From Phallusia mammillata (Eukaryota): DNA of 64,000 nt. Positions 1 to 64,000 of this stretch are shown piece by piece. The notes beneath the pieces were generated by a model. That model did not search any database. It saw only the letters and a list, made by a program, of their open reading frames with translations, and was not told the origin of the DNA. Within the stretch, counting starts at the first letter, position 1. Each line of letters opens with the position of its first letter. Made by a program: the position numbers and the translations under genes. The stretch covers positions 4,650,001-4,714,000 of the forward strand of contig OZ281497.1 of the NCBI GenBank assembly GCA_965637545.1, given 5' to 3'.

Positions 1-1
1 C

Positions 2-3000
2 GGACCTTGTTACGATTACAACTCTTGGGGTATTATCGCAAAACCATTCATTATTCTTCTTTCGGTCATTAGTTTGATCAAAGAGGTATTACTTTTGTTT
101 TATTTTTTATTATTGGTGTGTTAAGAGATTTTATCTACCTCCATATCCTAAAGCAAGTCATGTACATTTTTGGATTAATGTGGCATTAGTTGTTTTTGTT
201 AAAACTTTTTATTATTATTGCAGTTATACCAACTTGTGTCCCAAATGGCCTCCTACTTCCAAAGCCTTACCAATCTTCTTGAAGTTTCACTTTACGTTCT
301 CGCAATTTTCACAGTTTATTCTGACACAAACTCGGCTGGCTACTATGGTATCAGAGAGGTGGGTAATTTACCCCCAGAGGTTTTGCAATGAAGTTAACGC
401 TTTCCATATTGTTGCTCACAGGATTGGCAATGGCAGATTGGAGCAGTCAGCATTTTTCTTTCTTGGATGGTTTTGATCATGTTCATACGTAATGTGCCGA
501 CATTTGGAATATACGTTCTAATGTTTACCGAAATCCTTCGTACATTTATGAAGTTCTTTTTTGTCTTTATCCTCTTCATATTGGGGTTCGCGTTCAGTTT
601 TCATTGTTTGCTGCAGAATCAGGTGGGCCATGCTTCTGTGACATGTAATAAAAATGATTAAGACTTGTTTAATTTAGTAAGCTTTAAACATTTTTGACAA
701 GCAGTGATTACAGCATTAAAATACCCTGTAGTGCAGGGGTGGGGAGCCTGCGGCCTTTAAGGGCACTAGGTGCGGCCTTCGATGTCAAAATACAATTTAG
801 GATGTTAACAATACACACTGCACCAGGCACAAAAAAAATAGACAGAAACGTATTTTTTACCTTTATTCCACATTACTATTTGATTGGTTCTAGGGCAGCT
901 GTTTTCAAACTAGAGACAAGTGGTTGCCTACTGGTAAACAAAGCGATTTCCGTAGGTCTGCCAGAGACCCAGTTGTACAATCTTGCATGTGTTGTGAAGA
1001 ACAATTGTTTGCGCATAATCGAATGTCTTAAACTCGTTTGTGATGTCACAACCTGCTCGTAGATTATTATTGATAAACAAGCGAGTTTCTACATTAATAA
1101 AATCCCGAATGTTGTAGTGAGTTGGAAATGCAGTGAGGAACTTTATTTAGCTTGGACTGCAAGTTCAATAGCACATCGACCAGTCTGTAAGTCAAAAAGT
1201 TTGAACACACTGTCCTTGGCCTGGCCAATAGTCTGTGCGATCTAAACGAGTGTCGATAAACCGTTTGGCGGCCTTCACAAACAAAAAGGTTCCCCACCCC
1301 TGCTGTAGTGTATTCATGTGGTAAAGGGTGTGTTATGACGCAGTATGCATTTCGACAATGGTGGGACGCGGTGTTGAGGACTTCTCTTATGATGCTTGGC
1401 GAAATTGGGTTTGAAGACATATTTTTGACAGGAGAGGAGGCAATTGATACTGGAGCGGATGACCACACGATTATTGTTTCTGCCGTAAGTTATTTCTATT
1501 GCATTGGTGGGCGTTTTGTTTTCGACAGTAAACAAACGTTTACTACCACAAACAACGACTTCTTTTTGAAAATATGTCTTAAATTATAACCAGCCTTTTT
1601 ACGAAATGCGCCTTACTGTTTTCTTTTTTCTAAGCTTGTCTAAGTCACTTTGTTGTAAAGTGTTTAAAGAATTTGCACGCACTTTCAAGTCACGTGCGTA
1701 CGTGCAACATGAAAAACAATTCATTAAATGTCCAGCGAAGCTGGTGGTATTTGTTTTAGTTTTTGACGTTATTTTATTTGCCTCCTGTAAAATGCAAAAA
1801 GCTGTACTGAATGGTTACTTTTTACAGGTAAACTACCCAGCGGTATCCTACATCCTCTTTGTACTCTCTCTTATCATATTAAGCATCATCATCATGAATT
1901 TGCTGGTAAAACTATTGTACTGCCATAAAGTAAAATACGGATGCAGTAAATAATCTTTTCATACATGCAGGTCGGTCTAGCTGTTGACGACATCCAAAGC
2001 ATCCAAGAAAACGCTAAACTAACTAGATGTACAATGCAGGTACTTGTGATACAATTAACTGCGACCCTAAGACCCAAAGTACTACAAAGCTCTGTAGCCA
2101 AATAAAAATATAGTTGGCAAAAAGCAGTGGTTGGTAATGCATTAGAGAATTACGTGTATTATTTTTGTTGTTGTGTTGATTTTATCTTTTACCACAGCAT
2201 ACAATGTATTTTTTTCTACAATCTGATTTGCAGGTAAAGCTGTTTCTGGATGTGGAATATAAATTACCCTCGTTTATTCGACATCGGGTTATCCGGAAAG
2301 AGCGGAAGTTGTTCCCAAACAAACACAGCAAAAGATCATTTTTCATACGATGGTTTAATTCCGAAGACAATTTGAATTCTTCGACTATTGGCTCCTTTTT
2401 GGAAGAGGTGGCTAAAAACGCATCTTTTACTGTCTGCTATATAATATGCTTTTTAATGGTGATAGTAATCTAATTTGCTGTCTGTAATGTAACCTAGTTA
2501 TCGAAAGTAAAAATGTTGCTAAAGTGTTCGGATAATTCATGCAACGAGTCGATAAACTGAATGTACATTTTTTTTTAGAACAAGAGCCTTGAGTTAGAAC
2601 AGCAGGCCGAGTCACCAGACCGATGTGTCGAATCACTGGTAGGGAAGGTCGAATCCCTGGTTGAGAAGGCAAACTACTTGGATGACAAAAAATCCTTGGA
2701 AGAAAAAGTCGAATCCCTGGGCGAGAAGGCCAATTCTGTAGGTGAGAAAGTCGAATCCTTGCAAGGGCAGGCCAAATCCCTTGATCGCAGAGTCGCATCC
2801 CTGGATGGAAAAGTCGAGTCCATGGATGGCAGAGTCAAATCCTTGGATGGTAAAGTCGAGTCCCTGGATAGTAAAGTCGAATCCATGGATGGTAAAGTCG
2901 AGTCCTTGGATGGTAAAGTCGAGTCCCTTGATGAGAAAGTGGAGTCTCTGAAAAGTATGATGTCAGCGATCTTGTCACATTTCAATATTGGTGAAAAAGA

Positions 3001-3031
3001 CAAAAGTGAGACAAGTCTTGTCACGATTTGA
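2..3031 (+). CDS. TRPA1: TRPA1-like cation channel, 3' part (S2/S3 through S6, TRP-like helix, C-terminal coiled coil); exons 2-85, 224-358, 422-622, 1344-1484, 1828-1905, 1971-2039, 2234-2407, 2579-3031; 5' part lies outside the window
   Basis: All junctions are GT-AG and phase 0, giving about 444 aa of open frame. WQIGAVSIFLSWMVLIMFIRNVPTFGIYVLMFTEILRTF (S4-S5), SLMMLGE (pore) and IMNLLVGLAVDDIQSIQENAKLTRCTMQV (S6/TRP-like helix) match TRPA1 family motifs. Confidence 0.9.
734..1302. mobile_element. hAT-type MITE in TRPA1 intron
   Basis: TIRs caggggtggggagcc / ggttccccacccctg; perfect 8-bp TSD ctgtagtg (726-733, 1303-1310). Confidence 0.9.
2630..2950 (+). repeat. Coding 21-nt tandem repeat (KVESLDG heptads) in the last TRPA1 exon
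   Basis: Repeating aaagtcga(g/a)tcc(c/a/t)tggatgg units; about 15-16 heptads in frame. Confidence 0.9.
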
Positions 3032-3384
3032 TTTTGTCTATTTGGCTTCTAGATTATTTGGATTTTGCAACAAACTAACAAGAAAAAATGTGCTATATTA
3101 TCAAATTTATCGCGTGAAATTTATTAAGCCAATATAGCATATTCAAAAAAGTTATTGTAAACTCTATGATGGTATTTGTTTAAACAACTTTAAATGTAAC
3201 TTTAATGTGGGTTTACATTTTGCGAGCACAAATTATGTGGTGAGTCGTGTAATTTAAAATGATTTGTTGGCAATATTGTGATACTGTGAATGTAGTGATT
3301 CAAACAGTTTTATTGTGTGTTTTTTACATTCCGAGTTAGACAGGCGTTGGATAGCTACAACTTACCCAGGAGTTGTGACACACC

Positions 3385-3573
3385 CAGTGGTGGGATACAG
3401 ACGGTTCGCACCGGTTCTGGAGAACCGTCTCACGAAATTTTATAAGATCAGCATTTCTGGTTACTGTCAATGGATTTTCGCATCTTATCTAAAACACCGA
3501 TTTTTGAGTTTCGACTGAAAAATACTACTTTTGTGCTAGAACCGACTGACAACAAATTTAAATCTCACTCCAG
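3385..3573. mobile_element. Short degenerate hAT-type MITE
   Basis: 5' cagtggtgggat, degenerate 3' atctcactccag, subterminal agaaccg; 8-bp TSD gacacacc (3377-3384, 3574-3581). Confidence 0.7.
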
Positions 3574-6500
3574 GACACACCTAGCATAAAACGTGTTAAA
3601 AATAAGGAGTTAGTTCTGATGCAAACAGTTTGGTCGGGTAGATATCCACATTATATACAAGACACTTGACGTAGGTGTGTATTTGTAATAAATCAAGGCA
3701 AAATATTAGTTTTAACAACCCAAGGCTGCCAAGTTGGTGAAACGCCAAATCATTGTCACAAAGATCGTTGTTGCAACTATACCACAGGGTAACGTGCAAA
3801 ATCTTGGTAATATGCCTAACTACATTTCTACTGATTTTTTATTGTGGCCTGGGATTTTGACTGGCCTGTAGGCACGTGCCTACTTTGCCTAATGGTTAAT
3901 CCAGCACTGCATTCGGCGCAGGTTCAATCCAGTTGTTACGCAGAAAAACGCTCCGTAGGCGATCACTTGCTCATTTTTATGCACGCCTGAAATAAGTCAA
4001 CTCGAAAGCACAGAGAAAAAATAAAACAATCAAACTTGCGCAATGCGCAGGTTTAAGCACTCGCTTCGCGCAGTGAAAACGTACCTTTATCCCTAAGCAC
4101 TCGTTATAACAACAGTCTGATTGCCAACGCTGGTGGTAATCTGCAATACTCTTACATCAAGTCAGCAGTGTTACATACAATCAAGTGCATCTTTGAAAAA
4201 CAATGCACGCAACAAGTTACGAAGGCCATTTCTTAATGCAAAGGCTCCATGTTAACTGAATCTATAACGCATCATTTAAAACCAAACTGAAGTTTGTGCG
4301 GCGTCATTTTGACTTTATATTAGTTAAATAGGTCTCTAAGATAGTTGAAAAACAGTATATTATTCCGTACAATTGAGTTGAAAATAACAGTCTTAAAATA
4401 TAGTACCATTTGTAAGAGTTGCTGATTATCCCACCTTTTTTTGAGATGTCTATGTGTGAGTTACATCTGGTCACGGCTGAGCACGACAGCAACAGCACGT
4501 ATTGTTGGCGATTTTGCGACTTGCGTGTTTTGCACTCGAACTTTGTGGACCAGTGAGTGGCTTGTTACTTTAGTTTTCCAACAGTATATGCAAGTGAGTG
4601 CTACAGTTTAGGATTTTCCAAACCATCAATCGAAACATGTATTGTTTAATGTAGCGGTAAATAGATATTGGACACTAGCAAATTTTAAGAACTCCTCCTT
4701 AAACTTACCAGACCAACTTTTAATTAGCTATATTTTTGCGTAGTCATTAAAAAGTGCCTGTATTTGTAGAGTTGTACAGTTATATTTACATTTTTTTTTT
4801 GAACATACACATTGATTTTTTATGAATATCCTGCTACTAAAATGTGTTTACAACAAAAACATAATTGTTCTAAACAAAAATAAAATATTTCAAATGTTTT
4901 TCAGATCGTCCAGGTAATATATAGGAAATTTACTTAAATGCTAATGTGTGTTAAAAAATGTGATTGAAGAAACAATAAAAACATATTTGGATGTATAGAA
5001 GACATAAGGTTGTATGCATGACAATCGATATACTACAGCAGGGGTGGACAATATTTTCAACCTAGGACACTAACTTACTTGTTTTTACAAAACGGTTTGA
5101 ATGCCTTTTCTGTGTTTTTCTGTGTTAACAACTTTTCTGTGTTTAACATGTTTTGCAAACATGTATGTCTTGGTAAGGGATTGAATTTTCACATTACAGT
5201 CATTAGACACTTATTGTATAGACTGTGGGATTAGGAGTTAACATTTGTAAAGGGTATTTTTCGAACCTTTTTTGGCATTTTGTAATGTGAACAAGCCTAA
5301 ATGTACCAAATTCAGCATTGATCCAAGTCAATACTAGCCATTGTCATGTTTTATAATACACTATAAAAATGCTGAGCAATGCTCAAGATAAACAATACAT
5401 CTAACCAGTCTCTGCTATTTATCAGGTCCATAAAAATATATGCCTCCATAACCAGTAAACTCTACTTTAAACTATTGTTTTCTTGCTCTGTGTAAATTAA
5501 AACAATCACTTAGTTGTTTGTAGTAAACACATTATGTTAGAGATTTGTAGGTTAATTATACTCTTCTTTTTCACCAGGACTGTATGAATGATTTGGAAAA
5601 CTGAAAGTTTTGAAAAGTCCTGGAGCAAAGGTGAAATCCATAACCAGTAAGTTATCTAAATATTTTTTTTTCAATATAAGCAAGTTCGGTTCAAGTCTTT
5701 CTTTAAAAAGTGTTGCATAGATTACCTACACCCAAAGGTTCTTGCTTATTGTATTGTGTGATAACAGGTAGTCATTACTTGAAAGTCAGCTGCCTTGCTT
5801 CTTTTTGTATAAATTATCTAATCTTCAATTGTAATTAGTTTTGTTCACTAAAACTGTTAAACTGTTATGGGGACAATGTCACTTAATGCCCTAAATCTGA
5901 AGTATTTAAACCGATTATAAATTCAAACAATTTTAAGGCAAAAATGATTCAAATGGCTTTATGGCAGATATTGTTTTTGTCTTCATTTTTTGTCTAATGA
6001 TGCTGTATTTTGCCTGTTAGGTCAAGAAAAAGTGCTTTAAATGTATTCAAGTTAACACACAATGTTTTATAGCCATTTAATCAAAATTCAACCATTGTTA
6101 ACCCAGAGGTTCCTCAAATGCGCCAATTTAAAAACTATTTGCTTTTAATTCATATACTGTTGGTTATCTTTTAGTCGAATTCACCCTTTTTACCCATTAG
6201 TCTGAAACTGTTAATAGTTTTTATGAAGTGTGTATTGTTGAAAGTTTTAGTTCAATCTGCTTAGTGGTTACATGTACAGTCCTGTATATCTGTTTAAGCC
6301 ACTTATCTTAAGGCACTGCCACCGAAGTCCTAAGGAAGTGATTTTCTGGGTTACATTTGTAGCAGTTTAAGCAGGTCGTCCTATACCTCTTACATTTTAT
6401 AAAATATACTATTATAGGTGTTGATTGTTGTGTTTTACCCTGTAGCCCAACATTTCCCCAACTATCCTGCCGGGCTCCTATACAGTACACAAACTATAAA

Positions 6501-6839
6501 ATCTAAACCTATTATATATATCAAATCTCAGCATATTACATACAAACTATAAAATCTAAATATAATATATATGCACCATCTATGCAATGTACTCAAACTA
6601 AAAAATCTAAGCAGAGTATACACATAGCAAACTAGCAATCTACACAACAATGGCAGCTTGTGCTTAAAATAAGTGGGTTCTTTTTTTTTTTGTTATGATT
6701 CAAAATCAAACTAAATTCATTGTCTAAATTCAGAAAACTGGTGGTCTTTAACATGAATTCGATTGGCTAATTTGAAGAAACCTTTTGGATTCTAACAAAT
6801 TCTGGTGTCACAATTCTTGCTGAATGCAATTATTTAAAG

Positions 6840-7290
6840 GAGTAGTTCTCAACCTTTTTATATTTGCGCACCCTTTTCTATATTGTAATCTAATTGCGGA
6901 CCCCTTGGAGTAGTATTGTACTTTTTTCATTATCAACTGAAAAAAACATACTGCATAAAATAGCAACCACTTTCGGTCCAGAAATTTGAATCAATTTGTT
7001 TGCATTGCGACCTCATGAATAAACAAGAAAGACCCATAGCATTGTGATGTTGTTTGCTGCTGACAATTTACGTCTGTTGCATGACAATAGGGTTTTAATG
7101 TTGCATTTTGGTTTGTCGCCTATAAAGAATGATTTTAAACAAGTTTCATGGTATTTTGAAAAACTGAAGCATTTTTTCTAAATTGCGATTTATTAATCTT
7201 ATTGTGCACAAATTGGGAAGTTGTAGCAGGCCCCCTGAAAAGGCTTTGCAGACACCTAGGGGTCCGCAGACCTCTGGTTGAAAACCACTG
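6840..7290. mobile_element. hAT-type MITE (left-arm copy)
   Basis: TIRs gagtagttctcaacc / ggttgaaaaccactg; TSD atttaaag (6832-6839, 7291-7298). Confidence 0.85.
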
Positions 7291-7329
7291 ATTTAAAGTT
7301 TACATAAAAGATAAAGTGTTTGAATTTTT

Positions 7330-7968
7330 TGGACAGTTTGGACAATATTTTACAGGACTGTTCATTGGGTCATTGTGGTTGCATATTTTATACGTTTGGG
7401 TGTAGAACCCCATCAGTCAACCCACCAGCCCCCCCAAAATGGGTGAGGGTTTAAACAGTGTTTGTATAGCTTGTAGAATATGCTATTTATAGATATTGAT
7501 TGTTTTGTGCAACCCCTAATCACCCACATTCACCCAACCATCCCCTAAAATGAGTGAGTTATTGTAACAGTGTCAGAACGGACTAAAAGTTGTATAGCTT
7601 GTAGAATATGCCATTTGTAGGTGCTGATTGTTGTATTCAACCCTATAGCTCCCACATTTACCTAACTGGTCCCCTAAAATGGGTGAATTGTTTTTAAACA
7701 GTGTCAGAATTGACTGAAAATTGTATAGCTTGTACAGTATGCCATTTATGGGTGTTGATTGTTGTGTTCAATCCTTTAGCCCCTACATTTACCTAACCGG
7801 CCCCCTAAAATGTTTGACTTGATTAAACAATGTTTGATTTGCTAAAATTTGTATAGCTTGTAGAATTTGTTATTTATAGGTGTTAATTTGTTGTGTTCCA
7901 CATTTACCCAACCAGCTCCCTAAAAGGAGTGAATGTTTTGAAATTAAAGGCTAAGCCACTCTTCTAGT
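7330..7968 (-). repeat. Helentron/HINE-like element with ~128-bp tandem units
   Basis: ttgtatagcttgtag recurs at 7462, 7590, 7721, 7849; family terminus ctaagccactcttctagt ends at 7968. The class assignment is inference. Confidence 0.6.
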
Positions 7969-9379
7969 AAACTTAACAGAGTTCATCAGGCGATTGTATA
8001 TTGGCAATTACAATTCCTATTGCCTAAACAGCAATACGCTCGATAGTGATGATAGTTTGTAGAAACAGTAATAATAGGTAAGTGCTACATATTACTGTTT
8101 ATACCTGTAGTCACCAAACTACAGCCCTTTTTTCGTCCTCAAACAGTACTTGAGTTGGTTTAAAACGGTATGAAACAACTTAGTAATATATTTTGTTAAG
8201 CATACAATTCATTAACGGTTGTGAACACCTGTTATATATGCTTTTGACATGGTATGAACTTTATTTAAATCACAATAGTCAATGGTCCCTATAGAACAAT
8301 TTCTGAGTAATTGTCATCCTTGCTAAATTTATAAAATGAAGCTTGAGTTAGTTATTTTGGGTCCTCTTCCCTTAAGGCAGGGGTCGCCAACCCGCGGCTC
8401 CGTAGCCGCATGTGGCTCTTTGATCCCTCTGATGCGGCTCAGTTTTTGAAAATACCAGATGTTTTGTTACACTTTCTTTGATGATTATGCCGAACACAAA
8501 GTTGAAAATGAAAATTGCATTGCAATAACATAGCAAATCCGCGTCTAGCAGCTACAATTAACCATGTCTATACCATGAAATGTTAAGTTTAAAAGTAGCA
8601 AACTGGCGAAGTGCAGGTTCACACACAATGTTAGGTTATAGTTTTGGAAGTGTTCAAATTTACATGATAAATAGAACTTTATTATGCTTAAATTTTAGAA
8701 ACCAAATTTCCATTCTATTTAACGAAACAAATGTATGTTTTCACTCTCTATTTTGTATATTTCAGACAATTTATGTTTTGCCCCTATTTCCACTGTATTA
8801 TTTTAGACACCAAATTGTTTCATTGTGTTTTATGGTGTATAAATAGGTTCAACAACTTATGTTTTATGTGGACTTTAAACAGTCCCTTTTTCCAATTTTT
8901 TCTGGCATGCAGCTTTTCAAGTGCTCATGAAACTTTGATACAGTTTCATGTGCACTTAAAACGCTGCATGCAAAAAAAACAAAAACACAACTGTTAAACA
9001 CTGTGAAACTGAAGCTGTGTAGCTCACAACCCCACCATAAATAACTTAATGTTCCAATACATTTTAATTTTGACAAGAGTTGCCGATCATGGTTATGTAA
9101 TGTGGTACGAACCACTGCATAAGATAATATTAGCCCCCCCCAAAAGTATCTGATATTAAAAACGTATTGTTAATGTGATTACAAACTGTGACCAAACCTT
9201 ATTAGCTGTATTTGAAGTTGATTAGTAGTTTGCATCAATTTTGTAGTTTGCTTAGATTGTTAACATAGCATATTTTAGATGCGCCTCCTGAGTTGGGGGA
9301 TGTTTTCGAACAATTTCTAAAAGCCTAATGACATCATAAGCATTAAGGGTTGTTGCTTAAAACACCTCTGGTGGTCAAA

Positions 9380-10656
9380 TTTTTTTGGACAGTTTGGACA
9401 ATATTTTACAGGACTGTTCATTGGGTCATTGTGGTTGCATATTTTATACGTTTGGGTGTAGAACCCCATCAGTCAACCCACCAGCCCCCTAAAAAGGGTG
9501 ACGGTTTAAACAGTGTTTGTATAGCTTGTAGAATATGCTATTTATAGATACTGATTGTTTTGTACAACCCTTAATCCTATAGCTCCCACATTTACCTAAC
9601 TGGCCCCCTAGAATGGGTGATTTTTTTTAAACAGTGTCATAATTGATTGAAAATTGTATAGCTTGTAGAGTATGTCATTTATGGGTGTTGTTTGTTGTGT
9701 TTAATCCTTTAGCCCCTACATTTACCTAACCGGCCCCCTAAAATTTTTGACTTGATTAAACAATGTTTGATTTGCTAAAATTTGTATAGCTTGTAGAATT
9801 TGTTATTTATAGGTGTTAATTTGTTGTTGTTGCGTTAAGCCAACATGGTTGTTTACAACAAACTCCCATCGGTTTCCTAACCGTCTGTACAAAGACGTTA
9901 TGTAATTGGCCCTCAGGCCAGGTCAGATAACTGACCATGCTGTACGTGGAGGAGAAATCTCTTTCTGTGGCCGTACTTTCCCAAATCACGCTAGAAACGT
10001 TGTATTTCAAAAGAAGCTTACTAATTTCATGTAATTAATAAACCGCAATTATTTGGTCGTTGTATCGCCCGATTGTATCGGCCTGAAGGCACGCCAATTT
10101 GTTGGCGCCATCGTCTTGCATTTTTACGCCCACCGCATTGTATATATGTCTTTGTTTTATGTTATGTTAGTCAGTGTTGTTTCTCGGGCATTGGTAAAGT
10201 TCGCGTGTTGAATGTAGTTGCTTTGAGCATAGTGCCAGATTATTGTTATTTTGGCAGTTTAATGTTTTAGCATTACGTCTATTGTATCATAATCGTTTGG
10301 GTGTTACTTATATTAAAATCGCTTGGTGGAGTGGAACTAGGTTTTGTTTATAGACAGGTTTTCTCTTTATAATATAATTTAATCTTAGCTAAAATACACA
10401 AGTCTTACACAAAAGCCATAAGCGAACTATAGTGAACTCACGCAATAATAAGCATAAGCTTGAGAAATAATCTACATTAACGTAAGATTACACTCTAAAC
10501 TAAGTGGCGTTCTATGATAGCTTAAATAACTAATTTAGACTAAAAAGGTTAGTTAGAAACGTTACATTTGTGTTCCACATTTACCCAACCTGCTCCTTAA
10601 AATGAGTGAATATTTTGAAATTAAAAGCTAAGCCACTCTTCTAGTAAACTTAACAG
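9380..10656 (-). repeat. Direct paralog of 7325-7979, lacking one ~128-bp unit and interrupted by a solo-LTR-like insert
   Basis: Same sequence as left-arm segment, resuming at 10567 after the insert. Confidence 0.85.
9828..10566. mobile_element. Probable solo LTR (739 bp)
   Basis: Starts TGTTGCG, ends CGTTACA; absent from the paralog at ~7890; 5-bp TSD gttgt/tttgt (one mismatch); aataaa near 10037. Confidence 0.6.
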
Positions 10657-13286
10657 TCAAAAGCATATATAACAGGTGTTCACAACCGTTAATGAATTGT
10701 ATGCTTAACAAAATATATTACTAAGTTTTAAACCAACTCAAGTACTGTTTGAGGATGAAAAAAGGGCTGTAGTTTGGTGACTACAGGTATAAACAGTAAT
10801 ATGTAGCATTTACCTATTATTACTGTTTCTACAAACTATCATCACTATCGAGCGTATTGCTGTTTAGGCAATAGGAATTGTAATTGCCAATATACAATCG
10901 CCTGATGAACTCTGTTAAGTTTACTAGAAGAGTGGCTTAGCCTTTAATTTCAAAACATTCACTCCTTTTAGGGAGCTGGTTGGGTAAATGTGGAACACAA
11001 CAAATTAACACCTATAAATAACAAATTCTACAAGCTATACAAATTTTAGCAAATCAAACATTGTTTAATCAAGTCAAACATTTTAGGGGGCCGGTTAGGT
11101 AAATGTAGGGGCTAAAGGATTGAACACAACAATCAACACCCATAAATGGCATACTGTGCAAGCTATACAATTTTCAGTCAATTCTGACACTGTTTAAAAA
11201 CAATTCACCCATTTTAGGGGACCAGTTAGGTAAATGTGGGAGCTATAGGGTTGAATACAACAATCAGCACCTACAAATGGCATATTCTACAAGCTATACA
11301 ACTTTTAGTCCGTTCTGACACTGTTACAATAACTCACTCATTTTAGGGGATGGTTGGGTGAATGTGGGTGATTAGGGGTTGCACAAAACAATCAATATCT
11401 ATAAATAGCATATTCTACAAGCTATACAAACACTGTTTAAACCCTCACCCATTTTGGGGGGGCTGGTGGGTTGACTGATGGGGTTCTACACCCAAACGTA
11501 TAAAATATGCAACCACAATGACCCAATGAACAGTCCTGTAAAATATTGTCCAAACTGTCCAAAAAATTCAAACACTTTATCTTTTATGTAAACTTTAAAT
11601 CAGTGGTTTTCAGCCAGAGGTCTGCGGACCCCTAGGTGTCTGCAAAGCCTTTTCAGGGGGCCTGCTACAACTTCCCAATTTGTGCACAATAAGATTAATA
11701 AATCGCAATTTAGAAAAAATGCTTCAGTTTTTCAAAATACCATGAAACTTGTTTAAAATCATTCTTTATAGGCGACAAACCAAAATGCAACATTAAAACC
11801 CTATTGTCATGCAACAGACGTAAATTGTCAGCAGCAAACAACATCACAATGCTATGGGTCTTTCTTGTTTATTCATGAGGTCGCAATGCAAACAAATTGA
11901 TTCAAATTTCTGGACCGAAAGTGGTTGCTATTTTATGCAGTATGTTTTTTTCAGTTGATAATGAAAAAAGTACAATACTACTCCAAGGGGTCCGCAATTA
12001 GATTACAATATAGAAAAGGGTGCGCAAATATAAAAAGGTTGAGAACTACTCCTTTAAATAATTGCATTCAGCAAGAATTGTGACACCAGAATTTGTTAGA
12101 ATCCAAAAGGTTTCTTCAAATTAGCCAATCGAATTCATGTTAAAGACCACCAGTTTTCTGAATTTAGACAATGAATTTAGTTTGATTTTGAATCATAACA
12201 AAGAAAAAAAGAACCCACTTATTTTAAGCACAAGCTGCCATTGTTGTGTAGATTGCTAGTTTGCTATGTGTATACTCTGCTTAGATTTTTTAGTTTGAGT
12301 ACATTGCATAGATGGTGCATATATATTATATTTAGATTTTATAGTTTGTATGTAATATGCTGAGATTTGATATATATAATAGGTTTAGATTTTATAGTTT
12401 GTGTACTGTATAGGAGCCCGGCAGGATAGTTGGGGAAATGTTGGGCTACAGGGTAAAACACAACAATCAACACCTATAATAGTATATTTTATAAAATGTA
12501 AGAGTTTCATCCAAAAGCATATTTAACAACATAAAACCACATGACTTTCAGACAACCACATGTCATTCAACCAACCACATTTGTGCAAAAACAGCTGATT
12601 TCTAATCAACCTAAGAACTGACAGGTATAGGACGACCTGCTTAAACTGCTACAAATGTAACCCAGAAAATCACTTCCTTAGGACTTCGGTGGCAGTGCCT
12701 TAAGATAAGTGGCTTAAACAGATATACAGGACTGTACATGTAACCACTAAGCAGATTGAACTAAAACTTTCAACAATACACACTTCATAAAAACTATTAA
12801 CAGTTTCAGACTAATGGGTAAAAAGGGTGAATTCGACTAAAAGATAACCAACAGTATATGAATTAAAAGCAAATAGTTTTTAAATTGGCGCATTTGAGGA
12901 ACCTCTGGGTTAACAATGGTTGAATTTTGATTAAATGGCTATAAACCATTGTGTGTTAACTTGAATACATTTAAAGCACTTTTTCTTGACCTAACAGGCA
13001 AAATACAGCATCATTAGACAAAAAATGAAGACAAAAACAATATCTGCCATAAAGCCATTTGAATCATTTTTGCCTTAAAATTGTTTGAATTTATAATCGG
13101 TTTAAATACTTCAGATTTAGGGCATTAAGTGCCATTGTCCCCATAACAGTTTAACAGTTTTAGTGAACAAAACTAATTACAATTGAAGATTAGATAATTT
13201 ATACAAAAAGAAGCAAGGCAGCTGACTTTCAAGTAATGACTACCTGTTATCACACAATACAATAAGCAAGAACCTTTGGGTGTAGG
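10656..13286 (-). repeat. Right arm of the inverted duplication
   Basis: Reverse complement of 5725-8248; carries an extra ~120 bp at 12505-12624. Confidence 0.95.
11601..12051. mobile_element. hAT-type MITE (right-arm mirror copy)
   Basis: cagtggttttcagcc / ggttgagaactactc with TSD ctttaaat on both sides. Confidence 0.85.
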
Positions 13287-13720
13287 AATAACTTTAAAAT
13301 CTTGTCAAATACCTTATGACAAGAGGCTTCCACAAGTCAGTGTATGTTACTTTACAACATAGAAGTTAACATGGCTTAGTTTGTCTGTGTCAGCAAAATT
13401 TTTTCTCAAATTTGTAATATTATTCATAATAAAAATGAATATTTCAGCTAAATTTAATTAATAATATATAGGATAGCCAACTTTCTAGTTTCTAGTTGCT
13501 GTACAATCATGGATGTCGTAAAACTGATGGATTCGATACAATATAGGACAAATAGTGTTTATTCTAATCTTCAAACTCTTGCTATTATTGCTAATAGTAC
13601 AAACATACAGCAAACATTGATCATCTGCTGCAAGTAAACCAGGTTAAAACCTGTGGCCTGACTGAAACTATTATTTTTGTTGTTGATCTCCAAATGTGTG
13701 TTTTTACCCAATTTTTCTAT

Positions 13721-16600
13721 TTGTTGTTGCAGAAACATTCATAGAAGAGGAACATCCTGAACATGGTTTCATTCCGACAATGCATGTCTTCCCCTCTTTT
13801 TTCTTTTTTTTGTCATTAATATGAATATAGTAGTGTTAAAGTTATTGCTCTGTTAGACTGAGAAAGTTTGCTTTTGTGTAATGGTGTGTGAGATATGCTA
13901 TGCTGATGTCAATGCTTGTGACTGATTTGCCCCATTGTTGCAATTCGGGTTTGATGTCAACTTGGGTGTGGCTTAGTTGAGGTCCTGAAAAAGGACGCTT
14001 TTCTTGGCTGATGCTAAGTTTACATTCCTTGCTGACTGATTGGAGGAGGCATGTTTTGTTGTGATACATATTGCTTGTGTCAGTTGATGTTGCAGGGACA
14101 GACCTTGGCTGACCTTCTCAGAGGACTTATTAAGACGAGCAATGACCCTGTGGCATTTAGCTGATGATTGCATTGTTAGCCAAGTCTGTTGCTGGCCTGG
14201 TACGGTCAAGGAAAGGTTACCCAAAATATTGTGGCTTTGTCACATTTGGAACCCAACTTGTTCTAATCCTTGTCAGATGACTGTTGTAATAATACTGTGT
14301 ATGTTTGTATGTCAGTCTGGTGAGGCTTACGCAGAAGTTGTCTGAGACCTTCAGGTCACTTTTTAAGATGGCTGAAGCTGAGCTTCTAAAGGGCTGGCTG
14401 TCTGTTGTATGATTTGTCCATGTACTCGGTCTGGTATGCCGGATGTTAGCTTGGGACAGTCTGGTTGATGGTAGCTGAACATGGCCGAAAGGTGTGAGCT
14501 GCTAGCCGCTCACGTTTACTACCTGATGCTGGGTGTCTCCATGCACGCAGATGGCATTGATGTGCAAGTCATGTGTCTTCGCTGTCTCTATTAGGCTATC
14601 TGTATATGTGAGATTCGCTTCGTTTTTTTTTGATTAATTTTTTTGTGGAATTTTTTTGGAGTGGTGTATTTTTAGTTTTAGGCTTTTGTTGATACTGTTT
14701 TTGTGGTGGTGTATTGTTCGTTTTAGGGTTTTGTTGATAATGTTTTTGTGGTGATGTATTTTAGTTTTAGGGTTTTGTTGGTACTGTTTTTCTGGTGGTG
14801 TATTTTTGTGGTTTTGTTGATACTGTGGTGTGTACACTAGTATATGTATGTGGTACTTCTGCAAGTACTTTGTATGTTTGTGTTTTGCTGTCAGGATGCA
14901 CGGTTAGTATATGGAGTATATCTTGTGTTGCATTGTTGAGATTGTGCTGGTTTAACTGACCAGGTTGTTTTTTTGCTAATTTTAAGCATTGACATTGTAT
15001 TGTTGGGTGAAACTTATGTTCAGATGGACAATCTTTCATTTCTGGTGGATTCACCTGCCGAAGTGAGTTTCTAAAGTTTTATCTGTTTTTTAAATTGTAC
15101 AAAGTTTGAAAAATTAATTTGTTGGCCTCCTTCTACATATTGATGTAACTTCATGCGCTTTTTGCATGAAATGCTTTATTATTCAGATGAAATTTTAGAC
15201 ATAGTCCTAGAAAGAATGTAAATATGCCGCCTGTTTTATTAGACTGGATGTTGTTACCTGCTAGCTTCAAAAGAGTAAAATCAATTTTTCAACCATGATC
15301 AAATTGGATAAAACTCAGGCACTTTGCAAAATGTGGATTTGTTGTGTTTCGTTTTAGAGCTCCACTAACCACCAACTTTGTAGTGTGTTGAGGACCCACA
15401 CAATAAACATTTACAAAGCAAGCACCCAGTGCAAAATATTGATAGTAACAGGATATTTTTTTTAAATTAGCTGAATAGTGCAGGTCCGCACAACATATGC
15501 TCATGAAACCTTTAATGATATGTCATGGATGTTTGGAAATGTTTGGTTATTTACTTTAATTTTGATTTTTAAAACAACAATGAGATATTGTAGTTATTTT
15601 TCAATGGGTTAATTCTTTTTATTATATTGATGATAATCTTCATTCAAACGTTACATTATATAAATGTTAAAATAACAGTAGCATGTGACCCACCACAAAG
15701 TTTTACTGCTGTGGTGCTGCGATCATTGTAAGTTGTACAGGCCTGCTATAGTGCATATACAATACTATTTTGTGCCTTATTGTTTCCAATATGCAACTGA
15801 TAACATTGTATTGCCTTTTTTTCTGATGCCATTTACACACAAAGGTATATGTTGCCGTTTTTTGCCAGACGTTTTCAAACATTTGTTGATTTATTTTATT
15901 CACTAACATACATGTAATTACTTGAGTTGATTTGTTTTGTTTTAATTCGATTTGCTTTATATTGCAGCATGATGATCTTTTTAACAAACTTTCATGACAA
16001 CAATTTACCTATAACAAGTAAGTATGCCTTTAAGTATTGGTTAGGTTTAGAAACAATTGGTACGGTTGATAAATGCTACAGCAATTATTGAATTTAAATT
16101 CAACTTTTATGTCTGTTTATTTTGTGCAATTTTCACAAATAACAACAATAAAACACACACTATGATTGTGCACTAACTTACATATCGAGTTGTTATGGCA
16201 GATAAAAACAAGTAATGCAACAAACATTTTAATTGCCCTCTGAATGTTGTCATGTGTACTAGCTTATAATAGACGCCAAGTCAGATACATTTTTCCTGAT
16301 TGAAAGGTTAATAATTTACATTTACTTGGATTGTTCTTTTGTATGAAACCAAATTATATTCATAAAAACATATCATTTTATAATCACATCATGTATGATA
16401 AAAAAAAACTTACCGGCAAGTTCTTAATTAAATAAATATTTTTTGTTTTGCAGATTTCTTGCTTCTTCCTTCTACCTGTTTCTTTTCTACATTTCATTGT
16501 GTTGTGTTTGTTGATTTTTCGCTTCGCTGTGTCCTGTGTGATTTTAGGTAGAAATATTCTTAGATCAGGCAGCCAGCAGTCATCCCAAGTTACATGTTTT
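13721..16600 (+). repeat. Older inverted duplication, copy 1 (partner 23920-26153)
   Basis: Blocks 13721-15070, ~15930-16010 and ~16430-16600 match the reverse complement of 24770-26153, ~24345-24430 and ~23920-24080. ORF-track peptides MTLWHLADDCIVSQVC... occur at 14142(+) and 25734(-). Confidence 0.85.
14661..14830. repeat. ~45-bp GT-rich minisatellite (about 3.7 units)
   Basis: gtggtgtatttttagttttagggttttgttgatactgtttttgtg units start at 14661, 14706, 14751, 14795; diverged 47-51-bp counterpart at ~25045-25220. Confidence 0.75.
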
Positions 16601-16689
16601 CACCTTATCCCACATTTTGACTCGATTGTATGCACTAAAATCCCCCTTTCCAGTAATTTTTACTTCCATTAATTTATAAATGGGTTGTT

Positions 16690-17550
16690 GTTTTTTACTT
16701 GATTGCTGACACCATTGGCCCAGAAGATCCCACATTTTTTGGGAGTTTTATACACATATTGCCCTCAAATCCAAACCCACCTAACATTTTTTGCGGTTAC
16801 GGCATACACTTATGTCTTTCCCCAACATACCCTACAAAACCAGTTTATACTTCGTTCGGTTTCAAAACCCGGGTTATTAATATATCCGACCACTTCAAAG
16901 TCTTACCAGGAGACGACATCTTTCATGGGTTGGTCGTCTCGAGGCGGGGAGGGGCCTCTTCAACATAATTACCTAAACAATTCTTTTTTGGATAAATTCA
17001 ACACTTTCGCCCGCTTATCCATCTTTTCGGGTGTTTTGCAAGCGCTCATTTTTACGCTTGACCGCTTTGCCTTGGCCTATGTTTCCACGGCTTTTTTGCA
17101 CTTGTCCACTTCCCAGACATTTTTAGTCCGCAAAACATATCTCCGGTCTTTCTCGAACGCTTTGCGGATACTTCATTGCCCCTTTCAGCGAACAATTGGT
17201 TCAGTTTTGACCATTTTCACACACCAGGCGTACTTGTCATTATGTCCCCCACTACGTTTTGCGGTGCTTAGACAACACCACGTCCAACGATTTAGCAGTC
17301 TTCTGCCTGTTATCAACAGCCCAAATGGCACATTCAGCCCTTGGCTACTACTCCAAAAGAAAAACTTACTGTTCGGTGCAACATGCCAACGCCGACTTGC
17401 AAATACCTCACTCATCTTGCTGATGACCATCACATTGTTTAAACATGGACGCCCCTACCATGGATAATAGCTTAATCGTACAATGCTGCACTGTATCTTA
17501 AATTTCTGTACGTGCCGATGTCGCCTGTACAGATTGCAATAATAAATTTC
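16690..17550 (+). mobile_element. Possible degenerate 3' fragment of an L1/Tx1-type LINE ORF2 (zf-RVT-like C-terminus)
   Basis: The 254-aa frame has FLH...CPF...TH.Y..C and LLFG...LAN..LILL patterns reminiscent of L1/Tx1 C-termini, followed by a short 3' UTR ending in aataaa (~17541). Weak, by-eye similarity. Confidence 0.35.
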
Positions 17551-17726
17551 ATTCCTACACTACAAGATGTGATTTCAATCGATTTAGCGTGAGCTTAAAC
17601 TGACCCTAATTATAAGAACTGCTGCAGAAATCGGATGTTTATACAAGAAGCCAAAATACGTACGTCCACCTGCAATTAAGATTACACAATTTCATCATTA
17701 AAATTTGGAGACTCTGCCGTAGGCAG

Positions 17727-18290
17727 TTGACCCCAATTGGAGTTCACGTGACCTCATTTCCAAATAATTCGAGACCATGCAGTTTATTTTTCGAAATTGC
17801 AAGCCCTTGCCGCAGACATTTGACCTTAATTGGAGTTCAAGTGACCTCTTTTTTAAATAATTGGAGACCATGCAGTTTCTTTTTCAAAATTGCAAGCCCT
17901 TGTCGCAGACAGTTGACCTTAATTGGAGTTCAAGTGACCTCACTTTCAAATAATTCGATACCATACAGTTTCTTTTTCAAAATTGCAAGACCTTGCGGTA
18001 GGGCAGTTGACCCCTATTGGAGTTCACGTGACCTCATTTCCAAATAATTCGATACCATGCAGTTTCTTTTTCGAAATTGCAAGCCCTTGCCGCAGGCATT
18101 TGACCTTAATTGGAGTTCAAGTGACCTCATTTGTAAATGATTCGAGACCATGCAGTTTCTTTTTTAAAATTGCAAGCCCTTGCCGCAGGCATTTGACCTT
18201 AATTGGAGTTCAAGTGACCTCATTTTTAAATAATTCGAGACCATGCAGTTTCTTTTTGCAAATTCGGAGAACATGCGCCAGGTATTTGAC
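17727..18290. repeat. 93-bp tandem repeat, six units in ABB-ABB higher-order pattern
   Basis: Units start at 17727, 17820, 17913, 18007, 18100, 18193; units 1 and 4 share cccc/tattggagttcacgtg...catttcc, the others ccttaattggagttcaagtg. Confidence 0.9.
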
Positions 18291-19082
18291 CTAAATACGG
18301 GTTCTGGTGAACACGTTGTAACTTCATTTCAAACTGTTGGAGACTATACCGAAGGAGCCCAGGCCGTACAAAGCGAGTTTGACGGCTGATGGCCACACTT
18401 GTTCACGTATTTTTCTGCTGAATACATGTAGGCTACCTTAACTACGTCCACATCACTCATTGCATGAAGAATAATTGATTTATTGTCGCAAATAACACGA
18501 GTGACATGGATGGATATATTGCGACCACAACGTTTGTAAGAAAGGATGTGAAGTTGACCGACGTATGCAGAAGAGCATAGCTTGTTGTATATGGGTGTAA
18601 GAAGTGTGCAAAAACACCCGCAGAGGTGGTTGAACTCAGCGTAAATAGTGCTTTAGAAGGTAGCCTATAGGCACCCGAAAAGTGATTCAGATAAAGCTCA
18701 TTAGTGTGCTTCGACGGAGCAGGAGGTGTAGCATAGGCAAAAAGACATAAAAACACTAGTCGCTTTGAGGGCAAAAAGTTTGAAAACCACAGGACCTTGG
18801 CTTTGATAAAAAAAAAACTCTCTTCGAGTTAACGATGTAGAGGCCCTTTTCAGCCTCACCGAGCGACGACTGACCGACGGATAAGAACGAGCGGTGAGTA
18901 CTTGAAGTTGGCAAGTTGGGTATATCTTTGATTTTGAGGGCGAAAAACGTGTAAAAAAAGGTGGATTGAACCGGTGAGGGCGAAAGTAATGTATTCAGAA
19001 GTTAACTTAGGTTTGAAAAAAAATCAGCTCAAAGGCGTACACGCCAATTTCGTTTTAAGGGTGATAAAAACTGAATAGCTAG

Positions 19083-19237
19083 TGTAGCGTATTATCTTTG
19101 TGTGCATGAACCGTTGTACTGATGTGGCGTGAAGTGGGCGTATTTTATTGCGTTGCTGTTAGCCGAAGCGCTTAGGGTCATTCAATACAAGGGTGTTGTG
19201 AGTGAAGCAGTGTGTTTGTGGCAGAAAATAAGCTACA
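19083..19237 (+). repeat. gypsy 5' LTR
   Basis: TG...CA, identical to 23591-23745. Confidence 0.95.
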
Positions 19238-19238
19238 T

Positions 19239-19255
19239 TGGCGAGCACGCCAGGA
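19239..19255 (+). promoter_or_regulatory. Primer-binding site, tRNA-Arg-like
   Basis: TGGCGAGCACGCCAGGA directly after the LTR; resembles the complement of the tRNA-Arg(ACG) 3' end (TGGCGAGCCAGCCAGGA in vertebrates). Confidence 0.65.
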
Positions 19256-19257
19256 CC

Positions 19258-20064
19258 ATGTCAGAAACACGAATTGATGTGTTGGAGAGTGCTGTACTTT
19301 TGCTCAAAGAAGAAACAGTCGATCTTAAGAGAAGAGTTGATGTTTTAGAAAGATACTGTGACGAAAATCATGACGTAAAACCGTCTGTAAATACATCGCA
19401 AGAAGAAGCTAAACCGGGTAATTCTAAGTCTTTTGCGAGAACAATAAAGTTGCCTGGTACGTTTAGTGGAAATAATGATCAACAGTGGGCACAATACAAA
19501 GTACATTTTGAGAATGTTGCCCTGTTAAACGATTGGAATCTTTTGGAAAAGGGAAAACAGCTAGCCGCTTGTTTAACCGAAAAGGCAGTTATGGTGCAAG
19601 GAAATCTTCCAGGTGACCAAAGATGGGATTTTGAAAGCCTCATTGCCGAATTGGACAAGCAATTTGGTACAAGCAACGCACCACGTGCCAGAGCGGCGTT
19701 TCATGCCGCGGTGCGTTTATAAAGTGAGTCCAGTCTTGCCTTTTCAAATCGCCTGAGGTGCCTAATAAAAGAAGGGCATCCCAATCTAAGTGACGAGTGT
19801 GCTGAAGAGTTTCTTGTTCAACAATTTTTGTCTGGCATTGAAGACTCGTCGTTGCGAAACGTTTTGGTCGTGAGAAATCCATCGACTTTAAAAGAAGCGG
19901 TTGAAGTGGTGACCACGATGGAATCGTATGCCCAACCGCAAAGGAAAACAACCTATGAAAGCAAATGCCACCTCTGTGGCGAAGAAGGTCATTGGAAGCG
20001 GTGTTGCCCACAAGCAGATAAGTCCGGTACTAATCGTGTGCAACGTCCTTTAAACTCATGGTGA
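19258..20064 (+). pseudogene. gag: gypsy gag with CX2CX4HX4C zinc knuckle; one in-frame TAA at 19720-19722
   Basis: MSETRIDVLE... reads in one frame across the stop to CHLCGEEGHWKRC and ends QRPLNSW*. Confidence 0.85.
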
Positions 20065-20105
20065 CTGGTGTAAAGGCCGAACCATCAGTCACAAATTATT
20101 CGGCC
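20049..20105 (+). promoter_or_regulatory. -1 programmed ribosomal frameshift signal: T TTA AAC heptamer plus predicted H-type pseudoknot
   Basis: Heptamer 20049-20055 in the gag frame; pol is in the -1 frame; stem 1 20061-20070/20083-20092, stem 2 20075-20081/20099-20105. Confidence 0.8.
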
Positions 20106-23100
20106 GAAAACGACAAAGCTTTTCATGTCGTTGGCATGGTGGGACAAATACAAGTCAAGTTTTTGGTTGACACCGGATCTTGTGTGTCTTTGATTAATCC
20201 CTGTGTTTTCAATAAATTTGGACAAGCTTACGATGCGTCTTCTCTTCGCCCATACGAGTTTAATTTGATATCTGTAGGAAATATTCCAATGCCTTGCTAC
20301 GGTTCCTTTGATACACTCTTAAAAGTTGGTGCAGATCAATATCAATGTTCCCTGGTGGTCGCAGATCTGGGACGGATTGAGGGTATATTGGGGCTAGATT
20401 TCTTGCACGAACAAAACTGTTCGATCAATTTTAGTAATAAAACATTTTTTATTGGACAACACTCATTTCAAAGAAGCAAACATGTCGACCCTATTTTTTG
20501 CAACCCTGGAACAAATTCTCTTCCTGATCATATGCTTTGTCTTGTTGACAATTTCAAAGATATTTCCGAGGTCAACATGAAAGCAGTTGTCAAGTTGCTT
20601 TGTGAGTTTCAAGATATATTTTCAAAGGGAAGCAACGATCTCGGTAAGAATGCGTACGTGAGACACCGCATAAATACTGGGACAGTCCAACCTATACGAC
20701 AAACGCCACGACGTGTTTCTTGGGCCAAGAAAGAAGTAATTGACGCAGAGTTGCAGAAAATGTTGCGTACAGGTGTCATTGAACCAAGTGACGGTCCGTG
20801 GTCATCTCCTGTGGTGCTTGTAAAGAAAAAAGATGGACAGTATCGGTTTTGTGTGAATTATCGGCGTCTTAATTCTGTAACAAAGAAAGACGCTTACCCT
20901 TTACCTCGGATTGAGGATATCTTGGAAACACTAAGCGGATCAAAGTGGTTTAGTACTATGGATTTAGCAAGTGGATATTGGCAAGTTGAAATGGAAGAGT
21001 CGGACAAGCCCAAGACAGCATTTTCAATTCCCAGTAAGGGGTTATATCAATTTAAAGTTATGCCGTTTGGTTTGACAAATGCTCCGGGGACTTTTCAAAG
21101 GTTAATGGAAAGAGTGTTGCAAGGTTTACTGTGGGATTCGTGTTTGGTATATGTCGACGATGTAGTATCGTTTGCGAACAATTTTGAAGGAGCCATAACC
21201 AATTTAAGAGCTGTGTTTACCCGATTGAGGCAAGCAGGGCTTAAATTGAAGCCGAAGAAATGTCGCTTGTTATCTCGAGAATCTAGTTTTCTTGGGCATA
21301 TTGTTTCGCAAAAAGGGGTTCAATGTGATCCAAACAAGCTGAAAGCTGTAAGTGCTTGGCCCAAACCATCTACTGTTAAAGAAGTTCGCTGTTTTCTTGG
21401 CTTTGCATCTTATTACCGAAGATTCATAAAACATTATGCAACCATTGCTAGTCCATTGACGGACATAACGAGAAAGAATAGGAATTTTCAGTGGACAAAT
21501 GAATGTGATGCAGCATTTGGTTCTATAAAACAAGCTTTGTTGACTAACCCTGTACTTTCGTTTCCTGTCCATGATGCTGAGTTTATTCTAGATACTGATG
21601 CAAGTTCCACTGGTCTTGGAGGCGTTCTTTCCCAAATTGGAAACAACAATGCAGAGTGTGTTGTTGCTTACGGCAGCAGAGCCATGAGCCGCTCAGAACG
21701 TTGTTATTGTGCCACGTACCGCGAGCTGTTGGCGGTGGTGCACTTTTTGCACTACTTTAGGCACTACCTCTGGGGCGTAAATTTACACTGCGGACAGATC
21801 ATGCTTCACTGAAATGGTTGCTTTCCTTTAAGGAACCAGAGGGCATGTTAGCACGTTGGCTATCAGTGATTGGAACCTACACGTTTTAAGTTGAGCATCG
21901 CCCTGGGAAACAACATGGGAACGCAGACGGTTTGTCGCGACAAAGGTGTCACCACAGCGAGTGTGTCGATTGCTCCATGTTTGAACAACCTGAACAACCT
22001 AGATCAGTTCCAGTAGCACCCGTTCTACGAGATTCTACGACAGGTGACAGCAATTGGCTTGATGAATGGACTATTGCAGATATTCGAAAATGGCAAAATG
22101 AGGATCCAGAACTTTCAGCCATTCTGCGGTTGAAGGCCATCAGTCAACATAGGCCCTCTAGAGAAGAGTTTGTGGATCGTACAGGAAATTTAGCTTACTT
22201 TGCTCAATGGGATTGGTTACTAGTGAGAAACGGTGTACTTTATCGGGAATGGTTACCAGACGAAGATGGTGGTGAAGTAATTCGTTTGTTGGTTGCGCCA
22301 AGATCTTTACAAAAAATGATTTTTGACCATCTTCATGTGTCCAGAACAGCAGGGCATTTAGGAACAACACGTACTATAGAGCAAATTCGCCGACGTTTTT
22401 ATTGGCCTGGTTTTCGCAACGACATTCGCCTGTGGTGCCGTTGGTGTCAAAACTGTGCAAAGCGAAAACCCACTCACGGACGGCATCGTGGTAAACTGCA
22501 ACAACAGCCAGCACATTTTCCGTTAGAGCGAATTGGCATTGATTTCCTTGGACCATTACCATGCACTGAGCGAGGTAACATGTACATATTAGTAGTCAGT
22601 GATTACTTTACCAAGTGGACAGAGTCGTTTGCTCTACCTGATCAGCACGCGACAACAACTGCGCATACATTGGTCACCGAGTTCTTCTGTCGGTTTGGGA
22701 TTCCTAAGTATATTCACTCCGACCAAGGTCGTGACTTTGAGTCCAGACTCTTTCAGGAAATGTGTTCTCTTCTGGAGATAAAGAAAACCCGAAACACCCC
22801 ATACCACCCGCAATCATCAGGATTGGTGGAACGGTTTAACCGAACGCTATTGCAAATGTTGTCGGCCTTCGTTAACGACCATCACAATGACTGGGACATC
22901 CATGTACCCTATTTAATGATGACATACCGGTCGTCACAACATGAATCGACCAAATTTACTTCGAATCACCTTATGTTGGGCCGTAATGTGCACGTGCCAC
23001 TAGACATTATGTCGAATTTTGATTCCCATGTTTCGCAGTCTTTATGTTATACGCAGTATGTGCAACACATTAATAATTGTATGCGGAATTCCTTTAAAAT

Positions 23101-23403
23101 GGCTAGGCTGCATTTAAAGCAATCTGCCAAAAGCGAGATTACGACCGTACTGTGTTGCCCTTTAACTTTGGGGATTGGGTGTGGTATTACTACCCACCAA
23201 TCGGTAAAAAAAAGCTTGGTCAAGGTTGGGTGGGCCCATTTTTGATTGTTAATAAACTGTCCCCACTTTTGTATCGCATACAACGGTCACCGTCGCTAAA
23301 CAGTAAAGTTGTCCATGTTGACCATTTGCGCAAATATTTTGCTGAACATTTGCCGTTTAATTGGCTCGTTGAAAATCGTGACAGTGATGTTACCTTTAAG
23401 TAA
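20058..23403 (+). pseudogene. pol: gypsy pol (protease LVDTGS, RT YVDD, RNase H TDAS, integrase HHCC + DDE + GPF) with two frameshifts and one stop
   Basis: ORFs 20058-21812, 21932-23245 and 23152-23403 are consecutive pieces; frameshift at ~21775 (WG/RKFTLRTDH), TAA at ~21887, frameshift at ~23130. Confidence 0.9.
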
Positions 23404-23590
23404 TGATGTTTCTTCACAAGTAAACAATAATTCATTTTCTTCACCGTCTCCGGTCGTAAACGATCGTGGAACTTCTATGTTTGGTCGTCAACGTAGGTTG
23501 CCGGCTAATTTATTGGACTACATTATGTAGTCTATTCTTTCTGTTTACTGTTATTTCGGGGACGAAATTTTGTTTGGAAGTGGGGGGTTA

Positions 23591-23745
23591 TGTAGCGTAT
23601 TATCTTTGTGTGCATGAACCGTTGTACTGATGTGGCGTGAAGTGGGCGTATTTTATTGCGTTGCTGTTAGCCGAAGCGCTTAGGGTCATTCAATACAAGG
23701 GTGTTGTGAGTGAAGCAGTGTGTTTGTGGCAGAAAATAAGCTACA
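23591..23745 (+). repeat. gypsy 3' LTR
   Basis: Preceded by the PPT and followed by TSD ctag. Confidence 0.95.
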
Positions 23746-23919
23746 CTAGGATAAAAAGTGGAAGCACCGCATAAAATGGGCGGTATACAGGCCTCCTTTC
23801 GCTTTATGGGTTAAAAGTATAGGGATGTGAAAAAAACAAAATTCTCCGTCTTAATCTCGGAGTTGTGGGCGAAAGAAGTGTACAAACAATTTTAAATTAT
23901 GGGTAAATATCAAAATCCG

Positions 23920-26153
23920 TGATTGGACGACTGCCGGCTGCCTGATCTAAGAAACATTTCTACCTAAAAACACCAGACACAGCGAAACGAAAAATCAACA
24001 AACACAACACAATAAAATGTAGAAATGATGTGTGAAGAAAGAAGAAACAAGAAATCTGCAAAACAAAATATTTGATTTATTCGAGCGTATAAGATCTAGT
24101 AATGTTTTGTATCAAAAAGCATGACCACATTATCGTTTAATTTGTTCATTGTAAACCTGTATTACAAATTATAATTTGCTTCGTACAAAAGGGATAGGTA
24201 ATGTAAAAATTAACATTATGGAAAGAAAATTACATTTGATCTTTTTTTATCAATAAAATAATTTAATATTGATGTAGCACTAAAAGTCTGCACAAAGTTA
24301 AACTGCATGAAATCAACGTAATTATGTCAAACTTACTAGTGAGTGAATCATTGTCATGAAAGTTTGTTTACAAGATCACCATTCTGTAATATAAAGAAAA
24401 TTGAATTAAAACAACTAATCACAGTAATTGTATGCTCACTAAAAAAACACAATAAATATGGTTAAACATTTGGCAGATAATGCAACATTTACCTTCTAAT
24501 CAAAGTGATCATATGTTTAAAACACCTCACAGGCATGATTTGGAGGTTTGTACAGACTTGCACTGTGGTGTTTTTCAGGTTAACATATTAAGTATAGATA
24601 TTTCACACTGGTTGCTTCACTTGCAAATGTTCAACAATCTCATGTTCTACCAACTGTCTGAGTTTTAACCAACTTAAAAAAATTGTATTTGGGGTCAGGC
24701 TACATAGGTGAAATAAAGAATGTACCTTCTTTCAAATCCTATGTGCATTACTTTATTATCAAGTAAAGACTCAAAAACTTACTTCGGCAGGTGAATCCAT
24801 TAGCAAAGAAAGATTGTTCATCTGAACATGAGTCTCACCCAACAATGCAATGTCTACAATTCAACACCAAAACACCTTTGAGCATTAAAATGTCAAGCAT
24901 ATCATACCCAATTTCAAAAATGCAACACAAGATATACTCCATATACTGATCATGCAACCTGACAGCAAAACACTTTGAACATACAAAAGACTTGCACAAG
25001 TACCACCTACATATACCAGTGTAGACTCACCACAGTACCAACAAAACCCTAAAACTAAAAAAATACCACCACAAAAAATCTGCATATCAACCAAACCCTT
25101 AACAAAAAATACACCACCACAAAAACATCCACATATCAACAAAACCCTAAAACTAAAAATACACTACCACAAAATATTCCACATATCAACAAAACCTAAA
25201 ACTAAAAATACACCAACCCCCCAAAAAATTCACATCTATTAAACAAACCAATCTACCAAAGTGAAAGTCACATATACAGTTAGCCTAATTGGGACCAAGA
25301 CACATGACTTACACATCAATGCCATCTGCGTGCATGGAGACACCCAGCTTCAGGTGGTAAATGTGAGCGGCTAGCAGCCCACACCTTTCGGCCATGTTCA
25401 GCTCCCCTCAACCAACTGTCCCAAGCTAACATCTGGCATACCAGAAGGGGAACATGGACAAATCATACAGCAGTCAGTCAGTCCTTTAGAAACCCAGCTT
25501 CAGCCATCTTAAAAAGTGACCCAAAGGTCTCAGACAACTTCTGCGTAAGCCTCACCAGACTGACACACATACACAGAAAGTTATTATTACAACAGTCAGC
25601 TGACCAGGATTAGAACAAGTTGGGTTCCAAATGTGACAAAGCCACAATATTTTGGGTAACATTTCCTTGACTGCACCAGGCCAGTAACAGACTTGGCTAA
25701 CAATACAATCATCAGCTAAATGCCACAGGGTCATTGCTCGTCTTAATAAGTCCCCCGAGGAGGTCAGCCAAGGTCTGTCCCTGCAACATCAACTGACACA
25801 AGCAATATGTATCACAACAAAACATGCCACCTCCAATCAGCCAACAAGAAATGTAAACTTAGCATCAGCCAAGAAAAGCGTCCTTTTTCAGGGCATCAAC
25901 TAAGCCACACCCAAGTTGACATCAAACCCGAATTGCAACAATGGGGCAAACCAGCAACAATCATTGACATCAGCAAGCATATCTAATGTACCACTACACA
26001 AGCAGGTGCAAGAGCAGTCTTTCTCAGGCTAACTTAGCAATTACTTTGAGACTACTGTATACATATTAATGACAAAAAAAGAAAATAGACAAGCATTGTC
26101 AGAATAAAACAATGTTCTGGATGTACTTCTTCCATAAATGTTTCTGCAACAAT
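23920..26153 (-). repeat. Older inverted duplication, copy 2
   Basis: See copy 1 (13721-16600). Confidence 0.85.
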
Positions 26154-27496
26154 AAAGCAGTTGATTAGATCACGTTGTTTTAAATAACAGCCATACAAAG
26201 GGTTGCCATTTGTTTAAAACAAAACTAAAAAAATCCCCATTTTTTGTCTTGCTGGTGGTTTTGTTTTTACGATGCTTGGTAAAAGTGGGTATGAATTGAC
26301 TGATATTTTACATGATAATGGCTACATGCATTGGAGAAGGTTTGCAAGCATTTTTGTTGCGCTGAACTGCGGTGGAAAGCTACATGGCGCAGAGTTAAGG
26401 ATTAAAAATCAAAAATGTAATAGTTTGATTGTTACGGAAGTGCTTAGTACTTTATTACAAACATTATTTGAAACTGTAGATAACTTACTACATGTCAAAA
26501 ACAAATATACAAGTGGAAAACAAACTTGAGAATAACATCTGGTTTTGTTTTAAAAGTATTGCTTACTGTTGAAAAACACCAAATTTTATTTTTGTGTAGA
26601 TTAGTGGTGCATAATAAAAGTATGCCAAACATTAAGTTGACTAATATAATTCTGTAACGTGCAATTATTTTATGATTTTTAACATCACTACTATGAAGCA
26701 AGTGTGTCAGCATGTCAGGTCTGTTATATTTCTGCATTCATGTGCATAAATGCTCTTGAACAAACCTAATGCATTCAGCTGTAATGTAATCAAACATTGA
26801 CCATAGATGAGAAGGTATTGTGCCAGTACAGTAATGGTCCAAACTTGTGTTGTGGTAGGACATTAAATTGCATAAGTTTGTGTCTAGTTGTTCAGCCGAA
26901 ACTTAACATGACATAAAGTGATGAACAGCAGAGACATTACTAGGAAATGTACCTGATTTTTAATGCAACTTGCTGGGCCAAATATGCATCAGAAATGATT
27001 ACAAGAAATAGCACAGAACATAACAGGTGGGTTGTAAAAATGATACCTGACAGTCTGACTTAAACTGTTTTACCATCACATTTAAATGTTGCGCAGCTAT
27101 TTCTGGCTTGGTGATTGTTTTAGCGCTATTGTATGTTTATGTTTACTTTCACCAAGCAAAATAAACTCATTCAACTACCTATTTGCCTCATAAAATACCC
27201 AAGTTTAATAATGTCACTAATGTGGGAATCTGCTTTGGCTTGCAAGTTTTATTTGTTTATGTTTATTTCCACAGAGTTCAGGAGGTTGTCACAGATGAAT
27301 ACTAATGAGAGATATGTCTGTCTATGGGTGTTTCCCTTCTGAGAGCATTTGACCAAGTAGTTGTGTAATTGTTATTTTAAGTACTGGTCACTGGTTTATG
27401 GGTAAACTTATACTGGTAGTTCATGGCCCACACCCCTATTTCTCAGTGGTTCCATCATCAGTGATTTTAAATCAAAGATTTTTTTGACTTAACTCA

Positions 27497-29267
27497 ACTA
27501 GAAGAGTAACTTAGCACATATTATCATTGCACATACACTGTGATCTATTTCTTAAAATACATATATATCCCACACACAGTTTATAAACCGTCCCATATCA
27601 GACACTGTCTTTTACAACCTCTCATGCGTGCACCACACATGCGTGCCCCACACATGCAAAGTTTTAATAATTAATGCATTCTACCAAATAACTATGATTA
27701 ATTTTGGTTCTATGAGTTTAAACAGGGTGAAAAAAGTGATCATGCTATACAAGGTACAAACTATACAAGTCACATTCAATGCAGCCATTGTTTGCAAAAG
27801 TTAACCATTTTAGGTTTTATTGCGGTAAATGGGGTGGCTGCATGGTAAAACGTAACAATTACCACTTCCATAGGGCACATTTTGCAAACAGTTCCATAAA
27901 TTTGGACATTGTTTAAAAAGTTGACTCTCTTGGGGGCTAGTGGGGTAACTGATAGGGCTGCAAGACAAAACATGACAATTTACACCTAAAAGACACATTG
28001 CACAAACTGTGAAAATATCAACTAAGTAAAACACAACAATCAACACCTGTACATGGGAAATTTTGTCTAAATTTCAGTTAATTTAAACATTGTTAAATTC
28101 ACCCATTTTAAGGGCCAGCGGGATGAAAAATGGGACTACAAAGTTAAATACAACAATCAATGACTTAGAAAAGCTGGTTCTACAAACTGTCCCAATTTCA
28201 TTTAATTCGAACATTGTTAAAAAATTTACTTATTTTATGAAGCTGGTGGGGTAAATATGGGGGCTTAACAGTTGAACACCACAACAGTCAACACTTGGCA
28301 AAACTGTACAAACGATACAGATTTGTAAACGTCAAAGCCGACACCGTTCTAAAAAAACACCCATTTTAGGGGGCTGATGGGGTAAATGTGGGGGCTAATA
28401 TGTTTAACACAACAACCAACACAAAAAAGTAGAAAATTCTACATGCTATACAAATTTCGTGTTGATTGTTGTGTTCAAATCTTTAGCCCCCTAAATGGGT
28501 GGGTTTTTTGGAACAATTTCAGAAATGACTGAAATTTGTACAGCATGTAGAAATTGCTACTTATGGGTGTTGATTGTTGTGTTCAACCCTTTATTTACGC
28601 CACCTGCTCCCTAAAATGGGTTTGTTTTTGGAACAGTGGCGGAATTGACTGAAATTTTTAAAGCATGCAGAATTAAAATGGGTGTGTTTTTGGAACAGTG
28701 TCAGTTTTGAATAAAATTTGTATAGCTTGTAGAATTTTGCCATGAGTGTTGACTGTTGTACTTAACTCTTTAGTCCCTATAGTTACCGCAGCAGCTTTTA
28801 GCAATGTTCGAATTAAGTTTTTGGACAATTTGTAAAACCAGCTTTTTTAAGTCATTGATTGTGGTGTTTAACTTTCTAGTCCTATTTACCCCATTTTTTA
28901 TCCCACTGGCCCCTAAAATGGGTAAATGTTTTTAACAATGTTCAAATTAATTGAAATTTAGGCAAATTGTCAAATTTGCCATATATACGTGTTGATTGTT
29001 GTGTTTTACTTTATTTTGTCACTGTTTACCTCTCCTTTCCTTCAAAAATTAAATACGACAAATTTCAAACAATGTCTAAATAAAAGGATTTGTATAGATA
29101 AAAGGATTATAAACTTAGTTGCGAACTGTTTTTGTCTGCAGAAACAAATAAGGCTATAAAAAATGGTGGTTGATATGGGACCCATATAAAATAAGTGTGG
29201 AAAATACGTTTAAAAGTATGTTTTAGTGTATGTGCAATGGCAAAATTTTCTAAGCCACTCTTCTAGT
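27497..29267. repeat. Two HINE-like elements fused tail-to-tail (termini actagaagag at 27497 and ctcttctagt at 29267) with ~125-bp arrays; orientation switch at ~28458
   Basis: Diverged inverted homology of the outer ~250 bp; array units read caagctatacaaa on the left and ttgtatagcttg on the right. Confidence 0.65.
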
Positions 29268-29499
29268 CGATTATCACTTTTGCCAAATCATCTCTTTTTT
29301 ATGAACTTGGTTGTTCGTGGGGTTGGTAATGGTGTCCTAATCTAAAATGGTTCTTAATTTTTGAATTTCGGCAATGTAGAATAATCAATATGGAACATTC
29401 CCTAAACCTTTAGCCACTATAAGATGTCCCAAAAGAGATATTTATTGGTTTACAATGTTGATTAATGTTAGTGATTTAAAATCAGCTGTTTTTGCACAG

Positions 29500-32450
29500 C
29501 AATGTTCAACCGTTCAACCCTGTTGCCCCAACGTTTACCCCTCTACCCAACCAGCCCACTAAAATGGCCAATTTTTTTGAAACAGTTATGTAATTGGTTG
29601 AAATTTGTATAGCATGTAGAATTTGCTACTTATAGGTGTCGATTGTTGTGTTCAACCCTTTAGCCCCGACCAGCCCCCTGAAATGGGTGTGTTTTTGGAA
29701 CAATTTTGGAATCGGCTGAAATTTATATAGCTTGCAGAATTTGCTACTTATAGGTGTCGATTGTTGTGTTCATCCCTTTAGTCCCTATATTTACTCCACC
29801 AGCCCCCTAAAATGGGTGTGTTTTTGGAACAGTGTCGAAATTGTGCAAGTTTCAGCCCACTCCAAAACTGTTCCAAAAACACATCCATTTTAGGGGGCTT
29901 GTGGGGTAAATATGGGGAAAAAGGGATAAACACAACAATCGACACAAAAAAGTACTATACTCTACAAGCTATACAAATTTCAGTCAATTTCGACACTGTT
30001 TAAAACCTTACCTTTTTTAGGGGGTTAGAGGGGTAAATGTTGGGACTACAGGATTAAACATAACAATCGACACCAAAAAGGCAAATTCTGCAAGTTGTAC
30101 AAATTTTAGCCAATTCTGTAACTGTTTAAAAAACTTGCCAATAGTAGGGCCTGGTGAGGTAAATGTGGAGAATAAAGGGTTGAACACAACAATTGACAAC
30201 TATAAATGGCATATTCTACAAGCTATACAAATTTCAGTCAATTTCGACACTGTTTAAAAACCTTACCTATTTTAGGGGACTAGAGGGGTAAATGTTGGAA
30301 CTACAGGGCTAAACACAACAATTGACACCAAAAAATATCAAATTCTACAAGCTATACAAATTTCAGCCATTTCAAAAACACACATATTTTAGGGGGCTGG
30401 TGGGGTAAATTGGGTGCTAAAGGGTTAAACACAACTAACTATCAACACCTATAAGAAGCAAATTCTTCAAGCTATACAAATTGCAGGCAATTCCGACACT
30501 GTTCCAAAAACACACCTATTTTAGGAGGCTGGTGCGGTAAATATGGGGATAAAGGGATGAACACAACAATCAACACCCATAAGCAGCAAATTCTACAAGC
30601 TGTACAAATTTCAGCCACTTCTGAAACTGTTCCAAAAACACACCCAATTAGGGAGCTAAAGATTTGAACACAACGATCGACACCTACAAGTATCAAATTC
30701 TACAACCTAAACAAATTTAGGCCAATTACAAAACTATTTAAAAAAACTCACCCATTTTAGGGGGCTGTTGGGGTAGATATGGGGACTAAAGAGCTGAACA
30801 GAACAATTGACACTTATAAGTAGCAAATTCTACAAGCTGTACAAATTTTAGCCAATTCTGAAACTGTTCCAAAACACACACATTTAGGGGGCTAAAGATT
30901 TGAACACAACAATTGAAACCTACGTGGCAAGTTTTACAAGCTATGCAAATTTCAGTCAATTCTGACAGTGGCAGAAATTTTACAAGCTATGCAAATTTCA
31001 GTCAATTCTGACATTGTTCCAAAAACAAACTTATTTTAGGGGGCTGATGGGGTAAATATGGGGACTAAAGATTTGAACACAACAATCGACACCTACAAGT
31101 GGCAAATTTTACAAGCTATGCAAATTTCAGTCAATTCTGACTAGGGATGTTCAAAGTAGAATAATTGGTTATTCTAGAATAATTGGTACGAATCTAGAAT
31201 ATCGAATCCAATTCTTATATTATTTTTGACTCAGCAATCATTAATCTTGACAACAACTAAAGTAGACGAGTTTAATACATTATAAAACATATTTTTCATT
31301 TATAATGTAAAAACCAACCAAAACAAAGAAAAACACTGGGAAGAAACACAACATCATTGAAACTAAATGACCCAAAATTCACTAAGCCAGAGAAAATTAG
31401 CATAAGGTTAAAATTAACTTACACAGTTTTATTTAGTGATTATTATTGCCTTCAGCAGAAGTAATTATGTTGTAAGCATGCTGTGGTAATTTAAATTTGT
31501 TGATGGTATAGGACTGACATAGACTCCCTAGTGTACTAATATATCATGTTTGTTAACCTAAAACAACTGCAAAAATAGGCACTTTAGCAAAGTTAATACA
31601 TTGGGTGATGTAAAGCTGGGGCAATAAGTGATTTTAAATTTCAAATAAACTACTTTGCAACACAAAATGTGAACTTTGCAGTATATACAGCATTTTTTTG
31701 TTTGTATGGGGTTAAAAAAAGATGCAAACTTCATATGTTATGGGATTCCATCACTGTTTTGCGATATTAACAAACAATCCCATGCTTTAAATTGCTGCCT
31801 AATGCCATGACCGTTAAATTTTTTGGGGTGACAAAAAAAAGTCGGAAACAATTAGATGCTGGTAAGACATTGCAAAAAGTCGCCGGTATGTCATTTAATG
31901 GCATAAGCATAATCATGTGATCAGATGCGTAACAAGTGCGCAAATCGTTAATTATGGCTTCAATGCACAACCGTCGTTATGGTGTTGTTATAGCGACTCA
32001 GGACTTGGCGTTATAACGTTGTATAGCGCTCACTGATTTGACGGCGACTATGCACTTGCCGTCTTTGCAACTGGTACAATGACCAGGCGTCGACGAAAAA
32101 GCATAACCTATGTGTTTACATTTTTACCAACGACGAGAGCACACATTTTTATCGGTTTCAATTACCCGGTATAAACGGCAAAAATGGATTTGAATCTAAC
32201 TGGATTCGAATCCAAAGGATTCGATATTCTACTATGAACATCACTAATTCTGACACTGCATAAAAACCTTACCCATTTTAGAGGGCTAGAGGGTAAACAT
32301 TAGAGCTACAGGGTTAAACACAACAAACAGCTTCTATAAAGGACAAAGTCTACAAACTATACAATCTGTGAAAGCTTTACCCAAACTCATCAAACATTTA
32401 ATGTAAAAGAGGGTGAACAAACTGCAGGAGAGAAAAAAGAAAAAAGAAAA
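29500..32450. repeat. Long ~120-130-bp satellite-like array with head-to-head inversion at 29834-29866, interrupted by a MITE
   Basis: At least 12 units; the array resumes at 32247 after the MITE. Confidence 0.85.
31142..32246. mobile_element. hAT-type MITE (1105 bp) nested in the array
   Basis: TIRs tagggatgttcaaagtagaat / attctactatgaacatcacta; perfect 8-bp TSD attctgac. Confidence 0.92.
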
Positions 32451-34308
32451 AAGGGACCCATAAAAAGCCTGAAACATTACATGCCTCTCCTAAAAAAATA
32501 TTTAATGACACACTTTATGGTAAACATTTAAAGTGCAGGCAAATCAGGAGTTTGCATAATTCGTTAAGTTGCATGAGGATCATAAATCCCAATTGTAGCA
32601 ATGGCAAATCGGCCATGCAGTTAATCGAACTCACTAACATTATTAGTTTACACTGTTAATTACTGCAGACAACTTACTGGTGTATGGATTCAATCTTTGC
32701 CACCAGGACATTCACAACATTTTGTTTTCCACATCATATAAGAAGCCCTGGTAAAAAAAAAACATAAGTAATCTACCAATCTCCAACATAATGAGGTTAC
32801 TATGGACAACCTAGCTGTTATTTTAATTGCCATAGAAGTGTTTAACCCACATGCTGGTAGCAAGTCATTACATACATTGTGCTTTTTTAGATCAATGGTT
32901 GTAACAAACTATTAGGAGCTAAGGTATATGCATTATGTTAAGAAAACATTCAATTTTGACTTGACCACTTGTTAACAGCTCAAAAAGTCAGAATTTTCAT
33001 GATTTATCCTTTCACATTTTCCCACCATGCTGTTACAAAAATTTAAGTTAGGTTAGGCTTGTTGTACTTTGGAAAACTAGGTTGGCAGGTAAAGATTTGC
33101 GCATTTGTTTCTGTTGTACAATTTACATACCAATAGTAACAAAAAATAAGAGTTACAAACAAGGTCTAAAAACACTGTCCATATTGGTAGTACTAAATAC
33201 ATCCCCATGGTTTCCATACATCCAAATACATTTTCATACACCCATAATGCCACAGTTGTTGTATGTTGACTTACAAGCTTTCAAATTTTAATCATTATTT
33301 ATGTATATATGTCCTATGGGATTACCTGGATGATGATCTAAAAAACAGATATATATGTTATTTACTATCTGCTTGGACAGAACAAAATGTTGTAAGGCTA
33401 TCGCTAAGCTTATTCAAAGCAGCAGAGAGGTATCCTGTCTAATTAACAGTTTTAGTAAATCAAGTTGTCATAACTATGTCAGCATGTACATTACTGAAGA
33501 GAGTGTGACAATAAACCAGCAACTTTTTATGATTATGGTGCATATGAGTTTAATATTTCATAAAATATCAGCAACACGGAACCATGGCACATACTAACAT
33601 GCTTCTGAAATAATAGCACTGTCTATTTTTTCCTAATCTGTCCTCTCTCTTTGTTATCAAACTTGTATAATACTAAAACTTAGGTTGCTTAGAAAACTAC
33701 TTTAATATGAGCTGGCATTTTCAGTTCGAGACAAATTGATTTCTCTGTATTATATACAAAAAAAAACCACAGTGCAACACATACACTGCCAACACTTATG
33801 TTGCTCAATTATTTCATAAACTAACATAGCTTGTTCAAATAACATATTACAAAACCAAACAATGTACTTCTTAAGTTCTGCTGAGTGCTTAATATTAGAT
33901 CTAGACCCTCCAATGTACTTCTTTAATACTTTTTAACAAGTACTTGATTAAATCGGCACAAGGGTTCCTGTTGTAAATAGATTTTTTCCTAATTGGTGAC
34001 TAGTGACAAGCCATTGGCTTAAAAACTTCGCGCTTTATCTTGTGAACAATCTTCTCAAAATCGCCCACAAATTTATCCAACCATGACTTGACACAAATTA
34101 AATTATGCATAGAAAGCTGAAAAATAAAAATGGGAATTGTAAAAAAGCCTAAAGCAATGCATAAACGCAAGTAAAATGTCACAGACCATAACGCCAAAAT
34201 TAAGAGCTTGCGCCTCATACTCGAAAACATAGGTTCTCGTGTGGTACGCTTGCCACGACCACTATGCCGGTGCCTTTTAGGTGGTACGTGTGTAGAGCGT
34301 TCTGTCAC

Positions 34309-34421
34309 GCGGGCAGGAACTTGGTCGAATGGCCTTGCGCGCTTGACCCACATACAGACACAAAAAAATGATCGGAATTCGTCCCCGAGATTGTCCTGGG
34401 TTCGAATCCCGAGAAAAAACT
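34309..34421 (+). mobile_element. tRNA-like/SINE-head retro-insertion candidate
   Basis: A-box TGGTCGAATGG (34322-34332), B-box GGTTCGAATCC (34399-34409), short A-run, flanked by 9-bp direct repeat ttctgtcac. No cloverleaf could be folded. Confidence 0.4.
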
Positions 34422-35865
34422 TTCTGTCACATTCTATTTACGTCAGATCAAGAATTGACCCAAACTGATCAGCGTCGGGGCAAAACCCGTGTTTTGAACA
34501 TGATTCTGATATTGCTAACCTTGTTATGAGCTAGTCTGGTCGGGAAAATAGGCCCATCTCTTGGTCTATTAAAACAGCATTTAGGTGGTACACAACGATA
34601 CGAAAAGTCACCAGGTGGTACGTGATCCATAAAGGTTGAGAATCACTGCCCCAAAACAACAGCTACCGTTTTATTTTCCCGAAAACTAACTTTGCGGTGC
34701 CGCACCGACGGGTAGTCGCCAGGCAACCACATATATTTTATGCTTTTTGATATTCCACAGACGCATTTAGAGTTTTGTCGCCTTGTATTTATCTTTTATA
34801 CTTGTTCTCTGATATTAAGTTGAAACATTCTGGTCTAAATTTTAGGCTGTAATGGTTATTTTTTTAAAAATTTCAATGACCTAATAGCTGAGCAGGTATA
34901 TGAGTTCGTAATTATAACTTGTTTTATAAAAGAACTAAAAAAATGAAGCAAACCTATTTTTATGCATTTATACCTTTGTGATTGAGGTTTGTACATGTGC
35001 TCATAAATATTTCTGCTCAACAATGATGTCGTTATCAAAGTACAACACTTTTTAAGCACAAGTACACAAATCAAATTTATTTTACACACTTTACATCACT
35101 AGGCGACTTCATATAAATATTTACACCATAAAAAAGTTTTACGTGTACAAAAAATATGTAAATTGCTGTTGACAATAAAGTATCAAATACAGTGGGAATG
35201 TTGAACCTGTTAGAGTGTCATTAACAAAATAGATAAATCAAAGTTGTTGAGAAATTGTAAAAGACAAATGTGGGAATCGTACATGATTAAAAAATCAAGG
35301 AGAACTATAAATGAAGATTTTATGAAACTTGAAATAAATGAATGTAGAAAGGAGTAAAACGAAATAGTGCATTGTACAAAAATAATGTCACTAAAACCAA
35401 TTCTTATCATTACATTTTTGGTCCTGCTTGTCTTTTACAGCCATATGGGAGGATAAATTAACAGACAATTAATAAAGATTTCCACAGATTTCTACAGCAA
35501 ATAAATACTACGTATTTTCGAACAACAGGTATTACAATTTGGTGCAAAAAGTGGGTGTTAGATTTTATCTTGGTAGTGAAGGGTACAAAAGTAATTCATT
35601 GCAGTTTAATATTTACCAGTGAAACATTTTAAAGGGTCAAATTAGAACAGTGGGAAACAAAAACAATGGGTGATAAATGAGTGACACTTTACAGTTACAA
35701 AATACATTTTAAATAGTAAAAAACATACCTAAAAGCATTGAACAAATAATGGCAGACATGTCACTCATAACAAGTTTTACTGTCAGACATTGAATATAGC
35801 AACACTATTTGCTATTCAAACATAAAAACTTACAAATATTTACAAACAGATACGTGGTAACTATT

Positions 35866-38800
35866 TTAAATTGCAGCGACAGTTGCAGCATAGACTGGTT
35901 TTTTAGTTTTGAAAGAAAATGACCAGTCTTCAGTCGTTGGATCAAAAATTTCAACAGAATTCAAGCGGCTAGAACCATGCCAGCTGTCAAAAGAAGGTGA
36001 AATTAGTTAATTATTTTGGTACTAACTTAAATGAAAGTAATATCACAAGATAAACCCCAAAATGAAACTATATGCATGCATTTTATGTGGCTTAAAAGCA
36101 GTTCACCAGCCCAAACAACTTTGTCTGCACTATGACATGCTCAAAATCTCAATCTGTGGACAGACTGCAGGAAAAAAGCAAGGAAACTATATGTGTTGAT
36201 AGCTACATGTGCCTTTTTATATCACAAAGATTAAAAAAATTAAGACCTATCCTTTTAAAATTTATTGGTCTCACCCTCCAATGACAAAAATCTTGCCAGC
36301 CAATACACATGCAGATGGACAGCTGCGGGCCAAATGGAGTGATTCAACAAACAACCATTTGTTTGCCTCAGGAATGTATGTTTCCACTGTTGAGATACGT
36401 TTACCATCATCGCGACCCCCTATTCATCAAGGTATAAAACTCTCTATTACAAACTAACATTAGTTTTTAGGAAACAATTGAATACTAATCCCAAAGTATT
36501 ATTGAGTGATAATATTAGAAACTATCAAAGAGTGATAATGACATTCTAACATACAGATTAAAGTATGCTAGACCTATGCTTCTGACTAAATTCAGGATGG
36601 GTTTAAGTGGCATTCCTAATTAAGCAGGTGTCTATTCTTAGTTAAGCTACACTAGTTCAGTGGCATGTTTACCAAAACCTGACATCCACTTTATAAGATT
36701 GCCAATTGCCAATGTCATTTTTCAGAATAAATATTACATGAATAGTAAATGACATGTGCACCATGCATGCAGCCAGATTGTGTATTTAATTGGTGTTCCT
36801 TTAAAACATTACTCTAACAATATGTTTTATTTAAAACCTCAATTTTGTACCTATTGCATATATTTTTCCATCCAGTACAACAGATGCTAAACCACTTCTT
36901 GCTTCATTACGAGGTGCAATCACATTCCATTTACCACTTCTTACATCATAGCATTCACACGAGGAAAAGTGAAAAGTAGTGTTGTTGACACCACCAATGC
37001 AATAAACCATATCTAAACATACCATAAGTAAATTCTCCTAATAAAGTCCTAATCCTAGCCCTACCGAAAAAAAAAACACTCAAAATTTTAACTGTCTATA
37101 GGTGATATAGTTTGCTATTTTATGCAATTGCAATTTACTATAATTATAAAAATTGCCATTACAGTTTATTTTTTTGAATTATATTCTACCATTCAAGACA
37201 ACAGTTGCATGCACATATCTTGCTTGCCGCATGTTGCTTATGCTCATCCATTTGCTGTTCTGGATGTCAAATTCTTCACAACTTGACAAGCACTGGTGGT
37301 CATAACCTCCAGTAACATAAATCTTTTCTGAAGCAAAAATTGTCAGCATAAAATTTCCAATGATGAAAACCTACATCTCTACTCTAAATTGATCACATAC
37401 AGTAAAATGTTTTTAGACTATTACATTTTTGGGCATTTATTTTTCGTAATGTGGACCCATTATGAGCAAGCACACTCTTAGGTGGTGAATAAAAATAAAA
37501 TAATAAACATATCAGACATAATTTAGAGGCTAACTTCAAAATCACAATGACAATATTATTACCCCGACATGTACCAGATCTGCACCATTTTCGAGGTTCA
37601 AGCATGTTTGACATTGGTTTCCATCCATTCTCTAGGTCATTTAAATCTAGCAATTCACAGCTTTGGTAAGGATGACCTTCACCCTGATTATCAGCTCCCC
37701 CCACAATGTACACTCTACTCCCAACTTTCACTGTAGTAGCCGCACAACGTGGAAAATTCAGTTTCTAAAACACAATGTAGATCAAAAAGCATTGACAGTT
37801 TGACATTGCAGCTTTCATAGTCAAATTTACTGGTAAATATTTTGATGTTTTAGTGATGACATCAAAAGCCACACAATCTGTCTCTGAGTCATAGCCACCC
37901 ATTAAAAGAAATTTGTCTGCAACAACACAACTGAATTAAAATTATATCCAAAAAGGAATTTTAATAATTTACTCACGCTGACATTGTGGATATTTCAGCT
38001 GTGCAAAAGCTTTAACTAGCTTGTTGGAACATTGCAAGTTTTCTTTCACCAAACTCTGTTAAAAGAAACTTTATGAGCCATTGCTCGAGAAAATTCCAAA
38101 AAAATATTACAGAATTTAAAATGTATGTATGAATGTTATTTAGTTTTGGTACTGTGAGTTTAAACAGGGCGATAATATAGTCTGCAGAAATAAACTTGCT
38201 ATATCAGGAACACCCTATGGAAGTTACATTCAATTTGGCCATGAATTGCAAAAGTTACCCATTTTAGGAGTTAGTGGTGTAATTGTGGGGCCACATGGTA
38301 AAACTCAAAAATTAACATCTCAAAATGGCATAATCCAGGGGTGCAAAAATGCAGGCGCGGTCGCACGGCGCGACCATAAAATCGGTGTGCGCGACTGTAA
38401 TTTCTTGCCACCTAATAAGTGCTCGCACAATTGAAGAAAAAATAATTAGTGCTGGTGCAACTGACGAAAAAATTGGTTTCAGGCAACGATCTAGCAATAT
38501 TGGTTTTCCCATATAAACACGCATAGATCATCCCGCGACCAATAGGTTGATCGCATGCTGAACTTTCAAATTTGCCGCACTTTTGAAGCACTGTCGCAAT
38601 GCTATAAAAACGGCGCACAAAGTGCTGATTTTGCAATCATTGAAATAGCGTCGTCACAGTGACCGTCGTAATTAGAAGAATTGAATTACTTTATATCTTT
38701 TATAAGGAGATAGAACATTTACTCTCTCGGTATAAAATTAATTCCCATACCTCGGTGGCAGAATGTGACGTCACTCATGCAGTCCGTCACGTGTGTTTCA

Positions 38801-41800
38801 AAAATGATTTGCAACGTGCGCCCACTCAACAAAACGTTACACACGCCGCACTTACATTTCCTACGGATTCGTGGCTCACGGCGCAATTTTTAGGCAACCT
38901 GTGAAAGCACCTTTCTCGTATTCACCTTGATCGTTTTTACATTTGTTTAACTTACACCTGTGTTTTATCCAGAAAATGTTAGGCTAACAGAACTGAACGC
39001 GTATGCCACAACAAACAAGCTAACGTCTTTTTTCCAATCCTCGTATGGCGTCGAAAAACACAGATCGTACGTTATAGTAGTGTTGCAGACTTTTTTCTTC
39101 GGTGGCAATAAACGTGTGTAGGGGAAATTTTTGTCTATGGTGACGCTTTGGTGTGTAGGAATTTGATTATCCATTGTATGCCTGTTGAAAGCGTCTGATG
39201 GATTTAGCCGATCACCAAACATTCCCACATAACAAGGCACTGGGGGATTCCAACCCACGGAATTCGTTTGAAAGTTCTGGAAAAACACACTCTTACCAAC
39301 AGGCTATGCTTTGCCCTGATGCCATGCAAGGACAGAGGTTCACAACGTGCCTTAAAAAATAAACTGGTCCAGCCGTGAAAATTTACATTTTAATATATGT
39401 GGTGGCCATGAGTTGATTTAACCTTCATCATTTGTTTGCAAACAATGCTCAAAATACAGCCAGCACAAAACCTAACAAAATATAGTTAATGGCATCATAA
39501 ACAAGTAAGCTTCAAATTGTTCAGCTCAATGCATGGATTATGTTGGAAATCAGTCCGGACTTTTAGGCACTAGTAAATGGGATATTGTGAAATAAATCAA
39601 TTTTCTTGAAATCAGTAGTTTGTCAACAATTTTCTTTAGACACTTGGCAGGCTTGAGTGAAACAGTAACCTGCGATGGTGCCATTAACAGCAAAATGACT
39701 GTGCACCCCTGTACAAACTGATGCCAATTATTTTGGTTTAGCCAAGTTTATTTGTTAGTTATGAAAGGGTTTTAGCAAAATAAATTGCATCAAAACAAAC
39801 CTCAGATTGACCTCAGTGGTCTCTAGTTGATACAATTAAAGCATTTTGCTCTGGCATATATGAAGTTGGTAAGGTCATATATGTATGTGTTATTAGGCCC
39901 TACACTGTTGGTGTAGACAAGGCTAAAACACACGTGCTACTAAAAATTACGTCACGCTACCAAATTCTGAAAAATAATCGTTTTTAGCAGGCACATGAGG
40001 TAACTGACTGCAAGGCAAAACATAACAATTGAAACCTAACAATGACACATTGCACATACTGTCAGAAATTCGTCCAAATCAACCAATGTTCAGAAATTAC
40101 ACCCATTTGAGATGTAATGGGGTAAATGTGCTTACAGAGAAAAAACACATCAATAGATGATATATTATTTAAACTCTCTAAGTTTCAGCCATTTTCGGGG
40201 CTAGTGGAGTAAATACTTGGGCTATCGAGTCAAACAAAACAATCAGCACATTTACATGACCATATTATCTTCCATCTGTGAAAGTTTCATCCATAACCAT
40301 GGACAAACTTCTACGCAGAAAAAAAGGAAAAAAAACAGAGCGAAATCAAGATGTGTCACTTTCAGAGAAGGAGACTCATAATTAATACCATGGACAATGC
40401 AACGATGTTCTACAACGATATAAGTATTGTATATGGTTCACATATGATGGAACATATTGTAAATAAAAACAGCTAACATGTTAACATTGCCCAAAGATGT
40501 CATTGTAGCCTTCATTGAGTTGCTAGAACAGGCGTAGAGTTCTGTTTCATATGTTCAGTTGGCAATATAAAGAGCATGAGATTTTGTGACAAAATGATGT
40601 AACAAACAAACCACAAATTTCAAAGAGTAAACATATCGCTTCCCAATATTAGGTAGTTTTGGTGACTTAGACAGTTAAGGGGAACAAGCTTACCTCCTCA
40701 GATATCCTTGTTAGAGCATCATGTGTCACTGAAGTGAGTTGCAGTTGACAGAAAAGTGAGCCAAACAGATTTTTGCGTTGAGATTGGTTATGATTAACCC
40801 ATTGCACAATGGCTTTAAAGGAATCTTCTGCAACATGCTGTCACAAGAAAAGCATTATGTTTTCTGTGGAAGTTTTAGAAAAATATTTTAACATACTTGT
40901 TTTTTCCATGTAACGATTGTAGTCAAGTCTTTGATATCAAGTTCCAAGAAACCTTCATTATTTTGAAGTTTATTCATATTGTTAAAAATAGCTTCATATG
41001 CTTCATTCAATATCTTATTATTATTGCATTGTCGAGCAAAAATAATAGCTTTTAGGCAGTTGTCAGCTGAAATATTTTCCGAGATAAATTCAAAGCATGT
41101 TGACTCCAAAGCTATGTTTGTAAAGATATTTTGTTAAAATGCAACTAAAACATATTGACTATTCAATACAAAGAAACATTAACTACTTTGGAATTTAATA
41201 AAGTCCCAAATAGAAATCATTGGATTTTACAATGATTTTGTGCACAAAACTCCAGGTTAAAAATATATGAAAAAATATTAAATTATCTGTCAAGAAACTC
41301 AAGTTTTAATCTCCATCACAATACTTACACTTTATTTGAGCATACAATGCATCCTGTAAAACATCAAACATGTTCTCCTTGGTTAATGTAATGCTGCCAG
41401 AATAAATAAATTCAATCAGATTGCCAAGTCGCTGGTAAGGCATTTCTTTTATTTCAATAACCTTTTCATATTTTTCCTTCATCTGCAGAAAATTGTGTGT
41501 AAAAATGAAAAGTGAAATTTTAACAGCACTAATGACACAAATGATGTATTTTATGTCAGATTATTTGGTTGGATTTCTATTCCAACTGTCAAAATTCTAG
41601 CATGAGTAAATGCTTACAAAACAGTATCCCCATTTTGGTAATTGAGCAAACATGGACATGACTAGTAGGGGAGGGTTTTGAGGGTGTTTAAGGATCCATT
41701 TTATCTGAACTTATGTGTATAACTGGCTCTTGTACAACACTAACACATATTTTTCAGTAATTAAACTGAGGAACAACTTTATACGGCATAACAAAATGCC

Positions 41801-43552
41801 AGAACAATATTAAAACATAATATTCAATTTGTATTGTGGTTGTGTGTTGGTTTTATATAAGTTAGTTCCTAATTCTCATGTAAAAACACATTTCTTCATT
41901 GGGTGAGACACTGTTATAAACAGGCATTGATTTCTACTGCAACATGTCAGTGTTGTTGCTAATATGTTTTACAATTGGTCATAAGAAACTAGCACAGTAT
42001 GTTACTACAAACACAGAAAAAAATCCGCTCAAACACACTTAAAGTTAATTTAGTATGAAACAAAACCAGCAGCGTAATAGTCACAATGGCATTTTTTACT
42101 ATATTTTTACAGACTTTAAAGCAGTGACAGACAATTACGGATATGGTTTGAGTCTGTGGGTGCCAAGTTATACCATATAATTAGCTGCATGTGTAATCAG
42201 TAAGTTGGTACAGTCTGATTCAAGAGTTTTGGTAGCATGTTGTCTACTCCCCGTTTTTGCTAGTTATTTACCTTAAAAACTTAATAGTCAACTAAAGCAG
42301 CAATGAACATATGATCCACTGTGTAAACACAACCACACCTTAGAAGCTATAAATTAAACACATAGAGCAAACACAGGGTTACTGATTAATTTTATGTCAA
42401 GATGTTTGTCTGAAATCAATGCCAGTCCTTCAACACTTGACAAAGAAATTTAGAGCCAAAGTCAGGCAATTTGCAAACTTGACTTTTCAAAGGTCCTAAG
42501 AGTTGCGGGTGATGCAAAAACGTTTGTATAAAACTTGCAGTGGTAAATTTAAATCATAACAGGATCTTTATCTACCCACCTCAATTGTAAACATATTCCT
42601 AAAATAATCAGAAAACATCATTAGAACATTTTTGTGAACTTTAAACTCTTTTCCTTGTGATGTTAGAACCAAATCACATGTGGACATCTCAGCTGTGCGA
42701 TCCCTAAAACAAGAGTGATGTGATTATTTTGCAATTAAAAACCTTAAATATGAAGGTCCTCATCAGACTTAAAATATATTTGGAACATCTAAAACAGTTT
42801 AGCTAATTTTGACACAAAACCTATCACACATATTTTATAGTTGGCAATAAGTTTAAACTGTTAGACTTCTTTGATGCGAAATTAAGTAAGTGTCTTGTAT
42901 GACATAAAGATCATGCATTCGAGCAAGCGTGCCTAAGGCCCAACTTAAAAGCATAAAAGTTGGCTCGCAGTAGCCTATTCAAATATAATTGTGTTTATAT
43001 TTCATATTTGCTTTTGAAAGAGTTTATGCTTTACCCTAGTATTTATACCACGGGTTCTTGACCTGGGTTAGATTGAACCCCAGGGGTTAGGCAACGCTAA
43101 TTCAGGGGTTTGATGAAGGTCTTTAGAAGTACAAACGATTTAATTAAACTATACAGGTATATAGTTGCTAAAAATGGCAATGTTTATTTGCTAGATGGCA
43201 ATACAATGGAAGGTTGTAACTAGGTTATATTTGATATAACAAAGAACATTGTGCACATTGTTCATAAGCAGCAAAACAACGAATCTTCGTTGGCGGTAAA
43301 AACATATGGTCAAAAGCACAAAATGAGTTGGAAACCTTGGATATAACTTGTTGGGGTTTGACCAAAGGCTGAAGAATATCATAGGAGTTTTGACGTGATA
43401 AAACGGTTAAGAACCACTAACAGCAACTGATAATAAAGAACTGCACAGTCATGTTTAAAAAACTATAAATGTCATTATAAATGTACTCACTCATCCAGAA
43501 GATTTCCCAGACAAGCATAATGCCTGGTAACACGACTTGCAGTTGTATCCAT
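35866..43552 (-). CDS. Kelch-like BTB-BACK-Kelch protein, paralog 1, ~542 aa; exons 43552-43491, 42703-42580, 41482-41329, 41111-40897, 40837-40694, 38055-37977, 37916-37831, 37764-37563, 37327-37190, 37012-36851, 36419-36275, 35983-35866
   Basis: Continuous frame over 12 GT-AG exons; BTB (TCDLVL...HKNVLMMFSDYFRNMF), BACK (AIVQWV) and Kelch GG...Y/W motifs. Confidence 0.88.
38336..39711. mobile_element. Possible old hAT-like non-autonomous element in the large kelch-1 intron
   Basis: Starts caggggtgca, ends tgcacccctg, with gcgacc/ggtcgc subterminal motifs; no matching TSD. Confidence 0.35.
40070..40385 (+). repeat. Degenerate 3' part of the ~128-bp/HINE-like family
   Basis: Array-like units, atctgtgaaagtttcatcc, then terminal imperfect palindrome and gagactcataatt. 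Confidence 0.45.
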
Positions 43553-46500
43553 TAATTAACCTATCAAAACACAGTTAGCATTGTGAACAGTTAAGCACAC
43601 ATAAAGAACAACAACATAGTAGCATAATAAAAACATAGTAGCATTTATAGCGTAAACCAGGGGTGGGCAACCTTTTGTACTAAGGGGCCAAATACAATTG
43701 CCATTTTATCGCAGGCCGCACTTGTGTATAACACAGGGTGATTTTACTTTGGTGCTTACCCAATACTACACATAAAATTTGCATTTGATTCTAACCACAT
43801 ATTGTCAGATCGTATAAAAATAGCATTAGGCGCATTAATCTGCTCAAAAATATAAAATAGTTTGACTCGTTTGTCAGTACACTTTAAATCCAAGCATCTC
43901 TGCGGGCCACACAACTTTTAATCAAGGGTCGCATTTGGCCCGCAGGTTGCCCACCTCTGGCGTATACAATAAACATCCATTTTGTATCTTTATTTCCAGG
44001 TACAAAAATATTTCTCTAAATTGACAACATTGTTAATGTCGAGAAGTTTACTACAAAATTTGGGGTAAAGTGACAGCTATTTCATAATGTGACTATTTAA
44101 ACATGTGGTCTGTGTTTTTTGGTACAGCAACAAGTTTTTACATCCTGCCTTGTCATTGTTTACCATTCTGTTTCGAAAAACCTTTGCAATAGTGGAACTT
44201 CTTCATTATTGTTACCCCTAAGAACAATCAGATAAATTTTACATAACCTTATTCTGAATAACAAAACTTCTAATTAAGACATCAGGAAACTAAAAGCGAT
44301 GATCTATCTCACTCTAAAAAGTCACATTACTCTTTGCAGGTCATTGCTGCAAGGGACCCTCAAATTGCCCAGTATTTTGCAGTATTATATTTTGACTGCA
44401 TGTGATCATAAACCAAATCCTGACCTAAAAAATTGGTTCATACGTTTTTACAAAGAAATCTGTCAAAATCGGAATCGATGTGTTATATAAAGGGTTATAA
44501 GTAATAATAATATCTGTTTTTAAAACTTACATTTACTCTTCTCTTAATATGTGTTGAAAAAAAAAACGTAAATCCACCTGCCATTGGATGCAAGGCCGCC
44601 TTTTTCACAGTAGTACCATACCTTCTAAACTGTCAAATTTGACGTTTTATGACATTGAAGGGTTAAGAAGCTTATGCCCAGAAAGGAAAACAAATATATG
44701 CTTAATGGGATTGGGGAAATCACCTAAACGCACTGATAATATGCAATAGATATCATAAGTTAAATGTATTGTTTGTAAAATCTGGGTTTGTAACCTATTG
44801 TGTTGCTTGCAGAAAAAGCATGTACCCCACCCCTGATCCCCGAATCGGATGATTATATCAACTTAATGACCGTACATGTTGTTTGAGATTCCTATGTAGC
44901 TGACTATTTTAGTAAAAACCGACTGTCACAGTTATCGACTGTTTCTGCACATACTGCGGCAAAGTGCCTTGGTTTTAATTAAACCCTAATATATTGCACT
45001 AAATAAATATTTGCTAGTCTAGGCTTTCATGCTTTTAAATTACCTATTTTATACATGGAGAATAATGTGGTACAACTTGTTTAGCTTACAATTTTGAGCA
45101 TTGTGACCCATAACTTTTAGAAAATACATGGAATGATCTTTTTACATCTAATGTTTTTGCATGCTAATCATTTATTATCAAACTAGCATAGGTTTTTGCA
45201 TTTGGTGAAGCAAAATCACAAAATCTACAAATGTGCAATTGATCAAAAGCCGTAAAACAAAAACATTGCTACACAAGTGGTAATAAAAAATCAAAACATT
45301 GTTCCTCAAAGAACAAATTGATGAAAAAGCGCCTAAACTTAAAAAAAACTGTACAGCCAACAAAACACGATAAAAAAGGAGTAGACAGTAGTCTACCAAA
45401 AAAGCATAGAAAACATACAGTAACAACATGTTTTCAATCACAACACACTTTAAAAATACCATTAGGAGCATACAACTGAGCCGCAAGTTTGAAAGAACAT
45501 ATTTACAAGTGAGAATAATTGTAAGGGCATAAACTTTTTTACTCTTGAGGCTTCAATCAGTTCAAAATATTAAAAAAAAACTTTGTACTTTCTGCAAACA
45601 TTAACATGACAATTAATGATATTTCGCCCTTTACAATAGCAGTGCACATATGGATGCTGTTTGTGGGGATCAAATTGTATTGTGCATACAGTTGAATTCC
45701 ATCCTATGGTTGGCTTTGCTTCTTATCTTTTGCATGCTTGTAGTTCAGCCTTCTTTACTTTTATGGAACCCTTTGTAAAAAATTACTTTACTAAAAAAAT
45801 AAATTTACAACTATTTACAGTTGGGGTTAAAGAAAATTGTAGTATTTTACTGTTATTTTATGGACCCCTTTAAACATAAACCTTTTAAACTTTGGAAGTT
45901 TATCAATAGTATATGTGGTTTATAATTCCAAATTGCAGGCAATACTTGTAGAAAGTTAAAATGGTAATCTTTTCTACAAGCCCCTGGCATTACTGCAGCT
46001 ATTCTACATTAAAAAATATAACCTTTAATATGTTAAAGGCTTCATCCACTTGTGACCGATATCCTGTCATACTGACATCCCCCTTTCTCATATCGTTCCA
46101 CCTGCAGTAAATATAGAGCAGAGAAAAAGTTTTTTGCAGCTAAAATCACTTACAATAGGATTACTAATAAGCATACAGAAAGAATGTATAATATTATAAA
46201 AAGTGGCCCGAATCTGATGGTGCATTCTACTCACAGCATAGTATAGAATGGGTGCCTTACCTTTTTTGTTTCACTATTTTTGTACACCAAAACCATATAA
46301 ATTTTTTAATCCCTCATTGGTAATTGTTTTCTTTTTGGTATATATTTAACAAGTTTCAACAAAAGGCCTGACGCATTCCTGCAGGTTACTGCTTTTATAT
46401 TGCATAACAAGTTAGAAGTTCTATAACATTAGAATCTCAACTTAAATCAAGACCCTAGCATCCCAACTTATAATAATACCCTCTGTTGGGTGCCATTTAT

Positions 46501-48981
46501 TTTTATGTATCAGTTGGCACAGTCTTAATCACAAGAATAAACAAAAAGTAAAGAAAACAACAGTGCTTTTTACCTTTTTAGGTACTGCTCAATATAAAAA
46601 AGTGATGGAACAAACGCATCATGTTTATTGTACAATGTGGCAACTCACCTGACAAAGACCTCAAAAAATGTATTTAATTGACTTTGAAATAAGATTAGAC
46701 CCTCATCATCATTATCCCATCCCATCCATGATCGCACTGCAGTGATAGCATCAAAGTCAAAAGTCTTAGTTCTGCTTATACAATTGGATAAGAAGTTGTC
46801 CAACTGTTTTTTGCATTTTTGTTGAAATTGCTTGGTGAATCCTGGGTGTTCGATACCTACTTCCTGAAACAAATGTCACTATAAATTTCGCCCCATCACA
46901 CTAAACTCAGGTTTACCTTGTTTAAAATACAAGGATTTCTTGGAAGAAAAAATACTAAAATACTAGAATTTTCCTCTATATTGTCAGTTTATATATACTT
47001 CATCATATTTAACGATGTACAACATATACCATTTACTATATTTATAATGGATATATATTTGGCACCTACATTTCATTGGGTCCCTATCTTTTTTCTGGCA
47101 CTTTATAATATAATTGTTTCTGCAAGCATAATCTAATGGGTCCCCACACATGTGCATATGCGATTTGGTAACAGTAAAAATAGGGCACAATCATTGTTAA
47201 ACTGGAATAGTTTGTGTAGGAGATTTTTATCAATCAACAACAACTAAATTCATCAAATGTTATATAGGGGCAACATTTTTTCCTGTGGCTGGGGTCAATG
47301 CAAAGCTCCAGACAACAGAGGTTAGTGTTGATTTTTCACGGTTTCATTTTCTTCAGCGATCATTGTCTCGCGGCGGGCGAATATTGTCATAAAGATATGG
47401 CACCGATCGCGGCAGGAGGGGCCTGTCGTTAACCGCCATAAGGCGCAAAACTGCATGATACAACAATTGCATAAATAATGTTTTTAAATGATCTACAAAC
47501 ACATCTTAATTGCACAGTGCAAAAAGACTGCCTGATAGCACGGTCCAGTTATGCGCGAGGCCAAGATATTCGCTTTTCAGTGGGCAGGTTTGCGTTTTTA
47601 GCGCCCAATTGGGCTTTTTTTTTTCGACATGGAGTTGCACGTTGTTTTCACAAGATGGAAAATGGATGAGTCCAACTATTTAAACTTCTAACAAAGTTTC
47701 AACATTTTTTCCCTTATTAGCCCTTTGTTTGTTGAATTATGATTTTTAATCCGCACATAGTGTTCCCTGGCGTCGTTAAGTTTCTACATACCAACAATAT
47801 GATTGCTTAGCTGGGCTTTTTATGTCCAAAACCTCTTCTGAGACAGTTTTATTAATGCTTTCAGTTTGAGAAGTCATGTTACACAGGTGTAACAAATCAT
47901 GCTGCATTGTCGCTCAGCATTTCGAAACACAAATGAGTTGACCTACATTAACGTTTGCAGCACACTATAATTGACATTGTAACATCTTAATTCCAACCAG
48001 TGAGTAAATGGTCTGACGACTGCATGACGACTGCGTTCATGCGTGAAGTAGAGGCATTTTTTTCCATGCGCCCCTTTTTTTCACAACATATTTGGGGCTG
48101 TAAGAGTAATTACTGAGTCGATTGCACAGAAATTTTTAACAGCCAACAAGGAGCACCCCCCTCCACAGCTGTTTAAAATTTTAGCAGGTCAAGTCTTGTA
48201 TTTCTGACCTTATTACCATGTGAACAAACAAACAAATATTTGGGGGTAAAGGGGTGAAAATGGATATGTACAACTTCAAGTTACAAAGTACTTTAAAATA
48301 TGCTGCAATGTAACAATAAAAAAATATGAAACTCCAAAATCATCTGCTTTAGCAAGTATAGCTGTTTTAAAAAATTCACGTTTTGGGGGCTGTGGGTGAA
48401 CCAAGGGATCAAACGGGGTCAAATTCACATGGACAATCTTTTGACCAATATCTATAATGTGTGAAAATTTGAAAAAGTCTGAACCATTCTTTCTTGACCA
48501 AAACATGGGAACAAATCCGTGTTAGACAGAAAATATATATATATATATATATATTGGCAAAAACAATATGTGTCCTTCAGGAAAGGGGACCTATAATTAT
48601 CAGAACTAAAAACACATAGCAAGAATAGAAAACACAAGATAATAAAAAAGGCTAAATAAACTAGCACTTATCTCAATGAAACTTTAAGCATTCGAACCAA
48701 CTATTTTTTTCATGCAAAAAGTTTGCAGAACTAAAAGCAAAGTCTGTTAACACGCACATTACTAAACAAAATTACCCCGGACATTACCTCACTTCCAGAA
48801 GTAAACTTCACCACATGGAATAGAGAAAATCCCTCAACTGTGTTAGCACGCCTCTTCAAAATTTCAACTCTTGCAGGCCTAAACTGTTTTGAAAAAGCTT
48901 CAAATACTTCTGGGCAAAGATGAATAAACTCCATAACGTCATAACAAGTAAAGGGGTTAAGTGTAAAGCTCTGAGTCAAAT
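43491..48981 (-). other. Orphan spliced ORF (about 200 aa, unknown product); exons 48981-48788, 46863-46649, 46101-46023, 44624-44578, 43560-43491
   Basis: Each exon has GT-AG ends, is open, and is phase-compatible with the next (...FTSGSE|EVGIEHPG...FVR|WNDMRKG...ILK|KVWYYC...). No family recognised. Confidence 0.5.
43658..43959. mobile_element. hAT-type MITE
   Basis: TIRs caggggtgggcaacc / ggttgcccacctctg; TSD gcgtaaac / gcgtatac. Confidence 0.85.
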
Positions 48982-49130
48982 CTAAAAAAAATAAAAAAAA
49001 TTGGGAAATACAAATAGCAAAAAATTTCCTTGTCATACCTTAGTTTGCTAGTGGTGTAAACATGATTTAACTGTCTGGGCAATGATTGAACCATAGCTAT
49101 AACTCACCTTCTATAGCTATAACTCACCTA

Positions 49131-52100
49131 TAATGGCTATCTGATATGTTTAGATCCCCTGACATTATTATGGTAACTGAGACTAGAATAACTCTCAAGG
49201 GCATAACCACTGCTACTGATATAATGGGATATAACTTCTATCATGTTGATACTCCCCATAGTGCTGGAGGAGTTGGAGTATATATAAAATCACACTTTGC
49301 ATATAGCATAAGATCTGATATTACACTTACTGCCCCAGATACTGAAAGTCTTTGGTTACAACTTAAATTGAAACAAAAAAATGTAATATTGGGAGTAATA
49401 TACAGGCATCCTAAACACTCATTTGAAAAGTTTCAGGATGCACTATCATCAGTATTGCATAAACTGAGTGATACCAACCAGACTGTTTATATATGTGGTG
49501 ATTTCAACATAGATCTCATGCAACACAAGGAAATTAAAAGTATTCAAAACTTTTTAGATTCTATTCAAATTTATGGTCTATCACCCTTAATATGTCAACC
49601 AACTCGTTTAACTAACCACAGCCAAACTCTTATTGACCATTTTTACACAAACAATGTAAATATTTCCTGCAAATCAGGAATACTATCTGCAGACATTTCT
49701 GACCATCTGCCAACTTTTGTGTTATTGCATTCAACTTGCTATGATAAAACAGAAAAAATGCTAAGTAGAAATGAGACCATGTTTCATCGCGAAAAATTTA
49801 TTTCTGACATAAAAGGTGCTGTTAGCAACATACCTCTATCTACTGAATCTATATTGCACAAATTCACTTTACTCAACCATTATTTTCACAAGATACTCCA
49901 GCAACATGCACCACTTACCACAATGACTAGAAGAAGAAGGAAATTGGCCAAAAAACCTTGGATAAGCAAGGGTATTTATAAGTCAATCAAAACGAAAAAC
50001 AAAACGTATCATGCTTTATGTAGGTCGGGGTTTGCAAGTACAAGTAAACATAACCAATATAAACAGTATCGGAACAAGCTAAACCACATTCTGAGAGAAG
50101 CTAAACATAAATACATTGAAAAGCAATTAACCGATCATAGAAATGATATAGGGGGAATGTGGAAAATAGTCAATAGATTGTTGTCACGAAAACAAACTCC
50201 ACACAATGCCCCAGCAGAACTTAAACTAGATGGTGTAGCACATTGCACCACAGACCCAGTTACAATTGCCAGCAACTTTAATCAGTTCTTTGCTAACATC
50301 GGAGCAAATATGGCTTCGTCTATTCCACAACCAGTAATGCCACCACCGACCAGTGCCTACACCGCACAGCCATCATCCTTCTTCTTCTTTGACACTACCC
50401 CAGATGAGGTGGAAATGTATATATCCACACTTGACAGTCAAAAATCTGTGCCAAGTTATGAAATTCCTATTAAATACATTAAAATGGTTAAAAGCATTAT
50501 TTCACCTATGCTCTCAGAGATTTTTAACTGGTGTATACAAAATGGGGAATACCCCGATGAACTTAAAGTTGCGGAAGTGATACCAATTTATAAATCAGGT
50601 TCACAAGTTGAATGCACTAACTACAGGCCAGTTTCACTGCTATCCCCGTTTGCTAAGATATTTGAAAAAATTATGTATCAACGTTTGTATGACTACGTTG
50701 AAAAAAATGGAATGTTTACAACTCACCAGTATGGTTTTCGATGCAATCGGTCCACCTCCCTGGCAATTTACGACATCCACGAAAGAGTGTTAGCCGCCCT
50801 TGACCAGAAGAAATATACATGCGCTATTTTCCTGGACTTATCAAAAGCGTTTGACACCGTCGATCACAAGGTTTTGTTGTGGAAGTTGGAGCACCTGTAT
50901 GGAATACGGGGAGGCCCCTTACAATTACTATGTAGCTACTTACGTAACCGCAGGCAATGCACACGCATATCACATGTAACATCACAATTTCAATACGTTA
51001 CGTGCGGTTGTCCTCAAGGTTCCTCCTTGGCTCCTCTTCTGTTTTCCCTTTATATTAATGACCTCCCCACTGCATCCCAATTCACAACCAAATTATTTGC
51101 GGATGACACGTGCCTTTGCATGTCATCAGAGTCTTTAACTGATCTGCAGGAAAACGTAAACAAGGAACTCACACACGTGGACAATTGGATGCGACACAAC
51201 AAATTACACTAAACACCAGTAAAACAACGTACCTACTGTTTCGTCCTAGCAAGCGTTCTTTTTCCGACAAGTTTTCCATATTCATGGGATCGCAACAAGT
51301 ACAGCGATCGACGAAAACAAAATACCTGGGAGTATACATCGACGATCAGTTAAATTGGAAACACCATATAACGTATGTCGAAAGAAAATTGGCTCAAGCT
51401 TGCGGTATAGTGTATAAGCTTCGCGATTACCTTGGAGAAAAGTTTCTCCGAATTATTTATTACTCATTTGCATACTCCCATCTGCAATATGCCGTCGCCG
51501 CTTGGGGCAGTGGCTGCACCGCATCACTGCATAACCTCAACATTAAACACAATAAAATCTTGCGAGCTATTACTCGGAGTACCTACCGATGTCGCGCCAC
51601 CCCCATATACTACCATATGCGCCTTCTGAAAATTAGAGACATCTATAAACTAGAATTAGCCAAACTGGTTCACGCGTTTCATTCTGGTGCACTACCTTCC
51701 ACATACAACACCCTGTTTACACCTATTTCGTCAGTCCATGCTCACAACACCAGAAGGGCCGACAGTCAGAATTATTTTTATCCCCGCGCAAACACCGCCG
51801 TTGGCTCAAGGTCAATTTGCTATCGAGGTCCAAAAGTATGGGAAGAAATACCACACGTCACAAAGTCGCTCGCACGCTCCTCCTTTAGGAAAAAATACCG
51901 TTCGCATCTACTGATGCAATACCATCAATCTCGAACTAATACATCTCGAAGTCCAGGCCCCCAGCCCCCCCTAAACAATTAATTTATAGCCTTGTTTCCT
52001 TTTCCTTCTCCACATACTCTGATTTTTTGTTTTTATTTCCTTTCCCACAGTTTTATTCCAGTGTTATTTTTTTGTTATCGCTTTTTAATATTTGTTTATT

Positions 52101-52658
52101 TTGTGCATAAACAACATTACGTAGTCACACATAAAAGGGCAAAGTACTGCCGTAGGATTTGACTTTTTCAGATCTGCCACCTGGGACGAGAACAGTCATC
52201 ACCTTCTACTTCCACACCGTTCAACATCGGAGATCCCCGCCATCGATCCTACGAAACCTAGGAAGCAGAGGAGATAAGCGACGGACACTTCAGAACCAAC
52301 TTCCATCGCAACGAACTGTCCTCGGGACACCCGGGTCTGCCTACGGGATCACAGGAAACGTTCCGAGGAACCGAGCTGGTGTTTCCGTTTAGGCGGGTTT
52401 CATTTGGCCAGCAGAACCCGCGGGTTCAACCACCGTCTTATGCAACCGGACGTACCCCGCCAGGTTCGTGCGGTCGGTTGCGATCCTACGGCAGAACAAA
52501 ACCCACAATACTTCAAGCATCATTCAAATAACGGGACACTTGACTCGATAACCAACGGTTTTTTTCGGTGTCCTTGCTGTGTTTACTAAAATGTTCATCA
52601 ATGACAATTGATTTAGTGACAATGCAAATAAAATTTTGACTTGACTTGACTTTGACTT
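49131..52658 (+). mobile_element. 5'-truncated CR1/L2-group (Crack/Daphne-like) LINE
   Basis: APE endonuclease motifs (GDFN, TLIDH, SDHLP) and RT motifs (NYRPVSLL, LDLSKAFDTVDH, PQGS, FADDT); 3' UTR with aataaa (52627) and (ttgac)n tail 52636-52658. Confidence 0.92.
49146..51982 (+). pseudogene. LINE ORF2 (EN-RT) with a single 1-nt deletion at ~51205
   Basis: ORFs 49146-51212 and 51185-51982 join as NKL/TLNTSKT if one base is restored. Confidence 0.9.
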
Positions 52659-53240
52659 CTGTTAAAAAATATGTATCATAAGTTGTTGGTATTTGGTCAT
52701 AATTTGTTTTGCGCCTATGTTTCGAGTTGTGAGCTCTGCATGCTGCACTTGTGGATGGTTCAGCCTGGAAGGCAAGACTGTACACATTCTAGACAATGTT
52801 TTGCACACAATGCACATTCATTGCACAAAATTACAAGTTTATAAAACTTATTGTCTCACAGCACAAAATAGATACAATTCTAACCCCAAGATACATTCCT
52901 TCAAAAGTTTTATTACAAAACTAGTTGGCAGCAGGTTTAACTTACATCTTCCTCAATTCCTTGTCTTCTGGGTACAACAGTATCAGGCTCTGGAAGTACA
53001 CAACAATATCTAACTACAATGCATTTTCAACACATAGTAATACCATGTACACTTTAGCACTTGTTAGCATGAAGTCAAGATCATTATACAGAAGAATATG
53101 GTTCAACGCATGACCGATTTGCCATCACTTTTATGAGATAATCAGCAGGTTGCATAAACGCTACACATTTTTAGCAGAAGTACCAACACTTATGCAGCTA
53201 ACTATAATGTTTAATTGCAGTGGCAGATGCTTTCACTTAC

Positions 53241-55386
53241 TTTTGTAATTTTAGCAGACAAAACTACCATTTCAGAATCAATGACTATATTTCTCAGCTG
53301 TTGTGCTATAGTGCTTCGGTCTACAATCAAAAACCAAGTACTTACTAACAGAAGCTGGCTTGTTTAACCTTATGAAAGCCTCCAAAAGCATCTTGTTGCA
53401 AGCAAAGTTATTTAGTACCAATTCCTGTCCAAAACAGATATTTTGACATAAGTCATAACTTATTAATGTGACTACAAAGCCAGCAGCATACCTCTTTATA
53501 AATTTCAGAAAGAAAATCTGTGCCCATTGAAGAAAGATTCAGTTGTGAAAAAAGACTCACAAACAATTCATCACGCTGAAGAGGGTTGTATTTAACCCAT
53601 TGCACAATCCCATTAAATACAGTTTCTTCACAATTCTAAGAAATTAATATGCAAAAAGATCTCAGTACAAGCTAATTGGAACCCAAAAAACATATGTTTA
53701 ACTTTTTTAATTAACATGTGTTTTTCACATGCTGACATTTAGACTTGTTTTTATTTACCATTATGACATTTTTAAAACTATGTAAACTTTAGATTTGTTT
53801 TGTTGGCTTACATGAAACTCGAAAGGAATATGGTTCCTGTCAACCTCACTTACCAAACTAGTAAAGTAAAAACAAAAGAAACTTATAAAGTTGTTGTTAC
53901 ATACTATAGATTATCTATTTAAGGGTCTGGTTAACTTTTAAGCCACGTCAAAAGCAGGAATTAGAGAATAAAAAAATATCTAAAATGCAATGTAAGAAAA
54001 TGACAATATTTAACCATTATGTAAACAAGCTTAAAAAAATAACAACTTTTTGTGTACATTGTTTCGTAGTTGGATAATGTCAGATACATCACCAACATCC
54101 AGCTGCAGAAAACTCTCTTGTTTGAAAACAGTTGGAAAATTTTGTGCAATTGTTTCATTTGTCATAACAACAATGTTTTCAAGGTTGTACCGAAGAGCAT
54201 GAGCTCGAACTTTCAAGCAATTTTCCACAGACACCATTTGAAGAATGCAATTGTTGCAAAATACTTTTAACTCTAAAACATTCACATCACCTATTTATAT
54301 AAACTTATTGATCAACTTTTTGCATAAAAGTCTTTACTTGCCATTTACCTTTCATCTGTGTATATTCAGCATCTTCTAACACTTCCACCACATTGTCTTC
54401 AGTGACCTCAATATCACCCAAATAAGCAAAATCCAACAGTCTTTCCAATCTTTTATGTGGAATGTTTTCAACAGGCACTACATCTTGATATTTTTCTTTC
54501 ATCTATAGCAAACCAATCAAAATGCTACTTCAATATCTTTAGTTCTTGTTTTTGATCAGGTTGGTAAGGTTTTGTTCAACTTTGGTGTAAAGGTCCCTTT
54601 TCAAGGTCTTTTTGACAACCAATGGAGAAAGTTATTGATTTACACTATGTCTTACAAACCTATTCTTATAATTCTTACAAACCTGTATTTGAGTTGTGCT
54701 GATTGTTTACCCTACTACAACTACAAAATTTAAAATTTCATAAAGCAAAGCATCACCTCAACTTCAAACATTGTTCGAAAATAATCAGATGCAGCACCAA
54801 TAATACATGCATGAACAGGGTAGGTTTTTTCATCGGACTGAAGTACTTTGTCACAGTGTCGTTTTGCACCTTTTCTGTCTCTGAAATAATCAAATATGAA
54901 TACAACAGCTGAAAAAGTTAATTAACAACAAACCCATGTGGATATACATACAAGTTTAAGTAACTTAAAATATTTTCCTGATGTGTCCTTCTTTCAAGTA
55001 GAGATGGACGCATGCTTAATGCACAGTTTTTAATTGTCTAAATTAAATAAAAACTTCAAAACAAGTTAACACAGTTAAGCTTTGAAGAATTGGCCAAAAA
55101 ACACAATGGTGATGACAAAGCTACTTGTAGAAAAAAGTAGTACCGAGTTCTCTTTAGCTTGAGTACTTAATACCTTAACAGGTCTTACTGTGCAAAAACC
55201 ATTATAATTGTTTGCGATATAATAAAATTGTAACACCTGATTTATTGAACTTTCATCACAAGTTTAAAATACTGCATAGCTGGAAAACAATAAGCAATTT
55301 TAGCGGTATATGTGTACAAAACACTTCATTTCATCTTGCAAGATCCAACTTCGGTATAGGGTCGAATTGTGTAACAATATAAGCAT
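53241..55386 (-). CDS. Kelch-family paralog 2: BTB-BACK only; exons 55386-55325 (tentative), 54880-54757, 54502-54349, 54272-54058, 53635-53492, 53424-53346, 53320-53241; possible tail exons 52989-52946 and 52788-52662
   Basis: Exon lengths 62/124/154/215/144/79 equal those of paralog 1 and the frame is open. The seventh exon is diverged (GG lost) and no Kelch-repeat exons follow. Confidence 0.75.
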
Positions 55387-55833
55387 ATGCCTATGAGCTA
55401 CCCCATTTTCGAAACTTTGCAATATTTCCTCTTATAGTTTAATTTAGGATACAATTGCCATTTTTAAACCATTGTTTTTGTGTTGTTTGTGCAGTCCTGT
55501 GCTCTAATTTAATATTGATTTGACCTTGAACTGCTGATTAATACAAAATGTGATAAGAAATAAGTGTTACTTTACTGTGTTGGTTCATAGTAAACATTTT
55601 TTTATAATGCTTCATACAACTACCTTTAAAATCACAGACACAAATTAAACTAAAATACGAATACAAAATATTTGGTTCCTCAAAATCTTGAAATTCTCCT
55701 TAGTCGGGGAAAATCCCTTAGTGAAAACAAATATCTTGTCATAGACATCGTAAAGTAATAAAAAATATCAAGATTACGGAAAATTAAAGAAACCTCCATT
55801 GGAAAGTAAGGAATAATAAGCTTTTATAACACG

Positions 55834-58128
55834 TGTAGGAAATACGCTTGGTTCTGAGGTTTGAAGTTCCAAAATCCGATTGCAAGCACGAAGCTTTGGT
55901 TGGTTTAGTTTGTGCGGTTGACAACAACGGTAATGCAATTTAAACGTGGCTTGACGTAATGTGATTCATACGCCCAACCGAAGTCGAATCGAATAGAATA
56001 AAGTCAAGGGCTGGGGCGAAGCCCAGTCAATTCTGCCCAACGAGAACTTGAAAGATACGGTATATAAACACATATCAAAACAACGTCATTAAACTACGCA
56101 CATGGGATCTGTTATTGGCCTGGAGGTACAGAACGTTTCCATCCTGTGTTCAAAACATCAATTAGTAATTATATGGGATGTACCTCTGCGGTCTCACGCA
56201 ATCAAACACTTGAAGTATATAAATCACGTAATGGGAAAACTTACAAGTCACGTCCGCTCTTACTCGTGACGTCAATGCGAATATTACATCATTATGTTAC
56301 ATTAGTCTTCCTCCAAAAAGTGTTTTACAAGAAACATGCACAAGAAAGAATTGCGAGACAACATATAAAAACAATTGTGACGATACGAAAGAAAAACATT
56401 TAATTAACCACACCAACTGATACGCGTTAACAGTACAATTTGTCATAACGCTTGCGCGTCTCTCGAGCTCGGTTGTCGACAGTTATCCGAAAATTCGAGA
56501 ATCGGGCTCAGCAGTGGTATGGGAAATTCAAATGTCCTCCTTCATTGTGCCACAAGTAGTTGTATGAATTCACATTTCTGCAACAATAAAATAAACAGCA
56601 GTACACGTACAAAAACGGTTTGCTTTGTGCTAGAGCAAGATTTAGATGCAATTACAAATAACAAAACATCACTAAATAATATCGCCTTTACACTACGTGG
56701 TCAAAGTTATTCACGCAATATGCTTCAGTAAGCAACATCTGAGGCAGCTATGGCCTAGTAAAGATATCTGGTCTAGTGTCTAATGCATCATGTTTCCAAT
56801 TGGGACGCCATCTAGCCAGTAAAGGTATAGCAACCTTGTGAAGTGTCATGGGAGAATATAAGTGCGGGGAAAAGCTCATCCCGTCAAAAATAGAGCATGT
56901 TGCTTGCAGACAATAAGGACTAGTGTAAAGCAGGTACGCGCGAGAAGCTAACGTATTTCTCAGAACCACGAAAAGTAAAAAAAAATTGTGGTGATCAGTC
57001 ACAATCGCTACCAAGAGCTAACTTTTCCTCGGTGGCATACTAGAGAATAAAGTGTCTCAACTCGACAGGTCGAGTCTCCACGAAGCTAATGGATATCGAG
57101 ACAAGCAAAAGCGATAATAAAAAGCTTAGTTTCGATATTAATAGTTCAAATTAAGTGTGTGTTTTCACAATCAGTAGCTTTTAAACTAGCACATTACAAA
57201 TAAAGAGACAAACAAAGGTGTTAGTATAACATATCCCAAGAATGGGGTAGGCAAAGAACTTATAGACATAACAAAAACAAAAGGTAAAACTTAACTGGTA
57301 AGATTCAAAGAAGCTTCATCGTTGAAGTCGTGATTCATGACGATGCTTGTTCCATTTGTTCCGTAATCCAATTGTAATAAACAGTTTGTGTTTCCGATCT
57401 TCGTACCTCGAATAATGTGAATCCCGTACACGATGGATTGATTGATTGATTGATAGTAACCTTCTAGCACTTGGCAAGGCTTAGTGCTTGTTCGTCGACT
57501 CGTCGTAGTCTAAGCGATGCTTGATTGTAGCGGAATTAAGTTGTACCGCTTGCTTGATTGTTGCTTGACGGGTCACAGTTGTTGTTGTTTTGACGTATTC
57601 TTCTTCTTCTCTTCTTGCAATTTTACTGCCGGTAGCAAATCGCAGTCGGGGTACACCAATTGTAGGAAATACGCTTGGTTCTGAGGTTTGAAGTTCCAAA
57701 ATCCGATTGCAAGCACGAAGCTTTGGTTGGTTTAGTTTGTGCGGTTGACAACAACGGTAATGCAATTTAAACGTGGCTTGACGTAATGTGATTCATACGC
57801 CCAACCGAAGTCGAATCGAATAGAATAAAGTCAAGGGCTGGGGCGAAGCCCAGTCAATTCTGCCCAACGAGAACTTGAAAGATACGGTATATAAACACAT
57901 ATCAAAACAACGTCATTAAACTACGCACATGGGATCTGTTATTGGCCTGGAGGTACAGAACGTTTCCATCCTGTGTTCAAAACATCAATTAGTAATTATA
58001 TGGGATGTACCTCTGCGGTCTCACGCAATCAAACACTTGAAGTATATAAATCACGTAATGGGAAAACTTACAAGTCACGTCCGCTCTTACTCGTGACGTC
58101 AATGCGAATATTACATCATTATGTTACA
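55834..58128 (-). mobile_element. Non-autonomous LTR retroelement (2295 bp) with identical 468-bp LTRs
   Basis: LTRs 55834-56301 and 57661-58128 (TG...CA), 4-bp TSD cacg, tRNA-Trp-like PBS tggtgtaccccgac and PPT ggaggaag on the minus strand; 1359-bp interior without a long ORF. Confidence 0.92.
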
Positions 58129-58429
58129 CACGTCCTTGTTTTGACCCACCTTTATAAAGATACTCATCAAATTATAGCAACTAGTTGAGCAAGCAAGTTT
58201 TTGGCTGCGCTCAAATGGTCCTAAGGAAGCACATTCAGGATAGGTACACAACTATGCAACTACATATGAGTCTTGCTCACTTATATACAGCACCAGAATC
58301 TAGCAAGTTATTGTACGTCATCCTCGCGTATGGAATGGCTGTTGTATTGAGTGCGAAAAACTCGGTTGAGAGGAATTATTTTGCTTGGTAAATTATATCT
58401 TTACCAAGAATTAATTAATTTGCCCATCT

Positions 58430-58743
58430 CAGTGGTTCCCAACCGGGGAGGAATTCCTCCCTAGGGAGGAATTTGATGAGTTCAGGGGAGGAATTTCATA
58501 AAAACTGCAAAAAAATTACATTGGAAATGTTACAGAATATTATTGTATGTACATTATTATGTCCATTATAATTTGGACCAGGTTCACATTTGGTAAAGGA
58601 TTCTGAATAGACATCCCTAATTATAAGGTCTATATCAAATTGCTATAATTTTTTATGTTATATTTGTTTGTTTTATGAGGAGCAATGAATAGTTCGAAAA
58701 TGGGCGAAGGGAGGAATATAACAAAAAAGGTTGGGAACCACTG
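58430..58743. mobile_element. hAT-type MITE
   Basis: TIRs cagtggttcccaacc / ggttgggaaccactg; subterminal gggaggaat repeats; TSD degenerate (gcccatct / gcctattg). Confidence 0.75.
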
Positions 58744-59288
58744 GCCTATTGGAAGCTACAGGCTCAAGCATGTCCAATGAGACACTTCTGTCCGAACTTT
58801 AGGCAATAAAAGAAAATATGTATTCTTTTGCATATTTTAAGGTTGCTGGTAGGAAGATAAAAACCATTCATACAAAAGCAAAACAAACAAAAGACAAAAA
58901 GTGCAGATTTCATACAGTGGATTTGACATTGACAGTCCAACCTCCTGTCAATTTACCTAAACATTTACAAACCTAAAAAACTTTAAACTAAATCAGACTA
59001 ATTGATGCTAGCATTATTCATGAAATGCACAAATCTTTAAAAGTAGAAAAGGTTAACAGGATAAGAAATAATTGAAAAACTTGGTAATGCTCCAAATACA
59101 ACATAACAGCAAATAAAATCAATATCATGAGTACAATGGTAACAAAAAGAAAACCAAAGGGGTAAATACAGTGCCAGACTCACTTACTTCACGCAATATG
59201 GGTATTACTAGGACAAAGAACACAATTTTTGCAAATGTTTTGTCAGTACTATAGATTTGGATTAACAGGTAAACAAACAAAAAACATT

Positions 59289-62200
59289 TTAAAAGGCAAC
59301 TGCAGAGGCTGCATATAGAGGATTTTCCATTTCAAACAAGATTTTCCAAGTATCCAATGCTGGACTGTACATCTCAACAGATGATATTGCTCCACGGTTA
59401 TAGCTTAAAAAGTAAACAACTAAATCAGTTTACTAAAATTGATGCTCAATGTATGCTCAAGCACCATCGTATTTGAATTCAATCCACTTGGTAAAAGAAA
59501 ACATGGCAACTAACTGCACTAAAACAATCACTAAGTCAGAAAAAGCTGTGCAATATTAAAAGCACATAAAAGTGGTGGGCACAATTGCTCAATAATAGCA
59601 GAGCATGCTGAAGTTGCACCATATATATAAAGTTTTTTTATGAGACTGGAAGTTTACACAATCCCAGGATAGTCAGTTTAACTTAAAGGTTACAAATGGT
59701 TGGTTTAACCTACTTCCAAATGTCACCTATAGGTAAAAGTTGCTACAATGCAACTCACCCGCCGATAGTTAAGATTTTGGTGCCCACAACACAAGCAGAT
59801 GGGCGACTACGAGCAACTTTCAATGGGTTGGCTTCCTCCCATCGATTCACCTCTGGCCTGTATATTTCAACAGTTGACAGGCTGCCATTATCAGCATAAC
59901 CTCCTGTACAGTACAAAATAAACAGGTAGCGAAGTTAAATTCCTAAAAGAAGCCTTTTCCCTTCTTTGTCACTATAGTTACATAATCCATCTACTATAGT
60001 TACAGCAAACTTAAGTCTACTAAAGAAGTTACATTTTATGGCATTTTTAACATAAATAAGCCATCCAAAACATGAAATAAACGTTTTCAAGCATACCATT
60101 TTTAAATCCAAAACAATTGTCAAAAGAACGAAACATATATTTTTTAATTCCACAATAATAAAAAGGACCTGTATATAAAACAAACTGTATTTACCAATTG
60201 CATATATATACCCATTCAACACAACACTAGACAAATAATGACGGGGTTGATTAAGTGGTGCAATCTCATTCCATTTTCCGATTCTTACATCATACCGTTC
60301 ACATGAAGTCAGTCGCTTGCTGCCATCATGTCCCCCAATGCAATAAAGTGAATCTGTAAAAAAGAACACTATTAAATTCATGCAATAGAAGTAGGCAAAC
60401 AATATACTACAGACCAAAACATATTTTGCATTACAACTTAAAAAAACAAACATTTTAAGCAAAAACAGTTGTTGTTGTTATACATGTTGTTTCCAACAGG
60501 CACCAAAACATTGTACTTAGAATTTATAGATAACAACTGGCAAGGTTTTGCAACATGAAAAACTTTTATTTAGACTATTTATAGGTTTTTGAGCAGGTGT
60601 CCCCAATGTTAGAAATGAAGTCAGATTAGCTTCTATTATTATTTACCTGTTATCCAATTGACAAAAAGAACAATTGATTTTAGAAAAATTTAGTATGTTT
60701 ATTGTTTAATCAAATTTTTAAAAGTGTTTGGAGGATCCTGATCGCCAATCCCATCATACTACTTTATAGTTACGGCATTTTTTAAACTTACTATTGCACA
60801 CAACAGTTCCGTGTCCATATCGTCTGTACAGCATGTTGCTTATCCTCATCCATTCATTGTTGGCAATATCAAACTTTTCACAGTGTGACAAATACACTTG
60901 TGGACCTCCAGAGTGACCCCCAGTTACAAAAATATAATCTTTGAAATAAAGAATCGTACTTTTATTCTAATTGGTGATGACATAATTGGTTTGGAAGTTC
61001 CATTGTATTTTTAGCTTGAAAAAATGTTTGCCTAAATGAAGTTTGGATTCCAACTTAACACAACATAAACAGTGGACATAAAGGTGTTTTACAGACAAAA
61101 CATAATACCATCCATATAGCCAGAGCCACAGTAATCACGAGCATCAAACATATTGGATAGTGCTTTCCACTTCATTTGTCCCCGTAGGCTTAAAACTTCA
61201 CAACTTTTTAAACATTTTCCAGCTTTAGATCCTCCAATAGCATACACATCACTTTCAATTTTTAATGATGTCACACCAGCTCTTCCAGTTTTCAGTTTCT
61301 GTTTAATATTAACACCATTTATTCCCAAATATTCAGAACTTTAATCTACATTACAGTACCAACTTACTGGAAATTGTTTGACTTGTTTTGTAAACATGTT
61401 ATAAGAAACACAACGTGTCTCTGAATCTTGCCCCCCAATCATTAGAAATTTTTCTGATGCTAAAAACATTTAGTACTTCATTAAAAAAATTATGCAAAAA
61501 CCATAACAAGGGTGCACCACCTGCAACAGACTGAAAGTGTTGAGCATGTTTCTTTAATGCTTCAACAAGCATGTTCGAACACACCAGGCTGTTTTTGACC
61601 AAATTCTGTAAAAAAACAACACATATTAAGCTTTTTTTAAACAACTTAAAAACAAATGAATAAAAAATACATGATAACTCTACCTGGACATTTATTTCAT
61701 AGAGATAGTCCAGTCTCATTGTGGAAAAGTCAAGTTGAGAGAAAAAATTTTCAAAAAATTCCCCACGAAGAAGGGGGTTATGATTCACCCACAGGGAAAT
61801 CCCAGTAAACACCACTTCGTCACAGCTCTAAAAAGAATTATCACTGAAATATTATTTTGCTCCTGTAATGGTAAAATATTCTTACTTGACTCCTATTCTT
61901 TAGGACACTGGACATATTATCAATGTCAAGTTGCCTGAAACTTTCCTGTTGTACAACAGTCGCAAAATTTTCCGCAATCGACTGATTTGTTTTGTCCAGT
62001 AAATCATCCAGGCTATATTGCTTAGCATAAGCCCAAAGTTTCAAGCAATTTTCAACAGAAAGAAGTTTAATAAGAAATGCACTGCACTTTGATTTTAACA
62101 CTAAAACGCAAAATTTGAATGTAAAAAGAAGTTTGAAATGAAAACTGTTTAGGAGGGTATGACTTACCTTCAATTTGGGTGTATTCTGCATCATTCAAAA

Positions 62201-63752
62201 AGTCCAACATGTTTTTCTCAGTGATTTTTATTTTACCTGTGTATATAAATTCAACAATATCTGCAAGCCGTTCATGTGGAATCTGATGAATGTTGACAAT
62301 GCCTTCATAATTTTCTTTCAACTAAAAATGTGTCATGTTTTACACATAAGTCAAGTAGCACTTAGTATTTTATAGTAGTTTTTTTATTAGAAGTATAGAT
62401 AACTTGTATTTCATTTCATTAACAAAAAAAAACTGTAATACACTTCCAGCAAACTTAATATAAACCAGTGATGTACCGAATCGGCGAAATTTCGATTCGG
62501 CCGAAACCGAATATTCAGCAGTTTTGCCGAATAAATTCGGTTGAATCAACCGAATCATTTATGACGTCACACGAAGTCGTACGCTACGCGTTTGACATGA
62601 AAACATTAGTTCATCTACCAGGCAATTAGTGCGGAATAGTTTGATTCGTCCTCATTTCAGTTATGTGGGGTTTAACATAGCTTCAAGCATGATTTCTAAC
62701 CCGACAATAAGTTGCTAATTAGTTGTCTGCAGTTGGAAAAAACGATAATGTGTTAAAAATATATTAATTGACAGGATTTTCGTTGGCATTTAGCAGAAAA
62801 GACACGCTTAACGCTTAAAATGTGTGGTAGTAAAAGATTCAGTTTCGGCCGAATCGCAACAAATTATTCGGCCGAAACCGAATTTTTGCAAAAGTGGCCG
62901 ATTCGGCCGGCAAACCGAATATTCGGTACATCTCTAATATAAACGCACTTCAGTTTCAGTAGTAAACATCTTCTTGAAGTATTTTGATACAAGCATCATG
63001 ACATTTTTGTGAACAGGAAAATTATTCTTTTCAGATGAGAGTATTAGATCACAGGTTGAATCCCTTGCACTCCGATCTCTACAAAGCATCAAACTGTTGT
63101 AGAAGTTTAACTTTCTTCCTTCCAGGGCCTGAAACTATCCGACAGGGTTTCTTTTGGTGGTTTACTTTCCTGTCGAACCCTGCCCTTTATCCCTAAAATG
63201 GTAGGTTAATTTAAGAGTCCCCTTTTGCGAACCCCAGTCACATAATGCTTTATAATACATTGCAGTTGCAGCGCAGTCAGCCCTTATCCACCAAGTGTGT
63301 CCTTCACTGTTTTGCACTCAATAACATTTTATGTTGGGCAGCTATTTTATTTGCTTGGTGATTGTTTTAGTGGTATTGGTCGCAATGTTTACTTTTCACC
63401 ATGTGAAAACACTCAACTATGTGCCACAACAATTTTCTAAACATTTCTTGTGTGTTTGCCCATACAAACCGCTGTGGACCAACATAATTTAATTGACGCA
63501 CATGATTCAATTACTTACATGCTAAACTGAAAATTAAAAAAGGTCTATTGCTTTTGTTAATATTTTTATTTGGTTTACGAACAATAATTATAATTACCAA
63601 TATTTATTTGTGACGTCAAATAACAATGACAAAAAAGGAATATTATGTATGTTGCAAATAAAATCCAACACTTAATTTTTTTAAACTTACTTGCTTAGGA
63701 GTCGACCCAACCAAGCTTGATGAATAATCACATCTTTATCAGTACTTTCCAT
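59289..63752 (-). CDS. Kelch-like BTB-BACK-Kelch protein, paralog 3, ~545 aa; exons 63752-63691, 63078-62949, 62321-62168, 62100-61886, 61827-61684, 61605-61521, 61459-61368, 61298-61109, 60938-60792, 60353-60195, 59903-59759, 59403-59289
   Basis: Continuous frame; same 12-exon phase pattern as paralog 1; Kelch repeats such as LYCIGGHDGSKRLTSCERYDVRIGKW. Confidence 0.9.
62466..62936. mobile_element. hAT-type MITE in kelch-3 intron 2
   Basis: TIRs cagtgatgtaccgaat / attcggtacatctcta; perfect TSD atataaac; ccgaat/ttcggc subterminal repeats. Confidence 0.92.
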
Positions 63753-64000
63753 GTTCCAATATTTGTGTGGTGCTATTCAATTTTTTTGAAATAGTTACTT
63801 TAATCATGAAGCTTTTAAAAATAAGATCAGGGTAAGTGGTTTTAAAGTAATTATACCTAGATCTTGTATGATGTCAGATTGTTCAAGTCTTATCATGTGG
63901 GTTAGAGGTCACCAAACATCATGTGGGTTAGAGGTTACCAAACAGGTGGGTCTGGGGTCACCACATTTCTTTCTCTGCAGGTCACATTACTTCAGCAATA

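Follow-up and report, generated by a model that had tools for sequence, protein, structure and literature searches.

At positions 2579-3031 of the window, by which we mean the whole stretch of 64,000 nt of Phallusia mammillata DNA analyzed here, a 21-nt unit recurs in an open reading frame and encodes heptads of the type VESLDGK. Which gene does this repeat belong to, is it still changing in length, and what would it contribute to the protein? The first question can be answered directly. The gene is an expressed, ankyrin-rich cation channel gene of the TRPA family, and 2579-3031 is its last coding exon. The exons of this gene in the window, together with one insertion, are the following:

1-85, plus strand: coding exon encoding the TRPA transmembrane region, an open frame up to a GT donor; the gene begins before the window.
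224-358, plus strand: coding exon e2, with AG/GT boundaries, phase 0 and a spliced RNA contig.
422-622, plus strand: coding exon e3, S4-S5 region, with PDB matches and RNA contigs at 420-554 and 420-619.
733-1303, no strand assigned: noncoding, transposon-like insert of about 570 bp in intron 3, with 17-nt inverted ends (733-749 and 1287-1303).
1344-1484, plus strand: coding exon e4, pore region, with a phase-0 acceptor at 1342-1343, a donor at 1485 and RNA contigs.
1828-1905, plus strand: coding exon e5, S6, with an RNA contig and kept in the paralogues.
1971-2039, plus strand: coding exon e6 (VGLAVDDIQ..., post-S6 helix), with an RNA contig and exon boundaries.
2234-2407, plus strand: coding exon e7, 58 aa in 174 nt, the linker ahead of the coil, with AG/GT boundaries and phase 0.
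2579-3031, plus strand: last coding exon e8, 150 codons followed by TGA, in open frame 1, with RNA contigs.

RNA coverage is limited to the exons, and spliced contigs connect e1 to e2, e3 to e4, e5 to e6 and e7 to e8. In run X9, positions 2-85 are spliced to 227-352 (record 24) and positions 1836-1904 are joined to 1970-2034 (record 28). Exon e4 is represented by RNA contigs over 1341-1484 with one differing letter, and one contig is spliced to e3. Among the paralogues of this gene e6 is the most conserved short exon, and e7 has 29 matches in the genome. The insert in intron 3 occurs in at least 40 genome copies with 84-94% identity. A tRNA-derived origin of the high-copy repeat at 3301-3600 is unsupported, as ARAGORN finds no tRNA there.

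The connection of the repeat to the channel depends on the junction between e7 and e8. The acceptor of e8 is in phase 0, and the splice from 2407 to 2579 is present in an RNA contig (X6, record 22) that covers e8 at 2577-2726. Its identity to the window is only about 91%; it contains six extra letters within 2577-2726 and continues past 2726 with 101 letters that do not align to the window. RNA contigs of about 90% identity could plausibly be transcripts of paralogues in the case of e3, where the protein identity between paralogues is 86-89%. For the e7-e8 contig such an origin is implausible, since the protein identity of e7 is at most 63% in any paralogue and these exons have no second DNA copy in the assembly. 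That e8 lies outside the TRPA transcript, as part of a separate coiled-coil gene or as an unused or alternative terminal exon, or that the array is an assembly artefact, is in our view highly improbable. The imperfect identity of the spliced contig and the lack of e8 coverage in RNA run X9 would fit such a reading, but at least 15 paralogues have the same succession of e7 and e8, in which head and tail are conserved, the acceptor of e8 is in phase 0, and the assembly holds no paralogue close enough to have given rise to the spliced contig. Furthermore, a second RNA contig covers 2875-3025 with 98% identity, and an independent DNA contig (X2, 2176 nt) is identical to the window over 1275-3450, including the whole repeat.

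The assignment to the TRPA family rests on a combination of features, namely an ankyrin array, a pore sequence nearest to TRPA and a C-terminal coiled coil past the post-S6 helix. About a dozen ankyrin-like ORF segments are located on the same strand in the 10 kb upstream; six of them exceed the curated Pfam cut-offs for Ank, Ank_2 or Ank_4, with E-values from 1e-7 to 1e-17, and a seventh scanned segment gives a weak match below the cut-off. The best PDB matches of e3 are TRPA1 chains (E = 2e-8 to 1e-7), with TRPV2, TRPV3 and TRPV1 weaker at 1e-4 and above. PDB searches with e4, with e7, with an e7 profile of 18 paralogues and with two pre-S1 exons gave no significant match, and the pre-S1 linker exons did not align significantly to human TRPA1. 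With regard to the electrophile-sensing cysteines that TRPA1 has in this linker, inspection by eye shows one candidate cysteine (LNKC) and an HPVV motif without cysteine. Database searches were run exon by exon, the exon translations being joined only for the paralogue tree; an exact-product look-up with the ATG-started portion of e8 returned no record. The earlier note had described 2579-3031 as the last exon of TRPA1. Its assignment as a terminal exon of the TRPA family is borne out by the ankyrin exons, the e3 match and the RNA join between 2407 and 2579. One-to-one orthology to TRPA1 is unproven, since the gene belongs to a set of about 27 paralogues.

How is the repeat itself built? Exon e8 can be divided into five parts:

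2579-2626, plus strand: exon head NKSLELEQQAESPDRC, a degenerate, proline-containing homologue of the paralogues' N..LEKQ head.
2627-2689, plus strand: three proximal heptads, VESLVGK, VESLVEK and ANYLDDK (Tandem Repeats Finder, 2627-2669).
2690-2707, plus strand: an 18-nt (6-codon) unit, KSLEEK, which breaks the heptad phase by one residue (register shift -1).
2708-2959, plus strand: main array of 12 in-phase 21-nt units (VESLGEK ... VESLDEK, VESLKSM).
2960-3028, plus strand: conserved tail MSAILSHFNI, still in the a/d pattern, and behind it a disordered acidic/basic end.

In the output of Tandem Repeats Finder, a 21-nt period extends over 2749-2950, with 8.3-8.8 copies, 76-80% matches and scores of 151-194; a 63-nt super-period (score 226) occupies 2743-2940, and two further 21-nt copies lie at 2627-2669. 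The 63-nt spacing was rejected as a higher-order period, the lag analysis being flat with an identity of 13.5-15.7 of 21 across lags 1-6. In frame 1 the exon contains 15 heptads of the VESLDGK type, three at 2627-2689 and 12 at 2708-2959. Position a is occupied by V in 12 and by A in three of the 15, position d by L in 12, M in two and V in one, and glycine is found at position f in most heptads. The paralogues have conserved the tail motif M-x-S-A-(I/L)-x-S-H-F. Thus, the previously proposed array of about 15-16 VESLDGK heptads built from a 21-nt unit is present, but it is not heptad-exact, as the 18-nt unit at 2690-2707 shifts the register; the heptad phase is unbroken only within 2708-2983.

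The second question is whether this array is still gaining and losing units. A young, unstable coding minisatellite, in which slippage continues and alleles differ in stalk length, would account for the tandem 21-nt structure, for the greater similarity of the 3' units as compared to the 5' units and for the differences of whole heptads between paralogues. The divergent RNA contig, with its six extra proximal letters and its unaligned distal 101 letters, could also be taken in its favor. Of the properties of such loci, tandem 21-nt units are indeed found (Tandem Repeats Finder scores 151-226), but near-identical units are not. Every unit differs from every other. The closest pairs agree at 19 of 21 nt, core units agree with each other at 17-19 of 21 nt, and the mean synonymous divergence between core units is a dS of about 0.5. 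The units are more diverged at the 5' side and more uniform at the 3' side, so that the gradient noted earlier is real and the near-identity of the 3' units is not. Two pairs of duplicate genes, at dS 0.055 and 0.24, have retained unchanged unit numbers, and the six-letter difference of the RNA contig is not a multiple of 21.

The comparison between samples likewise lists no change in length. Across the exon, contig X2 shows no difference from the window, and DNA sample X3, which is SNP-rich in the flanking introns, shows in e8 only the synonymous change 2704 A>G among the variants listed; for this sample the contig-level comparison lists neither an insertion or deletion nor a joint within 2579-3031. 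As assembled contigs of two DNA samples were compared, rare length alleles could escape detection. Two further changes, 2923 G>A and 2947 T>C, come from RNA and are synonymous as well, so that none of the three variants observed in e8 is nonsynonymous. Neither the continuing slippage nor the allelic length variation suggested in the earlier note is supported by these data, and we regard a young minisatellite as quite improbable. Overall, the evidence argues for an expansion that is old and now stable, without sign of continuing length change.

When the approximately 27 TRPA paralogues of the genome, which have the same exon layout and form a star-like radiation, are compared, the distances between head and tail fall into classes of 31, 35, 49, 52, 115, 122, 129 and 135 residues. 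In the shortest-coil paralogues about 31-52 residues separate the N..LEKQ head from the M-x-S-A-I-x-S-H-F tail. Five of the eight classes (31, 52, 115, 122 and 129) equal 3 modulo 7, and the 135 residues of the gene studied here equal 2 modulo 7. Because the length classes are mostly 3 modulo 7, the coil grew by whole heptads, and the proposed growth by 7-codon units is borne out by this series. Sequence comparison indicates that this growth was independent in at least two lineages. A single clade of the long-coil genes (n=5) was rejected by the AU test (p = 0.024), and each gene has its own unit consensus. The nearest neighbor of a unit lies in the same gene with a frequency of 0.64 as compared to 0.24 in permutations, none of which reached 0.64 in 1000 trials. 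The gene C1_32.6, with its own VESMNQK consensus, groups with short-coil genes (support 91/84).

It might be argued that the extension is neutral and of low complexity, the distal helix being exposed or only loosely associated and having no specific role. Constraint on individual residues of the coil is in fact weak, with omega values of 0.67 and 0.42 for two paralogue pairs as compared to 0.16 for e7. The glycines at position f and the single phase break would also fit, and the short-coil paralogues evidently work with 31-52 residues. On the other hand, five of the eight length classes have preserved the heptad phase from head to tail, and all 15 heptads have retained the hydrophobic a/d pattern despite the divergence of their units. 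Furthermore, the length is conserved between old duplicates, the exon variants are without exception synonymous, and long arrays were gained and retained in at least two independent lineages. We therefore consider a neutral extension unlikely.

What structure would such an exon encode? AlphaFold2, run on the monomer, predicts one helix of 122 residues (residues 13-134 of e8) with a mean pLDDT of 86 and values above 90 for 91 residues; residues 1-12 are non-helical, and the pLDDT drops below 50 for residues 142-150. Pfam matches of e8 are restricted to coiled-coil families, including channel zippers such as CLZ. The hydrophobic a and d positions across many heptads, the Pfam matches and the predicted helix agree with each other, in line with the long coiled coil initially proposed for this exon. 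Local irregularities of the coil are to be expected at the 6-residue unit and at the proline of the head. By analogy, the helices may form a parallel oligomeric coiled coil over their entire length, a tetramer over 18 nm being an assumption taken from TRPA1 structures. According to work on GCN4 core variants, V at a combined with L at d is reportedly not a classic tetramer signature. The glycine at f in most heptads and the fact that the nearest sequence look-alikes are bacterial or phage fibre-like proteins count against a stalk.

Building on the gene model, its splicing, the periodicity, the modulo-7 series, the age of the units and the helix prediction obtained in this analysis, we propose that tandem duplication of a 21-nt unit brought the coil of this gene to its length of 135 residues. 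This unit encodes one heptad, V-E-S-L-D-G-K, with V at a, L at d, D at e and K at g. Since the unit corresponds to exactly one heptad, each duplication would add two helical turns and leave the hydrophobic seam undisturbed. The product would be one uninterrupted helix beneath the pore, about 122 residues and about 18 nm long, which, by analogy with solved TRPA1 structures, may pair in parallel with its counterparts from the other three subunits. Taken together, a terminal exon of a TRPA-family gene, in-phase duplication of heptads, an old and stable expansion and a long stalk helix are probably the correct reading of this locus.

The coil of human TRPA1 comprises roughly 40 helical residues; with 122 predicted helical residues the one described here is about three times longer and, in contrast, is built of near-repeats of one heptad. 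Vertebrate and insect TRPA1 (3J9P, 6V9V, 7YKR) likewise combine an N-terminal ankyrin array, a six-helix TRP pore and a C-terminal coil past the post-S6 helix. C-terminal cytoplasmic heptad helices on tetrameric six-helix channels are also found in TRPM (tetramerisation domain PF16519), CNG (CLZ, PF16526), Kv7 and KCa3.1 channels, where they help to set subunit assembly and specificity. Those coils consist of a few heptads and not of tandem arrays of a single unit, and the match of the CLZ model to e8 above the cut-off (E = 4e-9) is compositional and not evidence of descent.

Searches with e8 (phmmer against the whole library and word-indexed) retrieved only generic bacterial and phage coiled-coil proteins and no orthologue. 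All eight channel-sized matches lack channel domains in Pfam and all nine short matches are unrelated heptad arrays, so that neither group was accepted as orthologous. Some bacterial and phage fibre-like proteins (DUF7310, PF23991, and unnamed ones) contain nearly the same V-x-S-L-D-x-K heptad in 8-20 repeats, with runs of KVESLDTK or KVDSLDQK. They differ in being tail-tip fibres, adhesin stalks or small orphan proteins without channel domains, and the likeness reflects convergence on a coiled-coil unit that is easily duplicated. Coding minisatellites in coiled-coil rods, e.g. those of streptococcal M proteins, change in length by whole, phase-preserving units; their units are near-identical and their length is variable between strains. 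In contrast, the units here are diverged, and no length variation was found between samples or recent duplicates.

The C-terminal helix of human TRPA1 forms a parallel tetrameric coiled coil ringed by the ankyrin repeats; the isolated coil is only a weak tetramer that loses part of its winding when warmed, and a role in temperature gating has been suggested for it (PMC6386368). As a more speculative possibility, the longer coil of the gene described here could add stability to the cytoplasmic stalk and/or set which paralogous subunits co-assemble. That the graded coil lengths of 31-135 residues, in steps of seven, act among the approximately 27 co-resident paralogues as an assembly code, in which stalk length and the type of unit determine which subunits join in one channel, or else tune the thermal or mechanical stability of the stalk and with it the gating threshold, is a tentative and at present doubtful idea.

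The locus provides a clear example of a structural domain lengthened in phase by duplication of a unit as long as the period of its structure, and this took place more than once in the gene family. As the coils of the paralogues differ by whole heptads, from about four to about 19, while the rest of the channel is similar, these genes are ready material for testing coil length against assembly, partner choice, stability and gating. If the length code were true, the family would offer a natural series of coil lengths for the debate on what the TRPA1 coiled coil contributes to gating.

The window starts within a gene on the + strand, for which eight phase-0 exons (e1-e8) with AG/GT boundaries were delineated: ..-85, 224-358, 422-622, 1344-1484, 1828-1905, 1971-2039, 2234-2407 and 2579-3031. 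In a PDB search with the exon covering S4-S5 (e3, 422-622), TRPA1 chains, including human and a 1197-residue TRPA1, were the top matches (E = 2e-8 to 1e-7), whereas TRPV chains reached E = 1e-4 or worse. No significant PDB match was obtained for e4 and e7 (alone or as an 18-paralogue profile) or for the pre-S1 exons. About 12 ankyrin-like ORF segments lie on the same strand in the 10 kb upstream of the window, with an S1-like exon downstream of them, and six of the seven segments scanned matched Pfam Ank families (E = 1e-7 to 1e-17). Pfam matches of the last exon, e8, were confined to coiled-coil families, including CLZ, the zipper of CNG channels. The ankyrin segments, the S1-like exon, the TRPA1-like S4-S5 region and the coiled-coil last exon together make up the architecture of a TRPA channel; the gene may or may not be TRPA1 proper.

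Intron 3 harbours an element of ~570 bp (733-1303) with 17-nt terminal inverted repeats (GCAGGGGTGGGGAGCCT...), of which at least 40 copies with 84-94% identity are scattered across contigs C1-C8 of the genome. Its inverted ends and dispersed copies give it the appearance of a miniature inverted-repeat transposon family. Directly 3' of the gene, 3301-3600 and 3751-3900 are very abundant interspersed repeats, marked by an extreme contig depth that each of the four runs shows (maximum ~259,000 in the DNA set X2 vs ~76 in single-copy flanks); ARAGORN found no tRNA-like structure in them.

The read evidence consisted of assembled contigs, two of the runs being taken as RNA by guess (sets X6 and X9). 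In the RNA runs, coverage lies on the exons, with none or almost none over the intron bins 1501-1800 and 2401-2550. Spliced RNA contigs join e1 to e2 (X9 record 24), e3 to e4 (record 25) and e5 to e6 (record 28, 0-2 differences). The check for RNA across 2407/2579, suggested in the earlier note, was positive: in X6 record 22, 2229-2405 abuts 2577-2726, which joins e7 to e8, the two-base offset being the AG common to exon end and intron end. Over 2229-2726 this contig is only ~91% identical to the window, with 6 extra letters in 2577-2726 (proximal coil) and another 101 letters unplaced. All TRPA paralogues in the assembly are too distant to account for it, and a divergent allele or a recent copy missing from the assembly may be its origin. 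A further RNA contig covers 2875-3025 at 98% identity, and a 2176-nt DNA contig of run X2 is identical to the window over 1275-3450. That e8 is foreign to the TRPA transcript, or its array an assembly artefact, is very improbable.

Within e8, Tandem Repeats Finder gave 2749-2950 a period of 21 nt (scores 151 and 194; 8.3-8.8 copies with 76-80% matches) and also returned a 63-nt period at 2743-2940 (score 226) and two more copies at 2627-2669. The 21-nt repeat is real and far above chance expectation. Frame 1 of 2579-3031 holds 150 open codons ending in TGA and encodes VESLDGK-like heptads.

Layout of the last exon in sevens
Start of exon, + strand: head of 16 residues, NKSLELEQQAESPDRC
2627-2689, + strand: three heptads
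2690-2707, + strand: 6-residue unit KSLEEK (18 nt)
2708-2959, + strand: twelve heptads, in phase
3' of the array, + strand: tail MSAILSH-FNI, carrying on the a/d pattern, then 13 polar residues

The earlier count of 15-16 heptads was correct (three plus twelve heptads and one 6-residue unit). The array had also been called heptad-exact, which holds for the twelve in-phase heptads but not for the 18-nt unit, which moves the register by one residue. The description of the 3' units as nearly identical went too far: every unit differs from every other, the top pairs being 19/21 nt alike and core units 17-19/21.

AlphaFold2, run without an alignment, predicted one long helix (residues 13-134, mean pLDDT 86, 91 residues above 90), with 12 non-helical residues at the start, ahead of a proline, and 16 at the end. 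At ~1.5 Å per residue, the predicted rod would measure ~18 nm. Positions a and d are occupied by V and L, e by D and g by K, a pattern that permits salt bridges from g to e of adjacent parallel helices; in most units f is glycine. By analogy with solved TRPA1, in which the C-terminal coil is tetrameric and the ankyrin repeats are wrapped around it (PMC6386368), the e8 coil would form a parallel four-helix bundle. The human TRPA1 coil alone is a tetramer only at tens of micromolar, and warming unwinds part of it, which has been tied to temperature gating (PMC6386368).

In the 240 Mb genome, 29 matches to e7 were found, mainly on C4, the contig bearing the window (C4:4,650,001-4,714,000). They indicate ~27 TRPA paralogues (named by contig and position in Mb), mostly on C4 and clustered at 7.12-7.20 Mb, 13.39-13.42 Mb and 25.97-26.04 Mb. 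Every paralogue locus inspected shares the e4-e8 layout, and the last exons have a common head, N-x-x-x-K-L-E-K-Q, and a common tail, S-M-E-S-M-M-S-A-I-x-S-H-F, separated by heptads whose number varies.

Head-to-tail distance in TRPA last exons
31 residues: two genes
35 residues: one gene
49 residues: three genes
52 residues: several genes
115 residues: C4_2.16
122 residues: C1_32.6
129 residues: C4_1.35 and C4_1.70
135 residues: window gene

C4_2.21 and C4_1.87 carry long arrays too, with an atypical head. Distances of 31, 52, 115, 122 and 129 residues all equal 3 modulo 7; the steps between these genes are therefore whole heptads, and the phase of head and tail is kept. In the window gene the value is 2 modulo 7, owing to the 6-residue unit. 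This length series is the strongest evidence for coil growth by heptad units and for the importance of phase.

A recent segmental duplication is suggested by head-to-head TRPA gene pairs on C5 (8.06-8.10 Mb), which occur there in two copies of identical sequence. In C1_32.6, the 87-nt e7-e8 intron (1261-1347 of extracted locus L003) has no in-frame stop, and e7, intron and e8 form a single 222-codon open frame; retention would add 29 residues directly before the coil, frame intact. In two long-array last exons (locus L005 at C4:2.2156 Mb and locus L007 at C4:1.867 Mb) the N..LEKQ head typical of the family is missing, and the 1.5 kb upstream of them yielded no e7 match; orphaned exons, pseudogenes and genes whose last intron is longer are possible readings.

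For 0.64 of the units the nearest neighbour lies in their own gene, compared with 0.24 in label permutations (0/1000 as high), and C1_32.6 has a unit consensus of its own (VESMNQK / VESVDQK). A tree of concatenated e3-e7 translations is a star-like radiation in which C1_32.6 clusters with 35-residue-coil genes (support 91/84). Forcing the five long-coil genes into one group, which was set by coil length but named after the first tree was seen, lowers the log-likelihood by 23.5 units (AU p = 0.024). The placement of C1_32.6 and the rejection of a single long-coil group mean at least two independent expansions.

Ongoing slippage, with coil length perhaps varying between alleles, had been proposed earlier. 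Mean dS among core units of the window gene is ~0.5, a noisy value from few sites, and lengths are exactly equal in the duplicate pairs C4_1.35/C4_1.70 (dS 0.055) and C4_2.21/C4_1.87 (dS 0.24). The X3 contigs, DNA from another study, have many SNPs in the flanking introns; their listing for e8 gives 2704 A>G as the sole variant and contains neither an insertion nor a deletion nor a joint. This variant and two from RNA (2923 G>A, 2947 T>C) are at third codon positions and synonymous. Judged by their units, the arrays are not young, and unit age, duplicates and contigs lend no support to slippage or to common length alleles; rare ones may exist. A minisatellite that is still unstable is quite improbable. 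At residue level the coil is under moderate constraint (omega 0.67 and 0.42 vs 0.16 for e7), as a neutral extension without function might show, and phase is kept in most of the length series; we consider such neutrality unlikely. Probably, the channel's cytoplasmic stalk was extended long ago, in phase and under selection.

Among 1.8 billion representatives, the closest sequence look-alikes of e8 are bacterial and phage proteins with a V-x-S-L-D-x-K heptad (DUF7310, tail-tip fibres, adhesin stalks), which share this heptad and no other domain with it, pointing to convergence. Many small bacterial or metagenomic proteins contain 8-20 near-perfect copies (e.g. KVDSLDQK x11), and the heptad is apparently a recurrent, easily amplified, convergent coiled-coil unit. 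No description of a heptad-expanded TRPA coil was found in a full-text literature search. Compared with the canonical TRPA C-terminal coiled coil, that of the window gene is ~three-fold longer through in-phase duplication of one heptad, and such lengthening recurs within a lineage-specific gene family. We infer that the extended stalk may provide added stability, or partner choice among co-expressed paralogues.
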